A stretch of 64,000 nt of DNA from Verrucomicrobiales bacterium (GTDB taxonomy: Bacteria > Verrucomicrobiota > Verrucomicrobiia > Methylacidiphilales > JAAUTS01). Below are positions 1-64,000 of this stretch, in pieces. The stretch is from positions 152,648 to 216,647 of the forward strand of contig JAIRPN010000015.1 of assembly GCA_031256975.1 (NCBI GenBank). The letters run 5' to 3'. The translations under genes and the position numbers were made by a program. The notes beneath the pieces were generated by a model, which did not search any database, was not told the DNA's origin, and saw only the letters and a program-made list of their open reading frames with translations. How positions within the stretch are numbered: position 1 is the first letter of the stretch; the number at the start of each line of letters is the position of its first letter.

Positions 1-729
1 CCGGGACGCAACGGCGATGCCCGCGACTCGGTCAACGATGCCGATTGGCAAACATTGGCCGGAAACGTGCAGTTCGCCATTGTCGGCTGCCGCTTGTTCA
101 AGGACCCGGCGGGAGATTACCAAGGCGACCCCGACGGCTCGACGGCCAAAGTCATCAACCAAGCCGTCAACGCCCTCGCCGCCGCCAACGGCCATGAAGA
201 ATTAAAGGACCCGCCCCTGGCATTCTGGGGCCATTCCGCCGGCGCCAACACCGCCGAGCGTTACGCCAACTATTTCCCCAAGCGCGTCATTAGCGTCGTC
301 TGCATCAAGGGCACTTGGGGGCCGGGCGGCTGGGACAATGCCAAAAAGGAAATCCCCTGGCTGCTGTGCATCGGCAAAAACGACAAACCCGACTGGGTGA
401 AAGCGGCACTGGATAATTACAATATTGGGCAAAAAAACCGCGCCGACTGGGTCCTGGCCCTGAATCCCAAGGAAGGGCACGAGGCAGGCAAAACCAAGCC
501 ACTGGCCTTGGCGTTTCTCGAGGAAACCATCAATCTGCGGCTCGACGACAGCGACAGCTTCGCCGCCACGCCCAAAATCCGCCGGTTGCCCGCTAACAGT
601 GACTGGCTGGGCGACCCCGCGACGCTAAACACCGCCCCTGCCAACAGTTTCACCGGCAAACGCGCCACCGCCACCTGGCTTCCCGGCGAATCCACCGCCA
701 AGGCTTGGGCGGAATATCTCAAGGAATAA
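1..729 (+). CDS. alpha/beta-hydrolase-like protein, 5'-truncated by window edge
   Basis: Frame 1 is open from base 1 with no upstream stop, so the listed ORF 55..729 is probably only the 3' part. It contains GHSAG (G-x-S-x-G nucleophile elbow). Confidence 0.5.
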   Translation, partial: PGRNGDARDSVNDADWQTLAGNVQFAIVGCRLFKDPAGDYQGDPDGSTAKVINQAVNALAAANGHEELKDPPLAFWGHSAGANTAERYANYFPKRVISVVCIKGTWGPGGWDNAKKEIPWLLCIGKNDKPDWVKAALDNYNIGQKNRADWVLALNPKEGHEAGKTKPLALAFLEETINLRLDDSDSFAATPKIRRLPANSDWLGDPATLNTAPANSFTGKRATATWLPGESTAKAWAEYLKE

Positions 730-850
730 AAATATATGAATTTTAGGATCAACCCTCCTTTATTTCCATAAATGAAATTTGTCGTGAACTGAAAAACTTC
801 GGATGGCAAAATTCAAACAATAACCCGAGGAAAATACCGGGCAAACATCT

Positions 851-1777
851 ATGACCTCCCGCAAAGTCTTTTTCTTCCATATTCCCAAAACTGCCGGGAC
901 CTCACTGATTGCCGCACTGTCGGAACAATTTGCTTACCGCAGGATCTGTCCTTTCGCCCACCAGCAGGAACTAAACGGCCAGAATTTTGATGAATTTAAA
1001 AAATGGGATTTTTTCAAGGGACACCTATCCCTGTCCATCCGCGAGTATCTGCCACAGCCCTTCGTATTCACCTTTTTAAGAGACCCGATCGAAAGAACAC
1101 TTTCGGAATACCACTACCTGACCAGTCAACAGTGGGAAGTGGAGGAGGAAATCAAAAACAAAAATTACCGCCCCAGGCCGGGGCATCCGTTTTACATGTA
1201 TCAGGGAATGGATTTCCTGGATTTGGTCAAAAAAAAACCCGCCTACATGAAGGAGCAATTTAATTTTCAGACCGGTTGCCTGGCAGATCTTGCATGGAAC
1301 AGCCAATCCTGGCTTCATGATGACGGGACAACTTCATTGAACAAGGCCCTTGACGAAATCCGGCGGCTGAATTTCGTCGGCTTGGTGGAACAAATGGAAA
1401 TTTCACGCATTTTGTTAAGCTGGCATCTGCAAATCCCCCCTCTTTGCTTCTCGCGGTTATTCAAGGTGAATCAGCACAAACCAGAAGGCGGATGGCAACA
1501 CCAATTCGCGAAGGTAAAACCAGAATTGGCACAACTGGCAGAACTGGATTACAAATTATATGCAGCAGCCAAAACACGCCTGAATAATGAGTGGGAAAAA
1601 TTCTGTAAAATAATAAACATCGACCCACGGAATGCGCCGGATGACGCAGGTTACGCGCAAATCAACACTTTCCTGAACCAACAGGCAAGGAAAGGCGCTT
1701 GGAAACATTCCGATCTGGCAAGCCGCTTGCGGCAATGGGAAAAAGCCATACGAACCTGCCGGAAGAAAATATGGTAA
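851..1777 (+). CDS. sulfotransferase family protein
   Basis: N-terminal FFHIPKTAGTS motif (PAPS-binding loop of the bacterial Sulfotransfer_2/3-type families). About half identical by eye to ORF 30009..30929. AT-richer than its neighbours. Confidence 0.7.
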   Translation: MTSRKVFFFHIPKTAGTSLIAALSEQFAYRRICPFAHQQELNGQNFDEFKKWDFFKGHLSLSIREYLPQPFVFTFLRDPIERTLSEYHYLTSQQWEVEEEIKNKNYRPRPGHPFYMYQGMDFLDLVKKKPAYMKEQFNFQTGCLADLAWNSQSWLHDDGTTSLNKALDEIRRLNFVGLVEQMEISRILLSWHLQIPPLCFSRLFKVNQHKPEGGWQHQFAKVKPELAQLAELDYKLYAAAKTRLNNEWEKFCKIINIDPRNAPDDAGYAQINTFLNQQARKGAWKHSDLASRLRQWEKAIRTCRKKIW

Positions 1778-1870
1778 AAATCCGTTGAATATCGGCAGCT
1801 GCTCATTCTCGATTCGTCATTAACACTTGATAATAATTGCCATCCGGTACCAGCCAATTATTATCCCAAT

Positions 1871-3160
1871 ATGAAACGCCTTCATCTGCTTGCCTGGTGT
1901 TGGCTGTTAGCGTCCGTCCTGCATGCCGCCTCAACGGCGACGCTAATTGCGCCATATGAAATCAAAAACGACAACCTGCAAATGACCCTGCCGAAAGGTT
2001 GCAAACTGGAAGTTGTCAGTGAAAAAGACGGCACACTCACCTGCATCATCGCCAACCAAGTCTTCCAAATCCCTGTCGACAAAACTGACTTTCAGCCAAT
2101 CGCAGCCGCAGATCCAAAATCCGCCAACAATCAACCGGAAGGCGCTGCCAAACCCGCTAACGACAAACCCTCAGCCACGTCCAAGCCAAGTTATTCCACC
2201 GCCACCAACCTCCTTGATCTTCCCGGGGCAACGCTAAATCCGAACGAACTGGCCTATTCCCTGCATTTCATGCATAACGACAAAAATGTTTGCTTCGCCG
2301 TGCCCAAAAATTACGACAAACACGCCGGCAACATTCCGGTCGGTATATATACCTACACGCTGGTCGACGGCACGGTGGCGGAGATTGAAATCATCACCGG
2401 CTGCCTGACCAAGGAACAAGCCGCCGCGATTGGCGAAGAATTGAAAACTCGATATCCCCTTGCCAAGGGAGAACAAATCACAGAATCCTTGAACCATGGA
2501 TTCCCGACGCTGTTTTGGTACGCGGCGGAAAAATCGGCGACGGAAAGATTGCTCGTGTCCTTCAACAATTTTATGCCGGATACCAAAAACCGGTTTCGCT
2601 ACAAACTCAAACTTTCCAACACGCGCGGCGCCGGACGGCTTAATGTTGAGGAGCCGGCGGATTATCTCGACTTGCAGTTTGCCATTAGCGTCCATGAAGT
2701 GCCGCGCGAATTGGCGCTGTCTTTGCAAAAAAGCCAGGCACTCCGGACCGACGCGGAAACCATCGATAAAATCATGCACCTGCGCAAACGCCTGGCGCTA
2801 AAGGCCGTCACCGAGACCAAGCCGAGTAAATGGCTGAGCGTGAGCCTGGGCAACAACGCACCGGAGGTATCGGCCAAAAAATTCTGCATTGCCAACGCCA
2901 AAAATGGCGACGACATGGCGGAAATTCATTGCATGACCGATTGGAGCGAACCGGAAAAAAATCTGTTGTGGATGGAAAACGCCTCCGTCTGGCTCGCTGC
3001 GTCGGACAAATCGAAATTCGCCCAGTCGCAATACATCAGCTTTTCCCCCGGCGTCCTGGAAATCGGCAGAACCACCGCCATACCCCTCGCCAGCTACATG
3101 GATGGCGGCTTATCCGCCGCTTATTTCCCCGTGGCACTAATTACACCGGAACGAAAATAG
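1871..3160 (+). CDS. secreted hypothetical protein
   Basis: 429-aa ORF with an N-terminal hydrophobic signal peptide (MKRLHLLAWCWLLASVLHAAS) and a low-complexity P/A/K/S linker. No recognisable catalytic motif. Confidence 0.6.
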   Translation: MKRLHLLAWCWLLASVLHAASTATLIAPYEIKNDNLQMTLPKGCKLEVVSEKDGTLTCIIANQVFQIPVDKTDFQPIAAADPKSANNQPEGAAKPANDKPSATSKPSYSTATNLLDLPGATLNPNELAYSLHFMHNDKNVCFAVPKNYDKHAGNIPVGIYTYTLVDGTVAEIEIITGCLTKEQAAAIGEELKTRYPLAKGEQITESLNHGFPTLFWYAAEKSATERLLVSFNNFMPDTKNRFRYKLKLSNTRGAGRLNVEEPADYLDLQFAISVHEVPRELALSLQKSQALRTDAETIDKIMHLRKRLALKAVTETKPSKWLSVSLGNNAPEVSAKKFCIANAKNGDDMAEIHCMTDWSEPEKNLLWMENASVWLAASDKSKFAQSQYISFSPGVLEIGRTTAIPLASYMDGGLSAAYFPVALITPERK

Positions 3161-3226
3161 CCCTAACTCACTGGTGCCAAGCCGGGGTTTTTACCAATCA
3201 CCTCTTTATCATAAAATTCACAACTG

Positions 3227-4585
3227 TCATAATTCCCTGATCTTCACGTTCCGAAACCACACTTCGTCGCCGTGGTCTTGCAGGAGAATATAACCCTCGG
3301 CGGCGTTGCCGAAATTGGGCCAGTTTTTGTATTTGCTGCCGGCAACCAGTTTACTCCAGGCATCGTTGTTGCGCTCGTATTCCAGCAGCTTCACGCCGTT
3401 GAGCCAGTGCTCGACGTGATTGCCATTCACGATGATCAATGCGGTGTTGAATTCCTTTTTCTTGAACGGCTTGGAATCCGGCGCGGGAATCAAATCATAC
3501 AACGCGCCGAGTTTGCGGTTGCCGTTCTTGCCGAGTTTGGCGTCGGGATGTTTTTCGTCGTCTAGAATTTGGAATTCGCAGCCGATTGCCGAGCCCGCGC
3601 CCTTGTTGAGTTCGGGATCGACGAAATATTTGACGCCGCTGTTAGCGCCCTCGGTGATTTTGAAATCCACTTTCAGCATGAAATTTTTGTACTTACGGTC
3701 GGTGATAATGTCGCCGCCGTTGGCGGATTCCTTGCCACCACTCTTCATGACTTTCAAAATACCATCGTCGATCACCCAGCCATGATCGGGGAATTTCCCG
3801 CTCTTCGCGCTGCGCCAGCCCGCATTGGTCTTGCCATCCCATAATAATTTCCAGCCTTCCTTTGCTTCGCGCGGCGAGATGGTGTTGGGAATGGCGTTGA
3901 CTTCCGGAACCTCGCTGTTAGCGGCACTGGCAAACTGTTGCACATCCGTCGTGCAAATGCGCAGGTTTTTCCAGCTGACCGTCTTGCCCTCGGCCTTGGC
4001 GTCGTCGTCGATGGCATGTACTTGCAACGCAATGAATCCGGAGGGCGTCTTGTCATCCCACAAATCGGCGCACGGGATGCCGTTCACCCAGGTGCGGATC
4101 GAAGAACCAATGGCTTCAATCCGGGCATGGTTCCATTCATTGTTCTTGAAGGCTTTCTGGGCGGGCGGGTTCACGGTTAGCGGGTAAAGCCAGCCGCGCC
4201 GCGCCTCGTCGTAAATGCCGCCGGTCCAGGCCCGTTTCGACGGGTCGATCTCAAACTGGTAACCATGCACGCGGCCTTTGTTATAATCGGGCAAACTCTC
4301 ACTGCGAATCTGCACGCCGGAGTTCAAACCGTCGTCCACCTTGAAATCAAATTCCAAAATAAAATCGTCGTAATTTTTCTCGGTCGCCAAAAAGGTGTTT
4401 GGCGTGTTCAGCTTGGAAATGCCGACAATGGCGTCGCCCTTGACCACGTATTCCGCCTCGCCGTTGAGCCGTTTCCAGCCTGACAAATCCTTGCCGTTGA
4501 ACAAGGGCTGCCACTGCGGCCCGGCCGCTAACAATGAGCTTGTTGACAATACAATGACCGCTAATGACGGGATGATTTTATTCAT
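3227..4585 (-). CDS. secreted protein with two DUF1080 (3-keto-disaccharide hydrolase-like) domains
   Basis: Signal peptide, then two repeats of the DUF1080 pattern ([11 protein letters not shown] ... [12 protein letters not shown], and a second [11 protein letters not shown] copy). Confidence 0.8.
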
Positions 4586-4611
4586 GGGAATGCTCCGTTG
4601 GATTGATTAAA

Positions 4612-6036
4612 TTAAAGTTTATAGTATTGCTCCCAGGCGCCGCGCGGCGGGATACCGGTCAGCATGGCGTCGGCAAAGGAATTATTGGTGATGCGCTTGC
4701 TGTTAGCGTCGAATTCCAAATCCACATTCAACCGCTGGGCGATCACACCGAGGCAAAACACCTGGCTCAACGGCCCGTTCAATTCGAACGGTGAACGGGT
4801 TTTTTCCTCGCCGCGCACGGCTTGCAAAAAATTGGCAAAATGATTGGAGGGGCTTTTCGGCACCTCAGGCAGTTTCGCCGCCATTTCCTTCGCCTTTTCC
4901 TCGGGAATGATGGTTAGCGGGCTGCCGTGGGTACCGCCCTTGAAAGTCAGGGATTTACTATAAATGATCTTGCCGGGATTCAACTTCGGCGGCGCGTCCT
5001 GTCCGCTAACATTGGTGCTTGGCACGTTCGCCGTTAGCGCCTCGCCGCCATAGCCCTCGGGCAGAGGCGGAAGATTATTCACCCCGTCATACCAGGTGAT
5101 ATCCAGCGGTGGCATCTCACCGCGGGCGGCAAACTTGAATTGGATGGTCGAGGCCATCGGAAAAAAATAATCGTTATGACCGTCAAGCTTGAGTGCCTTG
5201 ACTTGATAAGGCTGGCCAAGTTTCAGGAACTCGTGTACGGTGTCGAGCATGTGCGCACCCCAGTCGCCGAGCGCTCCCATGCCGAAATCATACCAGCAGC
5301 GCCAGTTGCCTTGGTGATATTTGCTGTTGAAATCGTGGAACGGTACGGCCGCTAACCACGAGTCCCAGTCGAGTGTTTCGGGTATCGGCTCCGCCTCGGG
5401 CAGGCGGCTGATGTTCACATCCCACTTGTGCCAGCGGCGCGGCACGTTCATGTGCGCGGTGACGGCAGTAACGTCCTTGATGATGCCGGCATCAAGCCAA
5501 GCCTTGAACTGGAAATAATTGGCCTCCGAATGCCCTTGATTGCCAACCTGCGTCACCACCTGGGGACGTTTCTTCGCCGCCTGGATGAGCAATTCCGCTT
5601 CGTGAAAGGTGCGGGTCATCGGCTTTTCCAAATAGATGTGCTTGCCCAACGCTAATGACAACATGGCAATCGGAAAATGCGCGTGGTCCGGCACCGCAAC
5701 GCTAACAGCATCGATTTGACCGCCCATTTCGTCAAACATCTTGCGGAAATCCTTAAATTGTTTCGCGTCGGGAAATGCCGCCATCATCTTCTGCGTTTGC
5801 CTGGCGCCCATGTCCACATCGCACAGAGCCACAATGTTGGCCAGTCCGGTCTTGGCAAACTCGGTGATGATTTGTTCGCCGCGATTGCCTATGCCGATGC
5901 AGGCCAGATTGACCTTGCCATTAGCGCTTGTGGCAACCGGTTCCTGCGCCAACGCCAACGGGGAAGTCGCCCGGTATAATGAATAACCCGCCGAGACCAA
6001 GCCGACGGTTTTAAGAAAATTTCTGCGGTCGAGCAT
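4612..6036 (-). CDS. Gfo/Idh/MocA family oxidoreductase with Tat signal
   Basis: Twin-arginine leader MLDRRNFLKTVGL when started at the internal ATG at 6036 (ORF track extends to 6075). Rossmann motif ACIGIGNRG. Paired with the DUF1080 gene downstream. Confidence 0.8.
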   Translation of the reverse strand: MLDRRNFLKTVGLVSAGYSLYRATSPLALAQEPVATSANGKVNLACIGIGNRGEQIITEFAKTGLANIVALCDVDMGARQTQKMMAAFPDAKQFKDFRKMFDEMGGQIDAVSVAVPDHAHFPIAMLSLALGKHIYLEKPMTRTFHEAELLIQAAKKRPQVVTQVGNQGHSEANYFQFKAWLDAGIIKDVTAVTAHMNVPRRWHKWDVNISRLPEAEPIPETLDWDSWLAAVPFHDFNSKYHQGNWRCWYDFGMGALGDWGAHMLDTVHEFLKLGQPYQVKALKLDGHNDYFFPMASTIQFKFAARGEMPPLDITWYDGVNNLPPLPEGYGGEALTANVPSTNVSGQDAPPKLNPGKIIYSKSLTFKGGTHGSPLTIIPEEKAKEMAAKLPEVPKSPSNHFANFLQAVRGEEKTRSPFELNGPLSQVFCLGVIAQRLNVDLEFDANSKRITNNSFADAMLTGIPPRGAWEQYYKL

Positions 6037-6135
6037 AACGTTTAATCGCCTGAAAGTTTCAATTGCGATCAACAACCATTACCTGCTCCAAAAAATTTGT
6101 CCATCCCCGATCTTGTGTTTGATTAATGCCGACTC

Positions 6136-6594
6136 ATGAGCGGCAAATCCGGAAAAATCGAGGCGCTGATCGCCAAGTACCAAAGCTTCGGCTGGCGGGC
6201 GAATTATCTCTGCTACTTCGATCTTTTCAACCGGCAGGAATATTACGACGCCCACGACGTGCTCGAGGAACTCTGGCTCAAGGACGGCAAACTCAGCATC
6301 AACTTCGCCTTCTACAAGGGCCTGATCCAGTGCACCGGCGCCTTCGTGCACATGCAAAAACATTACGCCGAGCCCTTGCACCGCGCCCACAGCCAGCGAT
6401 TGCGCCCCGCCTACCGGCTACTGCGGCTGTGCTGGCAGAACATGCAATTTTATCCCGACATCCACGAACAACTCGACCTACGCGACGTGCGCCGCCTGTG
6501 CGTGTTCTACGGGCACGAATTGCAAAAAAGCCAGTACCGTGAAAATCCCTGGTCGCCGATCGGCGCACCGCAACTGCATTTGCTGGCAAAGTAA
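6136..6594 (+). CDS. DUF309 domain protein
   Basis: FNRQEYYDAHDVLEELW motif, characteristic of DUF309. Confidence 0.65.
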   Translation: MSGKSGKIEALIAKYQSFGWRANYLCYFDLFNRQEYYDAHDVLEELWLKDGKLSINFAFYKGLIQCTGAFVHMQKHYAEPLHRAHSQRLRPAYRLLRLCWQNMQFYPDIHEQLDLRDVRRLCVFYGHELQKSQYRENPWSPIGAPQLHLLAK

Positions 6595-6714
6595 AGTTTG
6601 GTATACTACAAAACCCGCCATTAGCGTCCCGGCGACACACGCAATCCCGCTTATTCCTCATCAAATTTCAAAAATCGCCTTGCGGTTGGCGAGCTTTCCG
6701 AGAAAATAACCCGC

Positions 6715-7692
6715 GTGTCTGGATCAACATTTGGAAAACAATTGCAAATCTTCACCGGTTCCGCCAACAAGGAACTCGCGCAAGCCATCGCCGGTTTCGT
6801 CGGCGTGCGGCTCGGTGACGCCACAGTAACCTGCTTCCCCGATGGCGAAAGCTTCGTCAAGTTCGAGGACAACATTCGCGGCAACGATGTGTTCATCGTG
6901 CAGCCCACCTGCCCGCCCACCAACCATCATCTGATGGAACTTTTCATCATGATCGACGCCGCCAAGCGCGCCAGCGCCGCGCGCATCACCGCCGTCATCC
7001 CCTTCTTCGGCTACGCCCGCCAGGACCGCAAGGACCAGCCGCGTGTGCCGATCACCGCGAAACTCGTCGCTAACCTTCTTACCACCGCCGGAGCAGATCG
7101 CGTGCTAACCATGGACTTGCACGCCCAGCAAATCCAAGGTTTCTTCGACATCCCGGTCGATCACCTGTACGCCGCGCCGGTGTTTTATAAATACCTCTCG
7201 ACCAAAAAAGTCGAGAATCTCACCGTGGTCACCCCTGACGTCGGCGGCATGAAAATGGCCGTCGCCTATTCCCAGGTGCTCAACGCTGGTATCGCCATCG
7301 TCGCCAAACGCCGCATCAGCGCCACCGAAACCGAGGCGATCAATATCGTCGGCGAAGTCGAGGGCCGCGACATCCTGCTGGTCGACGACATGACCGAGAC
7401 TGCCGGCACGCTAACCTCGGCCGCGAAAATTCTCACCGCTAACGGCGCCAAGAGCATCTACGCCGCCGTCTCCCACGCCATCCTCAACGAAAAGGCCGAG
7501 GAGCGGTTGAAGAATTCCCCGATTCAGGAACTGATCACCACCAACAGCACCCCGGTGCAGCAGATCGAAGGCGTGAAGATCACCGTCCTTAGCGTTGCTG
7601 AATTGTTAGGCGAGGCGATCAAGCGCATCCACTACGGCGAATCCGTCTCCTCGCTGTTCAACGTCGGCAACGGCAAGCGCATGGGATTCTGA
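6715..7692 (+). CDS. prs: ribose-phosphate pyrophosphokinase
   Basis: Full-length match in pattern to PRPP synthetase (IFTGSANKELAQAIA, FGYARQDRK, DLHAQQIQGFF, PRPP-binding loop VDDMTETAGT). Confidence 0.95.
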   Translation: MSGSTFGKQLQIFTGSANKELAQAIAGFVGVRLGDATVTCFPDGESFVKFEDNIRGNDVFIVQPTCPPTNHHLMELFIMIDAAKRASAARITAVIPFFGYARQDRKDQPRVPITAKLVANLLTTAGADRVLTMDLHAQQIQGFFDIPVDHLYAAPVFYKYLSTKKVENLTVVTPDVGGMKMAVAYSQVLNAGIAIVAKRRISATETEAINIVGEVEGRDILLVDDMTETAGTLTSAAKILTANGAKSIYAAVSHAILNEKAEERLKNSPIQELITTNSTPVQQIEGVKITVLSVAELLGEAIKRIHYGESVSSLFNVGNGKRMGF

Positions 7693-7831
7693 TTGATTGG
7701 GGGGATGGACCGGAAACATAAATTGCCTTTTTTAGGAAAGGGCACGATCTGTTCCATGCCGGGTTCAGCGGACATCTTCAGCCTCTTGTTCCACTCAGGA
7801 AAATGAAGCCCAAGCCTCATATTCACTTCAA

Positions 7832-8779
7832 ATGTCATTCCGATTTGCCCTAGCGCTGCGCTACCAACAATGGCAGTCGCGCCGTCCGGTCACGTTCAAT
7901 GAGAAAGTGCGCTACAAGATGGCGCGCGACGGCAGCGCCTTGGCGACGCTGCTTAACGACAAAGCGCGTGTGAAAGAATATGTGCGCGAGCGCGTCGGCA
8001 GTGACGCACTGCCCGCATGTTATGGCATTTATGAACACGCGGCGCAAATAGATTGGGACGCCTTGCCGCGCGAATTCGCACTCAAGGTCAATCACGGTTC
8101 GGGCGGCGTCATCGTGGTTGCCGATGTCGCCAATGCCGGCGCTTTGCCGGTGCTGTCGCAAAAAAAATCGCTTCAATGGAGACGTTATGTCGTGCATCCC
8201 GACCGGTTTGAGAGAGCGCACGCCGGCAAACTGCTTGATGGCTGGCTGTGCCGGCGTTATGCGCAAAACCCGCGCAGGCCGATTGAACTTGCCTATCGCC
8301 ACATTCCGCCGCGCATCGTCGCCGAGGAATTTTTGCCTCACGTCACCAACGAACAACGCACGCTGCCGGCGCAGATCATGGTGCATTGCATCCACGGCGA
8401 ACCGGCGGAATATGTGCTCACACACCGCGCGGGTGACTTTGGCGAAACCGGCCAGCGCCGCTATCTTGTGGATGAATGGAATAACGGCTCGAGGGAATGG
8501 AACATCGCCGTGGACAGCGCACAGCAAATCACGCAACAATGCCGGCTGCTTTCACGCGGCACCGACATGGTGCGCGTGGACTGGCACTTGACGACGCGCG
8601 GCATTGTTTTCAACGAAATGACCAACTATCCCGCGGCCGGCACCATACCCTTCACCGGACATGCGTTTCTTGCGCCGCATGAACTCGACCGCAGGCTCGG
8701 CGCGCAGTGGCAGGTACCCGCCTCATATGCCGGAAACAAAGATACCGGATTGATTCAACCATCCCGGCATTTGAAATGA
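7832..8779 (+). CDS. ATP-grasp fold amidoligase family protein (TupA-like)
   Basis: N-terminal FNEKVRYKM...DKARVKEYV... and ALKVNHGSGGV pattern typical of TupA-like ATP-grasp proteins. GC-rich. Its stop overlaps the next gene's start (ATGA at 8776-8779). Confidence 0.6.
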   Translation: MSFRFALALRYQQWQSRRPVTFNEKVRYKMARDGSALATLLNDKARVKEYVRERVGSDALPACYGIYEHAAQIDWDALPREFALKVNHGSGGVIVVADVANAGALPVLSQKKSLQWRRYVVHPDRFERAHAGKLLDGWLCRRYAQNPRRPIELAYRHIPPRIVAEEFLPHVTNEQRTLPAQIMVHCIHGEPAEYVLTHRAGDFGETGQRRYLVDEWNNGSREWNIAVDSAQQITQQCRLLSRGTDMVRVDWHLTTRGIVFNEMTNYPAAGTIPFTGHAFLAPHELDRRLGAQWQVPASYAGNKDTGLIQPSRHLK

Positions 8780-10023
8780 AAAAATTGCTGCGCCTTGCCA
8801 TCGGCGCGCGCGCCGATTTCTCCATGCGTGTCGAGCTTATGGACATGCTCAACCAACGGCTTTGGCGGCGCACCGAAGGGCTGCTGGCGTGTTATCGCAG
8901 TTGTCGCACGCGCAAACTGCGATGCCAGTCGCTCATCGCCGTCACCGGCTCGCTCGGCAAAACCACCGCGACCCGCGCGCTCATGTGCGCGCTCAACCGG
9001 CAAACACCGGCCTGGATACACGAGGCCGACAACTGTTTCGCGCTCGTCGGCCTCAACATGCTGCGGCAATGTTTCCAGCCTTACGCCATCGTTGAAGTCG
9101 GCATCGGCAACGTCGGACAAATGGAACGCTACGCCAGGATGTTGCAACCGGACATCGTGGTGCTTACGGCGCTCGGCACCGATCATAGCAGGAATTTTGG
9201 CGACACGGGAAAACTCTGGCAGGAAAAACTGCGCCTGGTACAAAGCCTGCGCCCGGGCGGCGTTGCCGTGCTCAATGGCGACGACGAAAATGTGTTGCGT
9301 TTGGCGAAAGCCAGTGGCGGCATTAAAACGATTACCTACGGATTTTCAGCAAACTGCGATGTACACGCGAGGGATGTTGAAGTCACGCCAAATGGCACTT
9401 CATTTACCCTTGCAGGACGGCGCATACAAACCCGGCTCATTGGGAGCGAATCCGTGCGCGCGCTCCTTGTTGCCATCGCCGTTGGACGCCATGCCGGCAT
9501 TTCCTTGGATACCCTGCTCGAACGCCTCGCCACACTCACGCCGACACCGGGACGCATGCAGCCGATGTCCTTGGTCAACGGCGCCGTTGCAATATGCGAT
9601 GACTTCAAAGCCAGCGTTGAAACCGTGCGTGCCTCGCTTGCCGTGTTCGCGCAAATGCAAGCCGGACGCCGCATCGTCGTGCTCGGCGAAATCTTTCACC
9701 CGCCGCGCCCGCGCATCGCCAAATATCAGGACATCGCAAAACTCGCCGCTGAAACGGTCGGCCGCATCATCCTCATCGGCAAACGCGCGCAACTCTACAA
9801 GCGCGGCCTGGGTGATATACCGGTCAGTTCGGCAAACACCGTCGAAGAAGCCGCCGCGTTATTGCGCGCGGAACTGCAAGCCGGCGACGCGGTGTTGATC
9901 AAGGGGCGAGGCGAACACAAACTTTCACGCATCGCCCTTATGCTCGCCGGACGTAACGTGCAATGCCGCCTAGCCTTTTGCAAATACGAAAATGTGCTCT
10001 GCTCCGTTTGCCCAAAGCTATAA
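8776..10023 (+). CDS. Mur ligase family protein (MurF-like, lacking the N-terminal domain) with Cys-rich C-terminal tail
   Basis: P-loop AVTGSLGKTT, Mur-ligase middle and C-terminal domain pattern (LTALGTDH, PGRMQ, IKGRGEHKL). Start chosen at the ATG overlapping the upstream stop (ORF track start 8707). The tail is CRLAFCKYENVLCSVCPKL. Confidence 0.75.
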   Translation: MKKLLRLAIGARADFSMRVELMDMLNQRLWRRTEGLLACYRSCRTRKLRCQSLIAVTGSLGKTTATRALMCALNRQTPAWIHEADNCFALVGLNMLRQCFQPYAIVEVGIGNVGQMERYARMLQPDIVVLTALGTDHSRNFGDTGKLWQEKLRLVQSLRPGGVAVLNGDDENVLRLAKASGGIKTITYGFSANCDVHARDVEVTPNGTSFTLAGRRIQTRLIGSESVRALLVAIAVGRHAGISLDTLLERLATLTPTPGRMQPMSLVNGAVAICDDFKASVETVRASLAVFAQMQAGRRIVVLGEIFHPPRPRIAKYQDIAKLAAETVGRIILIGKRAQLYKRGLGDIPVSSANTVEEAAALLRAELQAGDAVLIKGRGEHKLSRIALMLAGRNVQCRLAFCKYENVLCSVCPKL

Positions 10024-10075
10024 GATTGACGATTTACGCCGCTGATGATGAACTTGCCATAAGCGGTTTTGCTGC

Positions 10076-10510
10076 ATGAAAAAAACTTTCCAAGACTTCA
10101 CCATTAGCGACGACAAGAAGCTGCTTCAATTCGATAAGATCATCGCCATGCTGCGGAACACCTATTGGGCCCGGCACCGGCCCGAAGAAGTGATCCGCCG
10201 CGCCAGCAAAAATTCCCTCTGCTTCGGCATTTACACCGCCCATGGCGAGCAAGTCGGCTTCGCCCGCGCGGTGACCGACCGGGCCACGGTTTACTGGCTC
10301 TGCGACGTGGTCATTGCGGAAACCCGGCGGAAGCAAGGCCTGGGCAAAGCCCTGGTGCAATTCATCACCGGCCACCCCAAATTGCAATCCATGACCGGCA
10401 TCCTCAGAACCGAGGACGCCCACGGCCTCTACGCGCAATACGGTTTCCTGCGCAATACCACCTTCATGCGCAGAGCCGTGGCACCCGCCAACGACCCGTT
10501 TCACCATTAG
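10076..10510 (+). CDS. GNAT family N-acetyltransferase
   Basis: 144-aa protein with acetyl-CoA binding motif RRKQGLGKALV. Confidence 0.75.
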   Translation: MKKTFQDFTISDDKKLLQFDKIIAMLRNTYWARHRPEEVIRRASKNSLCFGIYTAHGEQVGFARAVTDRATVYWLCDVVIAETRRKQGLGKALVQFITGHPKLQSMTGILRTEDAHGLYAQYGFLRNTTFMRRAVAPANDPFHH

Positions 10511-10590
10511 CGGCCGCCGCTTCTTTCCGCAGGTTCCGCGGTTAAATTTGCCTTCCTCCTTCCACCCTCTGCCGTTATACTTTTCCGCTT

Positions 10591-12231
10591 ATGGCCACCC
10601 CTGCATTTCATTACCAAAAGATGTTCCCCCTCGGAACCGATAAAACCGAATACCGACTGCTAACTAAGGACTTCGTCACCGTTGAAACCTGCGGCGACAA
10701 GGAACTGCTGCGCGTACAGCCCGAGGCGCTGAGTTATCTCGCGAATCAAGCCTTCAAGGAAGTCGCTTTCTATCTGCGCCCCGCGCACTTGAAACAGGTC
10801 GCCGCCATCCTCGACGATCCCGAGGCTTCCGAGAACGACCGCAACGTGGCGCTCACCATGCTGCGCAACGCCGAGGTTTCCTCCCACGGCATCCTGCCTT
10901 TCTGCCAGGACACCGGCACCGCCATCATCATGGGCAAAAAAGGCCAGCAAATCTGGACCGGCGCCGATGACGAGGAATATCTCTCCCACGGTGTGTACAA
11001 AACTTACACCGAGGAAAACCTGCGTTATTCGCAAAACGCCCCGTTGACCATGTGGGACGAAAAAAACACCGGCACGAATTTGCCCGCGCAGATCGACCTC
11101 TATGCCACCAAGGGCGCGGAATACAGCTTCCTGTTCGTCGCCAAGGGCGGTGGTTCGGCCAACAAGACTTATCTGTACCAGGAAACCCGCGCCACCGTGG
11201 TGCCGGGCGTGCTGGAAAAATTCCTCACCGAGAAAATGCTCACTCTCGGCACCGCCGCCTGCCCGCCCTACCACTTGACTTTCGTCATTGGCGGCACCTC
11301 GGCGGAGACCAACCTGAAGACGGTGAAGCTCGCCTCGACCAAGTATTACGACGAATTGCCGACCCAAGGCAATGAACACGGCCAGGCTTTCCGCGATTTG
11401 GAAATGGAAGCCAAGATGCTGGAAGCCGCGCGCAACTGCGGTTTTGGCGCGCAGTTCGGCGGCAAATACTACGCCCTCGATGTCCGCGTCGTCCGCCTGC
11501 CGCGCCACGGCGCCTCCTGCCCGATCGGTATCGGCGTGTCCTGTTCCGCCGACCGCAACGTCAAGGCCAAGATCAACCGCGACGGCGTCTGGCTGGAGCA
11601 GCTTGAACACAATCCGAGCCAGTTCATCCCGGAAAAATACCGCCAGCTCGACGCTAACGCCAAGGCGGTCAAAATCGACCTGAACAAGCCGATGAAAGAA
11701 ATTCTCGCGGAGCTCGACAAATATCCGGTGACCACTCCGCTAAGCCTGAGTGGTACCATCATCGTCGGTCGCGACATCGCACACGCCAAACTCAAGGAAC
11801 GCCTCGACCAGACCGGCGAACTGCCGCAGTACTTCAAGGATCATCCGGTTTATTACGCCGGTCCGGCGAAAACGCCGACCGGCCTGCCCTCGGGGTCCTT
11901 CGGTCCGACCACGGCGGGCCGCATGGACAGCTACGTCGACCTGTTCCAAAAACATGGCGGCTCCATGGTCATGATCGCCAAGGGCAACCGCAGCAAGCAG
12001 GTCACCGACGCCTGCCACAAATACGGCGGCTTCTACCTTGGCTCCATCGGCGGCCCGGCAGCGATTCTCGCGAAGGAAAACATCAAGAAAGTCGAAACCG
12101 TCGAATTCCCTGAGCTCGGCATGGAAGCGGTGTGGAAAATCGAGGTGGAGAATTTCCCCGCCTTCATCCTGGTCGACAACAAAGGCAACGATTTCTTCCA
12201 GCAAATCAACGCCTGCGGTTGCGGACATTGA
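10591..12231 (+). CDS. fumA: class I (Fe-S) fumarate hydratase
   Basis: 546 aa. Class I fumarase hallmarks ([24 protein letters not shown]-terminal beta-subunit-like domain GPTTAGRMD). Confidence 0.9.
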
Positions 12232-12244
12232 CCCATAACATTCC

Positions 12245-12275
12245 GTCGCTAATGGCAGGGTTCGCCATTAGCGAC
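12245..12275 (+). terminator. hairpin made of an inverted pair of the CGCTAATGGC motif, downstream of fumA
   Basis: GTCGCTAATGGC-aggg ttc-GCCATTAGCGAC, starting 14 nt after the fumA stop. No strong T-run follows. Confidence 0.5.
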
Positions 12276-12291
12276 CCCAACCGAAATTTTC

Positions 12292-12639
12292 ATGAGTCAC
12301 CTTGATGAGTTGTGGAGGATGTTTAACCTCCACGTTTTTCCCAGCCTGTATTTTCTGCTTCACCTGGTCATCAATATATTCATCTTCCTGGCAGCTTCCC
12401 GACGGAAAGCTCTCGGCCTGCTGATCATTGGCTACGGTTCCCTGTTGTTAACCCTGGGTTCTTTTGTGGGAACCCTCCAATATTACCTGTACAACAATTC
12501 CGGTTATTCGTCGCTGGCACAGATATTCACCTTGGTGAGAACAGGATCGTTAATCGGGCTGATTATTGTCTGTATCGGTTGGATCATGGTCGCGCAAAAA
12601 CGTCCAGCCGCTCCTCCGTTGCCACGCAATCAAGTCTGA
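12292..12639 (+). CDS. small integral membrane protein (hypothetical)
   Basis: 115-aa ORF with 3-4 hydrophobic spans. AT-richer. Its 3' end overlaps the convergent gene. Confidence 0.45.
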   Translation: MSHLDELWRMFNLHVFPSLYFLLHLVINIFIFLAASRRKALGLLIIGYGSLLLTLGSFVGTLQYYLYNNSGYSSLAQIFTLVRTGSLIGLIIVCIGWIMVAQKRPAAPPLPRNQV

Positions 12640-13150
12640 CGTCGTGTCCCTCGGCGGGAATCCGTTGCGCTTGCTGGCAGGAAAAGAACACGCCCATGGT
12701 TCGCGCCTTCGTCATTAGCGCCAATAACCGGTCATAATAACCCTTCCCACGCCCCAGCCGGTGGCCATTGGCGTCAAACGCCAAACCCGGGACCAGGATC
12801 AAATCCGCCGCTAATGGCGAACTTTCCCCGTGCGGTTCCAAAATTCCGAACGCTCCTGCCTGAAAATCCCCGCGAGAATGCACCACGCACAATTCCAATT
12901 CCCCACCCTTCATCCGTGGATACATCACATCCTTCCCCACCATCAGCGCCGCATCAAGCAGCGATGAAATGTCCGGCTCCGATGCCAACGGTGAAAACAA
13001 GGCCACCGACCCGGCTTCCCGCCACGCCAATGACGAAGTGATGCGGCCGACAATCCCAGTCGAGGCGGCTATGCGGATTTCAGCGCCAATGGCGAACAAT
13101 TTCTCCCGCATCTCCCGCCGCATAAGCCTCTTCTGTTCCGCCACATCCAT
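12584..13150 (-). CDS. 5-formyltetrahydrofolate cyclo-ligase
   Basis: LVPGLAFDANGHRLGRGKGYYDR motif typical of MTHFS/YgfA. Confidence 0.85.
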   Translation of the reverse strand: MDVAEQKRLMRREMREKLFAIGAEIRIAASTGIVGRITSSLAWREAGSVALFSPLASEPDISSLLDAALMVGKDVMYPRMKGGELELCVVHSRGDFQAGAFGILEPHGESSPLAADLILVPGLAFDANGHRLGRGKGYYDRLLALMTKARTMGVFFSCQQAQRIPAEGHDVRLDCVATEERLDVFARP

Positions 13151-13164
13151 AAATTTTCGATTCG

Positions 13165-14100
13165 GTGTTTGAACCTGCCACCAAAACGGTTACCATATTA
13201 TACAAGACAATGACAGCGGCAAAAAGCAGTCAGGAAAAGCCCCCCACCTGGAAAAATCGAAACTTTATCACCAAGGTTTTGATCCCGTCCCTGCTGCAAC
13301 CCAAGGAAGGCAAACGCCGCGACCGCGCGCCCATCTTCCCCAAGCTCGCTAACGACGAAGTCGCCATCACCTGGATCGGCCACGCCTCATTCCTGATTCA
13401 AACGCCAAAGCACAATATTCTCATCGATCCGAATTGGGCCAATTGGATGTCTGTCATTCGCCGCTTGCGACATGCCGGAATGGACATCTCGCATTTGCCG
13501 GAAATTGACTTGGTGCTGATCACCCACGCCCACTTCGACCATCTCAATAAACGTTCATTGAAAAAAGTCGCCGCGCGACAGCCCATCGTCGTGCCGGAGG
13601 GTGTCGGCGGATTGGTCCATAACCTCGGTTTCGATGCCGTGCACGAGATGGACCGTTGGGACACCTGGGAATTCAAGAAACTGAAAATCATCTTCACCCC
13701 GGCCAAGCATTGGGGCGCGCGGATGTTAGTGGACACCCATCGCAAATGCGGCGGTTACATCATCGAGTACGAAGGACGGCGCATTTATCATTGCGGCGAC
13801 AGCACCTATTTCGACGGTTTCAAGGAAATCGGCAAGCGTTACGCGCCGGAAATCGCGCTAATGCCCATCGGCGCCTACCAGCCGCCAAGCGGACGCGATC
13901 ACCACATCGGGCCCGAACAGGCAATCAAGGCCTTCCAGGAATTGAAATCCAGGATTTTCATCCCGATGCATTTCGGTACCTACCGCCTCAGCTTCGAACC
14001 CATGGCCGAACCGCCGCAACGTTTGATGAAAGCCGCCCTGCGCGAGGGCATCGTCAACAAAATCCGCATCCTGACCGAGGGCAAGCCGCAGGTGTTTTAG
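13165..14100 (+). CDS. MBL-fold metallo-hydrolase
   Basis: THAHFDHL metal-binding motif. The start is uncertain: ATG at 13210 is an alternative, because 13165 lies only 14 nt from the divergent gene. Confidence 0.75.
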   Translation: MFEPATKTVTILYKTMTAAKSSQEKPPTWKNRNFITKVLIPSLLQPKEGKRRDRAPIFPKLANDEVAITWIGHASFLIQTPKHNILIDPNWANWMSVIRRLRHAGMDISHLPEIDLVLITHAHFDHLNKRSLKKVAARQPIVVPEGVGGLVHNLGFDAVHEMDRWDTWEFKKLKIIFTPAKHWGARMLVDTHRKCGGYIIEYEGRRIYHCGDSTYFDGFKEIGKRYAPEIALMPIGAYQPPSGRDHHIGPEQAIKAFQELKSRIFIPMHFGTYRLSFEPMAEPPQRLMKAALREGIVNKIRILTEGKPQVF

Positions 14101-14130
14101 CAAAAAATCGAAAACGCCGACTCTCCTTTA

Positions 14131-14207
14131 CCGCTCACCCTGAGCCTGTCGAAGGGCAATCACATCCTGTGAGTATAGTCATGCTTCGACAAGCTCAGCA
14201 TGAGCGG
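14131..14207. repeat. REP/MITE-like imperfect inverted repeat in a convergent intergenic region
   Basis: CCGCTCACCCTGAGCCTGTCGAAGG (14131-14155) versus the reverse complement of CTTCGACAAGCTCAGCATGAGCGG (14184-14207). It belongs to the widely dispersed 'CTGAGCCTGTCGAAGG' repeat type that generates spurious ORFs such as ...HPEPVEGQ...LRQAQHER... Confidence 0.6.
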
Positions 14208-14228
14208 TATGGAGATTTTCAAAAAAGT

Positions 14229-15584
14229 TTAGTAAACCAACGCCACCCGAGCACCCAGTACCAGCGCGTCCGGGGTGCTGGTGCCGTAGGGATCAAAGAT
14301 GTATTGGACGTTCGGCTGGATGAAAAAGAATTTGTTCAACTGCACGCGGTAGCCGATTTCAAACACCTTTTCCGAACTGGGGTCATCCTGGCCCGCGGCA
14401 ATTTGCTGTTGCGCATAATCACGGCTGAACCAGCCGCAACTGGCGCCAACCATGACAATGTCTTTATCCCGCGAGGGAATCAATCCCTTGTAAAATAATC
14501 CGCCGGCCACTTGGTAGGGCATCAGGCTGACATTCTGCTGCGGTGCCAAGTCAAACAAAGCCCAAATACTCAGTCCCTTGTCCGTTCCCGGCTCGGCTTG
14601 GTAAATCATCTGGTCGGCATGCCAATACAAGGCGTAGGAAGTGTCGTAAGTCTCCGTGCTGGTGAATTGCGGGATATCCCATAATGCAATATAACCGCCC
14701 ATCCAGTAATGTCCCTGCAGGCCGCTAACCGTGATTTGGCCATTAGCGGCCTTGGTTTCACTTCTGGCAAAAGTCGGAGTCCAACCAACCTGGGCGATCA
14801 TGGTCACTCCGTCCTGTCCACGGATGCTGAAATCCAAGCCATGTTTGTTGCGGATGTAAATCCGGTCATCCGCCTGATAAACACCGAAACTGGCATTCCA
14901 TTGTTTGTCCAGGTCGGTATAACGCACCCGCCCACCCCACACCGAACCGGGGTAACAGGAAAACGCGCTGGTAGTGGTCAGACTTTTCGGCGTGCCGTCC
15001 ACACTGTTTGACATGTACAACCCGTAGATTGGCGAAGTGGCAAAATCATCCCCCATCGCCACGCGACCCGCCTTGAGTGACAGGCTGTCGCTGAACAATT
15101 TTTGCTCAACCGCGATGGATTGCAGCATGAGCGCCTGGGAACCGAACACTTGTTGCGCGGTGAAAAAATTGCCGATGTATTTCTCGGAAAGATTGTCGCC
15201 GTTACGGTCAACAGCGCGAATCAAGATGCTGCCTCCCTGCCAGCCGGTCAGTTTTTGCATGTCCAGTTTCATGCCAAACTCAATGCTGTTGACGTAAGTC
15301 AATCCCTGGCTGCGACCGCCGGTCGGGTTGCCCGCGGTATCGCTTTCCGTACTGAGAAAGAAATCAACCCCGTTGTCCTCCAGTGTGGTGCGCACGCCGA
15401 ACCAGTCGCCCAAGGCACGGTCACCGTGCCACCAGCCGTCAAAGGTGTAATCGCTGTTGGCGACGTGTTCCGCCACCACTTTGTCGGTGGCGGTGCAATC
15501 CACCGCCGTATCGGCAAAAACCGTCTCCCTCGCAAGTAATCCAATCGACGCTAACAACAACAGGCGGCCGTTTTTTGAACCCAT
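14229..15584 (-). CDS. carbohydrate-selective porin, OprB family
   Basis: Signal peptide plus the OprB-like N-terminal pattern (GDRALGDWFGVRTTLEDNGV) and a C-terminal aromatic beta-barrel end (ARVALVY). Confidence 0.7.
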   Translation of the reverse strand: MGSKNGRLLLLASIGLLARETVFADTAVDCTATDKVVAEHVANSDYTFDGWWHGDRALGDWFGVRTTLEDNGVDFFLSTESDTAGNPTGGRSQGLTYVNSIEFGMKLDMQKLTGWQGGSILIRAVDRNGDNLSEKYIGNFFTAQQVFGSQALMLQSIAVEQKLFSDSLSLKAGRVAMGDDFATSPIYGLYMSNSVDGTPKSLTTTSAFSCYPGSVWGGRVRYTDLDKQWNASFGVYQADDRIYIRNKHGLDFSIRGQDGVTMIAQVGWTPTFARSETKAANGQITVSGLQGHYWMGGYIALWDIPQFTSTETYDTSYALYWHADQMIYQAEPGTDKGLSIWALFDLAPQQNVSLMPYQVAGGLFYKGLIPSRDKDIVMVGASCGWFSRDYAQQQIAAGQDDPSSEKVFEIGYRVQLNKFFFIQPNVQYIFDPYGTSTPDALVLGARVALVY

Positions 15585-15661
15585 GCTGGGAATATAGTTG
15601 CAACCCCGATTGTTAGTAAACTGTTTTCGGCGTGCCGGTGGAAATTCATGGCAATAAAAAA

Positions 15662-15690
15662 CCGCTAACGACGAAGTTCATCGTTAGCGG
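15662..15690 (-). terminator. rho-independent terminator of tsf, built from an inverted CGCTAAC pair
   Basis: On the minus strand: CCGCTAACGAtgaacttcgTCGTTAGCGG followed by TTTTTTATT, 19 nt after the tsf stop. Confidence 0.65.
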
Positions 15691-15708
15691 CTTGAAATAT
15701 TTATCAGC

Positions 15709-16302
15709 TTATTCGCCGACCGCGAAGCGGGCGAAGCGCTTGATGCGCATGTTCTCGCCGATCTCGCCGATCTTTTCGTTCAGCAATTCCTGGATGGTCT
15801 TGTTCTGGTCCTTGATGTAAGGCTGTTCGAGCAGGCAGATGGTGGAGTAATACTTGTCGATCTTGCCGTCGACGATCTTCTGCACCACGTTCTCGGGCTT
15901 GCCCTTGACCTGCGCGGCGGCGATTTCGCGTTCCTTGCTGATCAGGTCGCCGGGTACTTCCTCGCGGCTCAGGTAGAGCGGATGCGCGGCGGCGATCTGC
16001 AGGGTGATGTCCTTGACGAACTCGCGGAAGTTGTCGTTCTTGGCGACGAAGTCGGTTTCGCAATTGACTTCGATCAGCACGCCGACCTTGCCACCGAGGT
16101 GGATGTAGCTGGCGATGACGCCTTCCTTGGCGTCACGGCCGGCCTTCTTGGCGGCGCTCAAACCGAGCTTCTTGCGCAAAACCTTTTCCGCTTCCTCGAG
16201 GTTGCCCTTGGCTTCCTCGAGCGCGCGCTTGCATTCCATCATGCCCGCGTTGGTCATTTCGCGGAGTTGTTTGACCAGTTGTGAATCAATCGGAGTAGAC
16301 AT
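15709..16302 (-). CDS. tsf: translation elongation factor Ts (short form)
   Basis: LVKQLREMTNAGMMECKRAL N-terminal UBA-like motif. Lies downstream of rpsB in the conserved order. Confidence 0.95.
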   Translation of the reverse strand: MSTPIDSQLVKQLREMTNAGMMECKRALEEAKGNLEEAEKVLRKKLGLSAAKKAGRDAKEGVIASYIHLGGKVGVLIEVNCETDFVAKNDNFREFVKDITLQIAAAHPLYLSREEVPGDLISKEREIAAAQVKGKPENVVQKIVDGKIDKYYSTICLLEQPYIKDQNKTIQELLNEKIGEIGENMRIKRFARFAVGE

Positions 16303-16330
16303 GGCTTGCTAAATTCTGGTTGGTTGAAAA

Positions 16331-17098
16331 TCAGGCGCTGACCGCGTCAAGGCTTTCGTTCTTTTCGGATTTGTCCGCCTTGCCGGACTTGCGGCCGCCA
16401 TCCTTCTTGTCGGTCACGTTGACCGCGCCTTCGGCCACCGCGGCGCCAAGGGCGTCGACGATGATGCGGATGGAGCGAATGGCGTCGTCATTGCCGGCGA
16501 TCGGGTAAGCGACACCGGTCGGATCGGCGTTGGTGTCGGTGATGGCCACGATCGGGATGTTCAAGCGGGTGGATTCCTGCTGGGCGATGTATTCGCGGGT
16601 GATGTCCACGATGACGATCGCGTCAGGGAAACGGGTCATGTCCTTGATACCGTCGAGGTTCTTGTGGATCTTGGCGGCTTCACGGCGCAGGGCGGAGGCT
16701 TCCTGCTTGTTCAGCTTGGCCATCTTGCCGCTGGTCTCGAGTTCATCAATCTCGCGCATGCGGGCGATGCTCTTGCGGATGGTGCTTAAATTGGTCAGGG
16801 TGCCGCCGAGCCAACGCTCGGTGACATAAAACGCGCCGGATTTTTCCGCAGCGGTCTTGACGGCTTCCTGGGCGGCTTTTTTGCAACCGACGAACAGGAC
16901 CTTGCCACCCTTGGCGGCGACGTTCTTCAGGAAATTGGCCGCGTCGCTGAGTTGCTCCGAAGTCTTGCTGAGGTTGATGATATGAATGCCGTTGCGGGCT
17001 TCATAAATAAAGGGCTTCATTTTCGGGTTCCACTTGTCGGTACGGTGACCAAAGTGCACGCCGGCTTCCAATAATGTTTTCGGGTCGATTTTCGACAT
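16331..17098 (-). CDS. rpsB: 30S ribosomal protein S2
   Basis: LLEAGVHFGHRTDKWNPKM... canonical S2 sequence. Confidence 0.95.
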   Translation of the reverse strand: MSKIDPKTLLEAGVHFGHRTDKWNPKMKPFIYEARNGIHIINLSKTSEQLSDAANFLKNVAAKGGKVLFVGCKKAAQEAVKTAAEKSGAFYVTERWLGGTLTNLSTIRKSIARMREIDELETSGKMAKLNKQEASALRREAAKIHKNLDGIKDMTRFPDAIVIVDITREYIAQQESTRLNIPIVAITDTNADPTGVAYPIAGNDDAIRSIRIIVDALGAAVAEGAVNVTDKKDGGRKSGKADKSEKNESLDAVSA

Positions 17099-17357
17099 AT
17101 CAATTTCCTGATTTATGACCCGCTAACTGCGGGCTTCGCTTTCTAGCGAATAATTTTTTGTTGTTGTGCCCTTGCGGGCGTTTTTCCCTGAAACCTTTCA
17201 GAGAAGGGGAAAAGGCTACAGACGCCGAAGTTTTTCACAAGTACAAAGTAAAAATCCAATGACCACGAATGCCGGTTTTTCCTGCTTTGTCCACTTTTCC
17301 CGGATTTTCAGGCTTTTGTAACTACCTCGCCATTAGCGAATAACCGAAAATATCCTG

Positions 17358-17385
17358 TTGACTGTGTTAGTTTTTACTGTACATT
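17358..17385 (+). promoter_or_regulatory. candidate sigma70-type promoter (TTGACT-16 nt-TACATT)
   Basis: Hexamers read directly from the sequence. The -10 lies only 9 nt from the ATG at 17395, which would imply a nearly leaderless mRNA, so this is a weak call. Confidence 0.3.
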
Positions 17386-17394
17386 CCGTAATAA

Positions 17395-18084
17395 ATGAAA
17401 GCGCAACTCATCGCCATTGGCATTTTCGGAGTCGTCATTAGCGCCTCACAGGCCCAATTGACGCCCACCCAGCATACGACCCTGGTCGACGAAATGCGCC
17501 AAATCAGTTCCCTGCGCATCGCCTATAATCAGGGCTGGCAGCCGCCCGGCGACACCAAATCCTGGGCCATGGACTGCTCCAACACCAGCCGCTACATCTA
17601 CAAGACCGTTTTCGGCCTGAACCTGCCCCGCACCGCTTCGGACCAATATTACGCCCTGAAACAAGTCGGCCGTATTACTTACGCGCCACGGCTCGCCAAT
17701 GGCAAAGTTGACAGCCAAGCCTTGCTCGGCGAACTCCGTTCCGGCGACCTGCTGTTCTGGCAATGGACCTACGACATCGACCGCGACCCGCCGATCACCC
17801 ACGTGATGGTTTACCTCGGCCGCACCGCCGATGGCACGCCGAAGATGGCCGGTTCCGCCAGCAGTTCCAAGGGAGAAACCACCAACAGCGGCGGCGTCAA
17901 CGTTTACGTTTTCGACCCGAACGCCAACATGGGCGGCGTGAAAGATTTCCTCGGCGACTACGTCCGCCGCGGCGAATTCGTCGGTTTCGGCCGCGTCATC
18001 AAACAGGAACCGATCACCGGCTCTCAAACCGCCGACAACACCAGTTACCGCCAGACCGTTCCCGCCGCGATGCGCGTCAATTGA
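17395..18084 (+). CDS. NlpC/P60 (C40) family peptidase-like secreted protein
   Basis: Signal peptide. Cys motif WAMDCSNTSRYIY and downstream HVMVYLG are consistent with the C40 catalytic Cys/His arrangement. Confidence 0.6.
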   Translation: MKAQLIAIGIFGVVISASQAQLTPTQHTTLVDEMRQISSLRIAYNQGWQPPGDTKSWAMDCSNTSRYIYKTVFGLNLPRTASDQYYALKQVGRITYAPRLANGKVDSQALLGELRSGDLLFWQWTYDIDRDPPITHVMVYLGRTADGTPKMAGSASSSKGETTNSGGVNVYVFDPNANMGGVKDFLGDYVRRGEFVGFGRVIKQEPITGSQTADNTSYRQTVPAAMRVN

Positions 18085-18162
18085 CCCGCTAACCGTCATC
18101 CGTCGCATGTCTCCCGGCTTGTCACCAGCGCCGGCAAGCCCTAGGCTTTTTCACCGATTCAC

Positions 18163-19170
18163 ATGAAATACCTCGTCACAGGCGCCGCCGGCTTTATCGG
18201 TTACCACGTTGCGGAACAACTCCTCAACGTCAACCACGAAGTCACCGGCCTCGACAACCTGAACGACTATTACGACCCCGCGCTCAAGCATGCCCGCCTC
18301 AACCGCCTGGCACATCACGTCAATTTCCGTTTCGAAAAAACCGACCTCGCCGACCAGACCGCCGTTAGCGCCCTGTTCAAGCGCGGCGAATTCCAGCGCG
18401 TCATCCACCTCGCCGCTCAGGCCGGTGTGCGTTATTCGCTGCAAAATCCGCATGCCTACGCTAATAGCAATCTGCTAGGCTTTCTCAATCTTCTCGAAGC
18501 CTGTCGCCATTATCCGGTCGGGCATTTGGTCTTTGCCAGCTCCAGCTCGGTTTACGGCCTCAACAGCAAAACCCCTTTCGCCGTTGGCGACCCGGTCGAC
18601 CATCCCGTCAGCCTCTACGCCGCGACCAAAAAATCCAACGAGATGATGGCCCACGCTTACAGCCATCTGTACCACATCCCGACCACCGGCCTGCGTTTCT
18701 TCACCGTCTACGGCCCGTGGGGACGGCCCGACATGGCGCCCTGGCTGTTCACCAAGGCAATCCTGGCAGGCGAGCCGATCAAGGTTTTCAACCATGGCAA
18801 AATGCGCCGCGATTTCACCTACATCGACGACATTGTCAGCGGCGTGATTAAAATCTCCGACGTGATCCCCGCCGCTAACAGCGAATGGGATTCCGCCAAT
18901 CCCGACCCCGCCACCAGCTCCGCGCCCTATCGCTTGCACAACATCGGCAACAACCAGCCCGTCGAATTGTCACGCTTCATCGCCGCAGTTGAAAGCGCGC
19001 TGGGCAAAAAAGCGGCCTGCGAATACCTGCCCATGCAGCCCGGCGACGTGGTCGAGACCGCCGCCAACATCGACTCGCTAACCGCCGCCACCGGCTTCAA
19101 GCCGCTAACCACCATCGAGGACGGCATGAAAAAATTCTGCGACTGGTACCGCGGATTTTATAAGCAATAA
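18163..19170 (+). CDS. NAD-dependent epimerase/dehydratase, UDP-glucuronate 4-epimerase-like
   Basis: VTGAAGFIG Rossmann motif, YAATK catalytic motif, LDNLNDYYDP pattern typical of the CapI/LpsL-type epimerases. Confidence 0.8.
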   Translation: MKYLVTGAAGFIGYHVAEQLLNVNHEVTGLDNLNDYYDPALKHARLNRLAHHVNFRFEKTDLADQTAVSALFKRGEFQRVIHLAAQAGVRYSLQNPHAYANSNLLGFLNLLEACRHYPVGHLVFASSSSVYGLNSKTPFAVGDPVDHPVSLYAATKKSNEMMAHAYSHLYHIPTTGLRFFTVYGPWGRPDMAPWLFTKAILAGEPIKVFNHGKMRRDFTYIDDIVSGVIKISDVIPAANSEWDSANPDPATSSAPYRLHNIGNNQPVELSRFIAAVESALGKKAACEYLPMQPGDVVETAANIDSLTAATGFKPLTTIEDGMKKFCDWYRGFYKQ

Positions 19171-19242
19171 AACCGCCGCCACCCGCAAGCGTTGTCGTGA
19201 TAAACCATCGACAAGCCGCCAACGACAATCTTTAATTACCCG

Positions 19243-20457
19243 GTGCCCGACAAACCCTTAGAACGGCTAGAAAAATTCGCCATCGACGTGATTCTGGAAC
19301 GTCGCTACGGCAAACGCGCCGCCATGTTGCGCGGCGTGCTGCGGGCCTTGTCATCGGTGTACAGTCGCATCATGCGCCTGCGCTGGTGGCTCTACGAAAA
19401 ACGACTGGCCCGCTGGCACTCGGTTGGCTGTTTCACCATTAGCGTCGGCAACCTGACCGTCGGCGGCACCGGCAAGACGCCGATCGTCGAGCAATTCGCC
19501 CGCTCCCTGACCCAGGAAGGCCGCCGCGTCGCCATTCTCAGTCGCGGTTACAAAAGTCTCCCGCGCCCGATGATGCAACGTATCTGGAACCGCCTCACCT
19601 TCCGTTCCAATTATATTCCGCCGCGCGTGGTTAGCGACGGCCGTTCCCTGTTGCTGGATTCCGGCCGCGCCGGGGACGAACCCTTCATGCTCGCCTCCAA
19701 CCTGCACGACGTAGTGGTGGTGGTCGACAAGGACCGCGTCAAAAGCGCCTTGTACGCCATCAAGCATTTCAACGTCGACACCTTGCTGCTCGACGACGGC
19801 TACCAATACCTGCCGTTGAAAGAACGCCTCAATGTCACCTTGGTTGACCGCCATGCGCCGTTCGGCAACGAATACGTTCTGCCGCGCGGGACTTTGCGCG
19901 AACCGCATGACCATTTGAAGCGCGCCGACGTGATCTTCATCACCAAGTGCGACGGCTCCGACATTAGCGAATTGAAGGAACGCATCCGCGAATTCAACAA
20001 GCACGCCGAGATGATCGAGTGTGTGCACAAAACACTTTACTTGCAGGACCTGTACACCAACGAACGCCGTCCGCTCAGTTATTTACAGGATCGCGATGTC
20101 GGCGCCGTCAGCGGCATCGCCGTGCCCGAGAGCTTCGAGGGCGCCTTGCGCAACCTCGGCGCCAACATCATTTACACCCGCAGTTACGCCGACCACCACC
20201 GTTACACCGACCAGGAAGTCACCAACGCCATCAACCGCACCCGCACCCGCGGCGGCCACGCGCTCATCACCACGGAAAAAGACGCCGTGCGTTTTCCGCG
20301 CGTCAACCGCCAGGATTTGCCGGTGTATTTCCTGAGGGTCGAAATCCAACTGATCAACACCAAGGAAACCCTGCACGACTGTCTCGTCCGCATCAGCGGC
20401 ATCCGCGACCCCCGCTGGATCAAGAAACCGAGCCTGAGTTCGGTGGCGGACTTTTAA
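19243..20457 (+). CDS. lpxK: tetraacyldisaccharide 4'-kinase
   Basis: ISVGNLTVGGTGKTP Walker-A context and overall length typical of LpxK. Confidence 0.85.
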   Translation: MPDKPLERLEKFAIDVILERRYGKRAAMLRGVLRALSSVYSRIMRLRWWLYEKRLARWHSVGCFTISVGNLTVGGTGKTPIVEQFARSLTQEGRRVAILSRGYKSLPRPMMQRIWNRLTFRSNYIPPRVVSDGRSLLLDSGRAGDEPFMLASNLHDVVVVVDKDRVKSALYAIKHFNVDTLLLDDGYQYLPLKERLNVTLVDRHAPFGNEYVLPRGTLREPHDHLKRADVIFITKCDGSDISELKERIREFNKHAEMIECVHKTLYLQDLYTNERRPLSYLQDRDVGAVSGIAVPESFEGALRNLGANIIYTRSYADHHRYTDQEVTNAINRTRTRGGHALITTEKDAVRFPRVNRQDLPVYFLRVEIQLINTKETLHDCLVRISGIRDPRWIKKPSLSSVADF

Positions 20458-20475
20458 TGTCTTTGATTAAGCTTT

Positions 20476-20907
20476 ATGAATAATGTAATGAAAGGATGGT
20501 TCTTTTGGTTCGGCATACCCACAGCCATAGGCCTCCTCGTTGCATTGATTTTGCCCATGTTTTGTATCAATAGAATGGGATCTCCTGAACTACTAGCAAA
20601 TGTCTTGGTATCAAATTTAAAAACTGCAACCAAAGCGTATATCAAAGACTGCCATCAATCTCCATCGATGGAAAACAAGGTATTTTATGAACAGATTACT
20701 GGAAATAATCTTCAAAAAATCGAATACATGGAATTCACCAGTAAGGACATTAACGCTAATGGTGAAATTGTTGATTCTTGGCAATCACCTATCAAAATTA
20801 TTACCAATCAAGACCTCAGCATTATTTTTGTTTCCGCAGACAAAGATAAAAAATTCGGCACGAAAGATGACATAAGCTCCGAGCCCTTGCCAATCAATTT
20901 AAATTAA
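20476..20907 (+). CDS. membrane-anchored hypothetical protein with pseudopilin-like C-terminus
   Basis: AT-rich 143-aa ORF with an N-terminal TM helix. The C-terminal DSWQSPIKI...SADKDKKFGTKDDI resembles GspG-type pseudopilin ends, but no prepilin cleavage motif is seen. Confidence 0.45.
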   Translation: MNNVMKGWFFWFGIPTAIGLLVALILPMFCINRMGSPELLANVLVSNLKTATKAYIKDCHQSPSMENKVFYEQITGNNLQKIEYMEFTSKDINANGEIVDSWQSPIKIITNQDLSIIFVSADKDKKFGTKDDISSEPLPINLN

Positions 20908-20937
20908 ACTCCAGCTTTTACGATTCCTCTGCAAAAT

Positions 20938-22197
20938 ATGCAACCCGACCACAAATCCCTCTGGCGACTGCTCATCGCGCAAACCCAAGTCGTTTTCAAT
21001 GACAATGCCTCCAAGCTTGCGCTGATCAGCCTTGCTCCGCTGGTACTCAGCACCACCGGGGCCAACTGGGTCACCGATCTGCTGGCCACTTTGCTGGTGC
21101 TACCCTTTGTGATTTTCTCGCCGCTCTGCGGCTGGCTGGCCGACCGTTATCCGAAACAACTGGTGCTCAAGTACGCGTTGTATTTGCAAAGCCTGCTGAT
21201 GTTCCTGATGATCTTCGCGCTGTGGCTGCACTCGTTGTATTTTGCCATCGTGGTGTTTTTCCTGCTGGCTTTGCAGGCTTGTATTTTTTCCCCGGCCAAA
21301 CAAGGCGCGCTGAAGGAAATCGTCGGTTCCGCGCATTTGACTCACGCGGTCGGCTGGATGGAATCGCTGACCATTTTCGGCATCCTGCTCGGGGGACTGG
21401 CGGGAGCGGGATTGTTCACCTGGCTCGACGGGTTGTTCAGCAATCACTGGCACGGCGCTGCGGGCTGTTTCATCGGCCTGACCCTCGGGTGCATTCTGTC
21501 GGTTTTTGTTTTCGGCAACGCCAAGACCGCGGGTTCGCAAAGCAGCGACCCGTTCAGCTGGTCGCTGTTCTGGAATCATTTCCGCGACATCGCCTATCTC
21601 TGGCGCATGCACAAACTGTTCCTGCCCGCACTCGGTATCGCTTACTTTTATTCGCTCGGCGGCTTGTTGTATCTGGTCATGGTTAGCGTCGGCCGCTTCC
21701 TGTATCCCGACAGCAGCAAGGCCGGTTTCATCAGCGGCGAATACCTGGCCATCATGGGTGGCGGCATCATTCTTGGCGCCCTGCTGGTGATCTGGATTGC
21801 CAAGCACCGCCCGGTGATGGGACTGGTGCCGGTCGGCGGACTCGGCATGGCGGCTTCGCTGTTGGCGCTGGCCCTGCTTTATCCGGCCGGATGGCCTTAC
21901 CTTGGCTCACTGTTAGTGTTAGGAATTTTCTCTAGCCTGTTCATCGTGCCATTGAACACCTTTTTGCAGGACAATGCCGCCGAGGACCGGCGCAGCCGTG
22001 TCATTGCCGCCACCAATTTGCTACTGAATCTCGGCGGGATTGTCGCGGTCGCCTTTCACGCCTTGCTGGAAAACATCCTGAAATTGCAGTTAAAAATGCA
22101 GTTTCTCTCGCTATTTGTCACCATGTTGGCCATTGGTGTGGGTACCTGTTTCTTTTTGGGCAAGCAGGTGCCGGTTCTGTTCAAGAAAACGAACTGA
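20938..22197 (+). CDS. MFS transporter (LplT-like)
   Basis: About 12 hydrophobic spans. Loop motif GWLADRYPKQ is typical of MFS TM2-3. Confidence 0.75.
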   Translation: MQPDHKSLWRLLIAQTQVVFNDNASKLALISLAPLVLSTTGANWVTDLLATLLVLPFVIFSPLCGWLADRYPKQLVLKYALYLQSLLMFLMIFALWLHSLYFAIVVFFLLALQACIFSPAKQGALKEIVGSAHLTHAVGWMESLTIFGILLGGLAGAGLFTWLDGLFSNHWHGAAGCFIGLTLGCILSVFVFGNAKTAGSQSSDPFSWSLFWNHFRDIAYLWRMHKLFLPALGIAYFYSLGGLLYLVMVSVGRFLYPDSSKAGFISGEYLAIMGGGIILGALLVIWIAKHRPVMGLVPVGGLGMAASLLALALLYPAGWPYLGSLLVLGIFSSLFIVPLNTFLQDNAAEDRRSRVIAATNLLLNLGGIVAVAFHALLENILKLQLKMQFLSLFVTMLAIGVGTCFFLGKQVPVLFKKTN

Positions 22198-22249
22198 GCG
22201 GGTTTCCTTCTGGCTGGACAAAGGTGTCTTACACCTCCATTTTTGACGG

Positions 22250-23452
22250 ATGATTATTCGTCCGAAGATTCGCGGTTTCATCTGCGTGACCGCCCATCCG
22301 CAAGGCTGTGCGACGCACGTGCGGGAACAAATCGATTACGTGAAGTCCAAGGGAACGCTAACAGCGGGACCGAAACGCGTGCTGGTGATCGGTTCCTCGA
22401 CCGGTTACGGGCTGGCTTCGCGCATCACCGCCGCCTTCGGCTGCGGGGCGAAAACCATCGGCGTATTTTTTGAAAAAGCGGCCGAGGGAGAAAAACTTGG
22501 CACTGCCGGCTGGTATAATTCAGTCGCCTTCGAACAGGCCGCTAACCGTGAAGGCCTTTATGCCAAGAGTTTCAATGGCGATGCCTTCTCCGATGAGCTT
22601 AAAACCAAAGTGGTCGAACAGATCAGGAAGGATTGGGGCCAGGTTGACCAGGTGATTTACAGTCTGGCCTCACCCCGTCGCACCAATCCGCGTACCGGCG
22701 AATCGGTGAAGTCCTGCCTAAAACCAATCGGCACGGTTTATAAATCCCGCACGCTCGACACGGACAAGGCCCAAGTCCTGGATGTCAGCATCGAACCCGC
22801 CACCGAACAGGAAATTGCCGATACCATCAAGGTCATGGGTGGCGAGGATTGGATTTGGTGGATGGAAGCCTTGGAACAGGCCGGCGTATTGGCACCCGGT
22901 TGCACCACCCTGGCCTATTCCTACATCGGGCCGGAAATCACCCACGCGGTGTACACCAACGGCACCATCGGCGCGGCAAAGAAGGACCTGGAACAGGCGG
23001 CGGCCAAACTCAATGCCAAGCTCGCCGTTAGCGGCGGTTATGCGCATGTTTCTGTCAACAAGGCATTGGTCACCCAGGCCAGCTCGGCGATTCCGGTCGT
23101 GCCGTTGTACATTTCCATCCTGTACAAAATCATGAAGGAAAAGGGCCTGCACGAAGGTTGCATTGAGCAAATGCAGCGCCTGTATGCCGATCACCTCGCC
23201 AACGGCAAGCAGCCGGTGCTCGACGCTAACGGTCGCATCCGCATCGATGACTGGGAAATGAAACCGGAAATCCAAGCCGCTGTTGCCGCCATCTGGCCAA
23301 CCGTCACCACCGAGAATCTGAAACAATTGACCGATTTCGAAGGCTACCAAAAGGAATTCCTGAAATTGTTCGGCTTTGGTCTGTCCGGTGTCGATTACGA
23401 AGCCGACAGCAATCCGGCACAGGTCGACGGCAAAGATGCGGTGTTGAATTGA
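22250..23452 (+). CDS. fabV: trans-2-enoyl-ACP/CoA reductase
   Basis: N-terminus [20 protein letters not shown] and [12 protein letters not shown] are diagnostic of FabV/TER. Confidence 0.9.
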
Positions 23453-23464
23453 TTCCGTCACCGC

Positions 23465-24148
23465 ATGAAAAAATACCTGCTGCTTTGGGATATTGACGGC
23501 ACACTGGTCACTACCGGCAAGGCGGGCGAGATTGCCATGGCCCAGTCGACGGAACGCGCCTTCGGAATCAAGTCCGACTTGTCGAAGGTTGATTTCCGCG
23601 GCCGTACCGACACCTGGATTGGCATGCAATTGTTCAAGCAACTCGGGCTGGAACCGACGCCCGAGCACCTGCATGAGTTTCACGAGGCCTATTTGTCCTG
23701 CCTGAAAGAACAACTGCCGTTGAACCATGGCAAAATATTTCCCGGCATTCTGGAAATTCTGGAACAAGCCGCCAACCGAGAAAATTGCGTCAACGCACTA
23801 CTGACCGGCAATCTTGCGCGGGGAGCCGAGTTGAAACTTTCGCATTATTCGGTCTGGCATTATTTCGAGTTTGGCGCATTTTCCGACGACTCGCCTGTTC
23901 GCAACGAACTCGGCCCGGTGGCACTCAAGCGTGCCTTGGAAAAAACCGGCCAGCCATTCTCACCGGAGAATGTTTATATCATCGGCGACACTCCGCACGA
24001 TATTGCCTGCGGCAAGGCAATCGGCGCGAAGACCATCTCGGTCGCCACCGGCGGTTACAGCAAGGAAGAATTGCTCGGGCACGAACCGACCGCTTATTTT
24101 GACGATTTCAGCCATCCGGAAAAATTCTTCGAATTGCTCGGACGCTAA
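23465..24148 (+). CDS. HAD family hydrolase
   Basis: DIDGTLV motif I and GDTPHD motif IV. Confidence 0.8.
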   Translation: MKKYLLLWDIDGTLVTTGKAGEIAMAQSTERAFGIKSDLSKVDFRGRTDTWIGMQLFKQLGLEPTPEHLHEFHEAYLSCLKEQLPLNHGKIFPGILEILEQAANRENCVNALLTGNLARGAELKLSHYSVWHYFEFGAFSDDSPVRNELGPVALKRALEKTGQPFSPENVYIIGDTPHDIACGKAIGAKTISVATGGYSKEELLGHEPTAYFDDFSHPEKFFELLGR

Positions 24149-24162
24149 CGCTAATAGCGAAC

Positions 24163-24981
24163 TTACAATTTAACCGCGACCAGAATCAGCCGCTGCCACC
24201 ACCAGATGGTCTTGCCGTCTTCCTCGGCAAGCCGGAACAAACGCCGAGCCGAGCCGGGCGCGGTGGCGATTAGCGTCCGTACCGCTACGCGGTTCTCCGC
24301 GCAGGTTCCGGCGGTGTTGAAATACCACTCGAGATCCGGCTGCTTCATCGTCTGGATTTCACTGTGCACCACACGCAACCCGGCATGCCCGCAAAGATGA
24401 GCCCATTTCAACGGAGTGATCAGGCGATTGTGGCTCGGGTCGCGTAATTTCTCCACCTGGTGCATCCATTCCTCGGCCTCCGGTTCCCCGTCTTCAACCG
24501 TGCCGTCGATCAGCAAAAAATGGCCACCCTTTTTCAATACCCGTGCCGCTTCCATCACGAATGAGGCCGGACAACTGAAATGATGCGCCGCAATGCGGCA
24601 GGTCACCAAATCAAAACTGGCATCAGGATAAGGCAGCTCTTCCGCCGGATGCTGATTGACGCTAATGGTGAGATTTTCATCCTTGGCGGTCTGTTGCACC
24701 CGTTCGAGCATGGCGGCCGAAATATCCGCCATGGTCACATCCAATCCCAATCTGGCAAAATAGAACCCCGTGTGCCCCCCGCCGGTGGCGACATCAAGCA
24801 GCTTCTGTCCACGCTGCGGCTTGAGCACGTTTAGCGTCGAACGCAAATCATCCGTATTCTGCAAAATGTGAGATTTGCCATAGTTCGCGCTTTGCTTGTC
24901 GAACTGTCGTTGCGCCACCCCCTGGATCGGATCGAGCTCTTTCACGAAACTCAATATATCACAACACCATGTGGAAGTCAT
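24163..24981 (-). CDS. class I SAM-dependent methyltransferase
   Basis: LLDVATGGGHTG (motif I). Last gene of the minus-strand glycan operon. Confidence 0.8.
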   Translation of the reverse strand: MTSTWCCDILSFVKELDPIQGVAQRQFDKQSANYGKSHILQNTDDLRSTLNVLKPQRGQKLLDVATGGGHTGFYFARLGLDVTMADISAAMLERVQQTAKDENLTISVNQHPAEELPYPDASFDLVTCRIAAHHFSCPASFVMEAARVLKKGGHFLLIDGTVEDGEPEAEEWMHQVEKLRDPSHNRLITPLKWAHLCGHAGLRVVHSEIQTMKQPDLEWYFNTAGTCAENRVAVRTLIATAPGSARRLFRLAEEDGKTIWWWQRLILVAVKL

Positions 24982-24989
24982 GATTTACG

Positions 24990-26078
24990 CTACCTGACCT
25001 CCGCAATCAACAACGTCTCGGCCAAAATCGCCCCGTCAATTGGCTTCACAATCTTAAACTTATATCCCAAATTCCAGCTTTCTATCATTGGTTTGATATC
25101 AAAAAAATCACTCCAATTATGATAAATGCTGAGCACCAATACCGGCTTTTGTGTTTTAATTGTGTTGACCGCCCCTTTGAGGAATTCTTGCTCAAATCCT
25201 TCTATGTCAACCTTGATTAATCCAACCTGTATACCATTCTGTACAACATAATTGTCCAGAGTGTCCATATCGACCTTCTCCCTAACCGCCCGAGCAAAAT
25301 TATCCTTGCTAATGCAACTCGATGAGCCGTTAACAACGATTTCGACGCTTTCTTTTCGGGAACCTAAGGCCAACGGCACTATTTTCGCATTTTTGATTTT
25401 GTTTAATTCAAGGGTCTTTTGCATCAACTGCCTTTGTCCTGCAACCGCCTCGAAGGAATATACTGTACGATTCGTGTAGGGGGAAAGCACCAGAACCGAG
25501 TCCCCGATGAATCCGCCAATGTCCAAGATGTCTTTATCCTTTAGTTTTTCCGGGTTTTGTACATGCGCCAATCCATGTTTATAAAAAAAGACACTGGGCT
25601 CAAAGTGTCTGACCGGTAAATAATATTCACCATAACAAAACAATTTTTCTGCTAAATCCACTATGTTTGCATAGAATTCATCGTTCAAATCGGACAATAA
25701 TTTTTGCTCCTGCACCGTATAAACATCTTTTCCCTTTACCGGTAATTCTTGAACTTCCCTTATGCGGTTTATAATGCGACTGACCGTAAACTTGCTCCGG
25801 GTATCAAGCCCTTCGGTCAATAATCGGAATTTTTCCGGAAATTCAGGCGTAGAGAAACCTTGGTAGAATCTCCGCAATCGCGCTTTTTCAAAACCGCCAT
25901 GGTAACAATATTTGTATGTTCGTTTAAATGAATAAGCAATTCTCGCGAAAGATTTCCTGATATAAAATCGATTTGTTGTCTTTTTATAGACAGGCACGCC
26001 CAGTAAATACCCCTTGATTTTATACTCAAGATATTTGTTGTGGTACAGAATAGAAGCGATTTGTCGCAGTATATTCAT
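24990..26078 (-). CDS. FkbM family methyltransferase
   Basis: DIGGFIGDS and LIKVDIEGFE motifs. AT-rich. Confidence 0.7.
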   Translation of the reverse strand: MNILRQIASILYHNKYLEYKIKGYLLGVPVYKKTTNRFYIRKSFARIAYSFKRTYKYCYHGGFEKARLRRFYQGFSTPEFPEKFRLLTEGLDTRSKFTVSRIINRIREVQELPVKGKDVYTVQEQKLLSDLNDEFYANIVDLAEKLFCYGEYYLPVRHFEPSVFFYKHGLAHVQNPEKLKDKDILDIGGFIGDSVLVLSPYTNRTVYSFEAVAGQRQLMQKTLELNKIKNAKIVPLALGSRKESVEIVVNGSSSCISKDNFARAVREKVDMDTLDNYVVQNGIQVGLIKVDIEGFEQEFLKGAVNTIKTQKPVLVLSIYHNWSDFFDIKPMIESWNLGYKFKIVKPIDGAILAETLLIAEVR

Positions 26079-26143
26079 AATCCTATCTACTATTTTTAAT
26101 TATGCAGAAAATATAGTCACATCTATCAAATACAAATCAAATA

Positions 26144-27070
26144 TCATCTATCTGTATCAATTAGTGTAATCCCAAACAGGATTAATCGGTAAATATTTTG
26201 TTTTGGGCAGATCTTAACCCTGAAAAACTGCTGTTTTTTCCGTTTCCTCAATAAAATGCGTTCCACTCGATTTTGCACCACGTCCTCAACATCAATCCCC
26301 CTCCTTATCCCAGCGTCAACCATTGCTACAATGTGCCAATACAAAGCTTTATTGGCATTATCAAATAGCGAAATACCACCTTTATGAATACGATATTTGT
26401 ATAATGGCAGATCAATAAAAACCAGATTCCCCACTTCCTCCATTTTATAGTACAAATCTTGATCCACGGCTCTTTTAAATTTGGCATCAATACCTGAAGT
26501 ACACCGGTATTTGGCCGTCTTGAAAGTGGCAAAATGAGTCACAATCGGCGCACTGTCTCTGAGCATCAAGTAATTTTCATCCGGTTTTAATGCCCGCTGA
26601 TGGGTGGTTTGTTTTTTAATATCAAGCAGTTCATTGCATCTGTAAAAACGGGAAGAGATTAAACTCGCTTCCGGTTGCTGGTAATGGGCTTCCATCATGA
26701 TTTGTAACGCATCCGGGGTCAACGCATCGTCAGGATCCAAAAAGCCACACACCGCTCCTTCAGCCAATTCTGCGCATCTTCGTTTGGTGGCGCCGCAGCC
26801 TTGATTCTTTTCCTGGCGGTATAACCTGATTTTATATCCTTGGCTGATATAACGCTTGATGATCTCCACCGAATCATCGGTGGAGGCATCGTCCACGATC
26901 ACCATTTCCCAATCCTGATAGGTTTGCGCAATCACACTGTCAATTGCTTCGGAAAGGTATCTTCCATTGTTATAGCTAGCCACCAGGACTGAAAACAAAC
27001 CATCTTTCATCTCATCATAATCAATTGGGCATTCCGTCCGCCTACCGGTTACCAAATTTTTTGCTGCCAC
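26144..27070 (-). CDS. glycosyltransferase family 2
   Basis: FSVLVASYNNGRYLSEAIDSVIAQTYQDWEMVIVDDASTDDS (GT-A DxD context). An alternative start at 27010 would remove the overlap with the upstream gene. Confidence 0.85.
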   Translation of the reverse strand: MAAKNLVTGRRTECPIDYDEMKDGLFSVLVASYNNGRYLSEAIDSVIAQTYQDWEMVIVDDASTDDSVEIIKRYISQGYKIRLYRQEKNQGCGATKRRCAELAEGAVCGFLDPDDALTPDALQIMMEAHYQQPEASLISSRFYRCNELLDIKKQTTHQRALKPDENYLMLRDSAPIVTHFATFKTAKYRCTSGIDAKFKRAVDQDLYYKMEEVGNLVFIDLPLYKYRIHKGGISLFDNANKALYWHIVAMVDAGIRRGIDVEDVVQNRVERILLRKRKKQQFFRVKICPKQNIYRLILFGITLIDTDR

Positions 27071-27843
27071 ATCACATTCCCGCTCGCGATCGCCAGTGAT
27101 CGCGAAAACAGCCTAACCATTCTGCGATAAAGATATTGGGGAAGCCCTCTGTGCCAGTAACGGTCACCCAGGCGCTTCAGACGACCCGCAAAACCATTCT
27201 GTTTGTCACCGCGCGTGCCAATGGAGCTGATCTCAGCAGCTTCACGCAAGCCAACACAGTAAGGCACCAGGGCTCTGACAGGCACAATCCTCAATTCCTG
27301 AAACCTCAGCCAATGATCAGCCACAATCCACACGGGGAATAACTTGTCCAACATGTGCCGTGCCGCCTGTCGTGTGATAAAATAGCCGTGTGCGTTCCAG
27401 CATAATCCATAGGTCTCGGCCAATTTCCGATCGCCGGTCAACGAAACCTGCGATCTTTTCAAATACTTCGGCACATGGTTCAACAAAACCACCATTTCCT
27501 GCCCGGCGGGATAACGACTCTCCAGTTGTTCAAGTATCGTGTTCAAATCAGGCGACAACTCCGCGTCATCTTCCAAAATCAACGCATGGGGAATATTTTC
27601 ATCCACCATTTTCCGGTAAATCCCCAAGTGACTCAAGGCGCAGCCAATTTCCGCCCCTGTCATTTTTTCGCGTTCACGAACAGCCTTATCGCCATTATAT
27701 TGCTCCTTGAGTTGAAGCTCGCTCATCTTTCTGCCATCGACCGCCGGAAAAATTTCAAAAGGAATATCCAAAGTACGAAGTTGCTGCGCCATCGCTTCAC
27801 GCCGATCAACGGCTGACTCAAGATTAATTACAAAACAACTCAT
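27049..27843 (-). CDS. glycosyltransferase family 25 (LOS/LPS beta-1,4-galactosyltransferase-like)
   Basis: N-terminus FVINLESAVDRREAMAQQL...FPAVDG is typical of GT25. Confidence 0.85.
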   Translation of the reverse strand: MSCFVINLESAVDRREAMAQQLRTLDIPFEIFPAVDGRKMSELQLKEQYNGDKAVREREKMTGAEIGCALSHLGIYRKMVDENIPHALILEDDAELSPDLNTILEQLESRYPAGQEMVVLLNHVPKYLKRSQVSLTGDRKLAETYGLCWNAHGYFITRQAARHMLDKLFPVWIVADHWLRFQELRIVPVRALVPYCVGLREAAEISSIGTRGDKQNGFAGRLKRLGDRYWHRGLPQYLYRRMVRLFSRSLAIASGNVMWQQKIW

Positions 27844-28044
27844 GGATCCGCCCTCCTATATATAGCTTATCATTGTCACAATTGCCGCAAACACCTTCTG
27901 CTCGCTGGATACAATTTTATTTCCCCTTGCCCCTTGTATTCCATCATATAAGCCTGTCACTAACCTGAATCGCTGGCCTCCCCAGAGGCAACAATAAAGA
28001 GACTTGCTGAATTTAACAAAAGAAAACACAATCATTAACTTCAC

Positions 28045-29886
28045 ATGCTTAACCAGCTTAAGTTTTTGGCCTTAAAAAACCTGTTCGTTAAAAATTACAC
28101 GCGGATGTGGCCGTTTTTTCGCCCATACCGATGGATGGCCCTGTTGGGAGTGGCCCTAACCATGGTCGTTGGGGCATCCGATGGGGCAATGGTCGGGTTT
28201 CTGGGCCTGTTCATCAATAAAATCACCGACAAACCGCTAACGGCAAAACTCGAATTGGTACGGCCCATGATTGACTGGCTCAATTCATTCGACAGCAAGC
28301 AATTCGCCATGGCGATTCCCTACATGATCGTCAGCTTTGTCTTTGTGATCGGCTGCATTACCTATGCCTCAAACTGCATCAATTCCTGGGTCGGTAATCG
28401 CGTAACCATGGACATCAAGAAACGCCTGTATCAAAAACTGCTTTCCATGAACGCGATGTATTTTGATACCAATTCCTCCGGCAATGTCCTGTTTCGCTTC
28501 AATACCGACGCCGAGGCCGCCTCGTCCGGATTGATTGACAACCTGAAAATGTTTCTCACCCGCCTGTCAACTTCACTTGCGTTGATAGCCGCCATGATTG
28601 CCGTGTCGTGGAAACTCTCGTCCATTGCCCTTGTCGTATTGGTTTTTGTATTTCTACCCCTGGGGATCGCGCGCAAACACATGAAACGGATCATGAGTAA
28701 AAGCATTGCTTCCATTACCGGGGTGATCACCGCTTACAATGAAACTTTCGCGGGCAATAAAACCATTGCCGCTTACAACCTGCAGGAGCCCCAGACCCGC
28801 AAATTCAACACCCTGGTCGACGGCGTGTTCAAATTCGCGGTGAAAATGGTGCGCAACACCAACTGGCTTTCGCCCTGCATGCATTTTATCTCCGCAATCG
28901 GCATCGCGCTGGTGGTCGGATTCGGCGGCAACATGATCGTGCATGACGTCATTAGCGTCGGCGCCTTTTTCACTTTTGGCACCGCCATGATCATGCTTTA
29001 CACCCCGCTCAAGGGTATCGGCAATAATTTCGTCTCCCTGCAATATTCCTTCATGGCCATTGAGCGCTTGCACGAGATTCTGGATCTCAAACCGCAGATT
29101 GAGGACGCCAACGACGCCATCAAGTTGCAGGGAGTCCATAATATCATTGAATTCCATGGCGTCTGTTTTGAATACCGTCCCAATGCCCCGATTCTCAAAA
29201 ACATCACCCTTAGCGCCAAAGTCGGCGAAATGGTCGCCTTGGTCGGCAATTCGGGCGGGGGAAAGACTACCGTTGTCAATTTGCTGCCCCGCTTTTACGA
29301 AATCAAATCGGGTTCCATTCGCATTGACGGCACTGACATCCGCAAATTCACCCTGCATTCCCTGCGCCAGCAGATCGGCGTGGTGTTTCAGGATAATTTC
29401 CTATTCAGCGGCACCATTCGCGAGAATGTCATGCTTGGAAATCCCAACGCGGACGAGGAAGCCGTATATCGCGCGTTAAAACACGCCCATCTCTCGGAGT
29501 TCATCGCCAACCTGGAAAAGGGAATCGATACTGAAATCGGTGAACGCGGTATCCTTCTCTCCGGCGGCCAAAAGCAGCGCATCGCCATCGCCCGCGCCTT
29601 TCTCAAGAACGCCCCCATCCTGATTCTCGATGAAGCCACCAGCGCCCTCGACAACAAATCCGAAGCCGTGGTTCAAGCCGCCATCAACGACCTGATGAAA
29701 GGCCGCACCGTCTTCGTCATCGCCCACCGCCTCAGCACCGTCCAAAATGCGGATAAAATCATCGTCCTGAATCAGGGTGAAATCGTTGAAGAGGGTAAAC
29801 ACCAAATCCTCTTGGAAAAGAAAGGTGTTTACGCTTCGCTGCACCAAGCCCAATTCAAAAGTCAAACTACCACACACAATCCATAA
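28045..29886 (+). CDS. ABC transporter permease/ATPase, MsbA-like exporter
   Basis: Six-TM domain plus an NBD with GNSGGGKTT (Walker A), LSGGQKQR signature and ILILDEATSALD (Walker B). Confidence 0.85.
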   Translation: MLNQLKFLALKNLFVKNYTRMWPFFRPYRWMALLGVALTMVVGASDGAMVGFLGLFINKITDKPLTAKLELVRPMIDWLNSFDSKQFAMAIPYMIVSFVFVIGCITYASNCINSWVGNRVTMDIKKRLYQKLLSMNAMYFDTNSSGNVLFRFNTDAEAASSGLIDNLKMFLTRLSTSLALIAAMIAVSWKLSSIALVVLVFVFLPLGIARKHMKRIMSKSIASITGVITAYNETFAGNKTIAAYNLQEPQTRKFNTLVDGVFKFAVKMVRNTNWLSPCMHFISAIGIALVVGFGGNMIVHDVISVGAFFTFGTAMIMLYTPLKGIGNNFVSLQYSFMAIERLHEILDLKPQIEDANDAIKLQGVHNIIEFHGVCFEYRPNAPILKNITLSAKVGEMVALVGNSGGGKTTVVNLLPRFYEIKSGSIRIDGTDIRKFTLHSLRQQIGVVFQDNFLFSGTIRENVMLGNPNADEEAVYRALKHAHLSEFIANLEKGIDTEIGERGILLSGGQKQRIAIARAFLKNAPILILDEATSALDNKSEAVVQAAINDLMKGRTVFVIAHRLSTVQNADKIIVLNQGEIVEEGKHQILLEKKGVYASLHQAQFKSQTTTHNP

Positions 29887-30008
29887 CCACACCTGTTTAT
29901 ACCAATCGCCACATATAGATGCGGCGACGAACCTCAAGACGCGCCGTGTTGATCATGAAACAACCGGGATCAAAGTACAATCAGTCAAATTGTCGGCTTG
30001 CAAGATTC

Positions 30009-30929
30009 TTACCATATTTTCTTGCGAAAAGTCCTCGCCTTTCTTTCCAACTGACGTAAGTGACTTGCCAAATATGCTCTCCAATCTTTATTTTCTGCGC
30101 GCTGATTTAAAAAAGCTTCTATTTGCATATAGCCTGATTCATCCAATTTCCGCCGCGAATCCATTTTAATTTCCCCACAGAATTCTTCCCACTCCCTAGT
30201 CAACCGTTCCTTTGCTACAGCATACAAACTCTGATCCATACGGGCTATTTGTATTAATTCGGATTCCATATCGACCAATTCCTGCCTCCATCCTCCCTTC
30301 GGCCTATTCTGGTTAACTTTATACAGTTGTGGAAAACTAAGCAGCGGGATTTGCAGGCGCCAACTTAACAAGATAAGAGAAATATCCATATGTTCCACCA
30401 GACCCACAAAATCAATCTTCTTCATGTTTGCAAGGGCAATTCTCAGGGTATTCATATTCTCTTTATCCCTGTCAATCCAAGCTTCTCCCTTGCCGGCCAG
30501 CCAACCGGTTTGAAAATTTAATCTTTCCATGATATAATCAGGACGTTTCCCAACCGCTTCTTTAAAATTTATTTGTTCATAAACCCGCATAGGGCGAACA
30601 CACCAGTTTGTACATTTCTTCTCTTGGATTTCCTCTTCGATTTCCTGGCGTTGTGCGGTGACGTAATGATACTCAGACAATGCCCGCTCAACCGGATTTC
30701 TCAAAAATGTAAAAACAAACAATCGGGGTATTTGTCTACAAATGGATAATGGCAAATGCCCCCTGAAGAAATCCCATTGTTTCAATTTGGATATATCATT
30801 TGCCTCAAGCTCCTCTCGGTGGGCATACGGACAAATCCTTTCATGGGGAAATCTCTGCATCATTGCCACTGTCACAGAAGTCCCAGCCGTCTTTGGTATA
30901 TGAAAAAAAAATATCTTTTTGGAAATCAT
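30009..30929 (-). CDS. sulfotransferase family protein (paralog of 851..1777)
   Basis: FFHIPKTAGTS motif. Collinear similarity with the 308-aa ORF, including the C-terminal ...RKKIW. Confidence 0.7.
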   Translation of the reverse strand: MISKKIFFFHIPKTAGTSVTVAMMQRFPHERICPYAHREELEANDISKLKQWDFFRGHLPLSICRQIPRLFVFTFLRNPVERALSEYHYVTAQRQEIEEEIQEKKCTNWCVRPMRVYEQINFKEAVGKRPDYIMERLNFQTGWLAGKGEAWIDRDKENMNTLRIALANMKKIDFVGLVEHMDISLILLSWRLQIPLLSFPQLYKVNQNRPKGGWRQELVDMESELIQIARMDQSLYAVAKERLTREWEEFCGEIKMDSRRKLDESGYMQIEAFLNQRAENKDWRAYLASHLRQLERKARTFRKKIW

Positions 30930-30948
30930 AAGACGTCACACAAATCAA

Positions 30949-31956
30949 TTAATCTCCCGATTTATTCCATATTCTTTTTCGATATCCCCTGATTGCCCGC
31001 TCCAATTTTCTTAGCCCTCCGACTTTCAGCGGCTTGCTCTTCATGTTCACAACCCGACATTTTTCCAATTTGCAACGATTTTCATCCAATGAAAACCACG
31101 CCGAATAACCCCAGGCTCCTTTGAGTTTTTTCTTCTTCACCGGTTCAAGCAAGGTGTCTATTTCTTTCCAATATTCCCGACAATCAGCTGACAATTGTTT
31201 CTCATGTCGACGGTGGCATGCCAGCGCCCCCCTGAAAACCAGTATTTCACTAACCTCGGCAAACCTTCTCCACAAGTCCCAGTCGCCGCATAATTTAAGA
31301 TCCGTCCTAACTCCACCAACTTCATCCCATATTTTTTTGGTCCAAAATGTTCCTTCTTGCATGATAAACGGCATCAGTCGTCCATCATAATATCCTTTGC
31401 GCAAATGTTCACGGGATACGGCGGCAACCGCTTGTGTCATTACATAGGTTCCATCCTCGGCAATGCAACACGGGTAACCAGTCATCACCTCGGCGACCCC
31501 GGTTTCGTAGATCATCCGGAAAGCAGTTTGCACCGAGCCAGGCAGCAACAAGTCATCGGAATTGATCCAGGTCATTAATATTTTCCCCTCATTCCCAGCC
31601 ACTTGTTTCTGCAAATAATTCATCCCTTTCTGAATTGCATCGTACATGGTAACATCTTTTTCTGAGGAAAATGAAAAGTGTACCGGTGCGCAATTTTCAA
31701 ACTTAGCGTCCAGCTCAAACCGCGCCTTCCATTTTTTTAATGCTTCGACAGTGCCATCTTTGGATAAACCGTCCTGGATGTGATAGTAAATTTCAAAATC
31801 TCCCTGTTGAGTGATCACACTTAGGATGGTTTGATCAATGAATTTTATGGAATTTCTGCAGGGTGTAACAATCAGCAATTTATTTTTCATCGGGTTCATT
31901 GCCGGCACAGGCGTGCCAGCATTGGTTTTATCTGTACAACATAAAGAAAAAACCAT
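30949..31956 (-). CDS. glycosyltransferase family 2-like
   Basis: LLIVTPCRNSIKFIDQTILSVITQ GT-A N-terminus and a DD-containing INSDDLL motif. The likely start is the ATG at 31899 (MNPMKNK). Confidence 0.65.
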   Translation of the reverse strand: MVFSLCCTDKTNAGTPVPAMNPMKNKLLIVTPCRNSIKFIDQTILSVITQQGDFEIYYHIQDGLSKDGTVEALKKWKARFELDAKFENCAPVHFSFSSEKDVTMYDAIQKGMNYLQKQVAGNEGKILMTWINSDDLLLPGSVQTAFRMIYETGVAEVMTGYPCCIAEDGTYVMTQAVAAVSREHLRKGYYDGRLMPFIMQEGTFWTKKIWDEVGGVRTDLKLCGDWDLWRRFAEVSEILVFRGALACHRRHEKQLSADCREYWKEIDTLLEPVKKKKLKGAWGYSAWFSLDENRCKLEKCRVVNMKSKPLKVGGLRKLERAIRGYRKRIWNKSGD

Positions 31957-32211
31957 GGAATACCAAACCTATCTTGATAATTACCAACATCCATTCCTGA
32001 TAAAACTGCTCGGGTTTGGTATACATTCATCATTTTCAAAAGCGCTGCCATATCAAGCTGGATGCCGAACAGAAGGACTTTGGAGTATAAATTCCGCAGG
32101 AAAATCCAAGATCAGTTTGCCCGATATTATCGCTTCTTATTCGATATTGATTATTCCCATACTCATGTTTTCTAAGCTTTTCAAGCCAAACACACTGGTC
32201 ATAGTCATAGC

Positions 32212-33318
32212 TTGATGAGTCACGATTCCTCCCTGATCGCGTTGGTGGACTGGAACCGAGGTGGACACAATGAAACAAACTTGCGCGAGCACGCCGCGGC
32301 TTTGGTGTCGCTGGGTTGCCGGGTGGCGGTGTTAAGCCCGTATCCGCTACGATTCGATTCACCATTCATCACCTCCCTCCATTTCGCGCCGCGCATCCGG
32401 TCCGCAGCGCCGGCTTCCTGGAAATTATCCTTGGAATTATGGCGTTTGCAGCGGAAAATACGTCATCTCATCAGGCAGGCGGAACAGCACTTCAATCAAC
32501 CTTGCAAATTGGTGTTCTTCAGTTGTCTGTATGCCTACGAGTCACGGCATATCCATGCCGCTGTCACCGCGTTGTCCCAACCCTGGAGCGGGTTATACCT
32601 GCACGTGACAGGCGATGCGCGACAATACTTCCCGCCCACTTTCAAAACTCTGGCAGCGCTGGATGAACAGGCGGAGGGCTTATTTTTTCCGGACGTCACC
32701 AATGCCGAAACTGCCACAACCTTGCTGGCGCAAAAACTCAGGGACTTCGCCGGAAAGCGTCCCCTGATCTCCCTGACCGGTTATTTACAACCAAGCAAAG
32801 GGATGATGCCATTAATCGACTTGGCGCTTAAGGATGACCTGTCGGACTATGCCTTCGCCTTCGTCGGTGAATTGTGCCGCGCCAATTTTTCTTCTGATCA
32901 ATTGGCAAAAATCACCATTGCGGAAAAACAATCTCCCAATAGCTTTTTTCACTTTCACCGCCTGCCGAATGAAGCCTCTTACAACGCAGTCATCCAAGCC
33001 AGTGATATCCTGTACGCCGCCTATATTGATTTTCCCCATAGCAGCAACACTTTGACAAAAGCCGCAATTTTTGAAAAACCCGTGATTGTCAGCCGGCATC
33101 ATCTGATGGAAAGACGAATCCGGGAGTTCCGGTTGGGTGAAGTAGTAACACAAAATGATACCACCTCAATTGTACAGGCGATTCACCGCATAACCGCAGA
33201 TTATCCACAATGGCTTGTACAACAACAACCGCGTTGGAAAGAATACCGGGAAGCACATTCCCAAACCGCCCTCAGGCAATCATTCCGCCAACTGCTGGAA
33301 ATTTACGATATCCGGTAA
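32212..33318 (+). CDS. hypothetical protein, possible GT-B-fold glycosyltransferase
   Basis: 368-aa ORF. The C-terminal half (FEKPVIVSRHHLMERRIREFRLGEVV) resembles the GT1/GT4 nucleotide-sugar binding region. Weak call. Confidence 0.4.
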   Translation: MMSHDSSLIALVDWNRGGHNETNLREHAAALVSLGCRVAVLSPYPLRFDSPFITSLHFAPRIRSAAPASWKLSLELWRLQRKIRHLIRQAEQHFNQPCKLVFFSCLYAYESRHIHAAVTALSQPWSGLYLHVTGDARQYFPPTFKTLAALDEQAEGLFFPDVTNAETATTLLAQKLRDFAGKRPLISLTGYLQPSKGMMPLIDLALKDDLSDYAFAFVGELCRANFSSDQLAKITIAEKQSPNSFFHFHRLPNEASYNAVIQASDILYAAYIDFPHSSNTLTKAAIFEKPVIVSRHHLMERRIREFRLGEVVTQNDTTSIVQAIHRITADYPQWLVQQQPRWKEYREAHSQTALRQSFRQLLEIYDIR

Positions 33319-33330
33319 AAGAACAGCGAG

Positions 33331-34239
33331 TCACTGCCAGAACAGGCTTTTTCTCAACAAACGGCCATGTTTCCAGATAAATTTCCCGCGCAGTTCGCGG
33401 TAGGATTTAATGTGCTTGGGTAACGGATTCGGGACAGTGGCCAGCTCTTGGTCCAGCATCGCGAAAACTTCGCTACCAATATTTAACCGTTGCTTGTAAA
33501 AATTAAAAGCAATCCAATGCTGAATCTGCTCTTTATACCGCTCGTCAGCCGACCTGTTTTCCGTCAGGCCCCAGTTATTCTTTTCGTGAATGCGGTATTC
33601 AACCAAGTCCCTGGCAAGATAATACTTCCGTCCGCCCAACAATGAACTCCCGAGCAATAACGAATAATCCGCCTGGATCGGGTAATTCCAAGATTCCCCC
33701 AGTTCCTTCAGTTTTAGTAATTTAGCCAGCCTGGTCTTCAGCGAAACACAGGAAGTCACATTGCCAATCCAGCAAGCGGACCGGGCGCGAAAATAAAAAT
33801 AGGTCAGCAATGTGGTATAACCGTAGTCATAATCGCCGGGAGGAGACAACCAAATCGGGTTCTCCGCCTGACCTCCCAACGCTTGGAACCGGCAAAAAAC
33901 CAAATCGACCTTGGGATTGGCCTGATAAACTGCCGCCAAGGATTGCAAATAATCAGGCTTGTAACGATCATCCGCATCGAGCAGGCAAACAACCTCCCCG
34001 TTCGCAGCCTGGATTCCGGCATCAATTGCCAAAAACTGGCCGCCATTCTTCTGGCTGATGATTTTTACCAGCGGGTTGTTCCCATAATTTTGCTGCAGCA
34101 ACCACAAGGAATCATCCGTCGAACCGTCATCCACCACAATAACCTCCGCAGGCGGCAGGGTTTGCCGCAACACGCTGTCGATGCACTCCCGCAAATAGGA
34201 GGCATAGTTGTAGTTGTTAATTAAAACCGAGAACTTCAT
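33331..34239 (-). CDS. glycosyltransferase family 2
   Basis: MKFSVLINNYNYASYLRECIDSVLRQT...VIVVDDGSTDDS. Start placed at the ATG at 34239, which forms an ATGA overlap with the upstream stop. Confidence 0.85.
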   Translation of the reverse strand: MKFSVLINNYNYASYLRECIDSVLRQTLPPAEVIVVDDGSTDDSLWLLQQNYGNNPLVKIISQKNGGQFLAIDAGIQAANGEVVCLLDADDRYKPDYLQSLAAVYQANPKVDLVFCRFQALGGQAENPIWLSPPGDYDYGYTTLLTYFYFRARSACWIGNVTSCVSLKTRLAKLLKLKELGESWNYPIQADYSLLLGSSLLGGRKYYLARDLVEYRIHEKNNWGLTENRSADERYKEQIQHWIAFNFYKQRLNIGSEVFAMLDQELATVPNPLPKHIKSYRELRGKFIWKHGRLLRKSLFWQ

Positions 34240-35258
34240 GGTTGCTGGGGTTTGCGGTCGACAATCAACCGGCCACACAAACTGATCCGGCAGGCACCAC
34301 AGGCGCTATTCTTTCTGTAGGTCAACAACCAGCGTAACAATTTGGTTAACTTTGCCTTCAAGCGGAAACATTTGGCCACGAGCATTTTTTTGCCAAACCC
34401 CCGCATCTCTCTGCCCCATGGGGTTTGCTCCAAAACCTTCCAGTACTCCATCGACCAGTCATGCTTCATGCCCATATTCCAGGGTTTTTTGTGGCTGGTG
34501 AAATGGGCGATCTTGGGTGCCTGCCTGATTTCCCGCCATTGTTGCAGGTCCGGCTGCAGGTCGCCCGATTTAAACAACGGTTTTTGTCCGGTCTGAATAT
34601 TCCAGCGCGGATGCAAGATGTGGACATCCTCACAAAAGACAATGTTCAGAATATCCTGATCGGCAAAACGTTCATGCAATTCCGGCTTCCTCGCCAGACT
34701 GAGACATTGTTTGATATAATTCCGTTCGCGCCAACGGCGCAGGTTCATCATCAAGACCCCGGAATTAAAATAGTGACGGACCTCGTTGTAGCGCTGCAGA
34801 TTTTCCCGGTCGACATAACAATCAACAATGGCGGAAATCCCTGCTTCAGACATCGCCATATCCCACAGCCCGGCAATGTCACCCAAAGCCACCACATCGC
34901 AATCCAAGTACAAGCAGCGTTCCAGTTCCCTGAATACATCCGGAATCAATAAACGGTAATAAGCGGCGGCAGTGATATATTCAGGCCCCAATTCACCGTA
35001 AGCCTGAACCAGGCTGCTGTTCACTATCACGAAGTCACCCTTGGCTCCAAACTGGTTGATAACAAGCATCAGCTTGTCACGAGCACCCTCGGAAAGACTG
35101 TTGATCCCTTGTAGAAAATGGAAATGAAACCGTCCGGGATCAGCAGCATGTTGTAAAATCGACCAGACAGCCACCCCGACAGGGGCAGCGTAGTTTTCGT
35201 CCGGCGAAAAAACAATATGCATCGTCTCTTTCATGTCGCAGTACTTCAATGTCAACAT
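34236..35258 (-). CDS. glycosyltransferase family 8 (RfaI/RfaJ-like LPS glycosyltransferase)
   Basis: YLDCDVVALGD (DxD) and NSGVLMMNLRRWRE motifs. Confidence 0.85.
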   Translation of the reverse strand: MLTLKYCDMKETMHIVFSPDENYAAPVGVAVWSILQHAADPGRFHFHFLQGINSLSEGARDKLMLVINQFGAKGDFVIVNSSLVQAYGELGPEYITAAAYYRLLIPDVFRELERCLYLDCDVVALGDIAGLWDMAMSEAGISAIVDCYVDRENLQRYNEVRHYFNSGVLMMNLRRWRERNYIKQCLSLARKPELHERFADQDILNIVFCEDVHILHPRWNIQTGQKPLFKSGDLQPDLQQWREIRQAPKIAHFTSHKKPWNMGMKHDWSMEYWKVLEQTPWGREMRGFGKKMLVAKCFRLKAKLTKLLRWLLTYRKNSACGACRISLCGRLIVDRKPQQP

Positions 35259-35289
35259 TCATACTCCTGCCCCCCCCAGACATTTTATA

Positions 35290-36315
35290 TTAACGCTTCT
35301 TTTTGCCACTTGGCATAATATTTATGCAAGTTATTCCCAAGAAAACCAATCGATAAATTCCACGTTTGGGGGTTATTTTTATCAATAGCAGATGACGGAT
35401 TACGTCATGCCATCTGGCAATCCGGTTTTTAGCAACGGCCTTCGCCAAGGCTGCCGTGATATTTTCATCCGATCCTCTCCACGGACTGTGACGAAAACTA
35501 TCCCAGTATGCCATCGCCAACCGGTGCTTCATGTCAAACAGCCACGGCTTCCGTTTCCGCCCGCTGTAATGGGCAATCCCCGGCCTCTCTTCGACTTCAC
35601 GCCACTGCGCATTACCGGATTTTATACTGCATAACTTGCATAAAAGTTCTTGCCCGGTCTGGATATTCCAACGCGGATGCAACAGCAATAAATCATTGCT
35701 GAACACCAAATTGAGCACGTCCTGATCGGAATAGCGTTCGGTAAATTTCGGAACCTCCATCAATTTCAGGCACTCTTCCACATAATGACGTTCACGGCAT
35801 TTTCGAAGATTCATGTACAAAACCCCGGAATTAAAGTAATACCGGATCTGTTCATACTTGCCCAGTCCGCGCCCCTCCACATGCCAGTCCCGCACAACAC
35901 CGACCGCCACTTGCGAGATGTCCTCCTGCCAGAGCAAAGCGAGATCATCCAAGGCCACCAAATCACAATCCAGGTAAATGCAACGGTCCAGTTCTGGCAA
36001 TAAGTCCGGGATCAAGATGCGGTAAAACGCATTGGCAGGGAGATAATGCCCGGTTGTCTTTCCCTCCAGAATCGGACGCTCCACCAAAACATCGTCGAGA
36101 CCAGCATTATAGCTGGCGGCAATATCACGGAGTTGCCGTATATTTTCAGTCGAAAGACTCTGCCGGTCACGCAAAAGATAAAAATGAAAGTTCTGGGGCT
36201 GCCCGGATGCACGCAGAATCGATAAAATCGCCACTCCGGCATGTACCGTGTAAGCATCATCTGGCGCCATTACCACGGCTATCTTTCCCGTCACCGGCCG
36301 TTCTGCTGTGTTCAT
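35290..36315 (-). CDS. glycosyltransferase family 8 (tandem paralog)
   Basis: YLDCDLVALDD and NSGVLYMNLRKCRE motifs. Collinear with 34236..35258. Confidence 0.85.
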   Translation of the reverse strand: MNTAERPVTGKIAVVMAPDDAYTVHAGVAILSILRASGQPQNFHFYLLRDRQSLSTENIRQLRDIAASYNAGLDDVLVERPILEGKTTGHYLPANAFYRILIPDLLPELDRCIYLDCDLVALDDLALLWQEDISQVAVGVVRDWHVEGRGLGKYEQIRYYFNSGVLYMNLRKCRERHYVEECLKLMEVPKFTERYSDQDVLNLVFSNDLLLLHPRWNIQTGQELLCKLCSIKSGNAQWREVEERPGIAHYSGRKRKPWLFDMKHRLAMAYWDSFRHSPWRGSDENITAALAKAVAKNRIARWHDVIRHLLLIKITPKRGIYRLVFLGITCINIMPSGKKKR

Positions 36316-37082
36316 TCTTTGGCGGAATTTCTATATTCGTAAAGCTTGGCATATTTTATAAACGTCGAAAACGCGGAAAAATAAGCCAGGTAAAAACCGG
36401 GAAATCCATCTAGGATTCCCAGTCGTAAAAAATACGCCCGGAAAAAACGCCAACAGGCATGCACCACGATTGACAATGCCGAAACTTTTTTGCCGTTTTG
36501 TTTCGCCCGTTGCAAAAAAAAGTCAGTAAAAAAATTGATTTTCCCGACATGACTGGAAATGGATTCGTGCGAATAATGCAGCAGATCGACCGTGAAACGG
36601 ATGGTTTGCCCATCGACCACAAAACAATCATGTTCCTCGGTGCCGCCCAGCCTGCCTTCGCCGTTTCTGAACAAGCGCAAAACCCTGTCCGGGTAATTAT
36701 CCCCATGCCTGATCCATCGCTGCATGAACCACAAACGACGGGAAAACCAAACGCCATTCACATGATCATTGGCATTATCCATGAACCGGAAAATCGCTGT
36801 TTTTAACTCTGGCGACACCACTTCATCGGCATCCAGACTCAATATCCAGGGTTGTGTCGCCTTGCCCAACGCGACACTTTTCTGGTCGCGCAAATTTTGA
36901 AACGGATGCTCGCTGACCACGGCCCCGAAAGATTTCGCCACCATCTCCGTGTCATCGGCACAATCATTGATCACCACCACGATTTCCGCAACCCAGTCCG
37001 CAACGCTGCCCAAAGATTGGGGTAAACGCTTCCCCTCGTTTCTGGCAATCATGACCAGTGAAATCGGCAACCTCTTGCTCAT
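36312..37082 (-). CDS. glycosyltransferase family 2 (WaaE/KdtX-like LPS core GT)
   Basis: ISLVMIARNEGKRLPQSL...LSLDADE pattern. 4-nt overlaps with both neighbours. Confidence 0.8.
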   Translation of the reverse strand: MSKRLPISLVMIARNEGKRLPQSLGSVADWVAEIVVVINDCADDTEMVAKSFGAVVSEHPFQNLRDQKSVALGKATQPWILSLDADEVVSPELKTAIFRFMDNANDHVNGVWFSRRLWFMQRWIRHGDNYPDRVLRLFRNGEGRLGGTEEHDCFVVDGQTIRFTVDLLHYSHESISSHVGKINFFTDFFLQRAKQNGKKVSALSIVVHACWRFFRAYFLRLGILDGFPGFYLAYFSAFSTFIKYAKLYEYRNSAKE

Positions 37083-38110
37083 ACCACCACTTCCTGCATC
37101 TTTTTGGCAAAGATCGCCCGCTCAACCGCTTCCATCGCCTGTTCCGGCTTGATGGAAGCCATGCAAGGTGACTGGTTATAGCATACGTGTGACTTCTTGG
37201 AGCATTCACACTCTTTCCCACGGATAGTTGTGTGCGGTTCGCCAACCGGCGCCCATCTCAAATAATCACTTGGCGCAAAAAAGGAAAGCGTGGGCGTTTG
37301 CAGGCCAACCGCAAAATGCAGCGGCCCGGTGTCCGCGCTCACGAACAGCTTCGCCCGCTGCAATATCGCCAAAAATAATTCCAAGTCATAAACAGGCGGA
37401 AGACAAGTAATACCCAAGTCCGGATTGGCAAGCGCCCGCAACGAGAGCTGCTCACGCTCACTGATGCCCGCCGAAAACATAAGGCGCAATCCCCTGCTTG
37501 CGGCTTTGATCGAAAATTCGCGCCAATATTCCAACGGCCATTCCTTTTTCAATTGCACCGAGGAGATGTGACACAGAATTGTGCCTTCCGGCAACAGTTC
37601 AGCCGCCTTCGCTTTCAAATCCGGGTTGGTATAAATTTCCAAACGCGTGTCCCTTGATCCGGTACCCATGCCCATGGCATCCAGAATCATCAGCTCGCGC
37701 AACCCCTCATAGTAAAGATCATAGTCTGGTTGTTCGGTCGTGTGATGATAACACCAGGATCGGCCCAAAAACCCGCGTGGTGCTTCCAATCCCCAACGCT
37801 CCTTGGCGCCGATCATGAAACTGGTCCAGGCGCCGCGGTCGTTACCAACAAAATCCAGCGATAAATCAAATTTCTCCGCACGCAACTGAGTCAACAACGG
37901 CATGGTCTTTTTTAGCTGCATCCTGCCCCGCTGGCGCGGGAAGCCCCAAACTTTGTCCAGCCAAGGAACATACTTCAACAGGGGCACGGCCTCTTCCGGT
38001 ATTAAAACATGCAATTCAGCCTGCGGAAACCGCTGCCTCAAGGCACGCAACATGGGTGTCGACACCACCACATCGCCCAGATATTTAAATTTGATGACTA
38101 ATATTTTCAA
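37079..38110 (-). CDS. glycosyltransferase family 9 (heptosyltransferase-like)
   Basis: MKILVIKFKYLGDVVVSTPMLRALRQRFPQAELHVL, the canonical GT9 N-terminus. Confidence 0.85.
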   Translation of the reverse strand: MKILVIKFKYLGDVVVSTPMLRALRQRFPQAELHVLIPEEAVPLLKYVPWLDKVWGFPRQRGRMQLKKTMPLLTQLRAEKFDLSLDFVGNDRGAWTSFMIGAKERWGLEAPRGFLGRSWCYHHTTEQPDYDLYYEGLRELMILDAMGMGTGSRDTRLEIYTNPDLKAKAAELLPEGTILCHISSVQLKKEWPLEYWREFSIKAASRGLRLMFSAGISEREQLSLRALANPDLGITCLPPVYDLELFLAILQRAKLFVSADTGPLHFAVGLQTPTLSFFAPSDYLRWAPVGEPHTTIRGKECECSKKSHVCYNQSPCMASIKPEQAMEAVERAIFAKKMQEVVV

Positions 38111-38145
38111 GTCTGTGCCGTTTTAAGTCGTATCTTGCCAAAAAT

Positions 38146-39213
38146 TTGGTAAAAGACAGCATAAATTCATCTATGGGGTCAGCGGACTTTTATCAGTGCA
38201 CCAGGCACAGTCGTAAAGTTTTTGTCGCGGACCTCGGCTTTTTGGGGGATACTGTCCATCTTTTCCCTGCCTTGCGGGAAATTCGCGACGCCTATCCGCA
38301 GGCCGAACTGCATGTCATGTCCTCCACCCATGTCATGGACCTGTTGCGCCTGCTTCCCTGGATTGACCGTGCCTGGGGTTACCCACGGTTTCCCAAATCC
38401 CCCCCCTGGCACAAAACATTGCCGATTATCAGGGCCTTGCGCCGGGAGAAATTCGATACTGTCATCAACCTGAACGGCTCCAACCGTTCAAGTTTTCTCA
38501 CCCGTTCCACCGGAGCCCGCCACCGCTTGGGCCGCATTCCGCAAACACCAGGCGGCGCGCTGTGGCCATGGTGCTTCACCCATACGGTTTCTGTTCCCTA
38601 TAACTCGGTGGAATCCTTCCGCCAGCGCTGGCTTTGCCTGCAACAGAGCGGTTTCCCGGTTAGCGTGCCGCGCTTTGATGTGACCATCCCGGCGGATGTC
38701 CGACAATCGGTTGACAAATTGCTCGACCATCAAGGCGGCTTCATTCATATCAGCCCGTTCACTACGCAGAACCACCGCGAACCACATCCGCAGGACTTGA
38801 TTGATTTTCTAAATACCCTGGCCAAGGAAACGCCGGCTGAAAAAGTCGTTATTAGCTGCGCCCCCAATCAACGGGAAACTTCGAAACTCGCGGAGATTCT
38901 GTCCGGTTTACAACAACCGCCATGGAAAATTTTCCAAGGCACGCTAACCACCATCCAAACCTGCGCCCTGATCGATCGGGCACGCGTGCACTTGGGCGGC
39001 GATTCCGGAGCCGTGCACATCGCCACCATGCTGGGAATCCCCAACCTGGCCTGGTTTCACGAAGGCTCGCGCCAATCAAACTGGCTGCCTCGCGCCGCCA
39101 ACGACCAGATCCTGTTTGTGCCGCGAGACGACAGCGGATTTTTGCGGGTCAATCCCGCCCGGTTGATTGAAGGCGTCCTCGCCAACCGCCAAGCGACACT
39201 CAATTCGACCTGA
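38146..39213 (+). CDS. glycosyltransferase family 9 (heptosyltransferase-like)
   Basis: VFVADLGFLGDTVHLFPALREIRDAYPQAELHVM and C-terminal GGDSGAVHIA. The start may be the ATG at 38173. Confidence 0.8.
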   Translation: MVKDSINSSMGSADFYQCTRHSRKVFVADLGFLGDTVHLFPALREIRDAYPQAELHVMSSTHVMDLLRLLPWIDRAWGYPRFPKSPPWHKTLPIIRALRREKFDTVINLNGSNRSSFLTRSTGARHRLGRIPQTPGGALWPWCFTHTVSVPYNSVESFRQRWLCLQQSGFPVSVPRFDVTIPADVRQSVDKLLDHQGGFIHISPFTTQNHREPHPQDLIDFLNTLAKETPAEKVVISCAPNQRETSKLAEILSGLQQPPWKIFQGTLTTIQTCALIDRARVHLGGDSGAVHIATMLGIPNLAWFHEGSRQSNWLPRAANDQILFVPRDDSGFLRVNPARLIEGVLANRQATLNST

Positions 39214-40264
39214 TCTGACGGTCATACCGCGCCGCGGTTGCCACCCATGCCGCATGGTCCAAATACCAGCGGATGGTTTTCCTGATTCCCTCGTCAAAAC
39301 CAACCTGCGGGCTCCAACCCAATTCCCGGCGGGCTTTTTCAGTATTCATCGCATAACGGAAATCGTGCCCGGGACGATCCTCCACAAACCGAATCAATTC
39401 GCGACGGTTCTGACCCGGTGCCAACGGTGAAAGTTGATCCAGCACATCACAGATTTTTTGCACCACTGACAAATTGGAGACTTCCTGACCGCCGCCAAAA
39501 TGATAACTCTCCCCCACGCGCCCTTTCGCCATTAGCGCCAGCAGGCCTGCCGCATAATCATCGACGTAAATCCAGTCGCGAATGTTGGCCCCATTTCCAT
39601 AAATCGGCAGGGATTTTCCCGCTTGCGCGTTGAGGATCATCAACGGAATCAATTTTTCCGGCAATTGGCGCGGGCCGTAATTGTTGCTGCAATGGCTCAC
39701 CATGAGTGGCAGGCCGTGGGTCTTGTGAAAACTCCAGGCAAAATGATCGGCCGCCGCCTTCGATGCCGCGTAGGGATTCGACGGGGCATAACGCGAAATC
39801 TCGGTAAACGCTTCGCCATTAGCGTCAAGGGAACCGTACACCTCATCGGTGGAAATCTGTACCACGCGAAAATCCCGGCGCCGCAGTTCGGGCAATTCCC
39901 GGTAATACGCCAGCGCGGATTCCAGCAGGCTGACCACGCCGGCCACATTGGTTTGTACAAACGGGGCGGGTCTGTCGATGGAACGGTCAACGTGCGATTC
40001 GGCGGCAAAGTTCAATACCGTGTCGATTTGATGTTCGCGCAAAATTTTCGCCGTTAGCGAAACGTCACCGATTTCCCCATGGACAAACACATATCGCGGA
40101 TCATCAAGGCCGGATAAATTATCCTGCCGCCCGGCATAGGTCAGCGCGTCCAGGTTTACCAGCTTCGCTAATGGCCAACTTTTTTGCACCAACGCGGCAC
40201 GGATAAAATTCGAACCGATAAAGCCGCAGCCGCCGGTAACCAGGATGTTCTTTCCGCCAATCAC
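39200..40264 (-). CDS. rfbB: dTDP-glucose 4,6-dehydratase
   Basis: VTGGCGFIGSNF, STDEVYG and YAASKAAADH motifs. The GTG start overlaps the msbA-like stop (GTGA). Confidence 0.9.
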   Translation of the reverse strand: MIGGKNILVTGGCGFIGSNFIRAALVQKSWPLAKLVNLDALTYAGRQDNLSGLDDPRYVFVHGEIGDVSLTAKILREHQIDTVLNFAAESHVDRSIDRPAPFVQTNVAGVVSLLESALAYYRELPELRRRDFRVVQISTDEVYGSLDANGEAFTEISRYAPSNPYAASKAAADHFAWSFHKTHGLPLMVSHCSNNYGPRQLPEKLIPLMILNAQAGKSLPIYGNGANIRDWIYVDDYAAGLLALMAKGRVGESYHFGGGQEVSNLSVVQKICDVLDQLSPLAPGQNRRELIRFVEDRPGHDFRYAMNTEKARRELGWSPQVGFDEGIRKTIRWYLDHAAWVATAARYDRQIRSN

Positions 40265-42159
40265 AGTTTGATTCCCTGCCGTGCCGCCATCTTGGCAAAA
40301 CGTCCGCCTTGTTTCAACAACTCATCAAATCCACCCTGCTCGACAATTTCACCCCGTTCCAACACGACAACCTGGTCGCAGGATTTCAAAGTGGAAAGCC
40401 GGTGCGCGATCATCACCACCGTGCGATGCGCCGACAATTCATCGATTGCCTTCTGTACCTCGGCCTCGGCCTGCGAATCCAGCGCCGCGGTCGCCTCATC
40501 CAAAATCAGGATCGGCGCATTGCGGATGAAGGCGCGGGCGATCGACAAACGCTGCCGCTGCCCGCCCGACAATCTTACACCGCGTTCGCCGACAATGGTG
40601 TCGTAACCCTGCGGCATGCTGGTGATGAAGTCATGGGCATGCGCCGCTTTGGCGGCGGCGATAATCTCCTCGCGCGTGGCGTCCGCCTTGCCGAGCGAGA
40701 TATTCGCGCCGATGGTGTCGTCAAACAACAGCACCTCCTGCCCGACCAGCGCCATCTGCGTGCGCAGGCTGTTGTGGGTCAATTGCCGCAAATCATGGCC
40801 ATCAATTTTGACCGCACCGTTCTTCGGATCGTAAAAGCGGAACAACAAGCTGATCAAGGTGCTCTTGCCCGAGCCGCTTTCCCCGGCAATGCCGATCTTC
40901 GTTCCTTTCTTGATGGTCAGATTGATCTTGCGCAATACCGGCAAATCCGCGCGTCCGTAGGAAAAATCCACCTGTTCCAGCGCGATCGCTTGGTTGAAAT
41001 CCGGCAAGGCCGCGGCCTCCGGCAGTTCCGGCGTGTCGGAACGCTCCTGCAGGGTTTGCTGTAAACGTTCGACGCCAACGCGCGCTTTTTGCAGCACCAA
41101 ATTGATGTTCGCCAGGCTCTTGATCGGGTTGGCCATCATCGCCATGCCCATGGCGAAGGTAATCAACTGCGGAATTTCCGTGCCCGAGAAAAACACATAG
41201 AGCAGCACCACGCTGACGCCAATCACGCTCATCACTTCCAGCAGCGGATTCATCATCACCTCGGCACGGTTGCGGCGCATGCTGGCGGAAATCAGCCGGG
41301 TACGGAAATCGCGGTAACGCTTCTGGATGAAACTCTCCAGGCTGAAAGCCTTGACCATGCGCATGTTGGCGATGGCCTCGACCAAAAAGCTGCCGAATTT
41401 CACCTCGGTATCCACCTGCGAGCGCGCCGCCGTTAGCGTCTTTTTGCCCAGAATGCGCACCGGCAGGATGAACGGGATCATGATGACCGTGGCGATCAGC
41501 GTCAATTTCCAGTCGACATACAACATCGCGGTTAGCGACCCGACAATCGCCGCCGGCTGCTTGATCAAATCGGCCACGCCGACACGGAAAAACGTGTACA
41601 CCGACAACGTGTCGCCGTTGATCCGCTGCATGATGTCGCCGGTCTTTGAGCGGTCGAAATAATCAATCGACAGCAAGTTGATCCGCTGCAACACGAATTG
41701 CTGCATGTCGTAATGGCAGCGCTCACTGACCCATTGCAGGCAGTAGCCGTTCAAATAACTGCAGGCTCCGCGAACCAGGGTTACCAACGGCAACAATAGC
41801 ACGCAACCCAAGGCCTGCTTCCACGTCATCGACTGCCCGACCTTTGGCAACCATTCATCAACCAGCCGGTCGAGTTCCGCCCGGGCCTCGCCCTTGAGAT
41901 GATCCATTTGCTGGCGCCATTCGCTCTTGACCGCCGGTGAAGAGGGCGCTGCCGTTGCCGTCGCCACCTGCGCCGGGTGCGACAAATCGGGCGTCATCCG
42001 CTCGGCCATGGTTTTCACCCCAAACAGCACCACGCCGGAACACAGGCCGAACAACACCCCAAACAGCACTCCGCCGAAAAAACGCAGCCGGTATTTCTTC
42101 AGGAACGGCCAGCCAAACCGGAAAGCAAAAAAAATCGAATTCATGGACTCAGCCCCCAC
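40261..42159 (-). CDS. msbA: ABC transporter permease/ATPase, lipid A exporter-like
   Basis: TMD plus an NBD with GESGSGKST, LSGGQRQR and ILILDEATAALD. The probable start is the ATG at 42144 (MNSIFF). The symbol is by family resemblance only. Confidence 0.75.
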   Translation of the reverse strand: MGAESMNSIFFAFRFGWPFLKKYRLRFFGGVLFGVLFGLCSGVVLFGVKTMAERMTPDLSHPAQVATATAAPSSPAVKSEWRQQMDHLKGEARAELDRLVDEWLPKVGQSMTWKQALGCVLLLPLVTLVRGACSYLNGYCLQWVSERCHYDMQQFVLQRINLLSIDYFDRSKTGDIMQRINGDTLSVYTFFRVGVADLIKQPAAIVGSLTAMLYVDWKLTLIATVIMIPFILPVRILGKKTLTAARSQVDTEVKFGSFLVEAIANMRMVKAFSLESFIQKRYRDFRTRLISASMRRNRAEVMMNPLLEVMSVIGVSVVLLYVFFSGTEIPQLITFAMGMAMMANPIKSLANINLVLQKARVGVERLQQTLQERSDTPELPEAAALPDFNQAIALEQVDFSYGRADLPVLRKINLTIKKGTKIGIAGESGSGKSTLISLLFRFYDPKNGAVKIDGHDLRQLTHNSLRTQMALVGQEVLLFDDTIGANISLGKADATREEIIAAAKAAHAHDFITSMPQGYDTIVGERGVRLSGGQRQRLSIARAFIRNAPILILDEATAALDSQAEAEVQKAIDELSAHRTVVMIAHRLSTLKSCDQVVVLERGEIVEQGGFDELLKQGGRFAKMAARQGIKL

Positions 42160-42186
42160 ATATAGCAGAGCCGCGATTTTATTTCA

Positions 42187-42846
42187 TCATAAACCCAAGA
42201 AAGCTCGCACGGCCTGCTCCAGATTGCGTGAAACCACCGGCAATTCGGCATCGGCATCCACTTCCACCAGCAGCCTCTCCCCGCGATAATAATCCAGGAT
42301 TGGCCCGGTCTGGGCATGGAATACCTTCAGGCGCTGCTTGATGGTTTCCGGATTATCATCGGCCCGGCGATGCAATTTGCCGCCACACTCATCGCAAATC
42401 CCGGCCTGTTTCGGCGGGTTATACTTGAGGTGATAGGTTTTTTGGCAATGGGTGCAAATCAGGCGGCCGGAAAGGCGCTCGATCACCGAGACATCCGGCA
42501 CTTTCAGGAAAATCGCCGCGGTCAATTTTTGCCCGCGCTCCTGCAGGATGCGGCTCAGGATTTCAGTCTGCGGCAGGGTGCGCGGAAAACCATCGAGAAT
42601 AAAACCATGGTTAGCGTCGGGTTTTTCCAGCCGGCGACGCAACAATTGTTCGGTCATTTCATCGGTGCCGAGCAAGCCTTGGTCGAGCAACTTCTTCGCC
42701 GCCAGCCCCAGCGGCGTGCCCAGCGCCATTTCGTCGCGGTATAAATCCCCCGTGGAAATATGCAGGATGCCGAGCCGTTCGCTCATCAAATCCGCATGCG
42801 TGCCCTTGCCCGAACCCGGGCTGCCGATGAATACGAAATTTCGCAT
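42187..42846 (-). CDS. adk: adenylate kinase (zinc-lid type)
   Basis: GSPGSGKGT P-loop and Cys4 lid CTHCQ...CDECG. Start set at the ATG at 42846 (MRNFVFIG). Confidence 0.95.
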   Translation of the reverse strand: MRNFVFIGSPGSGKGTHADLMSERLGILHISTGDLYRDEMALGTPLGLAAKKLLDQGLLGTDEMTEQLLRRRLEKPDANHGFILDGFPRTLPQTEILSRILQERGQKLTAAIFLKVPDVSVIERLSGRLICTHCQKTYHLKYNPPKQAGICDECGGKLHRRADDNPETIKQRLKVFHAQTGPILDYYRGERLLVEVDADAELPVVSRNLEQAVRAFLGL

Positions 42847-42930
42847 GGGCGCAAACCTTAACGGATTTCCTCGCACTGTACAATGAAAACAGACTTTGCC
42901 TCGCCATTAGCGCCCTGATATTCTCAGCCC

Positions 42931-44070
42931 ATGGAAATCCTCGTGGTAGTCTTGTTGATCCTCGTGCTGCTGTCATTGGCGGGAGTGCTGTGGCTGGTCT
43001 CGCGGTTGGCGCCCAGCCTGCAAAGCAGCCAGGGACAGCAACTCGCCGAACTGCGCGAATTGCTGCAAAAAAGCCTCGGCGACCAGAAAAGTGATTTCCG
43101 CGACTTCAATTCCGCTAACAGCGAACTGTTACGCAAAAGCATCCAGGACGCCCTGACCAACCAGTCGCTGGTGATGGAGAAGCGTTTCGAATCCCTGCAA
43201 AACCAGACCGAGCAGCGCCTGCAGGAAATCCGCGCCAACGTCGAACGCCGTCTGCAGGAAAACCTGGAACAAAACTTCTCCGCATTCAAGGACATGACCA
43301 AGAGCCTTGGCGATTTGAAATCCAGCGCCGACCAGATGTTGAAAGTCAGCCAGCAGGTCGGCGAACTCAACCAGATCCTCGGTTCGCCGAAATTGCAGGG
43401 CAACTTCGGCGAGGCCGAACTGGAACGGCTGTTGGCAGACATTCTTCCGCAAGGCGCCTACGAATTGCAGCCCCGCCTGGCGGAAGGCTGCCAGCCCGAC
43501 GCCACCATCCGCATCAAGGACCTGCGCTTGTGCATCGACTCCAAATTCCCCAAGGACCGCATCGCCGCGCTGCTCGACGCCGCTAACGACGAAGTGAGCA
43601 AGGAAACCGCGCGCAAGGAACTCGCCTCCGTCATCAAGCTAATGGCCAGTGACATTTCGAAAAAATATGTCCGTCCCGAACTCGGCACCACCGACCAGGC
43701 CTTCCTGTTCGTGCCAAGTGAAAGCCTGTATTACGAGATCCTGAAACTGCCCGAACTCACCGAGCATTGTCGCAAGGTCAAGGTTAGCGTCGTTTCGCCG
43801 AACACCCTGGCCTCCACGCTTTATGCCGTGGCACTGGCCTTCCGCGGTTACGAAATGCAGGAAAACGCCAAGGCCCTGTTGCGCAGCATTCAGGACATGG
43901 ACAAGCACTTCCAGAACTTTCGCAAGGACTTCGCCAACATCGGCCAACGCATCCGCCAGGCGCAGGACGACTACGAAAAGGCCGGCCGTGATCTTGACCG
44001 CTTCGACAAGACCATCACCAAGCTCCGCGACGGCGAAAGCCAGCTCGGGTTGGAAGAAAAACCGGATTAA
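42931..44070 (+). CDS. rmuC: DNA recombination protein RmuC
   Basis: N-terminal TM helix, long coiled-coil, then the RmuC nuclease-like C-terminal domain (FLFVPSESLYYE...VSPNTL). Confidence 0.85.
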   Translation: MEILVVVLLILVLLSLAGVLWLVSRLAPSLQSSQGQQLAELRELLQKSLGDQKSDFRDFNSANSELLRKSIQDALTNQSLVMEKRFESLQNQTEQRLQEIRANVERRLQENLEQNFSAFKDMTKSLGDLKSSADQMLKVSQQVGELNQILGSPKLQGNFGEAELERLLADILPQGAYELQPRLAEGCQPDATIRIKDLRLCIDSKFPKDRIAALLDAANDEVSKETARKELASVIKLMASDISKKYVRPELGTTDQAFLFVPSESLYYEILKLPELTEHCRKVKVSVVSPNTLASTLYAVALAFRGYEMQENAKALLRSIQDMDKHFQNFRKDFANIGQRIRQAQDDYEKAGRDLDRFDKTITKLRDGESQLGLEEKPD

Positions 44071-44554
44071 ACGCAGAGACGCGGAGAACGCGGAGTTTTA
44101 TTTTGCCAGCCGCGTTTTCAAATCCGCGATGAAAGCGTCCCGGTCCTTTGGTGAAACCAGCGTGAGGATTTTACCGTTGGTGCCGGTGACTTTGACGCGC
44201 TTGATCGACAGTGCGGGAGAGCTGAGCGGATTGTAAGTTTTCCCGGCGTCATGAATTTTCTCCAGCGGAATGGTTTGCTTGATTAGCCCACACTTGATGA
44301 TTAGCGCCTGATTTGTCAACGTGTAATGGCACGGCACCGCCAGCAAGGCAATGACAACACCAACAAGCAAGCCGCTCAGCATCAAGATTTTGTCACCAAT
44401 ACAGGCACCGCTAATGATCAGCGCTGCCGGCACTCCCGCCAAAATGAGTGCCAGCCACCAGTCTACTGCGGAATAATATCTCTTTTCCATTTTCCCTTCG
44501 CCATTAGCGGTTAATTTCAAAAAAACTCCGCGTCCTCCGCGCCTCTGCGGTGAA
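44071..44554 (-). mobile_element. inverted-repeat-bounded single-gene cassette (PH-domain passenger)
   Basis: Arms are at 44071-44100 (ACGCAGAGACGCGGAGAACGCGGAGTTTTA) and 44521-44554 (reverse complement TTCACCGCAGAGGCGCGGAGGACGCGGAGTTTTT). The same arms flank 51304-51743. The cassette fills the rmuC/tpl intergenic space exactly. Confidence 0.6.
44098..44490 (-). CDS. membrane protein with bacterial PH domain (bPH/DUF1200-like)
   Basis: Start taken at MEKRYY (ATG at 44490). Two TM helices, then YTLTNQALIIKCGLIKQTIPLEKI...SPALSIKRVKV...LVSPKDRDAFIADL, typical of bacterial PH-domain proteins. The stop lies inside the repeat arm. Confidence 0.65.
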   Translation of the reverse strand: MEKRYYSAVDWWLALILAGVPAALIISGACIGDKILMLSGLLVGVVIALLAVPCHYTLTNQALIIKCGLIKQTIPLEKIHDAGKTYNPLSSPALSIKRVKVTGTNGKILTLVSPKDRDAFIADLKTRLAK

Positions 44555-44560
44555 AGATTC

Positions 44561-46072
44561 TTACAAACTATCGCCGAAATCCTGGCGGAACTTGGCGGCG
44601 AGTTTTTGCGGCCAGTCGCTGTTGGCGGCGAGTCTGCCGTTGAAGAAACGCAGCACCGGCGGTTCCTCGACGAAATGAATGCCACCGATGAGCCCGCGAT
44701 TCTGATAGAGCCAGTTCAAACGGTCGGCGACATATTGCGTCTGCGACAGCGTGAACACGCGACGCGGGAACGCTAACCGCAATAATTCCGCGTCAGCCAT
44801 CACGTCATTGCCGTTAGCGTCGCGCACGCTGGAAACGGTGCCGCGCTCCATGCCGCGCGCGCCGGAGGCGATGAAAAATGCCGCCGCCAAGGCTCCCGCC
44901 GGATAGTCCTTCTGCTCCACGTGCGGCAGGAAGTTCATCGCATCGACATGGCAACCCAGGCCGCCCGCCGGTGTGACCACAGGAATGCCGTATTCTTCCA
45001 GCTTGCGAACCAGGTACTCGATGAATGACGGGCTTTGCGAAATGACATTCTCGTCGGTGGTCTCGCGCAAGCCGACGGCCATGGATTCGATTTCACGGAC
45101 GCTAATGCCGCCGTAGGTGAGAAATCCTTCGTACAGCACGACAAGGTTTTTCATCTGGTCGAAATACTCCTTGCGATTGGTGCAAATGCCGCCGCCGCGC
45201 GAGGAGCTGACCTTGCGTGCCGAGAAGTACACGATGTCGGCGAGGTCGCACATTTCGCGCAGGATGACGCTAATGCTGGAATCCTTGAATTCGTCCTCGC
45301 GCTGTTTGACAAAGTAGGCGTTTTCACCGATCAGGCTGGCATCCAGGATCAGCATGATCTTGTGTTCGTCGGCGATCTTGCGCACCTCCCGCATATTGGC
45401 GATGGAGAACGGCTGGCCGCCGATCAGGTTAGTCGAGGCTTCCATGCGGATGAACGGAATCTTCGCCGTACCATGCTTCGCGATTAGCGCCTTCAACTTG
45501 TTGATGTCGATATTGCCCTTGAACGGATTGACACTCTTGACCTGCAAGGCGTCGTCGGTGAGAATTTCCACAATCTTACCGCCATTGCGGTCAATGTGCG
45601 CCAATGTGGTGGTGAAGTGGTAATTCATCGGAACCACGCTGTCGGGTTTCACGAAGGTTTGCGACAGGATATTCTCGCAGGCGCGCCCCTGATGCGCGGG
45701 CAACAGGTACTTTTTACCAAACACTTCCTCAACGGCCGATTGCAGGCGGTAGAAACTCTGCGACCCGGCATAGGCGTCGTCCGCCTGCAGCATCGCTGCG
45801 GTCTGGTTATCGCTCATCGCATTGGTGCCGGAATCGGTCAACATGTCCAGATAGACATCCTTCGTCCCCAGCTGGAAGGTATTAAACCCGGCCTCCTGAA
45901 TCGCCGCTAACCGCCGCTCGACGGGAACCAGGTTAAGTTTTTGCACGACACGGACTTTGTGCAATTCCAATGGAATATCCTCGCCGCTAAAAAACTTAAC
46001 GGCACGCTTGGGGGTAGGTGCTACTTTCATGTTAAAGGGATCAATTTTCTTGATCGCGGCTACTAATGTCAA
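44561..46072 (-). CDS. beta-eliminating lyase, tyrosine phenol-lyase/tryptophanase family
   Basis: LTDSGTNAMSD, AYAGS, PAHQGRACE and the PLP-Lys region SARKV. The DSGTNAMSD motif is closer to TPL than to TnaA. An alternative start is the ATG at 46030. Confidence 0.85.
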   Translation of the reverse strand: MTLVAAIKKIDPFNMKVAPTPKRAVKFFSGEDIPLELHKVRVVQKLNLVPVERRLAAIQEAGFNTFQLGTKDVYLDMLTDSGTNAMSDNQTAAMLQADDAYAGSQSFYRLQSAVEEVFGKKYLLPAHQGRACENILSQTFVKPDSVVPMNYHFTTTLAHIDRNGGKIVEILTDDALQVKSVNPFKGNIDINKLKALIAKHGTAKIPFIRMEASTNLIGGQPFSIANMREVRKIADEHKIMLILDASLIGENAYFVKQREDEFKDSSISVILREMCDLADIVYFSARKVSSSRGGGICTNRKEYFDQMKNLVVLYEGFLTYGGISVREIESMAVGLRETTDENVISQSPSFIEYLVRKLEEYGIPVVTPAGGLGCHVDAMNFLPHVEQKDYPAGALAAAFFIASGARGMERGTVSSVRDANGNDVMADAELLRLAFPRRVFTLSQTQYVADRLNWLYQNRGLIGGIHFVEEPPVLRFFNGRLAANSDWPQKLAAKFRQDFGDSL

Positions 46073-46152
46073 GTTGTTTACAATAAATGACAGATTGGCA
46101 AAAATCCGGCAATTTTCCTTACTATCCCCGTCGTTAGCGGCTAAATTTCCCC

Positions 46153-46965
46153 GTGCCTGAATTACCAGAAGTCGAAACCACCCGTCGCGGCATTGAACCG
46201 CACTTGAGCGGGCAGCATATCCTGAGCGTTAGCGTGCGCCAGACGCAATTACGTTGGCCAATTCCGGCCGAAATCATCCGTCTGAAAAACCAGCTGGTCA
46301 TTAGCGTCGGTCGCCGAGCCAAATACCTGCTGGTCGAGCTGCCCAAGGGCTGGATCATCATCCACCTCGGCATGAGCGGCACGATCCGCGTGCTGCCGGA
46401 AAAATTGCCGGCCGGAAAACACGACCACGTCGATCTCCACCTCTCCAGTGGCAAAGTATTGCGCTATACCGACCCGCGCCGCTTCGGTTGTTGGTTGTGG
46501 ACCATCAACGCACCCGCTAACCACAAGCTTCTGGCCAATCTCGGCCCCGAGCCACTAACCACGAACTTTTCCGCAGAATACCTGTTTCGCCAATCACGCG
46601 GCAAAAACACCTTGGTCAAACCTTGGCTGATGGACAACAAAGTCGTGGTCGGCGTCGGCAATATCTACGCCAGCGAATCATTATTCCGCGCAGGCATCTC
46701 GCCCAAGCGTCGCGCCAAGTCGCTAACCCCGGACGAATGCAAAAAAATCGTCATTAGCGTCAAAAAAGTGCTGGAACTGGCGATCAAAAACGGCGGCACC
46801 ACCATCAGTGACTTCCTCAGCGCCGAAGGCAAACCCGGTTATTTCGCCCAAAAACTGAAAGTCTACGACCGCGTCGGAGAGCCCTGTCAAAAATGCGGCA
46901 ACCCGGTTCAAAAACTGACCCAAGCCCAGCGCAGCACCTTTTTCTGCGCCCATTGCCAACGCTAA
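46153..46965 (+). CDS. mutM: formamidopyrimidine-DNA glycosylase
   Basis: N-terminal (M)[13 protein letters not shown]2TH region, C-terminal zinf finger CQKCGNPV...FFCAHCQ. GTG start. Confidence 0.95.
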
Positions 46966-46978
46966 AGGTGTTGTGTTA

Positions 46979-47680
46979 TTAAAACGGGATTTCGTCATCG
47001 GCCGGGTCGTCGCCACCGGCAACCTTTCCCGGAAAGGCATCTTCGGCGCAAACAAAATCCGGATATAGCCAAATATGCGAAAATGCCGCGCCCCAGATTC
47101 TCAGAAATGTCAGGTAAATCTGCCTTGCCCATTTGTCACCTGACTTGCAGGCAAAGATCTTTTCCATGTCAAAAAACTTTTCCCCGTGCAGAATTTCCAA
47201 ATCATAGTCGAGGGAATTTTCCTCGGTATTGACATTCAGCCCGCCTCCCAGCGTGTAAAGTGCAAGTTCAGGATTTCCATGCGGAAATTGCACCTGATAA
47301 AGCACGTCGGAATAATTTTCCTCCGTCAGCAACTTAAGATCAAGCAATTGTAAATTCACCATCAGCGTCCACCAGCGGCGACCATTGATGTCGCGCGGGA
47401 AATCGGCGATAAACATATCAAAATGCCGGTCATAATGAACAAAGGGAATCTGCAACGCGACAACACCTTCTTGCTCACGCACATAAACCGGTCGACAATG
47501 GCCACGAATCATTGCCAATGTCGGAGTTAACGGCAATTCGGCATTCTCAGGCCGAATACACTCAATCTCATACTCAAGCGTCGGCTTTCTTTCCCAAGCC
47601 GCCACGGGCGGAATGGAAATGAATTTCCCGGTGGAGTTCTTTCGCATCTTGCCAATGATGCGGTGAAATTCATTTCTCAT
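46979..47680 (-). CDS. hypothetical protein 'B' (233 aa) ending in an SSB-like acidic tip ...GGDDPADDEIPF
   Basis: Start set at the ATG at 47680, which forms an ATGA overlap with the stop of gene A (ORF track extends to 47785). AT-richer than its flanks. No family recognised. Shares an EG..ALQIP... core with gene A. Confidence 0.65.
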   Translation of the reverse strand: MRNEFHRIIGKMRKNSTGKFISIPPVAAWERKPTLEYEIECIRPENAELPLTPTLAMIRGHCRPVYVREQEGVVALQIPFVHYDRHFDMFIADFPRDINGRRWWTLMVNLQLLDLKLLTEENYSDVLYQVQFPHGNPELALYTLGGGLNVNTEENSLDYDLEILHGEKFFDMEKIFACKSGDKWARQIYLTFLRIWGAAFSHIWLYPDFVCAEDAFPGKVAGGDDPADDEIPF

Positions 47681-48162
47681 GATTGCTCCTCGCCATTGGC
47701 ATCCAAAACGAAAACTATTTCTGCCAATACTTTGAGTACTTCGTTGTAGATGGCAAAAAATATGCAGTCGGGAATCGTCCCGCAATGCATGTGTTCAACA
47801 CGAAAATCCACCGAATTGTTTACTTCATTAGCCTCCAGGTGACCGATCGTAATTGCTCTTTGCAATAGCCTAATCAGGTTCTGGAAAAAATCTCCATCCC
47901 TGCTTTTACCTTGCACTAGTTCGAGACGGTATACCAGCAAGTGTAAATTCCGATGTTTATCATCGTCAAACTCAGCTGCGAGCAGCATATAACCATCCCC
48001 TTTGAAAGTTAACGGAATTTGTAATGCGGGCTTCCCCTCCACGCTAACCACGAACACCTCAATCTGCCGTTTCTCAAACCAATCTCTCGCCTGCCGTACC
48101 CCTGCTGTTAGTGTCACTCCGTTTTTTGTCATGGCGCTAATGATGACAAGCGTGAGGGACAT
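47677..48162 (-). CDS. hypothetical protein 'A' (161 aa), paralogous core with gene B
   Basis: ORF translationally coupled to B. An alternative start is the ATG at 48132. No recognisable family motif. Confidence 0.6.
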   Translation of the reverse strand: MSLTLVIISAMTKNGVTLTAGVRQARDWFEKRQIEVFVVSVEGKPALQIPLTFKGDGYMLLAAEFDDDKHRNLHLLVYRLELVQGKSRDGDFFQNLIRLLQRAITIGHLEANEVNNSVDFRVEHMHCGTIPDCIFFAIYNEVLKVLAEIVFVLDANGEEQS

Positions 48163-48220
48163 TTGCGGGGATTCTGCAAAAGGACTGTATTTGTCCCTAC
48201 TGTCTTGCTACTACTTGAAT

Positions 48221-48880
48221 ATGGACTACAAATTTGAGCCTTGGATTGGCGAAAATTACAAAAACAGCCATCTCCGTACTATGTTCGTTGGCGAATCCCA
48301 TTACGGCGAAGATACCAAGAAATATCGCGAGCGAACCACAAATATTGTCATGCAAGATGTAGTCAAAAACATTCAGGGAAGACACTGGGGAAAGTGCCCT
48401 TTTTTTGGCAACATGTACAAGGCTATGCAAAATGAAAGCGTTCCTCAGTTAAGAACCCGACCGAATTGTAATAAAATTTGGCAAAATTTTTGGTGCGACA
48501 TTATCTTTTGTAATTATCTGCAAACCGAAAGTTTAGGAGGTCCAAGAGGACGTTCAAAACCAGAATCAACTGATTATGAGGGAGCAGCCGAATACTTGTG
48601 GAAGCTTATTGATGACTACAAACCTCGTTTGATTATTTTTTGGAGCAAAGGCAGGATAGCTTGGCATTTTTATAAATGGATAAACGAACAAAAAGCCAGC
48701 AAACTAAAAAATTTTGAGTGGCATCCTGCAGGGGAAGAAGAAAAATGGACGGATTGCCATCACTTCACCAAGCCGTTTCTTTTTTCGATTCTGAAATGCA
48801 ATCACCCTTCGGGAAGAGGCTTCGGCAAACATGAATATGAACGTATTGAAGAATTCAAAAAAACTTTGGCTCGCTGTTAG
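48221..48880 (+). CDS. hypothetical protein 'C' (219 aa), uracil-DNA-glycosylase-superfamily-like motifs
   Basis: Start set at MDYKFEPW, because the upstream part of ORF 48002.. overlaps gene A on the other strand. Four collinear UDG-like motifs: MFVGESHYG (compare GExPG), IIFCNYLQ...PRGRSKP, PRLIIFWSKGRIAW, and CNHPSGRG (compare HPS). Confidence 0.6.
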   Translation: MDYKFEPWIGENYKNSHLRTMFVGESHYGEDTKKYRERTTNIVMQDVVKNIQGRHWGKCPFFGNMYKAMQNESVPQLRTRPNCNKIWQNFWCDIIFCNYLQTESLGGPRGRSKPESTDYEGAAEYLWKLIDDYKPRLIIFWSKGRIAWHFYKWINEQKASKLKNFEWHPAGEEEKWTDCHHFTKPFLFSILKCNHPSGRGFGKHEYERIEEFKKTLARC

Positions 48881-48906
48881 CCCTCTTCAACCTTAGCGTT
48901 AAGGAC

Positions 48907-49920
48907 ATGGCTCGTCCCTCTCCCTTAAAGAGACCTTCACAACAACTCATCACTCGGCCGCCGCTAGACCGGATGCAACGGATTTTTGCGGCACTAAAAG
49001 CGGGCAATGTGTGCGGGCGCTCGTCATTAGCGGCGGAGATCGAGGTAACGGAGAAGACCATTCAACGCGATATTGATTTTATGCGCGAGCGGTTGAATAT
49101 GCCGATTGCTTATAACCGGGCAAAGCAAAGCTACGAGTTTTCCGAGCCGATTGAAAACTTTCCAATGATTGAGTTGAGCGAATCGGAGCTGGTCGCAGTG
49201 TTCGTCGCGCAGAAGGCATTGGCGCAGTATCGTGGAACGCCGTTTGAGCATTCCCTGCGCGCGGCTTTCGAGAAGCTGACCTCCAATTTGCACGGGAAAA
49301 TCTCACTGTCGTGGGATGACTTGGACTCGCGGTTGTCCTTCCGCAATTTCGAGGCTTCGCCGCTGGATTTGAAAACCTTTCAGGCAGTCGGCGCGGCAGT
49401 CAGGAACGGCGTGTTGCTGGAATTTGATTACAAAAAGTCCGAATCGACAACCTATCAGCGCCGGGTCATCGAGCCGTATCACCTCGGCTGCGTGCAAAAC
49501 CGCTGGTATTGTTTCGGCGAGGATACCGCCAAGCGCGGCGAGATTCGCGTGTTCGTGTTGTCGCGCATGAAAAACGCCAGGTCCGGTGACCGCAAATTCA
49601 AGGCGGTACGAAAATTTTCCATCGAAAAGTATCTGCAAAACAGCTTTGGCGTCTTTAGCGGCAAGGAATCGCACAGGGTCTGCCTGTGGTTTGACGCCTT
49701 CGCCGCGCAATATGTCCGCGAACGCGCCTGGCATCCCAGCCAAAAAATCCGGGAACTCGCCAATGGTGAACTGGAATTGAGCCTGCAATTGTCCGACCTC
49801 GCGGAGATCGAGCAATGGATTCTCAGCTGGGGAGCCCACGCCAAGGCCCTGGCTCCCAGGGCGCTAATCACAAGGTTGCGGGAAACCATCCGCAAACAAG
49901 GCAACTATTACGGCTGTTGA
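48907..49920 (+). CDS. HTH-WYL-WCX transcriptional regulator (BrxR/CapW/PafBC-like architecture)
   Basis: N-terminal DeoR/HTH_11-like region (RMQRIFAALKAG...EKTIQRDIDFMRE), central WYL-type domain (RRVIEPYHLGCVQNRWYCFG...IRVFVLSRM) and a C-terminal WCX-like extension. Starts 26 nt after gene C. Confidence 0.85.
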   Translation: MARPSPLKRPSQQLITRPPLDRMQRIFAALKAGNVCGRSSLAAEIEVTEKTIQRDIDFMRERLNMPIAYNRAKQSYEFSEPIENFPMIELSESELVAVFVAQKALAQYRGTPFEHSLRAAFEKLTSNLHGKISLSWDDLDSRLSFRNFEASPLDLKTFQAVGAAVRNGVLLEFDYKKSESTTYQRRVIEPYHLGCVQNRWYCFGEDTAKRGEIRVFVLSRMKNARSGDRKFKAVRKFSIEKYLQNSFGVFSGKESHRVCLWFDAFAAQYVRERAWHPSQKIRELANGELELSLQLSDLAEIEQWILSWGAHAKALAPRALITRLRETIRKQGNYYGC

Positions 49921-49930
49921 CGGTTGAATC

Positions 49931-50143
49931 GGTTGCAAAACGCCCTGTTCCCCCTTCGGTTAAGGGTTGCAACCTGTTTGATAAAGGCTTTGTCAGGCTT
50001 GGTTATGAGCTGGTTCAGGCTTGATAAGCCTTTTATCAAGTCCGTTAAGCCTTGGTTCAATCCCAACAAGATCTTTGTCCAAGTCGGACAAAGCTTACTT
50101 CAAACTCGCCAAGGCCTTGTTCAAGCTTGAACCAAGGCTTAAC
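49931..50143. other. 213-nt element of three consecutive hairpin domains (candidate structured ncRNA or protein-binding array)
   Basis: SL1 pairs GGTTGCAA (49931-38) with TTGCAACC (49967-74) and encloses CCCTTcggttAAGGG. SL2 pairs TTGATAAAGGCTT (49978-90) with AAGCCTTTTATCAA (50026-39). SL3 is a perfect 17-bp IR, GTTAAGCCTTGGTTCAA (50044-60) with TTGAACCAAGGCTTAAC (50127-43), enclosing CTTTGTCCaagtcGGACAAAG and the palindrome GTTCAAGCTTGAAC. Confidence 0.55.
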
Positions 50144-50268
50144 CAGGCAGGAAAACCGGAAAAACCCTCCATCTTCCCCTTTGTCACGGTCAAAAAACGT
50201 TAAATTACCGTGAAATATTTTGTTTTCTTTCCACCTCGAACCCCTAATCTTTTCGCATTCACAAGCAC

Positions 50269-51303
50269 ATGAAAAAGAGCACCAAATCCAAAAAGGCCTA
50301 TGCCGCGGCCGGCGTAGACATTGACCTCGGCAACAAAGTTAAGTCCGGCATCGGCGCCCGCATCGCCTCGACCCACCGCAAAGAGGTCCTGAGCAAAATC
50401 GGCGGCTTCGGTGGCCTGTTCCGCGCGGATTTCAAGGGTTACAAGGAACCGGTGCTGGTCAGTAGCGTGGACGGCGTCGGCACCAAGCTGAAAATCGCCA
50501 CCATGCTCAACCGCCACGACACCATCGGCCAGGACTTGGTCAATCATTGCGTGAACGACATCGCCGTGGTCGGTGCGGAACCGCTGTTTTTCCTCGATTA
50601 CGTCGGCACTGGCAAACTTGAGCCGAAGACTTTCAATCAAATCCTCAGCGGCCTGGCCGTGGCTTGTAAAGAAGCCGGCTGCGCCCTCATCGGTGGTGAA
50701 ACCGCACAGATGCCCGGCATTTACCAAGGCGGGGATTATGATTTGGTCGGTTGCATTGTCGGCGTGGTGGATCGTAAGAAAGCCATCGACGGCTCAAAGA
50801 TCAAAAAAGGCGACGTGATCATCGGGTTCCCGTCCTCCGGCCTGCACACCAATGGCTACAGCCTGGCGCGTGAAATTTTGTTCAACAAACTCGGCCTCCC
50901 GGTGCAAACCCCGCTGCCCGGCAGCAAACAGTCGCTCGGCGAAGCCTTGCTGATGCCGCACATCAATTACCAGCCCTTGCTGAAGAAACTCAGCAAGAAA
51001 GTCACCTTCAAGGGCCTGTCGCACATCACCGGCGGCGGCTTCGTCGACAACATTCCGCGCATCCTGCCGAAGAACGTCGATGCCGTCATCCACGTTGGCA
51101 CTTGGCCGACCCTGCCGGTTTTCGAATTACTCGAACAAAAAGGCGGCGTCGCGCGCGAGGAACTCTACCAAGTGTTCAATATGGGCATTGGCATGGTCGC
51201 CATCGTCAGCTCCAAGGACGCCCCAAAAGTTCTGGAACACAGCAAGTCCTACATCATCGGCCAGATCGAAAAAGGCAGCTGCAAGGTGCAGTTGAAGTTT
51301 TAG
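50269..51303 (+). CDS. purM: phosphoribosylformylglycinamidine cyclo-ligase (AIR synthetase)
   Basis: YAAAGVDIDLGN, DGVGTKL and GGETAQMPG motifs. Confidence 0.95.
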   Translation: MKKSTKSKKAYAAAGVDIDLGNKVKSGIGARIASTHRKEVLSKIGGFGGLFRADFKGYKEPVLVSSVDGVGTKLKIATMLNRHDTIGQDLVNHCVNDIAVVGAEPLFFLDYVGTGKLEPKTFNQILSGLAVACKEAGCALIGGETAQMPGIYQGGDYDLVGCIVGVVDRKKAIDGSKIKKGDVIIGFPSSGLHTNGYSLAREILFNKLGLPVQTPLPGSKQSLGEALLMPHINYQPLLKKLSKKVTFKGLSHITGGGFVDNIPRILPKNVDAVIHVGTWPTLPVFELLEQKGGVAREELYQVFNMGIGMVAIVSSKDAPKVLEHSKSYIIGQIEKGSCKVQLKF

Positions 51304-51743
51304 TTCACCGCAGAGGCGCGGAGACGCGGAGTTTTATTGGATGGAGCAACTGACAGGACAGATTATTGCTTCGGCGATTGAAGTTCATCGTCATTTAGGA
51401 CCTGGGCTTCTGGAATCGACTTACGAAGAATGTTTGGCCCGAGAATTTGAACTGAAAGAGCTTCCGTTCAACCGCCAAGTGACCTTGCCAGTTACATACA
51501 AAGGACAATCTCTCGATTGTGGTTACCGCATGGATTTTGTGGTAAATGATAAGATTATCCTCGAACTAAAGGCTGTCGAAAAATTTGAACCCATTCATCA
51601 AGCCCAGTTGCTTACTTACTTGAAATTATCAAACAGACAACTCGGGTTGCTCATTAATTTTAACGTCCCCTTGTTAAAACAAGGCATCAAACGAATAGCC
51701 AACAACTATCAAACCTCTGCGTCCTCCGCGCCTCTGCGGTGAA
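51304..51743 (+). mobile_element. inverted-repeat-bounded single-gene cassette (GxxExxY passenger) inserted between purM and purH
   Basis: Arms are TTCACCGCAGAGGCGCGGAGACGCGGAGTTTTA (51304-36) and AAACCTCTGCGTCCTCCGCGCCTCTGCGGTGAA (51711-43). The cassette begins 1 nt after the purM stop and ends 10 nt before the purH ATG. Confidence 0.65.
51341..51742 (+). CDS. GxxExxY protein (PD-(D/E)XK-like small protein family)
   Basis: GPGLLESTYEECL (G-x-x-E-x-x-Y) and DFVVNDKIILELKAV, typical of the family. The last 10 codons (...TSASSAPLR) are encoded by the repeat arm. Confidence 0.85.
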   Translation: MEQLTGQIIASAIEVHRHLGPGLLESTYEECLAREFELKELPFNRQVTLPVTYKGQSLDCGYRMDFVVNDKIILELKAVEKFEPIHQAQLLTYLKLSNRQLGLLINFNVPLLKQGIKRIANNYQTSASSAPLR

Positions 51744-51753
51744 CAATAAATTT

Positions 51754-53286
51754 ATGATTAAAAATGCCCTCCTCTCCGTATCCGACAAAACCGGACTCTT
51801 GGAATTTGCCAAATTCCTGGTCTCCAAGAAAGTTCACCTGATCTCCACCGGCGGCACTGCCAAGCTGTTGCAGGAAAACGGCCTGCCGGTGCAGGAAATC
51901 TCGGATTACACCGGGTTCCCTGAAATGATGGACGGCCGCGTCAAAACCTTGCACCCGAAGGTGCATGGCGGTTTGCTGCATTTGCGCGATAACCCGGAAC
52001 ATGTCAAACAGGCGGGCGCGCATAACATCGAGCCGATCGATCTGGTGGTCGTCAATTTGTATCCCTTCGAGCAGACCCTTGCCAAGCCCGGCGTCAGTCA
52101 TGAGGTGTTGATTGAAAATATCGACATCGGCGGCCCAAGCATGCTGCGCAGCGCGTCGAAGAACTATCGCAGCGTCACCGTTATCGTCGATCCCGCCGAT
52201 TACGCCAAGGTGCAGAAGGAACTCGAGGCTAACGGCGAAACCTCGTCCGTCACTCGCGAAAAACTCGCCGCCAAGGTGTTCCGTCACACTGCCTATTACG
52301 ATTCACTAATCGCAAAATATCTGACCGGTAAAGCCGAGTCGGAAAATCCGGTACTGCAGGAAAGCGTCACCCTCAGCGGCCGCCTCGCCCAGCCTTTGCG
52401 CTACGGCGAAAACCCGATCCAAAAGGCCGGTCTCTACGGCGATTTCCACAAACATTTCCACCAGATCCACGGCAAGGAATTGTCCTACAACAATATCATC
52501 GACATTAGCGCCGCGGTGAATTTGATCCGCGAATTCGACACGCTAACACTGGCGATCCTCAAACACACCAACCCCTGCGGTGTCGGTTCGGGCAAGGACT
52601 TGCGCGAGGCCTGGGATCATGCCTATGCCACCGACAAACAAGCCCCCTTCGGCGGCATCATCGTGATGAACCGCACCCTGGATCTACCGGTTGCACAGGC
52701 TATCTCCGAAATCTTCAGCGAAGTAATTATCGCGCCGGAATTCGCTCCTGACGCCAAGGAATTGCTGATGAAGAAAAAGAATCTGCGCCTGATCGAAAAT
52801 AAATACCAATCGACTGGCGCTAATTATGATTTTCACTCCGTGCTCGGCGGCATCGTCGCGCAGGAAAGCGACAGCGCACCGGATGATGAATCCCAATGGA
52901 AAGTCGTCACCAAGCGTCAGCCCACCAACGACGAACTCGCTGCCTTACGCTTCGGTTGGAAAGTGGTCAAGCACGTCAAATCCAACGCCATCGTCTACGC
53001 CGCTAACGGCCAAACCATCGGTATCGGTGCCGGACAAATGTCACGTGTGGATTCCTCAAAGATCGCCGTCTGGAAAGCGGGCGAAGCCAAATTGTCGCTC
53101 AAGGGCAGCATCATCGCCAGCGACGCCTTCTTCCCCTTTGCTGACGGCATCCAGGCCGCCGCTGAAGCGGGGGCCATTGCCGCCATCCAGCCGGGTGGCA
53201 GCGTGCGCGACGCCGAGGTCATCGAGGCCGCCGACAAGGCCGGCATGGCAATGATCTTCACCGGCCGCCGCCACTTCCGTCATTGA
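51754..53286 (+). CDS. purH: bifunctional AICAR transformylase / IMP cyclohydrolase
   Basis: [16 protein letters not shown]-terminus, GRVKTLHP, and a C-terminal GGSVRD...[12 protein letters not shown] at 51754 preferred over the GTG at 51739. Confidence 0.95.
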
Positions 53287-53302
53287 TTTTACCATCAACA
53301 AT

Positions 53303-53337
53303 CAGGCACTAACGGTGAGACCCACCGTTAGCGCCTG
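53303..53337. terminator. bidirectional hairpin between purH and the convergent gene, built on the CTAACGGTG/CACCGTTAG motif
   Basis: CAGGCACTAACGGTG-agacc-CACCGTTAGCGCCTG, a 15-bp stem with one mismatch. Confidence 0.55.
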
Positions 53338-53352
53338 AACTGTTTTAAGTCT

Positions 53353-53814
53353 TCAAGCCTTTCCACCAAACGAGCAGTAATCATCCAAATCTATCAAGTC
53401 GAACCAAGTATTGATATCCTCGCGGGCCGGGCCGAATTTTTTCACCTCATTGGCGAAAAATTCCATCGTCTCCGCATCGCTGTCAGGACCACGGTGCAAA
53501 TGATATTCGCTCCACGCGATAATCTCCCACGGCTGGCGCTGATGCTTGGCATTCGCCTGAATCCAGGCCAACAATTCACTATCGCTAAGCCCCTTGGCGA
53601 TTTCCTTGGTCAATGCTTCATGATCGATGCCGGTGAAGTTGAAAAAATGCCGGTCCATGCCGGCGCCTTTGTAATGATATTCGCCCAGTTTGCCCGCCAA
53701 TGACGCGCGTCCCTTGTCAAGGATGCGCGGCAGCAGGACGTAGCCGCCCAGCTTGATGCGGGGACTGCGCGGCGGGCGTTGGGTCAGGTCGAAGAAAAAC
53801 AGATCGGTGCTCAT
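53353..53814 (-). CDS. DUF5069 domain protein
   Basis: RPPRSPRIKLGGYVLLPRILDKGRA N-terminal pattern, characteristic of DUF5069. Confidence 0.6.
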   Translation of the reverse strand: MSTDLFFFDLTQRPPRSPRIKLGGYVLLPRILDKGRASLAGKLGEYHYKGAGMDRHFFNFTGIDHEALTKEIAKGLSDSELLAWIQANAKHQRQPWEIIAWSEYHLHRGPDSDAETMEFFANEVKKFGPAREDINTWFDLIDLDDYCSFGGKA

Positions 53815-53835
53815 GGCCGGTTTCGTGGTTGGCGG

Positions 53836-54591
53836 TCAATATTGTCCGCCGGAAACCAGCAGCGTTTGCCCGGTGATCCAGCCGGCCTCATCCGAGGCCA
53901 GGAACACCGCCACCTTGCCGATATCGTCCGGCTGTCCGATGCGGCCCAACGGAGTCTGTGCCGCGATCATTTTATGAAAATCCGTGCCGATAAATCCGGC
54001 GCTGTGCACCCCTTCGGTTTCGATCATGCCCGGATTGAGCGAATTGACGCGGATTTTCTTCGGTCCAAGTTCCTTGGCCAGCGCCTTGCTGACCGCGTCC
54101 ACCGCCCCCTTGGTGGCGCTGTAAACCGAGGCTGTCGCGACCGGATGTACCCCGGCAACCGAACTGATGTTGATCACCGCGCCGCCATCGGCGGGGAAAT
54201 GCTCCACGGCCTTCTGGGTGGTGAGAATCAGGCCGAGCACATTCAAGTCAAACTGCTTGTGGAAATGCTCGGCGGTGACATTTTCCAACGGGGCGAATTC
54301 GTAAATCCCGGCGTTGTTGACCAGGATGTCGACTTTGCCAAACGCCTTTTTGGTCTCGTCGAACAAACGGTTGATATCCGCCTGCTTCGAGACATCCCCC
54401 TGCACCGCCACGGCTTTTCCGCCGGCCTTGATAATTTTCCCGACCACCTTGTCCGCCCCCGCCTTGCTGGAGGCATAGTTAACCACCACGGACGCGCCGG
54501 CTTCGGCCAGACGCTCGGCAATGGAGGCGCCGATGCCTTTTGATGCGCCGGTAACCACGGCGACTTTTCCTGCCAGTTTGTTGCTGCTCAT
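53836..54591 (-). CDS. SDR family oxidoreductase (FabG-like)
   Basis: TGASKGIG cofactor motif, NNAG, and YSATKGAV catalytic motif. Confidence 0.85.
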   Translation of the reverse strand: MSSNKLAGKVAVVTGASKGIGASIAERLAEAGASVVVNYASSKAGADKVVGKIIKAGGKAVAVQGDVSKQADINRLFDETKKAFGKVDILVNNAGIYEFAPLENVTAEHFHKQFDLNVLGLILTTQKAVEHFPADGGAVINISSVAGVHPVATASVYSATKGAVDAVSKALAKELGPKKIRVNSLNPGMIETEGVHSAGFIGTDFHKMIAAQTPLGRIGQPDDIGKVAVFLASDEAGWITGQTLLVSGGQY

Positions 54592-54791
54592 AATTTTACT
54601 CCCTCTGTTGTTTGTTTCCCCATCTGTTCGATATTCATCGAACAGATCGACAGCGTAGTTGCGTTTGTCATTTTGTCAAACGGCGGACGATGAAATTTCC
54701 ACCGGTTTTCTGTTGCTTCCAGAGCCCCAAATACTTGCGCGGCGAAAATATTGCTTATTAGTCTCGTTGCGCTACACTGTTAGCTCAATTT

Positions 54792-56291
54792 ATGAAATCC
54801 AAATCGGACATCGGACTTATCGGCTTGGCTGTTATGGGCCAAAACCTTGCTCTTAATATTGCGGATCACGGGTTCCAAATCTCTGTTTATAACCGTACCA
54901 CGGCGAAAACCGACGAATTTGTTGCCGGGCATCCCGGCACGCCCGGCGGTTTGGTGGGCACCAAGACCCTGGAGGAATTTGTCTCGTCATTGGCGACTCC
55001 GCGCAAAATCGTCATCCTGGTGCAGGCCGGCAAGGCCACCGATGCGGTGATCGACGGTTTGGTGCCGTTGCTGCAACAGGGCGACATCATCATCGACGGC
55101 GGCAACTCCCTCTACGAAGATACCATCCGCCGCGAAAAAGATTTGAAGGCCAAAGGCCTGCGCTTCGTCGGTTCCGGCGTTAGCGGCGGCGAAGAAGGTG
55201 CCCGTTTCGGCCCAAGTTTGATGCCCGGCGGCGATCTCGAATCGTGGAAGGAACTCGAACCGATCTGGAAGGCTGTCGCGGCCAAGGTTGATGCCGCCAC
55301 CGGCAAGCCGATCGAAGGGGCCGCTCCCGGCAAGCCCGTCCAAGGCGGCGTGCCCTGCACCACCTACATCGGACCCAACGGCGCTGGTCACTACGTCAAG
55401 ATGGTGCACAACGGCATCGAGTACGGCGACATGCAGTTGATCTGCGAAGCCTACAACATCCTGCGCCACGGCGTCGGCCTCAGCGTTAGCGAACTGCACG
55501 ATGTTTTTACCGAATGGAACAACGGCGATCTCGATTCATTCCTGATTGAAATCACCGGCAAGATTCTCGGTTTCAAGGACCCGGTTACCGGCGCTCCCGC
55601 CGTGGACGTAATCCTCGATCGTGCCGGACAAAAAGGCACCGGCAAATGGACCATCAACTCCGCATTGGACATGGGCATCCCGGCTTCGACCATGTCGGAA
55701 GCCGTGTTCGCCCGCTGCTTGTCGGCGTTGAAGGACGAGCGCGTCGCCGCCGCCAAGGTGCTCAAGGGACCCGCTAACAGCCAGTTCGAAGGTAACAAGG
55801 CCGAATTGATCCAGGCCGTGCGCGATTCATTGTACGCTTCGAAGATTTGTTCCTACGCCCAAGGCTTCGCGCTGATGCGCGCCGCGTCGGAACAGTACAA
55901 CTGGAACCTGAACTACGGCGAGATCGCCATGATCTTCCGTGGCGGTTGCATCATCCGCGCCCGCTTTCTGCAGCGCATCAAGGACGCCTTCGACAAGAAC
56001 GCCAAATTGCCGAACCTGCTGCTCGATCCTTACTTCAAGGACATCATCGAGAAGACCCAGCATAACTGGCGCCGCATCGTCTCGCAGGCCGCGCTGACCG
56101 GCATCCCGGTTCCGGCCTACAGCGCGTCGTTAGCGTACTTTGACAGCTACCGCAGCGAACGCCTGCCCGCCAACCTGCTGCAAGCGCAACGCGACTACTT
56201 CGGCTCACACACCTACGAACGTGTGGACCAGCCGCGCGGCAAGTTCTTCCACCTCGACTGGGTGGGCGACAAACAGCAGCATGACGCCTGA
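54792..56291 (+). CDS. gnd: 6-phosphogluconate dehydrogenase, decarboxylating
   Basis: [28 protein letters not shown], and C-terminal [17 protein letters not shown]. Confidence 0.9.
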
Positions 56292-56829
56292 TCCTTCAGC
56301 TTCACTAAAAAAGCGCGACGCCCAACCGTCGCGCTTTTTTCTTGTGATGGGGGTGAGCGGTTGCGGCAAAAGTACCCTGGCCCGCGCGCTGGCGGAAAAG
56401 TTTTCCGGCATTTATCTGGAGGGTGATGATTTTCATTCTGCTGCCAACAAGGAAAAGATGTCCGCTGGAATCCCGCTCGATGACCAAGACCGAAGTTCGT
56501 GGTTGGCCTCGCTCAACACCGAGTTAAAAAAACACGCTAATGGCGAAACACCTGTTTTTCTCGCCGGTTCCGCGTTGAAACGGACTTACCGTGACCAGCT
56601 CACCGGAGGTTTACCGGCACCGCTAACGGTGATTTATCTCAAGGGTTCTTTCGAATTGATCCGTTCGCGGTTAGCGTCCCGCAGCGGGCATTTCATGCCT
56701 CCCGCCTTGTTGCAATCCCAGTTCGATATTCTGGAAGAACCTGAGGCGGCATTGGTGCTGGATGTCTCCACCCCGCTTGCCGGGCTGGTGCGGCAGGCCT
56801 GCTCGTTTATAGGCGGTAATGACCGATGA
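56281..56829 (+). CDS. gluconokinase
   Basis: Start at ATG 56281, an 11-nt overlap with gnd. [11 protein letters not shown]-loop followed by GDDFHS...NKEKM, typical of GntK/IdnK. Confidence 0.8.
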
Positions 56830-57397
56830 TCTTATATTGGAACAGCACGCCGGAATCTTCCTGCGCCCCGTTGCCAATGTTGTGGATCATCAATGGTTCG
56901 CCGTTGGCGGATTTTTTATTTGAGACAATGCCGATGTGCGGCAGGAACCCGTTCGGATTCAGGTTCCATGCCGCGATGTCCCCCGCCAGATAATCACGTC
57001 CGTCGGCGCTAATGGCGACAGCGTTGCCACGCCGGGTGAAATAAGCCATCAGATTCGGCACGCGCCGATGATCGATATTAGCGTCAGGATTTTTCAAGCC
57101 CCAGCGCTGAGGATATTTGCTGAAATTTTTTACCATGTCGTCATGCACCAGTTTTTGCAAATCGATACCCTGCCCGCGCAGGGCGCGCACGACGACATCG
57201 GCGCAGACTCCCGTTTCGGGCGGCACGTCGCCGTTCGGATAAGCCAAGCTGCGGTAGGCGGGGTCGTAAGTCAAAGTGACACCGACTTGCTTGCGCGCGT
57301 CGACCACCAGACGGTCCGCATCGACGCCCAACGGTTCCGCTAACAATGAGGCGCAAAACACCGCTGCTAACGACCAAATTGCCAATGCAGTTTTCAT
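56807..57397 (-). CDS. DUF1287 domain protein (secreted)
   Basis: Signal peptide from MKTALAIW. TLTYDPAYRSLAYPNGDVP...GVCADVV pattern of DUF1287. Its start lies 1 nt after the LysR gene stop. Confidence 0.7.
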   Translation of the reverse strand: MKTALAIWSLAAVFCASLLAEPLGVDADRLVVDARKQVGVTLTYDPAYRSLAYPNGDVPPETGVCADVVVRALRGQGIDLQKLVHDDMVKNFSKYPQRWGLKNPDANIDHRRVPNLMAYFTRRGNAVAISADGRDYLAGDIAAWNLNPNGFLPHIGIVSNKKSANGEPLMIHNIGNGAQEDSGVLFQYKIIGHYRL

Positions 57398-57398
57398 C

Positions 57399-58280
57399 TC
57401 AGCTATTCTCAAATTGCTTGGCGCGCAGTTTCAACTCTTCCAGGAATTGCGCCGGAACCTCGGGCAATTTTCCTTTCCACAAGGCCGCCACCGGCAGTTG
57501 CGGGAAACGCTTCAATTCCAATACCCGGACATTGTCGGGAATCACCGCCAATGGCGAAGCCACCACCAAACCCGCGCCCAAGCCATAGGAGACATAACGC
57601 GCCACCAGGTCGGTCGAGTTCACCTCGATGCTCACCGGCCAGTGCAACTTGCGTTGTTGCAATTCCCCCATGAACAGGCGGGTCAACAACTCCCGGCCCG
57701 GCAATGACACCAGGCGCAACTGTCCCGCCGCGCCCGCCTTGAGCGCCTCATTGGCGGATTGCCAGGAGGACTCGCGCGGCACCAGCAGGAGCTGCGGCAA
57801 ACTCGCCAGTTTCAACATATGAATTCCCGATGGCGCCTTGCCGTCCTGCACCACGATCGCCACGTCCACCTCCCCGCGCTCCAGCAAAGTCTGCGCCTGA
57901 TTGCTGTCCGCTTCGCTCAACTGTAATTGCAGCTTGGGAAACTTTCGCTCCATCTGCTGCAGCAATGCGGGCAGATGATCCCGCATCAATTGCGTCGGTC
58001 CCGCCAGACGCAGTCGCTTGGCCAATTTCCCCGTCAGCGTATCCTTGACGTCGCCGAGCTGACCGAAGAAGGGTTGGATGAATTCAAACAACAGACGCCC
58101 GCCGTCGGTCAATGCGAAGGGCTTCCGCTCAAACAACTTCAAGCCCAGCTCCTCTTCCAGCTGGATCAACTGGGCGCTAACGGCAGGTTGTTGCACGCCG
58201 TATGGAATATGACGGCAGGCGTTGGAAACACCCTGGTATTTGGCCACATAGTAGAATAATTCAAGATGGTGCGTGTTCAT
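57399..58280 (-). CDS. LysR family transcriptional regulator
   Basis: N-terminal HTH (LELFYYVAKYQGVSNACRHIPYGVQQPAVSAQLIQLEEELG) plus a LysR substrate-binding domain. Confidence 0.85.
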   Translation of the reverse strand: MNTHHLELFYYVAKYQGVSNACRHIPYGVQQPAVSAQLIQLEEELGLKLFERKPFALTDGGRLLFEFIQPFFGQLGDVKDTLTGKLAKRLRLAGPTQLMRDHLPALLQQMERKFPKLQLQLSEADSNQAQTLLERGEVDVAIVVQDGKAPSGIHMLKLASLPQLLLVPRESSWQSANEALKAGAAGQLRLVSLPGRELLTRLFMGELQQRKLHWPVSIEVNSTDLVARYVSYGLGAGLVVASPLAVIPDNVRVLELKRFPQLPVAALWKGKLPEVPAQFLEELKLRAKQFENS

Positions 58281-58301
58281 ATCATTGATATATTCAATGA
58301 T
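58281..58301. promoter_or_regulatory. 21-bp palindrome ATCATTGA-N5-TCAATGAT (LysR T-N11-A type box)
   Basis: Perfect 8-bp arms abutting the LysR start codon, in the divergent intergenic region shared with the acyltransferase gene. Confidence 0.55.
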
Positions 58302-58354
58302 ATCTAGTTTATTATCGATTTCAAGAATAAATCAGGGCGTGGCATTTTATAGCC

Positions 58355-59179
58355 ATGAACAACAAGAACGAATTAGTGGAGTTGCTGATGAACCTGGTGG
58401 AAACAAGCCTGCGCTGCTGCGCCAAATGGCATTACCGCCTCACCGTGCGCGGTGTGGAAAACATTCCGGCGCAGGGCGGGGTGCTGCTGCTGCCAAATCA
58501 TGTCAGCTATGTGGACGCGGTCATCCTGTCATTGGCATCGCCGCGACGGATTCGTTTCGTGTCGGACGAGGCCTTTTTCAACAAACCGGTGCTGGGCTGG
58601 ATCCTGCGTTACTTCGGCGGCATTCCGATTTCCCCGCGCCGCGCGAAGGAAGGCATCCAGGCAACCGCGGCGGCGCTAAGTGCGGGCGAAGTGGTTTGCC
58701 TGTTCCCCGAAGGCAGGTTAACCCTTAACGGTGAGTTGAACGAACTTCGTGCCGGATTCCAGCTAATCGCCAAACATGCGGATTGCCAAAGCGTCGTCGC
58801 CCGCATGGACGGATTGTGGGGCTCGGTCTTTTCCTACTACGGCGGCCGTTTGTTCACCAAGCTGCCGCACCGCTTGGTGCGTCGCGTCACCGTTTCCTTC
58901 TCCGTGCCGCTAACGGCGAACCAAACCAGCATTGACCGGGTAACCAAGGAAATGCACTTGCTGCAAGACCTCGCCCCAAAGACCCGCTTCGTCAAAAAAA
59001 GCTGTGTCAATTTGCTGTTTGCCGCCTGTTCCGCTTTGGCCATTAGCGTTTTCTACACGCTAACCATGAAAGACCCGGCGCAAACCGGCCTGCTTTTCGC
59101 CATCGGCGGACTGCTTACCCTTGCCGTGGTAATGGCATTGAACCGGATCCGCCGTTGCGCGTTGCGGCACCTGTCCTGA
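58355..59179 (+). CDS. lysophospholipid/1-acyl-glycerol-3-phosphate acyltransferase family protein (PlsC-like)
   Basis: NHVSYVDAV (H-x4-D) and FPEGRLT motifs, with C-terminal TM helices. Confidence 0.8.
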   Translation: MNNKNELVELLMNLVETSLRCCAKWHYRLTVRGVENIPAQGGVLLLPNHVSYVDAVILSLASPRRIRFVSDEAFFNKPVLGWILRYFGGIPISPRRAKEGIQATAAALSAGEVVCLFPEGRLTLNGELNELRAGFQLIAKHADCQSVVARMDGLWGSVFSYYGGRLFTKLPHRLVRRVTVSFSVPLTANQTSIDRVTKEMHLLQDLAPKTRFVKKSCVNLLFAACSALAISVFYTLTMKDPAQTGLLFAIGGLLTLAVVMALNRIRRCALRHLS

Positions 59180-59265
59180 TTCCCCGCACCAAAAATACAG
59201 GCGGCAGGCTGACCAGCACCCCAGGAATCAGCTGACCCCATTCATGTTTGACGGAATCCGTTGGG

Positions 59266-59469
59266 TTAAAAATCAAACAAATCCTTAATGGAGATCCTCA
59301 AAGCTTTGGCAATCCGCTCGCAGCCTTCAATTGAAGGGGCATTAATGCCACGTTCTATAAAACTGATAAATTCAACCGAATAATCGGTCTTTTCCGCAAA
59401 ACCCTCCTGCGTAAAACCCCGTTCTTTCCGTAGCATGGCAATGCGTTTCCCCAATCGTTTTTTTATCAC
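59266..59469 (-). CDS. XRE family helix-turn-helix regulator
   Basis: 67 aa. LRKERGFTQEGFAEKTDYSVEFISFIERG HTH_3 pattern. GTG start. Confidence 0.85.
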   Translation of the reverse strand: MIKKRLGKRIAMLRKERGFTQEGFAEKTDYSVEFISFIERGINAPSIEGCERIAKALRISIKDLFDF

Positions 59470-59519
59470 GTAGTTAAACTACGTTTTTTAATTGCCAAGA
59501 CCACGTAGCCAGACTACGT
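59468..59519. promoter_or_regulatory. two operator-like palindromes ACGTAG-N5-CTACGT
   Basis: ACGTAGttaaaCTACGT (59468-84, overlapping the XRE start codon) and ACGTAGccagaCTACGT (59503-19), with centres 35 bp apart. They lie between the XRE gene and the divergent methyltransferase. Confidence 0.6.
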
Positions 59520-59522
59520 TTA

Positions 59523-60581
59523 ATGGCGATTTTTACCAACCGTGAAAAGGAATCAAAAATGAATGGCAACATCCCCTGCTGTCTGTGCGGCAAGTCGGAA
59601 ATTTCATTATTATCGGAACGGGATCGGCACGGAAAGCCGCTAACCACGGTGATTTGCACCGGTTGCGGCTTGGTGCGGCATCATCCGCTGCCAACCCCTG
59701 AAGAAGTGCGGCAGTATTACGAAAAGGATTACCGGCTGGATTACAAAAAGACACTTGCACCAAAACCAAGGCATATTTATCGCGCGGGTTTGGTGGCCGC
59801 GCAGCGGGTGAAGGCAATGAACGCATGGTTATCCGAGGCGCGCCATGTGCTGGATATCGGCGCCGGGGGCGGCGAGCTTTGTTATATGATGCAGGGCGCC
59901 AACCGCCAAGTCACCGGTATTGAGCCAAATCGCGGTTACGCGCTTCACGCGAAAGAAAAGCTGGGGATAAACATGGTCGTCGGTGATTATCAGACTTCTC
60001 CATTAGCGCCCAGTTCATTCGATTTAATCACCATGTTTCATGTGCTGGAACATATTCTGGAACCGTCGAAAATTTTACTCCAAGCCCGTGACTGGCTGAG
60101 ACCGGAAGGTCATTTGATCGTGGAAGTGCCCAATGTCGAGGCCTTGTGCGGATCGCCGAAAAACCGTTTCCATTTCGCCCATATTTATAATTTCAACCTG
60201 GCCACACTTGAGTCGCTCGGACAACGCGCGGGATTTTTCGTCAGAAACAGATATGTCGCCAATGACGGCGGCATTATCCGGGTGGTATTCCAAAAGACCT
60301 CGAAACTTTCGGAATTGGCGCCCGACCTGGGCTCCAATGCGAAAGGAATCGAATCCTTACTGCAAAATCACACGCCGTTGCGGCATTTGTTCAGCCATTA
60401 CCCGTATCTGCGTTTGTGGCGGAAAATCTTGCGCGGTTTTGACGAATGGACGACCGTCAGATCCACCGCTAATGGCGAGACTTTGCTGGGGTCAATCAAG
60501 CAGCAGCTTGAACAAACGGAACGTTTTCTGAACCGGCCCATGTCCGTCATCCGATCGGAACTGAGTCCGACCCGCCAATAA
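59523..60581 (+). CDS. class I SAM-dependent methyltransferase with N-terminal Cys4 zinc-ribbon
   Basis: CCLCG...CTGCG zinc-ribbon, VLDIGAGGGE motif I, and FDLITMFHVLEH. Confidence 0.8.
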   Translation: MAIFTNREKESKMNGNIPCCLCGKSEISLLSERDRHGKPLTTVICTGCGLVRHHPLPTPEEVRQYYEKDYRLDYKKTLAPKPRHIYRAGLVAAQRVKAMNAWLSEARHVLDIGAGGGELCYMMQGANRQVTGIEPNRGYALHAKEKLGINMVVGDYQTSPLAPSSFDLITMFHVLEHILEPSKILLQARDWLRPEGHLIVEVPNVEALCGSPKNRFHFAHIYNFNLATLESLGQRAGFFVRNRYVANDGGIIRVVFQKTSKLSELAPDLGSNAKGIESLLQNHTPLRHLFSHYPYLRLWRKILRGFDEWTTVRSTANGETLLGSIKQQLEQTERFLNRPMSVIRSELSPTRQ

Positions 60582-60619
60582 AAAAGCCGCTAATGACGAG
60601 TTCGTCATTAGCGGCTTTT
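60582..60619. terminator. perfect 18-bp-arm bidirectional terminator built from the CGCTAATGACG motif
   Basis: AAAAGCCGCTAATGACGA-gt-TCGTCATTAGCGGCTTTT, with an A-run and T-run on the two sides. It lies between the convergent methyltransferase and sodA genes. Confidence 0.8.
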
Positions 60620-60638
60620 GGTTGTTAGCTAAAGCTGA

Positions 60639-61250
60639 TTATTTCGCGGCGGCGTAGAGCTTGCCGATTTCGTCCCAGTTGAGAACATTCCAGATCGCCT
60701 TCAAATAATCGGGGCGGCGGTTCTGGTATTTCAAATAGTAGGCATGCTCCCAAACGTCGACACCGAAGACCGGTTTGTGGCCATCCATCAACGGGCTGTC
60801 TTGATTCGGCGAGGAAACCACCGCGAGTTTGCCGCCGCCATCCACGATCAGCCAGGACCAACCGCTGCCGAAACGTCCGGCACCGGCTTTTTCGATGGCT
60901 TCTTTCAAAGCATCGAAGCTGCCAAAAGTGGAGTTGATATCCTCGTCGAGTTTGCCGGTCGGAGCCTTGGCACCACCCGGGGTCAGGGTTTTCCAAAACA
61001 GGCTGTGGTTGGCGTGGCCGCCGCCGTTGTTGCGCACTGCGGTGCGAATCGCTTCCGGCACGGCGCTGAGGTTGGAGATCAAAGCTTCAACCGGCTGTTT
61101 GGCGAGGTCGGCGTTGTTTTCCAAAGCCTTGTTCAGGTTGTTGACATAGGCCGCGTGATGTTTGTCGTGATGGATTTCCATCGTCTGCGCATCGATGTGC
61201 GGTTCCAGCGCGTTAAAAGCGTAGCCAAGGGGAGGTAAAGTATAAGCCAT
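60639..61250 (-). CDS. sodA: superoxide dismutase, Mn-type
   Basis: [13 protein letters not shown] and [18 protein letters not shown] match the Mn-SOD pattern rather than the Fe-SOD pattern. Confidence 0.9.
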
Positions 61251-61489
61251 AATTTTCCTTTCGTTGTTGAAGTTTTAAACTAATCCATCAGGCGCACTTC
61301 GCAAGAGTTTAATTAGGAAACCCAGGCCACAAGGCTTCAAAGGTCACAAGATTTAACAAATTCGGCACCGAGAACAAACGTGTAAGAAGCTTATTTCAAG
61401 CTTCAAAACTTCGTGCTTTGACGGCTTCACGACCTGAGTTCCGTTTATTACCTAGCCAATCCCTCCGCTTCGCGCATAATGGATCGTCT

Positions 61490-62311
61490 ATGTCGCAACG
61501 CCTGCTCTACGAATCCCATATGCACACACCCCTGTGCAAGCATGCCGAAGGACTGCCCGGTGAGTATGCGGCGCGGGCGGAACAGCGCGGGCTGAAGGGC
61601 ATCATCGTGACCTGCCATAGCCCGATGCCGGATCATTTTTCCGAGTCGGTACGCATGCGGCCCGATCAATTTAACGAATATCTGGCGCTAATCGCCAAAA
61701 CCGCCGACGAATGGCGCGGGCGTGTCGAGGTGTTGCCGGGCATGGAAAGCGATTATTTCCCCGGCATGGAAAGCTGGCTGGAAAAACTGCACCAACGGGC
61801 GCCGTTCCATTATATCCTCGGCTCGGTGCATCCGCAGATCAAGGAATACGCCGCCAAGTATTTCAACGGCGACTGGCATGAGTTTCACAAAGGATATTAC
61901 AACCAGTTGGCCTTGGCGGCGGAAACCGGCCTGTTCGATTCGCTCGCGCACCCCGACATCGTGAAGAACCAAGGCTCGGAATTCTGGAATGTCGACACGC
62001 TAATGCCGGATATCTGCCGTGCGCTCGACCGTATCGCCAAGGCCGGTATCGCGATGGAACTCAACACCTCGGGTTTGCTGAAAGTCGTGAAGGAAATGAA
62101 TCCCACGCCGGCTATCATCCGCGAAATCCAAAAACGCGGCATCCCGATGACCCTCGGCGCCGACGCACACGAACCGCGCCGCGTCGCTGACAAATACGAG
62201 GAAGGGCTGCGCCTGTTGCAGGATTGCGGATTCAACAAAGTCAGCCTGTTCCTCAACCGCCAGCGTCAGGATATCGCCATTAGCGACGCACTCGCCAGCC
62301 TTCGCCATTAG
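61490..62311 (+). CDS. PHP-family histidinol-phosphatase (HisJ-like)
   Basis: Start at ATG 61490 (MSQRLLYESHMHTPLCKHA). PHP metal-binding H-x-H, and GSVH, with a later GADAH motif. Confidence 0.7.
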   Translation: MSQRLLYESHMHTPLCKHAEGLPGEYAARAEQRGLKGIIVTCHSPMPDHFSESVRMRPDQFNEYLALIAKTADEWRGRVEVLPGMESDYFPGMESWLEKLHQRAPFHYILGSVHPQIKEYAAKYFNGDWHEFHKGYYNQLALAAETGLFDSLAHPDIVKNQGSEFWNVDTLMPDICRALDRIAKAGIAMELNTSGLLKVVKEMNPTPAIIREIQKRGIPMTLGADAHEPRRVADKYEEGLRLLQDCGFNKVSLFLNRQRQDIAISDALASLRH

Positions 62312-62379
62312 CGGCAGCCTTGGTAAAAACGATTTATTATAATTGCAATTATTGATTGTTTTTACATGCTCATAGCTTT

Positions 62380-63378
62380 ATGAGAAAAGTAACCCTATTC
62401 ACCGGACAATGGGCTGACCTTCCGCTGGAAGTGCTCGCGCAAAAAGCAAAAAATTTCGGCTACGACGGACTCGAACTCGCCTGTTGGGGCGACCATTTTG
62501 AAGTTCCCCGCGCTAACAGTGAACCCGGTTACACCGGCGAAAAGCTGGCCCTGCTCAAGGGTTGCGGCATGAACGTCTGGTCGATTTCCAACCACTTGCT
62601 CGGCCAGGCCGTCAGTGACCGCATCGACGAACGCCATAAAGCCATCCTGCCGCCGCATGTTTGGGGCGACGGCAAGCCCGAGGGTGTGAATGAACGCGCC
62701 GCGCAGGAGATGGTCGAGACCGCCAAGGCGGCGAAGAAACTCGGCGTTGGCGTGGTCAACGGTTTCACCGGCAGCCCGATTTGGCATTTGCTGTATTCCT
62801 TCCCACCGGTGCCGCCGCAAATGATTGACGACGGTTTTGCCAAGTTCGCCAAGCAATGGAAATCGATCCTCGACGAATTCCAGAAGTTGGGCGTTAAATT
62901 TGCGTTAGAGGTCCATCCGACCGAAATCGCCTTCGACATCGCCAGCGCCCAACGCGCGCTGGAAGCGTTGGACAACCATCCCGCCTTCGGCTTCAACTAC
63001 GATCCGAGCCACCTCGGTTATCAGGGCGTCGATTACGTCGCCTTCCTGCGCAAGTTCCGCAACCGCATCTTCCACGTCCACATGAAGGACGTGCACTGGT
63101 CAAAAACCCCCACCGAGGCTGGCGTGTTCGGCGGTCACACCAATTTCGGCGACCCGCGCCGCTATTGGGAATTCCGCTCGCTCGGCCGCGGTTCGGTCAA
63201 TTTCGAGGAAATCATCCGCGTGTTGAACGAAATCAATTATCAGGGCCCACTGTCAGTCGAATGGGAAGACATCGGCATGGATCGCGAGCACGGCGCCACC
63301 GAGTCCGCCGCGTTTGTGAAACGGCTCGACTTCGCGCCGTCAAAGGTCGCCTTTGACGCGGCGTTTGAGAAAAAATAA
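62380..63378 (+). CDS. sugar phosphate isomerase/epimerase (xylose isomerase-like TIM barrel)
   Basis: Start at ATG 62380. [14 protein letters not shown]..., [12 protein letters not shown] and SVEWED patterns of the AP_endonuc_2/TIM-barrel family. Confidence 0.8.
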
Positions 63379-63389
63379 TTCACTGCAGG

Positions 63390-63422
63390 CGCTAATGACG
63401 AGATCGTCAACCGTCATTAGCG
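63390..63422 (+). terminator. hairpin from an inverted CGCTAATGACG pair
   Basis: CGCTAATGACG-agatcgtcaac-CGTCATTAGCG, starting 12 nt after the stop of the TIM-barrel gene. Confidence 0.5.
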
Positions 63423-63455
63423 TCCATCCCATTTCAAGCAAACAGGAACACACTT

Positions 63456-64000
63456 ATGTCAAATAACGTATTGAAAATCGGCATGGTTGGCGGCGGTGGC
63501 GGCGCGTTTATCGCCCAGCCGCACCAACGGGCAATCCACATGGACGGCACGCGGCGCGTGGTCGCGGCGGCCCTGAATCCCGATGCCAAGCGCGCCATTA
63601 GCGAGGCAAACGCCTGGCCTTATCCGCTCAAGGGTTATGAATCCTACGACCAGATGTTGTCCGAGCAAAAAAACCTGCCCAAGGAAGAACGGCTCGACTA
63701 CGTATTGATTGTCACCCCAAATTTCGTGCACTTTGACCCGGCATTCAAGGCCGTCGAACTCGGCATCCCCGTCATGTGCGAAAAACCCCTGTGCATGACC
63801 CTGGAGGAAGCCGACAAACTGGTCGCCGCCGTTAGCGCCAAAAAAGTGCCTTTCGCCGTCGCGCACACCTACCTCGGCCACTGGACCACCTTGTTCAGCC
63901 GGCACATCATCCGCAGCGGCCTGCTCGGCGACATCCGCTGGGTGGATTCCTCCTACATCCAGGGCTGGCTCGCCACCAAGTTGGAGGACTCCGACAACCA
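63456..64000 (+). CDS. Gfo/Idh/MocA family oxidoreductase, 3'-truncated by window edge
   Basis: Not in the ORF track because no stop is reached. ATG at 63456 gives MSNNVLKIGMVGGGGGAFIAQPH... with a Rossmann motif and a later CEKPL motif. The frame is open to base 64000. Confidence 0.8.
   Translation, partial: MSNNVLKIGMVGGGGGAFIAQPHQRAIHMDGTRRVVAAALNPDAKRAISEANAWPYPLKGYESYDQMLSEQKNLPKEERLDYVLIVTPNFVHFDPAFKAVELGIPVMCEKPLCMTLEEADKLVAAVSAKKVPFAVAHTYLGHWTTLFSRHIIRSGLLGDIRWVDSSYIQGWLATKLEDSDN

Follow-up and report, generated by a model that had tools for sequence, protein, structure and literature searches.

REP stem-loops can be reiterated in tandem, and such clusters have been described as a class that lies for the most part 3' of ORFs; each unit of 20–40 bp comprises a stem of 5–13 bp and, at one end, an unpaired GTAG/CGTC (or degenerate GTRG) tag, and Verrucomicrobia such as Opitutus terrae are rich in these stem-loops (Di Nocera et al. 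2013, PMC3733652). Two inverted REPs placed around a hairpin-forming spacer make up a REPIN, the dimensions of which are given in PMC3337134 (Bertels & Rainey). Inverted repeats are also the binding sites of WYL regulators of the BrxR type, for which a second box beyond the regulator's own promoter is possible (PMC9122601).

The locus analyzed here belongs to a stretch of 64,000 nucleotides (hereafter, the window), in which the encoded WYL and PurM proteins are 100% identical to NCBI/JGI proteins of an uncultured Verrucomicrobiales MAG. A block of hairpins begins with SL1 at 49931, 11 nt past the stop codon of the WYL gene (TGA, 49918–49920), and the gene downstream of it is purM (AIRS/AIRS_C). 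The block takes up most of the junction sequence listed in Table 1. It has a definite anatomy and a 21-nt periodicity, is restricted to one lineage, and is absent from the orthologous loci of both of its neighbours.

Table 1. Features at and around the junction between the WYL gene and purM, with positions numbered from the first nucleotide of the window.
Feature	Position	Strand	Description	Basis
Conserved control region upstream of cargo gene	48131–48200	.	Candidate WYL operator, unrelated to the block	
WYL/WCX-domain HTH regulator gene	48907–49920	+	BrxR/YafY-like	Pfam, PADLOC, homologues
Lineage-specific junction sequence	49910–50201	.	Without homology to WYL or purM orthologue loci	
Hairpin block	49931–50143		213 nt, non-coding, between WYL gene and purM	
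SL1	49931–49974	.	7-bp outer stem GGTTGCA/TGCAACC and 5-bp inner stem GCCCT/AGGGT	
SL2	49977–50040	.	Stem-loop with 25 pairs	
Degenerate tandem array	49977–50155	+	About 8 units, period 21–22 nt	Word counts, unit alignment, autocorrelation
SL3	50044–50143	.	17-bp perfect arms around an 8-bp hairpin and a 14-bp palindrome	
Conserved purM upstream segment	50202–50268	+	GAAATATTTTGTTTYCTTTCC...CCCTAA	Four-lineage alignment, BLAST breakpoints

Hairpins and 21-nt units of the block

The anatomy proposed in a sequence-only reading of this locus, with the position of the WYL stop codon, three stem-loops, a 17-bp inverted repeat, an 8-bp hairpin and a 14-bp palindrome, was confirmed. In the MFE fold, the stem-loops are separated by linkers of 2 nt (SL1/SL2) and 3 nt (SL2/SL3). 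The arms of SL3, GTTAAGCCTTGGTTCAA and TTGAACCAAGGCTTAAC, form a perfect 17-bp inverted repeat (50044–50060 and 50127–50143) with a spacer of 66 nt; about 6e-4 perfect 17-bp repeats with a spacer of at most 150 nt would be expected by chance per 64 kb, and the whole window contains three perfect inverted repeats of at least 14 bp. The perfect inner hairpin of SL3 pairs 50073–80 with 50086–93, and the perfect palindrome GTTCAAGCTTGAAC is located at 50119–50132. Inverted repeats of the 8-5-8 type, with a 5-nt spacer, are present at 50020–40 and 50073–93. The perfection of the 17-bp arms, which we attribute below to a recent templated event, could instead reflect selection.

The block is also exceptional in its predicted stability. 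For the + strand, the folding z-score was −7.0 over 240 nt and −7.5 over 213 nt; the corresponding values for the − strand were −4.4 and −6.0, and no shuffled sequence equalled the block. Among about 1600 windows of 220 nt taken from the 64 kb and corrected for GC, it ranked first on each strand. In the predicted fold, 68% of the block positions are paired. A single fold dominates the ensemble, its stems having probabilities of 0.86–0.99, and forbidding the outer stem of SL3 led to folds that were 17–30 kcal/mol worse. A switch-like RNA, one of the possibilities raised earlier, was rejected on these grounds. The strand signal given by the folding models is inconsistent, as SL2 is far better on the + strand (−28.1 vs. 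−16.6 kcal/mol, with five G-U pairs) and the interior of SL3 favours the − strand (six G-U pairs).

The hairpin reading overlooked that the block is a tandem array. It had rightly described the arms as variants of one word, and word counts agree with this description: with up to three mismatches allowed, the 14-nt word AAGCCTTGGTTCAA has four copies in the block, where the rest of the window predicts 0.07, and with up to four mismatches it has six (0.35 predicted). Autocorrelation peaks were observed at lags of 21/22, 42/43, 64, and 85 with z-scores of 6–7, against a maximum of 4.6 reached over all lags by 500 shuffles, and the block is the strongest periodic spot of the window. On the + strand, the units start at 49984, 50005, 50026, 50047, 50069, 50090, 50111, and 50134, with a period of about 21.3 nt and a core of AAGSCTT-KGTTCAAG, and one inverted copy of the unit lies at each end of the array (49977–49990 and 50127–50140). 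No phase break interrupts the 21-nt register across SL2 and SL3, which suggests that SL3 belongs to the array and was not inserted separately. The period is close to 2 × 10.5 bp, i.e., two helical turns, and would also suit a protein-binding array rather than the decayed repeat that we favour below.

The units are only about 50–60% alike, and it is because of this divergence that TRF reported no array at the block. Mean column identity between units is 62%, and 3 of the 21 columns are invariant among the seven core units, which is the number expected from neutral decay. The unit opens with the nearly self-complementary AAG-G/C-CTT and continues with KGTTCAAG. A single 21-nt unit contains a dyad of only 3–4 bp (CTTG..CAAG), and pairing occurs mostly between units: those with AAGGCTT complement those with AAGCCTT, and TTGAACC complements GGTTCAA, so that the array folds into three hairpin domains. 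The hairpins are thus a by-product of a quasi-palindromic unit and of the inverted copies at both ends.

The block was also compared with known classes of elements. Searches against Rfam 15 gave no match at the gathering level in the whole window, and at E ≤ 10 in the region 49000–51000 they returned only miRNA models, scoring 21–30 bits where the gathering thresholds are 60–160; the block thus belongs to no Rfam family, these matches being sub-threshold noise. ARAGORN detected no tRNA or tmRNA. Neither a promoter-like site nor a + strand terminator-like site was found at the block. No U-tract follows SL1, SL2, or SL3, the tails of which are TGTTTGAT, TCCGTTAA, and CAGGCAGG, although this genome possesses canonical bidirectional terminators, at 56307 and 60582; the lack of U-tracts speaks against termination at the block. 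An ORF of 42/60 aa across the block matched this locus only when compared with 5.8 billion proteins, and a small protein was rejected, the ORFs being judged spurious because they begin with TTG, lack homologues, and show a single change, which is synonymous.

Integron attC sites have the box order 5'-RYYYAAC ... GTTRRRY-3' and an imperfect stem with extrahelical bases. SL3 reads 5'-GTTAAGC...GCTTAAC-3' on both strands, with the box order reversed and a perfect stem, and an attC site was therefore rejected. A type III toxin-antitoxin RNA array was likewise rejected, since the downstream gene is purM and not an endoribonuclease toxin gene. None of the REP tags GTAG, CTAC, CGTC, GACG, GTGG, and CCAC was present in 49921–50160.

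In agreement with the earlier statement that nothing similar occurs elsewhere in the window, no further copy of the block or of its words was found there, either at up to three mismatches or by BLAST. A scan for the 17-mer of the arms gave 48 hits in GTDB representatives and 75 in a metagenome collection (both collections exclude the source genome and the sample of strain L002), which were single and chance-like; none of these 123 loci had two matches or an extended similarity. A gapped inverted-repeat scan of viral contigs gave no match, and blastn against plasmids and phages returned noise or nothing. As no second copy was found anywhere searched, membership of a dispersed REP family is unproven, and the alternative of a generic dispersed REP gained no support from other loci in the window or in the collections searched. 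The absence of both a GTAG/CGTC tag and a second copy speaks against an origin of the REP-cluster type.

Distribution in strains and relatives

Apart from the source sequence, the block was found in just one strain fragment (L002), where it is about 98–99% identical, with four substitutions. Three of the four break stems and none is compensatory: 49934 T>C and 49966 G>A disrupt pairs of SL1, 50027 A>T disrupts a pair of SL2, and the fourth falls in a linker. SL3 is identical in the two strains. Given the proportion of paired positions, these substitutions appear to behave neutrally. Strain L002 is a mosaic when compared to the window, with an identity of 82% over 48955–49354 and of 99% from 49355 across the block to 50227, whereas for purM of this sample the identity is 93%. 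Its upstream cargo gene is unrelated and encodes an HSDR_N-like nuclease. The strain-variable part stops within the coding sequence of WYL, some 575 nt short of the block.

A control region of 75 nt upstream of the cargo gene is kept in the window, in L002, and in the sister genome L003 despite different cargo. It contains the inverted repeat AGGGAC-N7-GTCCCT (48180–48198), and the operator candidate AGGGACTGTATTTGTCCCT has, at up to three mismatches, one occurrence in the window (48180) and none in the block. The word TTTGTCC was rejected as a link between the WYL operator and the block, as it is a common 7-mer with 18 occurrences in the window.

In the sister genome L003/L004, the orthologous WYL gene is 82% identical and is accompanied by homologous upstream genes, but the block is missing: the WYL stop codon abuts a convergent gene, and homology to the source locus ends at about 49909. 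WYL homologues with 60% identity also lack the block. They are followed directly by Metallophos and SMC-like genes or by ResIII and methyltransferase genes, and these neighbours mark the WYL family as BrxR-like defence-island regulators (cf. PMC9122601). The block thus does not travel with the gene C-WYL module in L003/L004 or with the more distant WYL homologues, contrary to the idea that it is an ncRNA component of this module.

On the other side of the junction, purM orthologues were examined in L129, L130, L131, L135, and L136 (94, 90, 89, 87, and 81% identical, respectively), and all five loci lack the block. The shared homology starts at about 50202–50213, i.e., it covers the last 57–67 nt or so before the ATG, and the sequence upstream of this point differs in every purM lineage. 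The variable region ends on its right side at the segment 50202–50268, a probable purM promoter or 5' leader.

Arrays with a similar period were detected in a sister genome. L130 carries a 21-nt array of 11 copies with super-periods of 42 and 84 nt, which precedes purM by about 400 nt, as well as a second array of 25 copies of 22 nt between convergent genes. The 22-nt units are GTAG-tagged stem-loops (GTAG-TCTTC-GGTGACT-GAAGA). Homology of the block unit to the L130 arrays was rejected, the similarity being at chance level over all rotations and both strands. L003 possesses a RAYT-like Y1 transposase flanked by REP arrays, the units of which end in G(N)TCAA, reminiscent of the ...GGTTCAA of the block; this lead was also rejected, as no RAYT or L003-like REP was found in the window or at the other loci. 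Hairpin-unit arrays of about 21–22 nt thus appear to recur in this clade with unrelated sequences and, by analogy, the block would fit as an old, decayed example of them.

Origin and possible roles of the block

The explanation that we prefer, and to which we give about an even chance, treats the block as a tandem array that is confined to one lineage and has decayed, with a quasi-palindromic unit of 21 nt; it would be of the kind known from REP clusters or minisatellites, and a recent templated event would have perfected the arms. A hairpin-prone unit would have expanded locally, in the fashion of a REP cluster or a minisatellite, and a hairpin-templated or inverted-duplication event would then have created the perfect 17-bp arms. 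The array occupies the junction that extends from the 3' end of the WYL gene, beside swappable low-GC cargo, to the conserved purM promoter segment, and the gene C-WYL transcript would end in it. Its hairpins would most likely slow or stop read-through and block 3' exonucleases. Such a hindrance of read-through would insulate the purM promoter, incidentally and not as a dedicated regulation, and the block would act at most as a terminator or insulator. There is no evidence for a conserved regulatory RNA or for a part of the WYL module.

The direct repeats of the block recur every two helical turns or so (lags 21/22, 43, 64, and 85; z 6–7), as in iteron- or centromere-type arrays. The block might be a phased DNA-binding array of an iteron-, centromere- or operator-like kind, with about eight degenerate sites bound cooperatively by the WYL regulator or another factor and a role in the control of the purM promoter or in the marking of the locus. 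The period of 21.3 bp with its harmonics at 43, 64, and 85 and the dyad character of the unit core CTTnGTTCAAG are consistent with this possibility, as is the binding of inverted repeats by BrxR-type regulators, with a possible second box (PMC9122601). An array of binding sites for one protein had also been suggested by the sequence-only reading. The architecture of an array with 21-nt phasing was confirmed, but not an array bound by the WYL protein: the candidate operator at 48180–48198 differs in sequence and is missing from the block. Moreover, the units are only 50–60% alike with three invariant columns, as under neutral decay, no replication or partition (Rep/Par) gene stands beside the block, between WYL and purM, and the purM orthologues, like the WYL orthologue of L003, do without it. 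We thus consider a phased binding array unlikely. A wider proposal has an even lower probability in our view, namely a functional platform with 21.3-bp phasing, made of protein-bound dyad sites or repeat RNA, that would represent an undescribed class of 21–22-nt hairpin-unit arrays at variable junctions. It is based on three arrays in two genomes, whose unit sequences are unrelated, and such a platform could act as an insulator or boundary element beside swappable defence cargo.

A low-copy, non-autonomous MITE/REPIN-like element mobilized in trans is also a doubtful explanation of SL3 or of the whole block; it would have TIRs of 12–17 bp, and its target duplication, TA or TTAA, would be concealed by the palindrome. 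SL3 does resemble a REPIN in its 17-nt inverted ends around a 66-nt spacer with internal hairpins, and a MITE in its perfect 17-bp TIRs; its total of about 100 bp is a REPIN/MITE-like size (REPIN: PMC3337134), the presence of the block is restricted to one lineage, and the RAYT of a sister genome is flanked by REP arrays with G(N)TCAA at the end of each unit. However, a second copy is lacking in the searched data, as is a parent IS with such ends in the searched collections, no Y1 transposase (RAYT) is encoded in the 64-kb window, and the REPs of L003 are dissimilar. The 21-nt register of the flanking units continues through the interior of SL3, which argues against an independent insertion. 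A GTAG/CGTC tag is missing, and any TA or TTAA target duplication would fall within the palindrome, from which it is indistinguishable.

A structured RNA of about 200 nt, as a 3'-UTR element or an independent sRNA of the WYL-regulated cargo module, would account for the strong predicted fold, which is best overall on the + strand (z −7.0 to −7.5), and for the five G-U pairs of SL2, which exist only on this strand, that of the WYL gene. This is very unlikely in view of the lack of an Rfam match and of a promoter-like site, the preference of the SL3 interior for the − strand, the absence of co-occurrence with the module in L003/L004 or with distant WYL homologues, the stem-breaking nature of three of the four strain substitutions with no compensatory change, and a fold that is single and stable instead of switch-like. 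We assign the lowest probability of all to an att-like recombination site or scar that would form the right end of an acquired island made of genes A–C and the WYL gene. The block does lie at the right edge of a lineage-variable segment, and to this extent the earlier proposal of an island boundary holds; genes A–C have a low GC content (39–48% vs. about 55%), a lyase gene and an fpg remnant directly abut purM in L135, and strain identity is mosaic (82%, then 99%, then 93%). A discrete island end did not emerge from the analysis, as the left (46900–47040) and right junctions have no direct or inverted words of at least 8 nt in common. Furthermore, no integrase or transposase gene is adjacent, the breakpoint of the cargo swap between strains lies inside the WYL gene and not at the block, the order of boxes is not of the attC type, and L135 represents a deletion that also took most of fpg and not an empty site.

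Comparison with known systems

If the decayed-array explanation is true, little depends on it, and the block adds one case to the palindromic or tandem fillers of intergenic regions that are specific to a lineage. A tandem unit that is quasi-palindromic can mimic a multi-domain RNA, which calls for caution when RNAs are called from hairpin density. Together with the two arrays of L130, the block points to recurrent, seemingly uncatalogued arrays of 21–22-nt hairpin units in this uncultured Verrucomicrobiales clade. The WYL regulator, whose control region is conserved and whose cargo genes are swappable, promises more as an object of study than the block.

Intrinsic terminators without a U-tract ('I-shaped' and clustered) are said to have been described in mycobacteria by Mitra et al., and REPs were reportedly found by Newbury et al. 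in 1987 to act as mRNA 3' stabilisers. Tandem U-tract-less terminators would resemble the block in its stack of stable hairpins, 11 nt past a stop codon and before a separately promoted gene. The block has far more structure than a terminator requires, however, and this genome uses canonical ones.

Plasmids carry 22-bp iterons, and sopC of F is composed of 43-bp repeats. Iterons and centromere arrays share with the block a phasing of about two turns, a super-period of 43 nt, and dyad cores, but they have an adjacent Rep/Par gene and well-conserved units, and the block is chromosomal. The block also has inverted repeats with a 5-nt spacer beside a BrxR-like gene, like the R-BOX of BrxR (Picton et al. 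2022, PMC9122601); unlike BrxR operator boxes, it does not contain the candidate operator sequence, and WYL orthologues exist without it.

Bacterial minisatellites are similar to the block in that they consist of head-to-tail units of constant period (21–22 nt in the block), are non-coding, and vary between close lineages, whereas simple slippage arrays would have neither inverted copies at their ends nor a perfect 17-bp inverted repeat. REP families differ from the block in being tagged, multi-copy (tens to thousands), and less decayed than its units of about 50–60% similarity. A REPIN, as a doublet with inverted ends, is similar in size to SL3 with its 100 nt or so (PMC3337134; Bertels & Rainey). 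REP clusters and BIME-like arrays (PMC3733652) share with the block an intergenic site just 3' of an ORF, between co-directional genes, short hairpin-prone units in both direct and inverted orientation, and a lineage-specific occurrence.

The WYL gene, its neighbouring cargo gene and a strain breakpoint

A control region of 75 nt carrying an inverted repeat was kept in three lineages, namely the window, the strain fragment L002 and the sister genome L003 (Table). The gene located between this region and the WYL regulator gene was swapped from one lineage to another, while the control region itself was conserved. In the window, this cargo gene encodes a low-GC protein of 219 aa that weakly matches the UDG superfamily, and L003 has a 217-aa homologue of it. 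The cargo of L002 is instead an HSDR_N-like nuclease of 336 aa, for which PADLOC gave PDC-S02 hits. Together, the control region, the exchanged gene and the WYL gene look like a WYL-controlled cargo-swapping slot.

A sharp recombination breakpoint between strains was located within the WYL gene, at window position ~49355. On its left side (48955-49354), 70 differences were found between strains (82% identity), compared to 8 differences (99% identity) on its right side (49355-50227). The purM gene from the same sample as the strain fragment was 93% identical to that of the window, and contigs L002 and L128 both stop within the conserved segment, a putative promoter, upstream of purM (window 50227/50248). 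These contig ends suggest a strain polymorphism 5' of purM in that sample.

Variable sequences around purM

In the window, a palindrome adjoins the putative purM promoter segment on its upstream side, and other inverted repeats occupy the same place in two relatives carrying a purM orthologue, with 16-bp arms (AACCACGGATGGACAC) in L130 and GGGCTTTGCCGG/CCGGCAAAGCCC in L131. In L135 (87% PurM identity), fpg is reduced to its first ~20 codons, located between purM and the lyase gene. This arrangement is a deletion of fpg plus everything as far as the purM promoter.

On the other side of purM, a small PD-(D/E)XK (PDDEXK_3) gene separates it from purH, and is bracketed by two inverted copies of a GC-rich repeat of ~33-37 nt. 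The same cassette was seen in the relatives L128-L131 and L136, and was missing from L135.

Structured spots and repeat arrays

The second most structured spot of the window was a long hairpin between convergent genes, with arms (CGCTCACCCTGAGCCTGTCGAAG) of 26 nt that are 88% complementary and a spacer of 29 nt. Repeat arrays were also found in the sister genomes L130 and L003. The 21-nt array of L130 had been miscalled as a 96-aa ORF, and a Y1 transposase gene of L003 is flanked on both sides by arrays made of GC-rich REP hairpins of three kinds, each kind terminating in G(N)TCAA.

Coordinates of the features in the window and in related genomes
Feature	Location	Details
Control region (75 nt)	window 48131-48200; L002 307-378; L003 ~1460-1540	AGGGAC-N7-GTCCCT
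Palindrome	window 50184-50213	TCACGGT-N16-ACCGTGA
fpg remnant	L135 1363-1440	vs window 46165-46212
PDDEXK_3 gene	window 51341-51742	
GC-rich repeat	window 44072-44102, 44518-44554, 51304-51339, 51711-51743	TTCACCGCAGAGGCGCGGAG(A/G)ACGCGGAG
Long hairpin	window 14129-14209	
21-nt tandem array 5' of purM	L130 284-534	11 copies, TTAGAG-N4-6-CTCTAA
22-nt array between convergent genes	L130 9950-10499	25 copies, GTAG-tagged stem-loops
Y1 transposase and REP arrays	L003 9470-10300	RAYT/IS200-like, 148 aa
11-mer, example copies	window 12808, 14739, 44500, 60466, 62304	GCCATTAGCGG
11-mer, inverted pairs	window 12246/12264, 60587/60604	

An iterated 11-mer

When up to one mismatch was allowed, the two strands of the 64-kb window contained 33 copies of the 11-mer GCCATTAGCGG (longer consensus, TTCGCCATTAGCGGC), compared to 1.5 expected copies (shuffle maximum, 4). 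Copies were found both in coding and in non-coding DNA, two inverted pairs form terminator-like hairpins, and the motif was also present 5' of purM in L129 and L131. This pattern is characteristic of a motif that resembles a DNA-uptake sequence or is highly iterated in some other way, and the 11-mer may be of greater interest than the hairpin block (49931-50143).
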